13,594 nt of DNA from the NCBI GenBank assembly GCA_016839705.1, contig JAEOTR010000031.1, positions 1-13,594 of the forward strand, in the 5' to 3' direction. Origin of the DNA: Promethearchaeota archaeon (GTDB taxonomy: Archaea; Asgardarchaeota; Lokiarchaeia; Sigyniarchaeales; SOKP01). This document shows, in pieces, positions 1-13,594 of this stretch. Every line of letters starts with the position of its first letter. The stretch's first letter is position 1. The notes beneath the pieces are model-generated. The model made no database searches, had not been told where the DNA came from, and worked only from the letters and a program-made list of their open reading frames with translations. Both the position numbers and the translations under genes were made by a program.

Positions 1-1077
1 GATCCTGTAAATATGGCAGGTTTTGTTGCATCTAATTATCTCAGAAATGATATGCCAATTATTCATTGGCATGATTTCACTAATATCACGAATAATGGGA
101 GTATTTTATTAGATGTTCGGACTAAAGAAGAGTATTCTGCAAGAGCTATTGATGGCTCAATAAACATACCAATTGAGGAACTTAGAGAAAGATTGAATGA
201 AATCTCTAATGATTCACCAATTTATGTCTATTGCGAAGTAGGCTATAGAAGCTACTTGGCATTAAGAATTTTATTGCAAAGTGGATTTAAAGAAGTGTAT
301 GAATTAACTGGCGGCTTCAAAATTTATGAGATGGCAAATGCGACTACTGAAGAAATAATGGCTGCATGTGGTGGATCTGAGAACGTCATTGAAGAATTTG
401 TACATGAAAAAGCTACTGAAATTGAAGATTACATAAAAGTGGACGCTTGTGGACTTTCATGTCCTGGTCCTTTAAATGTTTTAATTAAAGGACTTGAAAC
501 ATTACCTGAAGATAAGAAATTAAAAGTCTATGCTACGGACCCTGGATTTAAATCAAGTGTTGAGGCATATTCGAAATTAAATGAAGCTGTGAATTTACTC
601 CATCTTGGAAAAGAAAAGGGGATGTTAGTTGCTACTTTAGAAAAAGTACAACCTATTGAAATAATGCCGCCTCCTAAAAAGAAAACAAGAAAAGAACTAA
701 GACCCCCAGATTCCCCTCCGGTTTCAGATATCAGTGCTGATGGACTTTTTGAACGAATTGGAACAGAAGACGAACCAGCTCTTATGATTGATGTTCGATC
801 ACCTCAAGAATATCATAGTCCTCATGGTCATATCAAAAATACTATATTAATTCCTCTAGGAGAGCTGTTAAATAATCCAGATGTTATTGCAGATTATAAG
901 GATGAAGAAATTATCTCAATTTGCCACTCTGGGTCTCGCTCTATGATGGCTGCTCAAATTCTAGCACAAGCTGGATTTAAAGATATCCGGAATTTGACAG
1001 GTGGAATGATGATGTGGCATAGAAAAGGTTATCCCGTAGAATTAGAAGAAATTAGAATGACTGATACTTATTATTAA
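1..1077 (+). CDS. 3' part of CoA-disulfide/persulfide reductase-type flavoprotein with C-terminal rhodanese - TusA/SirA-like - rhodanese domains (5' end outside window)
   Basis: The frame is open from base 1 and reads DPVNMAGFVASN, the typical end of the CoA-disulfide reductase dimerisation domain, so the ATG at 13 is internal. It continues with rhodanese 1 (LLDVRT...YCEVGYRS), a TusA-like motif (VDACGLSCPGP) and rhodanese 2 (MIDVRS...GHI...ICHSGSRS...GGMMMW). Confidence 0.85.
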   Translation, partial: DPVNMAGFVASNYLRNDMPIIHWHDFTNITNNGSILLDVRTKEEYSARAIDGSINIPIEELRERLNEISNDSPIYVYCEVGYRSYLALRILLQSGFKEVYELTGGFKIYEMANATTEEIMAACGGSENVIEEFVHEKATEIEDYIKVDACGLSCPGPLNVLIKGLETLPEDKKLKVYATDPGFKSSVEAYSKLNEAVNLLHLGKEKGMLVATLEKVQPIEIMPPPKKKTRKELRPPDSPPVSDISADGLFERIGTEDEPALMIDVRSPQEYHSPHGHIKNTILIPLGELLNNPDVIADYKDEEIISICHSGSRSMMAAQILAQAGFKDIRNLTGGMMMWHRKGYPVELEEIRMTDTYY

Positions 1078-1099
1078 TCCCTCTTTTTTCATTGGCAAA

Positions 1100-2050
1100 T
1101 TAAACAGGAAAAATTCTCATATTTTTCTTTAACATCCGTTTTCCAGCTTCGATCATACCCATACGATCATGATCAATACCAAATTCTAAGTATTCAATAC
1201 AGGTTCTACAATAGAGAAATTTCATCCGAGATAATAAAGAAGGATCATCAAAATACTCATATTTTAAAAGGAGTGTGTTTAGAAATTCAGGACCTTCATC
1301 GAAGAATTGGAGGTCGTATGCAGGATCATATATAGAACATTCCTCAAAATCAATGATGCCTGTGATTTCTGGTATATTGGTATCAGAATTAACTAGAATG
1401 TTTGAAGTATCGAAATCTCCGTGGATGAGATTTGGTGAGAAATGAAAATTTTTTTCATTCGAAAGGAAATCATCAAAAACTCTTTCTAACCATTCTTTTT
1501 CAAAGGGTTTTATTTCTGAGAAAACTATTTTCCTCAATCTCTCTAGTCTTTTTATCCAGTAGTGCTTGTACGAATCTCCTCTCAATGGTTCCCGTATTTG
1601 AAATAATTCAGTAAACCTTTTACAAATCGATTTTGAATGTAAAACATTTAGAAAAGATGCTACTTGTTCAGCTATTTTCCGTCTATAAGATTTGTCAGTC
1701 TTAGAAAATATACTCAAAAGGGATACACCGGGAATCTTTTCATATCCGATGAATGGAAAATCCTCAGTTAGAGAAATGAATAAAGGCTGTGGAATGGGTA
1801 TTGAAATATGATTTTTTAGAAAATTCAATATGCTAGATTCCTTTTGGATTAAATCAACGCCTTTTTCATTTCTGAATAATCGATCTGGAATTCTAAATAT
1901 GTATTTCATTTTAACTTCAAAAACATTATGGGTTCCATGATACAGGAATTTAATTTGATTTTTTGATATGTTCGGAAAAAATTTTGAAAATTCTTTAATC
2001 ACTTGATTTATATCCACATCACTCGGATTTGATTCCTCATAACCGATCAT
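1100..2050 (-). CDS. Aminoglycoside phosphotransferase / choline kinase (APH) family protein
   Basis: 316-aa ORF with YIFRIP, Brenner motif LIHGDFDTSNILV, metal-binding GIIDFEE and DPAYDL. Substrate unknown. Confidence 0.85.
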   Translation of the reverse strand: MIGYEESNPSDVDINQVIKEFSKFFPNISKNQIKFLYHGTHNVFEVKMKYIFRIPDRLFRNEKGVDLIQKESSILNFLKNHISIPIPQPLFISLTEDFPFIGYEKIPGVSLLSIFSKTDKSYRRKIAEQVASFLNVLHSKSICKRFTELFQIREPLRGDSYKHYWIKRLERLRKIVFSEIKPFEKEWLERVFDDFLSNEKNFHFSPNLIHGDFDTSNILVNSDTNIPEITGIIDFEECSIYDPAYDLQFFDEGPEFLNTLLLKYEYFDDPSLLSRMKFLYCRTCIEYLEFGIDHDRMGMIEAGKRMLKKNMRIFPV

Positions 2051-2205
2051 ATTATGAAGGCAAAATTAGAATAGTTTATTATAACTTTTATTGTATACAT
2101 ATCAAATATGCTTTTTCTTTAAATTATAATTAAAAAAGTTAAAATAAAGGTGAAATAATTTAAATCCAGATATATTCATATAATACGAATTTCCAATTTA
2201 AATAT

Positions 2206-2211
2206 GGAGGT
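2206..2211 (+). promoter_or_regulatory. Shine-Dalgarno sequence of rubrerythrin
   Basis: GGAGGT 8 nt upstream of the ATG at 2220. Confidence 0.7.
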
Positions 2212-2219
2212 AAAAAACT

Positions 2220-2810
2220 ATGAAAGAAACAGCAAAAAAATTATATACTGCATATGTTGGCGAATCACAAGCTAGAAACCGTTATAATTATTTCTCCAAA
2301 GTAGCAAAAAAGGAGGGATATGTATTAGTTTCAAAGATTTTTGACGAAACATCAGATCAAGAAAAGGAACATGGTAGTTGGTTCTATAAAATGCTCCAAC
2401 AGTTCAAGAAAGAAGAAAAGTTTGATGAAATGAAAGTGTTACCAGATGCTGATTTCCCAACAACCCTAGGAACTACAATTGAAAATTTGGAATCAGCAAT
2501 AGCCGGTGAAAATATGGAATGGCAAACCCTTTATCCTGATATTGTTAAGACCGCTGAAAAAGAAGGTTATCCTGAGATCGTTAAAAGAGTAAAGGCTATT
2601 ATAATAGCTGAAAAACATCACTCTGAGAGATATGGGAAACTTCTTAAATTAGTCGGTGATGATGCTTTCTTTAAACGAGGTAAAAAAATAGTATGGGTTT
2701 GTATGGAATGCGGGTACGAAGTAGAAATGGATGAATTACCAAAAGACTTCAAATGTCCATCTTGTGATCATCCACGGTCATACTATAGAAAGAAATGTGA
2801 AGATTTCTAA
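2220..2810 (+). CDS. rbr: Rubrerythrin (diiron four-helix bundle + C-terminal rubredoxin-like domain)
   Basis: GESQARNRY, EKEH, GENME and EKHH diiron motifs, plus C-terminal CMECG...CPSCDHP. Confidence 0.95.
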   Translation: MKETAKKLYTAYVGESQARNRYNYFSKVAKKEGYVLVSKIFDETSDQEKEHGSWFYKMLQQFKKEEKFDEMKVLPDADFPTTLGTTIENLESAIAGENMEWQTLYPDIVKTAEKEGYPEIVKRVKAIIIAEKHHSERYGKLLKLVGDDAFFKRGKKIVWVCMECGYEVEMDELPKDFKCPSCDHPRSYYRKKCEDF

Positions 2811-2822
2811 AAAAAATAAATG

Positions 2823-2857
2823 AATTTTTAATTTAAAAGCAAAATTTTTAAAAATTA
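2823..2857 (+). promoter_or_regulatory. Conserved promoter/operator element upstream of dfx copy 1 (BRE/TATA-like, palindrome AATTTTTAAAAATT at 2843-2856)
   Basis: 34/35 identical to 8528-8562 and at nearly the same distance from the dfx start, while the surrounding spacer has diverged. Confidence 0.7.
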
Positions 2858-2902
2858 GATTATCTGAATAAAATCAAAAATAGAATAGTTTTGTGAAGAA
2901 AA

Positions 2903-3289
2903 ATGGAACAGAAACAAATTTTTAGATGTTCGATATGCGGTAAAGTAATAGAAATATTAAACCCTGGTGTCCCTGAAACGATCTGTTGCGGTGAACCCAT
3001 GAAATTAATGGAGGAGCAAACTGCCGAATGGGAGAAAGAGAAGCATGTTCCAAAAATCACGGTTGATGGCAACAAGGTCACCGTTGACATTGGAATCTCA
3101 ATGCGAACTCCTCATCCGATGACTGACGAGCACTATATAATGTGGATTGAAATAATTTGTAAAGATGGCTGCTATGAAAGAAGATTCTTGAAGCCTGGTA
3201 TGGAGCCAAAAGCCATCTTCACCGTAGCTAACCCAGAGGGGCTCTGGGCGAGGGAGTACTGCAATCTCCACTTCCTCTGGCGTTCTTAA
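2903..3289 (+). CDS. dfx: Desulfoferrodoxin (2Fe superoxide reductase), copy 1
   Basis: Desulforedoxin domain CSICG...ICCG and SOR centre II motifs EKHVP, HPMTDEHYIMWIE, REYCNLH. Confidence 0.95.
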   Translation: MEQKQIFRCSICGKVIEILNPGVPETICCGEPMKLMEEQTAEWEKEKHVPKITVDGNKVTVDIGISMRTPHPMTDEHYIMWIEIICKDGCYERRFLKPGMEPKAIFTVANPEGLWAREYCNLHFLWRS

Positions 3290-3297
3290 AGTTCAAC

Positions 3298-3307
3298 TTT
3301 TTTTTTT
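3298..3307 (+). terminator. Archaeal-type oligo-T terminator after dfx copy 1
   Basis: T10 tract 8 nt after the stop codon. Confidence 0.55.
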
Positions 3308-3324
3308 AATTTTATTGAATTCTT

Positions 3325-3373
3325 TATAAAATATGATTCCTAGTAAGGTTATCTCCCTCAGGTTTATATTTTT
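3325..3373. repeat. 49-bp imperfect direct repeat, copy A (hairpin-forming)
   Basis: TATAAAATATGATTCCTAGTAAGGTTATCTCCCTCAGGTTTATATTTTT, 41/49 identical without gaps to 8219-8267. Confidence 0.75.
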
Positions 3374-3405
3374 CTTCGACTAAAACATAAATATCTTCAT
3401 CAGAA

Positions 3406-3879
3406 ATGATAGCTAGAAATTTTGTAAAAGAACTGGAAAATTATGAAGTAACTTTAATACGTAGTAATTTAGGATTAATTGAACCAGAAAAACAGGAACT
3501 TATCCCCGTTATGTTAGTAAGACTTCCACTAGAGCAAAAACAGGGTTTTTTAGGAAGTCTTCACGATCCTCAAAATAAGAGAAAGAAGAATGAATTAATC
3601 AATAAACTCATGAAATTGGAGACTTCAAGAATAACCGACGATATTATTTAAGAGAGCATGACAATTGAAGACGCAAGTGAATTCTGGCTCCGATTAAATA
3701 AAAAAACAAGATAGTTGGATACGGTAGAAAAACTCTATGTTCTTTTAAAGTCTATACCATTAGTGTCTGAAGTTGAGAAGAAGAGAGAGATTATAGAATA
3801 TCTCATTGAATATGAATTTTCATTAAGGAGATCAAATCTAATTAGAGAGTTGAGAAATCTTGATTTTCAAAAATATTAA
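3406..3879 (+). pseudogene. Helical hypothetical protein interrupted by two in-frame stops (TAA 3649-3651, TAG 3712-3714)
   Basis: The same frame continues with protein-like composition: ...TDDII*ESMTIEDASEFWLRLNKKTR*LDTVEKLYVLLKSIPLVSEVEKKREIIEYLIEYEFSLRRSNLIRELRNLDFQKY*. Confidence 0.6.
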
Positions 3880-4214
3880 AAAGAGAATTTGCAAAAATAG
3901 ATATTAATTATGTGCATAAACCAGAATTAGGGATTATTTATCAAATTAGATCTTCTTACATAGAAGGTTATATTGATAAAGAAGCTTTCCGAGGTTGGCA
4001 TGATTGGCATTTGAAAGAAGTTGATTTCGATTTATATGAGTTTGTAAAATTTATTAAAAATAGTGGGAGATGTTGTCTCATTTGTATGGAAGAATATGCA
4101 AAACCCAAAAAAACTCAAAAGTATTTTTGCCATAGAGATTTTTTAACCGATATAATATTAAACAACGATTCTGAGGATTTTTTACTTCGATTCTCTAAAA
4201 GAAAGGATCTATAA
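3864..4214 (+). pseudogene. 5'-truncated DUF488-like protein
   Basis: Reads FSKILKREFAKIDINYVHKPELG...CCLICMEE...FCHRDFL, matching the YxHxPELG / LxCxE / CHR pattern of DUF488. The N-terminal TIGY/DVR half is absent, and an in-frame TGA lies at 3861-3863. Confidence 0.65.
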
Positions 4215-4374
4215 AGTAGATTTATACTATGGTCTTCTTTTATGAAGAACTCTTACCAGTTTAAGATTTCTTTTCCAAAACATTCGCTTTCCGTTTTATT
4301 CCTTGAGTAATCGTAACTTAACTGTTAGGAGTAAATTTTTTTGTTTTTGAGGTTACTAAGATTAAATAATAAAA

Positions 4375-5307
4375 TTATGGAAAGAAAGGAATTGGTAAAA
4401 TCGAGCTAAATATGATCGATAAGATATAAATCAATAAACTAGCGTGATAACGGGGTAATAATTTAAGAGCTGTGTCAGATGTTTGATTTTTAATAAGGGT
4501 TATGTTTGCGGTTATTAATATAATAAACGAAAGGCTAAACCCAATCAAGGCAATCATTCCAAGTTTAAATACCACCAGTAAGAACGCAAATCCTATGTTT
4601 ATAAGAGTAAAATATGCAATCCATTTGACATTCCCCTTAATACCGTATAAAATTGTGATTGTTTTCAGATTCTTCGCTTTATCATTCTCATAATCCCCCA
4701 AATCATTTATTCCTAAATGGGCTTGTGCCCAAGGATAAAGAAAGAGCATGAGAAAGGCGATTGTTATTGAAAAGTGTCCATAACATAGATATCCAGCTAC
4801 AAGAAACACTGTCAAATCCGTTCTTCCTATTAATTGAGCAAATGGAAACTTTTGGTTTACTTTTTTCTTGTTATAAAATGTCTCGGCGGAATATGCATAG
4901 ATCATAATTATGTATAAATACAAGTTATTAGGAAATGGTAGAGTGGCGATTAAACCGAGAGTTATTCCAATAAAAATTATGAAAATAATTAAAGCTTCTT
5001 GAATAGAAACCGCTCCCGAAGTTAATGGTCTCTCTTTAAACGGCCTCCAATATCTGGTATATTCATTCTCATTTACTAATTTATCCACTTTTCTATCGAT
5101 AATATCATTAAGCACCATTCCTGCCTCAAATCCAAATAATCCGATAAAAAATACCGTTATTAATAAGGGTAAAGAAAAATAGTTGTTTTCTCGAAAGGCT
5201 ATCAATAAACCGGAAATGAAAAGTAGTGGCCACACTATAGCAAAATGTGCTCGAGTTAAGTCTAAATATGCTTTTAGCTTGGTTTTAAATGTCATAATTT
5301 TTAACAT
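4375..5307 (-). CDS. UbiA-family prenyltransferase (DGGGP synthase-like or quinone-pathway)
   Basis: Multi-TM protein with Asp-rich motifs NDIIDRKVD and NDLGDYENDKAKNLKT, plus ERPLTSGAVS. The start could also be the Met four codons downstream. Confidence 0.9.
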   Translation of the reverse strand: MLKIMTFKTKLKAYLDLTRAHFAIVWPLLFISGLLIAFRENNYFSLPLLITVFFIGLFGFEAGMVLNDIIDRKVDKLVNENEYTRYWRPFKERPLTSGAVSIQEALIIFIIFIGITLGLIATLPFPNNLYLYIIMIYAYSAETFYNKKKVNQKFPFAQLIGRTDLTVFLVAGYLCYGHFSITIAFLMLFLYPWAQAHLGINDLGDYENDKAKNLKTITILYGIKGNVKWIAYFTLINIGFAFLLVVFKLGMIALIGFSLSFIILITANITLIKNQTSDTALKLLPRYHASLLIYILSIIFSSILPIPFFP

Positions 5308-5325
5308 CCTTTTTTCTAATTATCT

Positions 5326-5817
5326 TCATAAGGTTTTATATCCTTTTACTAAGCTTATTCCGAAATCTTTGCATTTTGGAGGGTCTTCATTTGCTATAGG
5401 CCCTTTCATACCATCTACTTTTATGGATAGTGGTTGACTTAATTTTGTTAAAGTCGGAATTTTTTCACTAATCTGTCTCTCAATTTTATCCAACATATTT
5501 GTATAAGAAAATATTCCCTCTTCAGCCGTTTCAGAATCACCTTCCATATAAGTATCAAATACAGCATAGGACTTTGCTTTTAATTGAGATTTTGGAAGTT
5601 TATTGATAAATTTCTTTATCGAGCCTACATGCTTTCCAAAATGAATCGGAGATCCTATTAAAAGTAAGTCATAGGAATCATCTTTTTTAAGATTTACGTC
5701 TTTTACATTATTCACTATTACTTCATTACCCTCAATAGAACTGATTCCTTCAGCAATTAAATTGGCTACTTTTTCAGTATTTCCATATTTTGTATAATAA
5801 ACTATTAAAACTTTCAC
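5326..5817 (-). CDS. Flavodoxin-family protein
   Basis: FMN-binding loop YYTKYGNTEKVA, IGSPIHFG and AVFDT. GTG start preceded by AGGGG. Ends 18 nt before the UbiA gene. Confidence 0.9.
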   Translation of the reverse strand: MKVLIVYYTKYGNTEKVANLIAEGISSIEGNEVIVNNVKDVNLKKDDSYDLLLIGSPIHFGKHVGSIKKFINKLPKSQLKAKSYAVFDTYMEGDSETAEEGIFSYTNMLDKIERQISEKIPTLTKLSQPLSIKVDGMKGPIANEDPPKCKDFGISLVKGYKTL

Positions 5818-5945
5818 TATAAACCCCTTTTTATATATTTTTTTAATTCCCTTTTTTGAATTATATTTTATGTGTTTAGTCTAGACTTCTAATAATTTAT
5901 CTTTACATATAAATTTTCTGTAATTTTTTTAATAAATTCTAATAT

Positions 5946-5964
5946 TGTTGGAGATTTTCCAACA
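5946..5964. promoter_or_regulatory. Palindromic operator candidate TGTTGGA-GATTT-TCCAACA
   Basis: Perfect 7-bp inverted arms with an AT-rich centre in the divergent flavodoxin/Lrp intergenic region. Confidence 0.6.
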
Positions 5965-5991
5965 TAACCCTAAAAAGAATAATTAATCTCC

Positions 5992-6005
5992 AAAAGATTT
6001 AAATT
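5992..6005 (+). promoter_or_regulatory. BRE/TATA-like promoter of the Lrp gene (probably leaderless transcript)
   Basis: A-rich run followed by TTTAAA (5998-6003) about 24 nt before the ATG at 6027, with no SD sequence. Confidence 0.45.
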
Positions 6006-6026
6006 CTTTAAAAATAAGATTAAGTC

Positions 6027-6518
6027 ATGGATGAATTAGACGAACAGATACTTAGTAAATTAAAGCAAGACGCAAAATTGTCTTATAAAAAAATTGCTAA
6101 AATGCTAAAGATTCCTCCGAGTACTATTCATTTCAGGATCAAAAGGATGATAGAAGAAAAAATAATTGAAAGATTCAGCGCTATAGTAGATGTTGGAAAA
6201 TTAGGTTATGAAACAGTAGGGTGGATTGGCTTGACAATTGATCCTTTAAAGACAGATGAAATAGCAAAAAAAGTAGCTTCTTTTGAAGAAGTAAGAATGG
6301 TTTCTATTACGGGAGGTGCTCACAATCTCGTAGCTCAGATTTTAACTAAGAATGAAAAAGATCTTTGGAATTTTATTCGAGAAAATATTCAAACTATTGA
6401 TGGGGTACAAGGTCTTGATGTCAGTTCTTCCTTAAAAATTTTTAAATGGGATACCTATTATTTTTTTAATATTCCGGAAGAAAAAGACATTGTAGTGCTG
6501 GACGGCATAAAAAAGTAA
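6027..6518 (+). CDS. Lrp/AsnC family transcriptional regulator
   Basis: MDELDEQILSKLKQDAKLSYKKIAKMLKIPPSTIHFRIKRM HTH, then VDVGKLGY and a RAM domain (ITGGAHNL). Confidence 0.93.
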   Translation: MDELDEQILSKLKQDAKLSYKKIAKMLKIPPSTIHFRIKRMIEEKIIERFSAIVDVGKLGYETVGWIGLTIDPLKTDEIAKKVASFEEVRMVSITGGAHNLVAQILTKNEKDLWNFIRENIQTIDGVQGLDVSSSLKIFKWDTYYFFNIPEEKDIVVLDGIKK

Positions 6519-6567
6519 ATACACCCGAGTTAAGTACGAAAGAAGCAAAAAGAGTAATTGATGAAAG

Positions 6568-7944
6568 TCAACAGTTGGGTATATCAATTTTAGCTATTTT
6601 TAAAAATATTTTGTTAAACATGTCATTTTCAATTTTTCGCCAAACTTCATAACCCCTGACATCTTGAGGATATTGCAAATAATGCCGATTAATTTGTTTC
6701 ATCTGTTTGAGAAGATAATTTAGTTTAAGCAACAATCTGGGCTTGGATATCCCCTTATATAATTTCAGTAGTAAATGCTTAATTGAGGGGGAGATTATTT
6801 TACCATCAAACATTTTTGTGAGTTCATTATCGCTAATTAATTTCTTCTTTATAATATAATTAAAGTCATTTGTTGCCAGGTGCTGTATGAGAAATCGAGC
6901 GATATCATTTGTTGCATGTCCTCTCCCAAAATCATTCATCAGAAGACAATTATAATCCCATAATTGTTCTAATGAATAATCCTCAGCTTCAATTGCTTTT
7001 TTCGCTACCATGGCAGCATAATAACCAGCTTTCATTCCGGTATGAATCCCGCCACCGTTCGCTGTGTTAACGTGGCATCCCGCATCCCCTATAAACATGA
7101 TACCATTGTCAGCACATGAAGGAAGAGGTCTTCTAAGAGGAACAATATCTCCACCTGAAGATAATAATTTATAATTGCTTATGTTTAAAAATTTATTTAC
7201 AACAAAATTGTGATAAATAGGTTTCAAATTACTTTTTTGACGTAAGGAAACACCTAGTCCCAGATTGGCTATGGAGTCTGATTTGGGAAAATACCATATA
7301 TAGCCTCCAGGAACACTATCGAAATCAAATATCACATTTATGGAATCTGTGGGCATTTCTGGGCGCCAATTATCGTTGAATTGAATGATTTCCCTATAAC
7401 AAATAACCAAATCATCTTTTGGAATCTCATTTTGTATAATATCGCTTTTGATCTTTTTTCGCACGATAGAATGAGCTCCACTGCCATCAATTACAATTTT
7501 AGCGTTTATGACTATTTTTTCGCCTGATTTTAACCTAACTGTGACTCCATTAACCCTACCATTTTTATACGTCAGATCCATGACTTTAGAGCTATCTAAA
7601 AACTTTTCTACCCCCAAATCAAGCGCATCCTTTAATAATGTTTGCCCAAATCGTAATCTATCCACCAAATAAATAGGCAGGTTAACTGTAAGATGATGCT
7701 GAAGATTTGAGCTGTATAACTTGATTCGTTTCTTCATACTCAATATTTCATACCCTTGAGGGGGATCAATCTTTAAAAAATCAAAAATAGAGGCTGCGAC
7801 TACATCTCCGCATACCTTATTACCAATTTCCTCTCTCTTGTTTGCATCAATTAGACATACTTTCAATCCATTTAACGCAGCAAATCGAGCGGCAATTGCC
7901 CCTGATGTTCCTGCACCAACAATGACTAAATCATAGTTGTCCAT
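6568..7944 (-). CDS. Geranylgeranyl reductase family (digeranylgeranylglycerophospholipid reductase-like) FAD oxidoreductase
   Basis: VVGAGTSG FAD motif, KVCGD, IDGSG, GGYIWYFPK (YxWxFP), GDAG and GGGI. SD-like GGTGA/AAGGA upstream. Confidence 0.9.
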   Translation of the reverse strand: MDNYDLVIVGAGTSGAIAARFAALNGLKVCLIDANKREEIGNKVCGDVVAASIFDFLKIDPPQGYEILSMKKRIKLYSSNLQHHLTVNLPIYLVDRLRFGQTLLKDALDLGVEKFLDSSKVMDLTYKNGRVNGVTVRLKSGEKIVINAKIVIDGSGAHSIVRKKIKSDIIQNEIPKDDLVICYREIIQFNDNWRPEMPTDSINVIFDFDSVPGGYIWYFPKSDSIANLGLGVSLRQKSNLKPIYHNFVVNKFLNISNYKLLSSGGDIVPLRRPLPSCADNGIMFIGDAGCHVNTANGGGIHTGMKAGYYAAMVAKKAIEAEDYSLEQLWDYNCLLMNDFGRGHATNDIARFLIQHLATNDFNYIIKKKLISDNELTKMFDGKIISPSIKHLLLKLYKGISKPRLLLKLNYLLKQMKQINRHYLQYPQDVRGYEVWRKIENDMFNKIFLKIAKIDIPNC

Positions 7945-7957
7945 TCCTTATTTCACC

Positions 7958-8056
7958 CTATTTTCTTCATAAGGGTAGTAATCAGGCTAAAAAAATTTTT
8001 AATTTTTCTAGCTTACCATGGGAAAGATTTGCTTCTGATGAATCCTGAGTTGCCAT
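7958..8056 (-). other. Small ORF upstream of GGR: 24 aa to first TGA, or 32 aa if two TGA codons are read through (MATQDSSEANLSHGKLEKLKIFLA*LLPL*RK)
   Basis: ATG at 8056-8054, TGA at 7984-7982 and 7969-7967, TAG at 7960-7958 directly before the GGR SD. Confidence 0.3.
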
Positions 8057-8218
8057 TTAATTACCAAAAATATTAATTTCCAATTCTTTTTTTGATAACT
8101 CTTTAATCTTGAATTCAAATTCTTCTATCCTGGATTATTAAAATAATTAACAATAGCATAAATGTTTATGGTATTCTTAAATTCTAACAATTTTTTTTTA
8201 TTTTTACTTTTATTTAAA

Positions 8219-8267
8219 TATAAAATATAAATCTTAGTTAAGTTATCTCCTTAAGGTTTATAGTTTT
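8219..8267. repeat. 49-bp imperfect direct repeat, copy B (hairpin-forming)
   Basis: TATAAAATATAAATCTTAGTTAAGTTATCTCCTTAAGGTTTATAGTTTT. Arms 8222-8236 and 8252-8266 are 13/15 complementary. Confidence 0.75.
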
Positions 8268-8269
8268 AT

Positions 8270-8383
8270 TCAAACTTTTAAGAAATCCAAGATGATTTTA
8301 CTTACTTCGACGGTTCTGGTCATAGGAGCAAAATGTCCTGCCTTTTCGATGACAGATAAAGTACTATTTGGTATTTGCTTTCT
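8270..8383 (-). pseudogene. 3' remnant of an alpha/beta-fold hydrolase
   Basis: Minus strand reads RKQIPNSTLSVIEKAGHFAPMTRTVEVSKIILDFLKV*, the typical IPNS-x-L-x-VIxxAGH...DFL C-terminus with the catalytic His. There is no start, and an in-frame stop lies at 8386-8384. Confidence 0.8.
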
Positions 8384-8523
8384 TCAAACGTGGAAAGAAA
8401 ATTGTATGGGTTTGTGTGGAGTGCGGTTATGAAGTTGAAATGGATGAGTTGCCTGAAGACTTTAAATGCCCATCCTGTGACCATCCTAGATCATACTATA
8501 GAAAGAAATGTGAAGAATTCTAG
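8368..8523 (+). pseudogene. rbr: 3' fragment of a second rubrerythrin (rubredoxin-like domain only); possibly expressed as a 51-aa protein from TTG at 8368
   Basis: 8377-8523 encodes AFFKRGKKIVWVCVECGYEVEMDELPEDFKCPSCDHPRSYYRKKCEEF*, 45/48 aa identical to the C-terminus of the 2220-2810 protein. The diiron domain is absent, with an in-frame TGA at 8350-8352. Confidence 0.88.
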
Positions 8524-8527
8524 ATCC

Positions 8528-8562
8528 AATTTTTAATCTAAAAGCAAAATTTTTAAAAATTA
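8528..8562 (+). promoter_or_regulatory. Conserved promoter/operator element upstream of dfx copy 2 (palindrome at 8548-8561)
   Basis: 34/35 identical to 2823-2857. Confidence 0.7.
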
Positions 8563-8605
8563 AATGATATGATTTAAAAATAAAAATCACACGCGTGAAA
8601 TATTT

Positions 8606-8998
8606 ATGAAACAAAAAGAAATATACAAATGTAGCATTTGTGGAAAAGTAATCGAAATTTTACACCCAGCTGCTCCAGAAACCATTTGTTGCGGTCAACC
8701 AATGAAGTTAATGGAGGAACAAACTACTGATTGGAAAACAGAGAAGCATGTTCCAAAAATTACGGTTGAGGGTAATAAGGTAACTGTTGATGTGGGAATC
8801 TCAATGGGAACTCCTCATCCTATGACTGATGAGCATTACATAATGTGGATTGAAATAATATGTAAAGATGGGTGCTACGAAAGAAGATTCTTAAAGCCTG
8901 GTGATGAACCAAGAGCAACTTTTACTGTTGCTAATCCAGAAGGTCTCTGGGCTCGAGAATATTGTAATCTACATTTCTTATGGGTCTCAGTAAAGTAA
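8606..8998 (+). CDS. dfx: Desulfoferrodoxin (2Fe superoxide reductase), copy 2
   Basis: Same motifs as copy 1, 109/128 aa identical by manual alignment. Confidence 0.95.
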   Translation: MKQKEIYKCSICGKVIEILHPAAPETICCGQPMKLMEEQTTDWKTEKHVPKITVEGNKVTVDVGISMGTPHPMTDEHYIMWIEIICKDGCYERRFLKPGDEPRATFTVANPEGLWAREYCNLHFLWVSVK

Positions 8999-9010
8999 TT
9001 CCTAAATCTA

Positions 9011-9024
9011 TTTTTTTATTTTTT
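9011..9024 (+). terminator. Oligo-T terminator after dfx copy 2
   Basis: T7-A-T6 tract 12 nt after the stop codon. Confidence 0.5.
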
Positions 9025-9111
9025 ATATATTTTAAAATAATACAATTTTAAGATTTTAAATTACATTAAATATTATCAAAATATTTTAAATATACTATTT
9101 ATGAGAAAATT

Positions 9112-10467
9112 ATGATCTTCTTTTTACAGTTATTTGTAATTTTCTGTTTTATTATTGTAATAATTGCTCTTTTTCGTGAGAAAACAGATTTTTTAACGTA
9201 CAGTGTGCTAGCTATGCTTGCTGCTGCTGCTGCTACTTTTCTTTTCTCACCAACGCCCTTTTCTATTGAGGAATTCATCCTAGCAATAGATTGGCCTGTT
9301 ATTTTTTTCTTAATATCAGTTTTCACAATAGTAGTTATATTAGAGGAACAATTGATTTTTCAAGAAATAGCTTCACGAATAACGAAAAAATTCCATACTA
9401 ACACACGAAGATTTTTTTGGGTTATCTGTTTAATATCAACTTTAAGTGCTGCCTTTATTGAAGATATTTCAGTCGCAGTTATCTTTATACCTATGATAAT
9501 AAGTACAAGTGAAAAAATGAAAATAAATCCAACTCCGATATTATTGGGAATGACTATATGTATAAATCTCGCTGCAACCCTCACACCTTTTGGTTCTGCA
9601 CAAAATATTTTAATAGCGAGTAAATTTACGCTTTCAATAACTTGGTTTTTTGCAAGTCTTTCAATTTACTTTATTATTGCTACTTTACTAACTTTGTCTC
9701 TTTTAGATTATTTTGTTCTTAAAAAACATCTAAGAGAAATTTGGATACCTCATTGTGAGGAATATGATGAATCTTTAGAATCTGAGCATATAAAGGAACA
9801 TGAATTGATCATATTAGAAGAACCAATTAATCAAAAGGTGTTCTATCGAAATTTAGGCACTTTGCTTTTCTTTTTCATCATGTTAATTATTATTCCCGAC
9901 ATCCTATTTGTAGGACTTCTCGGAATGCTTTTATTTGTATTTGTCAACCCAAGGAGAAGTGAATCGGGTAAAAGGAAACCCGATATTTCATATTATTTTA
10001 AAAAGGTTGATTTCAAATTACCATTCTTCTTTATAAGTTTATTTGTACTGGTATTCTGTTTTGAAAAAGTGGGGCTCATTACTATTATAGCAACTTTTGT
10101 TGTGAGTATAGCACCAGCTAACATATTTTTGTTAAGTGTTTTAATATTGGTTATATCATCTATTCTCTCAGCGTTTCTTGATAATGTTCCTGTTACTGTC
10201 CTTTTTATACCTATAATTCAAGTTTTAATAAGTTCTGGTTTTTCATCGGTTCCTCTGTTAATCGCATTTATTTTAGGGATAAATTTGGGGGGAAATTTCT
10301 TACCTCAGGGGAGCGCAGCGGATATGATGACATTAGAACTATCTACAAAATATTGCGTCGAAGGTATGAACTATAAGAAATTATTAAAGATTGGTGGATT
10401 ATTTGCACTCTTACATATTTTACTGGGGATCGCATATCTCGCAATTATCATATTTATATTTTTCTAA
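9112..10467 (+). CDS. Ion-transporter superfamily permease (ArsB/NhaD/SLC13/CitMHS-like)
   Basis: Two hydrophobic halves with IDWPVIFFL, SAAFIED, TPFGSAQN, SAFLDNVP and NLGGNFLPQGSAA. Substrate unknown. Confidence 0.85.
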   Translation: MIFFLQLFVIFCFIIVIIALFREKTDFLTYSVLAMLAAAAATFLFSPTPFSIEEFILAIDWPVIFFLISVFTIVVILEEQLIFQEIASRITKKFHTNTRRFFWVICLISTLSAAFIEDISVAVIFIPMIISTSEKMKINPTPILLGMTICINLAATLTPFGSAQNILIASKFTLSITWFFASLSIYFIIATLLTLSLLDYFVLKKHLREIWIPHCEEYDESLESEHIKEHELIILEEPINQKVFYRNLGTLLFFFIMLIIIPDILFVGLLGMLLFVFVNPRRSESGKRKPDISYYFKKVDFKLPFFFISLFVLVFCFEKVGLITIIATFVVSIAPANIFLLSVLILVISSILSAFLDNVPVTVLFIPIIQVLISSGFSSVPLLIAFILGINLGGNFLPQGSAADMMTLELSTKYCVEGMNYKKLLKIGGLFALLHILLGIAYLAIIIFIFF

Positions 10468-10510
10468 GGTTTATTATTCCTGAATAAAAAAAGAGTGAAT
10501 TTTTCGAACT

Positions 10511-11059
10511 ATGGGTAAAAAGAAAGCAATAATTTTGGATAGAGATGGAACCCTAATTGAAGACAAGAATTATGCATATAAGATAGAAGATTTTGAACTA
10601 TTACCAGGTGTTATTGAGGGATTAAAATTACTCCAGAATGAATTTCTATTTTTTATAGTAACAAATCAGTCGGGAATCGGTCGAGGATATTACACTGTTG
10701 AAGATTTTCATCGTTTCAATAATCATTTAATAAAAATCTTGAAAAATGAAAATATTGACATTATAAAAACTTATTTCTGTCCTCATTTAAGGGAGGATGA
10801 CTGTGAATGTAGAAAACCTAAAACTAAATTTATTGATATTATTAATGATGAATTTAATATTGATTTAAATAGATCTTTTGTTGTAGGTGATCATCCGTCA
10901 GATATTGAGTTTGGAATGAATGCGGGTTGTAAAACAATTTTTCTCACCACTGGGCATGGATATAAGCATTTAGACGAATTTGAATCCCTTGGGATAAAGC
11001 CAACAATAATTTGTGATAATTTCTTAGAAGCCGTAAAAGAAATTATGAAGTACCTTTAA
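10511..11059 (+). CDS. gmhB: HAD-IIIA phosphatase, D,D-heptose 1,7-bisphosphate phosphatase / histidinol-phosphatase family
   Basis: LDRDGTL, TNQSGIGRG, Zn motif CPH...CECRKP, GDHPSDI. Confidence 0.85.
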   Translation: MGKKKAIILDRDGTLIEDKNYAYKIEDFELLPGVIEGLKLLQNEFLFFIVTNQSGIGRGYYTVEDFHRFNNHLIKILKNENIDIIKTYFCPHLREDDCECRKPKTKFIDIINDEFNIDLNRSFVVGDHPSDIEFGMNAGCKTIFLTTGHGYKHLDEFESLGIKPTIICDNFLEAVKEIMKYL

Positions 11060-11117
11060 TTCTTAACTCTTATAAAATAATCAAAAACAAAAAAATAGAG
11101 ATTTTTAATATTTGCAT

Positions 11118-12296
11118 TCAATCCCTCTTTTTACCGAGGGAAGGCATTGCATGCTCATATCTTTTCATGGCAAATCGTGAGATAACAATTCTTTGAATCT
11201 CACTCGTTCCTTCATATATTTGGTATAATTTTGCATCTCTAAATAGTTTTTCGACAGGATATGTTCTTAAATACCCATAACCTCCGAATATCTGGACTGC
11301 TTCTGTTGTTACGTTCATTGCAACATCCGAAGCGAAAGCTTTAGCTACTGATGAGCTTAAATTATTATCCATGCCTTGATCGGCTTCCCAAGCTGCTTTA
11401 TATGTTAGTAAACGTGCGGCTTCAATATCCTTATACATATTGGCAATTTTTTCCTGAATTACTTGATAGTTTCCAATTGGTCTTCCAAAAGTCTCTCTCT
11501 TTTGGGCATAATCGATAGAATATTCCATAGCAGAACGAGCACATCCAACCGCAAAGGCACCTATAGCTGGTCGAGTGTGAGCAAATGTTTGCATGGCCAA
11601 AACAAACCCTCTTCCAGGTTTAGCAAGAACATTTTCTTTAGGGATCCTTACATCTTTTAGACCAATGGATACAGTATTTGACGATCTTTGGCCTAATTTA
11701 GGAATATGTTTTCCTAACTTTACTCCTTCAGTCTGAGTATCTACAATAAAAGCAGCAATTCCCTTATGTTTTTTTTCAGGGTCAACTGTAGCAAATACCG
11801 TAATATAATCAGCATATCCTCCATTGGTGATCCAAAACTTATTTCCATTTAATATGTATTCATCTCCATCTTTATCTGCAAAACATTTCATTCCTGCGAC
11901 ATCAGAGCCCATTGTTGGTTCAGATGTAGCAAAAGCAATTAGTTTAAACTCATTGACTAATTCAGTTAAAATTCTTTGCTTCTGCTCTTCATTGCCTCCT
12001 ATAACAATTGGTTCAGCACCAAGGTTATTATCAAAGATTGAAGTTGCTATTCCAGGACATGCAGATGATATTTCCTCAACAACAATACAAGAACTTAATA
12101 AACCATATCCAGGACCTCCATATTCCGTAGGGATTCCTAAATTTAATAATCCTTCTTCCCAAGCTTTTTTAATAACTGGTAGAGGAAATTCTTCAGATTC
12201 GTCATATTTTCTTGCAACCGGTAATACTTCATTAATTGCAAACTCTCTTGCTTTATTTCTTAAAGATTTCTGGTCTTCTGAAAGTAAAAAATCCAT
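11118..12296 (-). CDS. Acyl-CoA dehydrogenase (short/medium-chain type)
   Basis: FATSEPTMGSD, LNGNKFWITNG, RETFGRPI, QIFGGYGY and catalytic IYEGTSEIQR. SD GAGG upstream. Confidence 0.95.
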   Translation of the reverse strand: MDFLLSEDQKSLRNKAREFAINEVLPVARKYDESEEFPLPVIKKAWEEGLLNLGIPTEYGGPGYGLLSSCIVVEEISSACPGIATSIFDNNLGAEPIVIGGNEEQKQRILTELVNEFKLIAFATSEPTMGSDVAGMKCFADKDGDEYILNGNKFWITNGGYADYITVFATVDPEKKHKGIAAFIVDTQTEGVKLGKHIPKLGQRSSNTVSIGLKDVRIPKENVLAKPGRGFVLAMQTFAHTRPAIGAFAVGCARSAMEYSIDYAQKRETFGRPIGNYQVIQEKIANMYKDIEAARLLTYKAAWEADQGMDNNLSSSVAKAFASDVAMNVTTEAVQIFGGYGYLRTYPVEKLFRDAKLYQIYEGTSEIQRIVISRFAMKRYEHAMPSLGKKRD

Positions 12297-12310
12297 TTTC
12301 TTAGCCTCAT

Positions 12311-13498
12311 TTAACCCATTTTCTCAATTAATTTGTCAACAATTTCCTTAAAATCTAATTCCTCTGGTTTTGGTACAAATTTAACCTTAATTAACTCATC
12401 CAAAACATCAATTTTGGTTTCTTTCATTATATTAGCAATTTCTTGCGTTGCCTGACCTGACCATCCATAAGAACCAAAAGCTAAACCGACTTTATTCATG
12501 GGTTTTAATCCTCTTTGGTATGATAAATACTCTGCTACACTTGGATACAATCCATTATTAAGAGTAGGGCTTCCCACTAATATAGCCTTTGCTTTCATAG
12601 CTTCAGTAATTACATCAGAATAGTCTGCATTAGTCAATTTAAACCTTTTTACAGGAATACCTCTATGGTTAATTTCTTTTGCTAAAGCTTTAGCAACTTT
12701 TTCTGTACTTCCCCACATAGTATCATATACTATTAGTACACTCTTCTCATCGAATTCCCCTTTACACCATTTAGTATATTTTTCTAGAATTTCTGGAATA
12801 TGACTACGCCAGCATACTCCATGAGAAGTACAGATAATTTCAATAGGCAACGTTCCTACTTTCGGTAAAGCTTTCGCAATTAAACCAGATAAGTGAAGTA
12901 AGATATTCGCATAATATTTCTCAGCTTCTTGCATTATTTCACATAAATCGTTCTCATCATCCCAGCGTTTTGTTGTGGCATAATGTTGCCCAAATGCATC
13001 ATTTGAGAACAATACATTCTTACTATTCTCGTCGGTCATAAAAGATACCATTGAATCTGGCCAATGGATCATTGGTATTGGAACAAATGTAAATTTCTTA
13101 CCATTCCCGATATCTAAAGTATCTCCCTCTTTAACTCCTCTGATTTTATTAAAAACTTCATCTCCTATCTCCTCATGGAAATGTGCTTTCAATACATCGA
13201 CACCTCTCTCGGATGCAATTAACTCAGCATTAGGAAGATATTTAAGAATTAATGGAAATGACCCAGAATGATCCATCTCTACATGATTAGTAATGAAGTA
13301 GTCAATTTCGGAAGGATCGCATACTTCCTTAATGTTATTCAAAAAATATTCAAAATAAGGTCGTTTAACTGTATCAATTAAAACTGTTTTCTCTCCTTTC
13401 ACTAGATATGCATTATAAGTACTACCTCGATGAGTGGAGTATCCGTGAAAATTTCGGACTTCAAAATCGACATAACCTATATAGTATATATCTTTCAT
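12311..13498 (-). CDS. fprA: Flavodiiron protein (FprA/ROO, class A: metallo-beta-lactamase + flavodoxin domain); true start may be ATT at 13516
   Basis: GSTYNAYL, NHVEMDHSG, HWPDSM, SNDAFGQH, SHG, YDTMWGST, GSPTLN, FGSYGWSG. Confidence 0.95.
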   Translation of the reverse strand: MKDIYYIGYVDFEVRNFHGYSTHRGSTYNAYLVKGEKTVLIDTVKRPYFEYFLNNIKEVCDPSEIDYFITNHVEMDHSGSFPLILKYLPNAELIASERGVDVLKAHFHEEIGDEVFNKIRGVKEGDTLDIGNGKKFTFVPIPMIHWPDSMVSFMTDENSKNVLFSNDAFGQHYATTKRWDDENDLCEIMQEAEKYYANILLHLSGLIAKALPKVGTLPIEIICTSHGVCWRSHIPEILEKYTKWCKGEFDEKSVLIVYDTMWGSTEKVAKALAKEINHRGIPVKRFKLTNADYSDVITEAMKAKAILVGSPTLNNGLYPSVAEYLSYQRGLKPMNKVGLAFGSYGWSGQATQEIANIMKETKIDVLDELIKVKFVPKPEELDFKEIVDKLIEKMG

Positions 13499-13594
13499 TA
13501 ACTCTAAATGAGTAATATCAGTTCACCTTCAATATTTAGGTTTTTAGTTTATTTTTTAATAGTAATATAAATCAAATTAAAAACTTATATTCTA

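Follow-up and report, generated by a model that had tools for sequence, protein, structure and literature searches.

The FDP-ACAD gene pair and its surroundings

The stretch of Lokiarchaeial DNA analysed here, 13,594 nt long and referred to throughout as the window, ends in a two-gene unit that is read from the reverse strand, inward from the contig edge. Its features, and those of the accompanying genes, are the following.

13499-13594, reverse strand: conserved region 5' of the FDP gene (alignments with relatives), promoter-proximal or leader
12311-13498, reverse strand: class-A flavodiiron protein (FDP) of 395 aa, by family an FprA-type O2/NO reductase; the gene that opens the bicistron
12297-12310, reverse strand: intergenic spacer of 14 nt, ATGAGGCTAAGAAA, with a ribosome-binding-like GAGG
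11118-12296, reverse strand: acyl-CoA dehydrogenase (ACAD), MCAD-like, untailed, complete, 392 aa; member of a rubredoxin-linked Lokiarchaeial ACAD clade
11121-11156, reverse strand: 12-residue C-terminal stub of the ACAD, EHAMPSLGKKRD, homologous in alignments to the start of a rubredoxin-tail linker
11082-11100, reverse strand: oligo-T tract 3' of the ACAD stop, read from the sequence; likely an archaeal transcription stop
8606-8998, forward strand: superoxide reductase, 2Fe (desulfoferrodoxin type; Pfam), a possible further rubredoxin-dependent sink
8368-8523, forward strand: rubrerythrin-type rubredoxin-like ORF, 51 aa (Pfam RUBY_RBDX)
5326-5817: flavodoxin
2903-3289, forward strand: superoxide reductase, 2Fe type (Pfam), in the same island as the rubrerythrin
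2220-2810, forward strand: rubrerythrin (Pfam), a context gene of the oxidative-stress island

The initial annotation had placed an FDP and an ACAD gene in the same orientation, 14 nt apart, with a Shine-Dalgarno-like GAGG in the gap, and both ORFs are confirmed by sequence and Pfam. The rubrerythrin, the two superoxide reductases and the flavodoxin that it put in the same region were all found, and the absence of ETF genes that it reported also holds: no match was seen when all of the window's ORFs of at least 50 aa were checked. The contig edge lies 96 nt upstream of the FDP gene, just inside a TATA-like box. An imperfect palindrome, TAGAATATAA-N14-TTATATTACTA, occupies positions 13560-13594, with a second copy at 6230-6264 of another contig of the same assembly (C87, see below). 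It was considered as a regulon motif and set aside: its other matches in the genome carry one mismatch and adjoin genes for RNase HII and a Ras-like GTPase, and they are probably due to chance.

Pfam resolves the 395 residues of the FDP into an ODP/Lactamase_B domain (residues 28-227) and Flavodoxin_1 (256-381), with no further domain, which is the class-A architecture. Among solved structures, Moorella thermoacetica FprA comes closest (1YCF; E 3e-102). In alignment to it, NHVEMDH (HxExDH), HWPD, NDAFGQH and SHG are all matched; we take the positions of these motifs in 1YCF to be those of the diiron ligands, which besides HxExDH comprise another His, a bridging Asp and a C-terminal His. The ACAD has the three domains of its family, Acyl-CoA_dh_N (PF02771), Acyl-CoA_dh_M (PF02770) and Acyl-CoA_dh_1 (PF00441), and, in its YEGT loop, the catalytic Glu expected of a member: the catalytic-base motif YEGTSE is intact, and Y361-E362-G363-T364 does not vary among 25 orthologues. 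The KxWITN motif likewise keeps its Trp. The solved structures nearest to it are those of Thermus thermophilus and mammalian MCAD (E 1e-110 to 1e-118), a similarity that suggests a medium-chain-like substrate. With dN/dS values against orthologues of 0.04-0.08 for the FDP and 0.04-0.09 for the ACAD, both genes are under strong purifying selection.

Pfam and alignment find no rubredoxin domain on the window's ACAD, which ends 12 residues past the ACAD core. Those 12 residues are conserved and hold no metal site; relatives of the protein that do carry a rubredoxin-type tail, of either of the two types described below, begin that tail with the same sequence, and outgroup ACADs stop before it.

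Conservation of the pair

The pair was followed through 80 species-level loci of Promethearchaeota, 77 of them assessable for the gap between the two genes; in 63 of the 77 the ACAD is preceded, at a distance of 4-33 nt, by an FDP of the same type as the window's. In dozens of related species the counterpart of the window's 14-nt spacer is 4-18 nt long. Because so short a gap recurs so often, the adjacency is far beyond chance. The survey of this adjacency for which the initial annotation had called, made here in the Promethearchaeota, finds it conserved across genus and order; the operon is widespread, most genomes of the genus and several of the order's families having it.

Within a sample of the genus, the ACAD is present in 16/16 loci that have the orthologous FDP. 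A search of 25 genus genomes with both queries found both genes in 18 and neither in 6; the remaining 2 (G020 and G018) have the ACAD only, and in G020 the contig stops at the expected FDP site. The pair is there or missing as a unit. The FDP gene is lost in 7 loci, and there the rubredoxin gene lies directly before the ACAD, which makes rubredoxin the constant partner. The wider gene order in relatives is RBR-SOR-CitMHS-HAD-(orf164)-ACAD-FDP, and in these genomes the superoxide reductase gene (8606-8998 in the window) is found in synteny with the pair.

A probable rubredoxin carrier and its fusions

Relatives of the window show the order NROR-rubredoxin, free 45-aa rubredoxin, FDP, ACAD, with the free rubredoxin gene ~170 nt upstream of the FDP gene in most loci and the NROR-rubredoxin gene further upstream (as it also is on C87). 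The window's terminal 96 nt align with the spacer between rubredoxin and FDP in these relatives, so that the rubredoxin gene would fall just off the contig, ~72 nt past its edge. The missing electron carrier is almost certainly a 45-aa rubredoxin encoded beyond the window. Just such a rubredoxin is encoded in the same assembly at C87:6323-6457; a contig abutting the window and bearing rubredoxin or NROR was sought in the assembly and none was found, both genes being on C87 only.

The initial annotation had listed, among possible carriers, a gene outside the window and the free rubredoxin-like ORF at 8368-8523. The first fits best with the gene order of relatives; the second is a weak candidate, being probably what is left, at the C-terminal end, of a rubrerythrin that was truncated. 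Its identity to residues 149-196 of the rubrerythrin in the window is 94%, and it is the only short frame of its kind among 54 genus genomes. Comparison with the window's own rubrerythrin gives pN much below pS, a contrast that reflects old paralogue divergence, and with the frame unique to this contig the notion of a functional minigene was dropped.

C87 carries a second copy of the locus, in which the ACAD has a C-terminal rubredoxin. This fusion to a canonical rubredoxin (PF00301, 83 bits) recurs in 3 further genomes of the genus. Elsewhere in the order, in other genera and families, the ACAD instead carries a rubrerythrin-type rubredoxin-like domain (PF21349), mostly adjoining an FDP gene. 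By their alignments, these two rubredoxin-type domains at one C-terminal position of the ACAD are Rosetta-stone fusions of two kinds. Searching with the rubredoxin tail alone retrieved only Asgard ACAD-rubredoxin proteins and unrelated rubredoxin fusions, and no protein of the BOOR type (see below), a representative of which came from an exhaustive search. A simple alternation of free and fused rubredoxin between loci was considered and rejected, tailed loci having a free rubredoxin gene too.

The presence of two copies in one assembly raises the question of their provenance. The window may be a duplicate, brought in when contigs of a second species of the genus were binned together with those of this one: its flanks are 73-79% identical to contigs C83 and C87, and among 54 genomes two ACAD copies occur only in G000 and G067. 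Against this, the genes in the middle of the window (APH-like kinase, UbiA, flavodoxin, Lrp and GGR) have no close second copy.

Ancestry of the ACAD

The bacterial system with which this ACAD was compared is the butyryl-CoA:oxygen oxidoreductase (BOOR) of Fusobacterium nucleatum, which consists of BCR (FN1424) and an FDP (FN1423) (Bystrom & Wolthers 2024, via PMC12288474 and PMC12630350). The two form a stable alpha4beta4 complex (PMC12288474), and BCR has an EtfA FAD domain between its ACAD and rubredoxin domains (PMC12288474, PMC12630350). For comparison, a Bacillota protein of identical architecture (P0272, with its FDP operon) was used in place of the F. nucleatum proteins.

The rubredoxin-linked ACADs, the window's included, form one clade (SH-aLRT 99), marked across three families by linkage to rubredoxin or FDP; the two ACADs that adjoin ETF genes in the genome fall outside it. 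BOOR-type ACADs fall in a separate clade (supports 99 and 95), and an AU test rejects joining the two (delta lnL 134.9, p = 2.9e-7). The ACAD does not group with the ETF-linked enzymes, an outcome that the initial annotation had said would count against its idea, nor does it join those of BOOR. Pfam finds the EtfA domain, PF00766, in the BOOR-type proteins P0151, P0250 and P0259 and in none of the window's ACAD, the ACAD-rubredoxin protein of C87 and the RBDX-tailed forms, P0121 among them.

Where the electrons may come from

With the pair conserved, the fusions of two kinds and the clade a separate one, the functional link of ACAD, rubredoxin and FDP that the initial annotation proposed gains strong comparative support; kinship with BOOR is not supported. 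The reading that we prefer, with a probability of roughly 0.55, makes the ACAD an acyl-CoA:rubredoxin oxidoreductase that works without ETF and supplies electrons to the FDP, and perhaps to superoxide reductase and rubrerythrin as well. Acyl-CoA would reduce the ACAD's FAD, which would pass single electrons directly to rubredoxin (a free protein in the window's lineage, a C-terminal domain of the ACAD itself in sister lineages) with no ETF between. From rubredoxin the electrons would pass to the FMN and the diiron site in the FDP, where O2 would be reduced to water. Superoxide reductase and rubrerythrin, encoded nearby, could probably draw on the same rubredoxin pool, for which NAD(P)H, by way of NROR, would be an alternative source of electrons. 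Since the kin of this ACAD carry a built-in rubredoxin and an FDP gene stands 14 bases before it, acyl-CoA electrons are probably spent on O2, much as in BOOR but with independently recruited parts.

Several findings count against this reading. The window's ACAD has no rubredoxin tail, and free rubredoxin genes are found in tailed loci as well. The EtfA step that BOOR-type proteins interpose between ACAD and rubredoxin has no equivalent here, and the two EtfAB pairs of the genome could in principle serve the window's ACAD. The cluster also holds a complete chain from NAD(P)H through NROR and rubredoxin to FDP, so that the ACAD is not needed for FDP function. The potentials of acyl-CoA/enoyl-CoA and of rubredoxin are close, and thermodynamics consequently does not set the direction of flow between them.

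Electrons might run the other way, the ACAD being a non-bifurcating, rubredoxin-dependent crotonyl/enoyl-CoA reductase that is fed by NAD(P)H through NROR and rubredoxin, with the FDP as one of several outlets. In most loci the genes for NROR-rubredoxin and free rubredoxin lie upstream in the same orientation; where the FDP is absent, NROR, rubredoxin and ACAD (or ACAD-rubredoxin) are retained; electron transfer from NAD(P)H to enoyl-CoA runs strongly downhill; and ACADs can work in both directions (compare Bcd-ETF; PMC12288474). Yet all other conserved neighbours are genes of oxygen and ROS defence (rubrerythrin, superoxide reductase, FDP), Bcd-like ACADs with EtfAB are already present in the genome for enoyl-CoA reduction, and the closest gene coupling of the ACAD, at 4-18 nt, is with FDP rather than NROR. 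On balance we regard reverse flow as unlikely.

It is less likely still that this is an ordinary ETF-dependent ACAD of beta-oxidation, sharing a neighbourhood or regulator with oxidative-stress genes and passing no electrons to rubredoxin or FDP. Its sequence is typically MCAD-like, with the catalytic Glu and the KxWITN Trp in place, it has no rubredoxin domain of its own, and ETF is available in the genome; but each of the two EtfAB pairs adjoins an ACAD of its own elsewhere, the clade is marked by its rubredoxin and FDP linkage in three families, the untailed form keeps the linker stub of relatives bearing two kinds of tail at that one position, and the FDP-ACAD pair is there or missing as a unit in the genus. 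Just as improbable is a direct complex, in which the untailed ACAD would dock on the FDP by way of its stub and reduce the FMN with no help from rubredoxin: the 14-nt gap suggests translational coupling, the stub is conserved and metal-free, and BCR and FDP do form a stable complex in BOOR (PMC12288474), but sister ACADs are rubredoxin-tailed, FDP-less loci retain rubredoxin directly before the ACAD, and untailed loci conserve a free rubredoxin gene upstream of the FDP. (A prediction of the FDP-ACAD complex from paired 25-row alignments, run without controls, scored 0.00, a value with no bearing on binding.)

A more ambitious form of the preferred reading, to which we give somewhat less than even odds, is that an acyl-CoA:rubredoxin oxidoreductase without need of ETF arose independently in Lokiarchaeial Asgards and powers all of their rubredoxin-dependent defence against O2 and ROS, by way of FDP, superoxide reductase and rubrerythrin alike. 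Acyl-CoA derived from fatty or amino acids would then be a direct reductant for that defence, without pyridine nucleotides, and the route would in effect be a soluble, water-forming 'acyl-CoA oxidase', by which strict anaerobes could remove O2 while beta-oxidation takes its first step, with no respiratory chain involved. The BOOR principle, known from bacteria since 2024, would then have been invented a second time by convergence, and transfer from ACAD to rubredoxin would prove possible without BOOR's ETF-type FAD domain. How the anaerobic Asgard lineage ancestral to eukaryotes handled oxygen is an open question in models of eukaryogenesis, and a conserved operon in which O2 is the outlet for electrons from acyl-CoA would supply a concrete mechanism, clonable and testable. 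Among the literature searchable here, no paper linking Asgard archaea to a flavodiiron/ACAD system was found.

Comparison with known systems

Classical NROR-rubredoxin-FDP chains (Desulfovibrio gigas ROO, 1E5D; Moorella FprA/Hrb, 1YCF; clostridial NROR-Rd-FprA) have a similar FDP, and NROR-rubredoxin and a free rubredoxin are likewise encoded upstream in relatives of the window and on C87. Unlike these chains, the Lokiarchaeial operon has an ACAD that is probably translationally coupled to the FDP and, in sister lineages, fused to rubredoxin, which points to a second reductant input that is not pyridine nucleotide. With the ETF-dependent MCADs (T. thermophilus, 1UKW; pig and human, 3MDD and 1EGE; the MCAD:ETF complexes 1T9G/2A1T) the ACAD shares its three-domain fold and catalytic Glu; it differs in not lying beside etfAB, in its conserved C-terminal stub and in having rubredoxin-tailed members in its clade. 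As for the clostridial Bcd2/rubredoxin oxidase that was earlier invoked as a precedent, our literature search found no paper on Bcd2 with rubredoxin.

The closest parallel is BOOR. Both systems combine an ACAD-family enzyme with a class-A FDP in a two-gene unit, the 14-nt gap giving the Lokiarchaeial pair the bicistronic form of the BOOR type, and both tie a rubredoxin module to the ACAD; their common logic, predicted in the present case, is acyl-CoA to rubredoxin to FMN/diiron to O2, without pyridine nucleotides. The idea that the operon is a 'split' BOOR finds no support, BOOR being already two polypeptides (BCR and FDP) with an EtfA FAD domain that is missing here; nor does that of a common origin, the AU test rejecting a joint clade of the ACADs. 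The parts are not orthologous: against the Bacillota stand-in, the MCAD-like ACAD is 42% identical to the ACAD domain of BCR, from which it is separated by clade, and the FDP only 30% identical. The order is FDP-ACAD here, as opposed to BCR-FDP in the Bacillota operon, and rubredoxin is a separate gene that is fused to the ACAD only in sister lineages, by way of two domain types. Finally, the host is an archaeon, whose cluster also includes an NROR-rubredoxin gene.

The flavodiiron protein and acyl-CoA dehydrogenase genes

A class-A flavodiiron protein (FDP) and an acyl-CoA dehydrogenase (ACAD) are encoded by neighboring genes:

12311-13498, minus strand: FDP, 395 aa, with ODP/metallo-beta-lactamase and flavodoxin family matches
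11118-12296, minus strand: ACAD, 392 aa, with all three acyl-CoA dehydrogenase domains matched

The 14-nt spacer between them, ATGAGGCTAAGAAA, has GAGG inside it, and an oligo-T tract lies 3' of the ACAD gene. The window also encodes rubrerythrin, two 2Fe superoxide reductases (SORs), a flavodoxin, a 51-aa rubrerythrin-type rubredoxin-like ORF, a CitMHS transporter, a HAD hydrolase, an Lrp regulator, a GGR-like reductase, a UbiA prenyltransferase, an APH-like kinase and a rhodanese/TusA protein; no ETF genes were found within its 13,594 bp. Since both ORFs, their family matches, the GAGG-containing spacer and this gene content were all found, the initial annotation's description of co-oriented fprA and ACAD genes, 14 nt apart and without ETF, is correct.

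The nearest match of the FDP is the rubredoxin-dependent FprA of Moorella thermoacetica (1YCF, E 3e-102), with which its diiron-ligand motifs line up. The ACAD is closest to the medium-chain ACADs of T. thermophilus and mammals (E 1e-110 to 1e-118), the clostridial butyryl-CoA dehydrogenases being more distant (5OL2, 1e-91; 1BUC, 2e-79). Its YEGT catalytic-base motif is invariant across orthologues, and dN/dS values of 0.04-0.09 signify strong purifying selection on both proteins.

Distribution of the gene pair

The adjacency of fprA and the ACAD gene is conserved, with the proviso that the genomes counted are related, so that all counts are of non-independent samples. Orthologues of the FDP (81-91% identical) are present in 17 of 24 sampled genomes of the genus, and a 392-aa ACAD follows within ~17 nt at every one of the 16 loci examined in those genomes. 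Both searches covered 25 genus genomes, of which 18 contain the two genes and six lack them. In two only the ACAD was found: G020, where the contig stops at the expected FDP site, and G018, so classified from the search result. ACADs of the window type occur in 45 of 54 genus genomes, the majority (~41) in the untailed form and four with a C-terminal canonical rubredoxin domain (one on contig C87 of the present genome, the others in G069, G052 and G062).

A set of 80 Promethearchaeota loci, each representing a species, covered ACADs 75-95% identical to that of the window: 63 loci have a window-type FDP 4-33 nt 5' of the ACAD, and in four (L144, L148-L150) the FDP, 94-193 nt upstream, is divergent or partial; contig ends cut three loci. 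The FDP is absent from the remaining 10, and in seven of these (L106, L112, L139, L161, L163, L164, L166) a free rubredoxin gene directly precedes the ACAD, tailed or untailed, with an NAD(P)H:rubredoxin oxidoreductase (NROR) upstream. A wider survey of the order (154 genomes, 24 genera) found ACADs with a rubrerythrin-type rubredoxin-like (RBDX) tail in two families (f2, f4) and in two genera of family f1 (g13, g15), directly 3' of an FDP at most of their loci, and rubredoxin-tailed ACADs in genus g12.

A second copy in the assembly

The assembly, a MAG, comprises 3.36 Mb in 97 contigs, with estimated completeness of 93% and contamination of 6.8%; the window is the full length of its contig C11. 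One of its contigs, C87, carries a colinear second copy of the window's right half at 73-77% nucleotide identity: SOR, CitMHS, HAD, a 164-aa ORF, then, convergent to these, the ACAD and FDP genes. The C87 ACAD (469 aa) has a canonical rubredoxin domain at its C-terminal end (PF00301, 83 bits), so that untailed and rubredoxin-tailed forms lie within one assembly; 5' of the C87 FDP are genes for a free rubredoxin of 45 aa, for an MFS transporter and for an NROR that itself ends in a rubredoxin. The 164-aa ORF, which is conserved and has no Pfam match, stands between HAD hydrolase and ACAD on C87 (3058-3552) and at loci L082, L083 and L085-L087; it is absent from the window, where HAD and ACAD are only 58 nt apart.

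The window is either a contig of a co-binned congener or a paralogous oxidative-stress island of the genome that also contains C87. Its duplicated flanks favor co-binning: the window's ends are 73-79% identical, in the same gene order, to C83 (13637-15445), C12 and C87 (370-6264), and two ACAD copies occur in just two of the 54 genus genomes (this one and G067). Against co-binning stand the genes of the middle (APH-like kinase, orf81, orf100, UbiA, flavodoxin, Lrp and GGR), which have no close second copy in the assembly.

Phylogeny of the ACAD

The ACAD-domain tree comprised the window and C87 proteins, those of 25 related loci, seven other ACADs of the genome (four more were omitted because the match was too short) and 145 of the 150 best-ranked representatives found by searching 1.84 billion proteins exhaustively; a 65-row subset was analyzed with IQ-TREE. 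One clade holds all rubredoxin- or FDP-linked Lokiarchaeial ACADs (SH-aLRT 99 in the subset) and is divided into three subclades, one untailed, with the window's ACAD (91), one rubredoxin-tailed (92) and one RBDX-tailed (94); closest outside the clade is an untailed ACAD from Helarchaeota. Proteins of the type of bacterial butyryl-CoA:oxygen oxidoreductase (BOOR) fall in another clade (95), along with the genome's ETF-adjacent Bcd-like ACADs. Joining the Lokiarchaeial clade with the BOOR-type proteins is rejected by the AU test (delta lnL 134.9, p = 2.9e-7); the groups compared were defined by architecture, but their naming came after inspection of the first tree.

That the window's protein might be an ordinary ETF-dependent ACAD is an unlikely alternative: the two EtfAB pairs of the genome, which has 14 ACAD-family matches, each adjoin another ACAD (on C46 and C30), and the ACAD of the window does not group with such enzymes.

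The window ACAD terminates in a 12-residue stub, EHAMPSLGKKRD, that lines up with the first linker residues of both tail types and is kept throughout the untailed clade; outgroup ACADs end before it. The simplest reading of these alignments is an ancestor of the clade already extended at its C-terminus, with loss of the metal domain in the lineage of the window, which would rely on free rubredoxin.

Among the best matches to the Lokiarchaeial ACAD in the exhaustive search are also tandem double-ACAD fusions of ~770 aa (P0122, P0123, P0125, P0127). Two other representatives are a PilZ-ACAD fusion (P0138) and an ACAD-glyoxalase fusion (P0218).

Candidate electron carriers

As the missing carrier, the initial annotation had offered the flavodoxin, a gene outside the window, or the following ORF:

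8368-8523, plus strand: 51-aa rubrerythrin-type rubredoxin-like ORF, the C-terminal 48 residues of a rubrerythrin

This last candidate has lost ground. It lies at a 618-bp duplication of a rubrerythrin end and SOR (2663-3280 and 8376-8983, 79% nucleotide identity), and in all 53 other genus genomes the homologous sequence is inside a full-length rubrerythrin frame, the window's copy being the sole exception among 54. We read the ORF as a probable remnant left by the duplication; the alternative is a very young minigene. (Genus genomes also have open frames of ~290-366 aa with two or three tandem rubrerythrin-type rubredoxin-like repeats, for example G017:C66:12528-12962 and G067:C104:8519-8953.)

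The gene outside the window is the best supported option, because the contig ends short of the place where relatives have their rubredoxin. At most loci the gene of a canonical rubredoxin of 45 aa ends ~170 nt 5' of the FDP, with an NROR-rubredoxin gene farther upstream. The last 96 nt of the window match the FDP-proximal part of that spacer almost base for base; the contig therefore stops just inside a TATA-like box, ~72 nt before the rubredoxin stop codon. No other contig of the assembly was found that could supply this neighbor; the genome does encode rubredoxin, on C87.

The rubredoxin-FDP spacer (window 13499-13594; C87 6179-6330; loci L088-L167) is far better conserved than the synonymous sites of its flanking genes. 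Its elements are the TATA-like TTTTATAAT, a ATAGAATATAAGTTTTTAA core whose imperfect palindrome reads TAGAATATAA-N14-TTATATTACTA, and, at the start codon, CATTTAGARTTAATG. The spacer is a candidate for the operator or leader of an operon of oxygen stress; two other genomic matches to the palindrome look like chance.

Proposed electron flow

By analogy, acyl-CoA would reduce the FAD of the ACAD, which would pass electrons one at a time to rubredoxin and thence to the FMN and diiron site of the FDP, where O2 would be reduced to water. We consider this the best reading, at a probability of roughly 0.55. NROR would provide a parallel input from NAD(P)H. Its presence at these loci also suits a less likely rival, the reverse flow, an NAD(P)H-driven reduction of enoyl-CoA. 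Direct docking of the ACAD on the FDP, another less likely rival, would dispense with rubredoxin; the two genes are closely spaced, and rubredoxin recurs at these loci, free or fused. Returning to flow from acyl-CoA, the ACAD is better described as a putative acyl-CoA:rubredoxin oxidoreductase, given the rubredoxin kept beside it at loci that lack the FDP and the synteny of SOR and rubrerythrin; it would then serve the whole rubredoxin-dependent defense.

Comparison with BOOR

A literature search found no paper linking Asgard archaea with flavodiiron proteins in such a system. The principle of passing electrons from acyl-CoA to O2 is already known from BOOR (2024); the proposed archaeal, EtfA-free version would be new. 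In two reports (PMC12288474, PMC12630350), the F. nucleatum enzyme (FN1423-FN1424) is described as an alpha4beta4 complex of FDP and BCR, the latter made up of Bcd, the EtfA C-terminal domain and rubredoxin; with O2 as acceptor the complex oxidizes butyryl-CoA, and it does not reduce NO. Its stand-in for our comparisons was a protein from Bacillota with the same architecture and gene neighborhood (ACAD, ETF_alpha and rubredoxin in 638 aa, with the FDP gene 4 nt downstream); the window's ACAD and FDP are 42% and 30% identical, respectively, to their counterparts in this BOOR-type pair. With these identities, and with the separate clades and the AU result, the earlier notion of a split BOOR gives way: the Lokiarchaeial system is, on present sequence comparisons, a convergent analogue. 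The EtfA FAD domain, which it lacks, is the main gap in the analogy; it further differs from BOOR in being archaeal and independently recruited, in having its rubredoxin modules free or alternatively fused, and in its embedded NROR.
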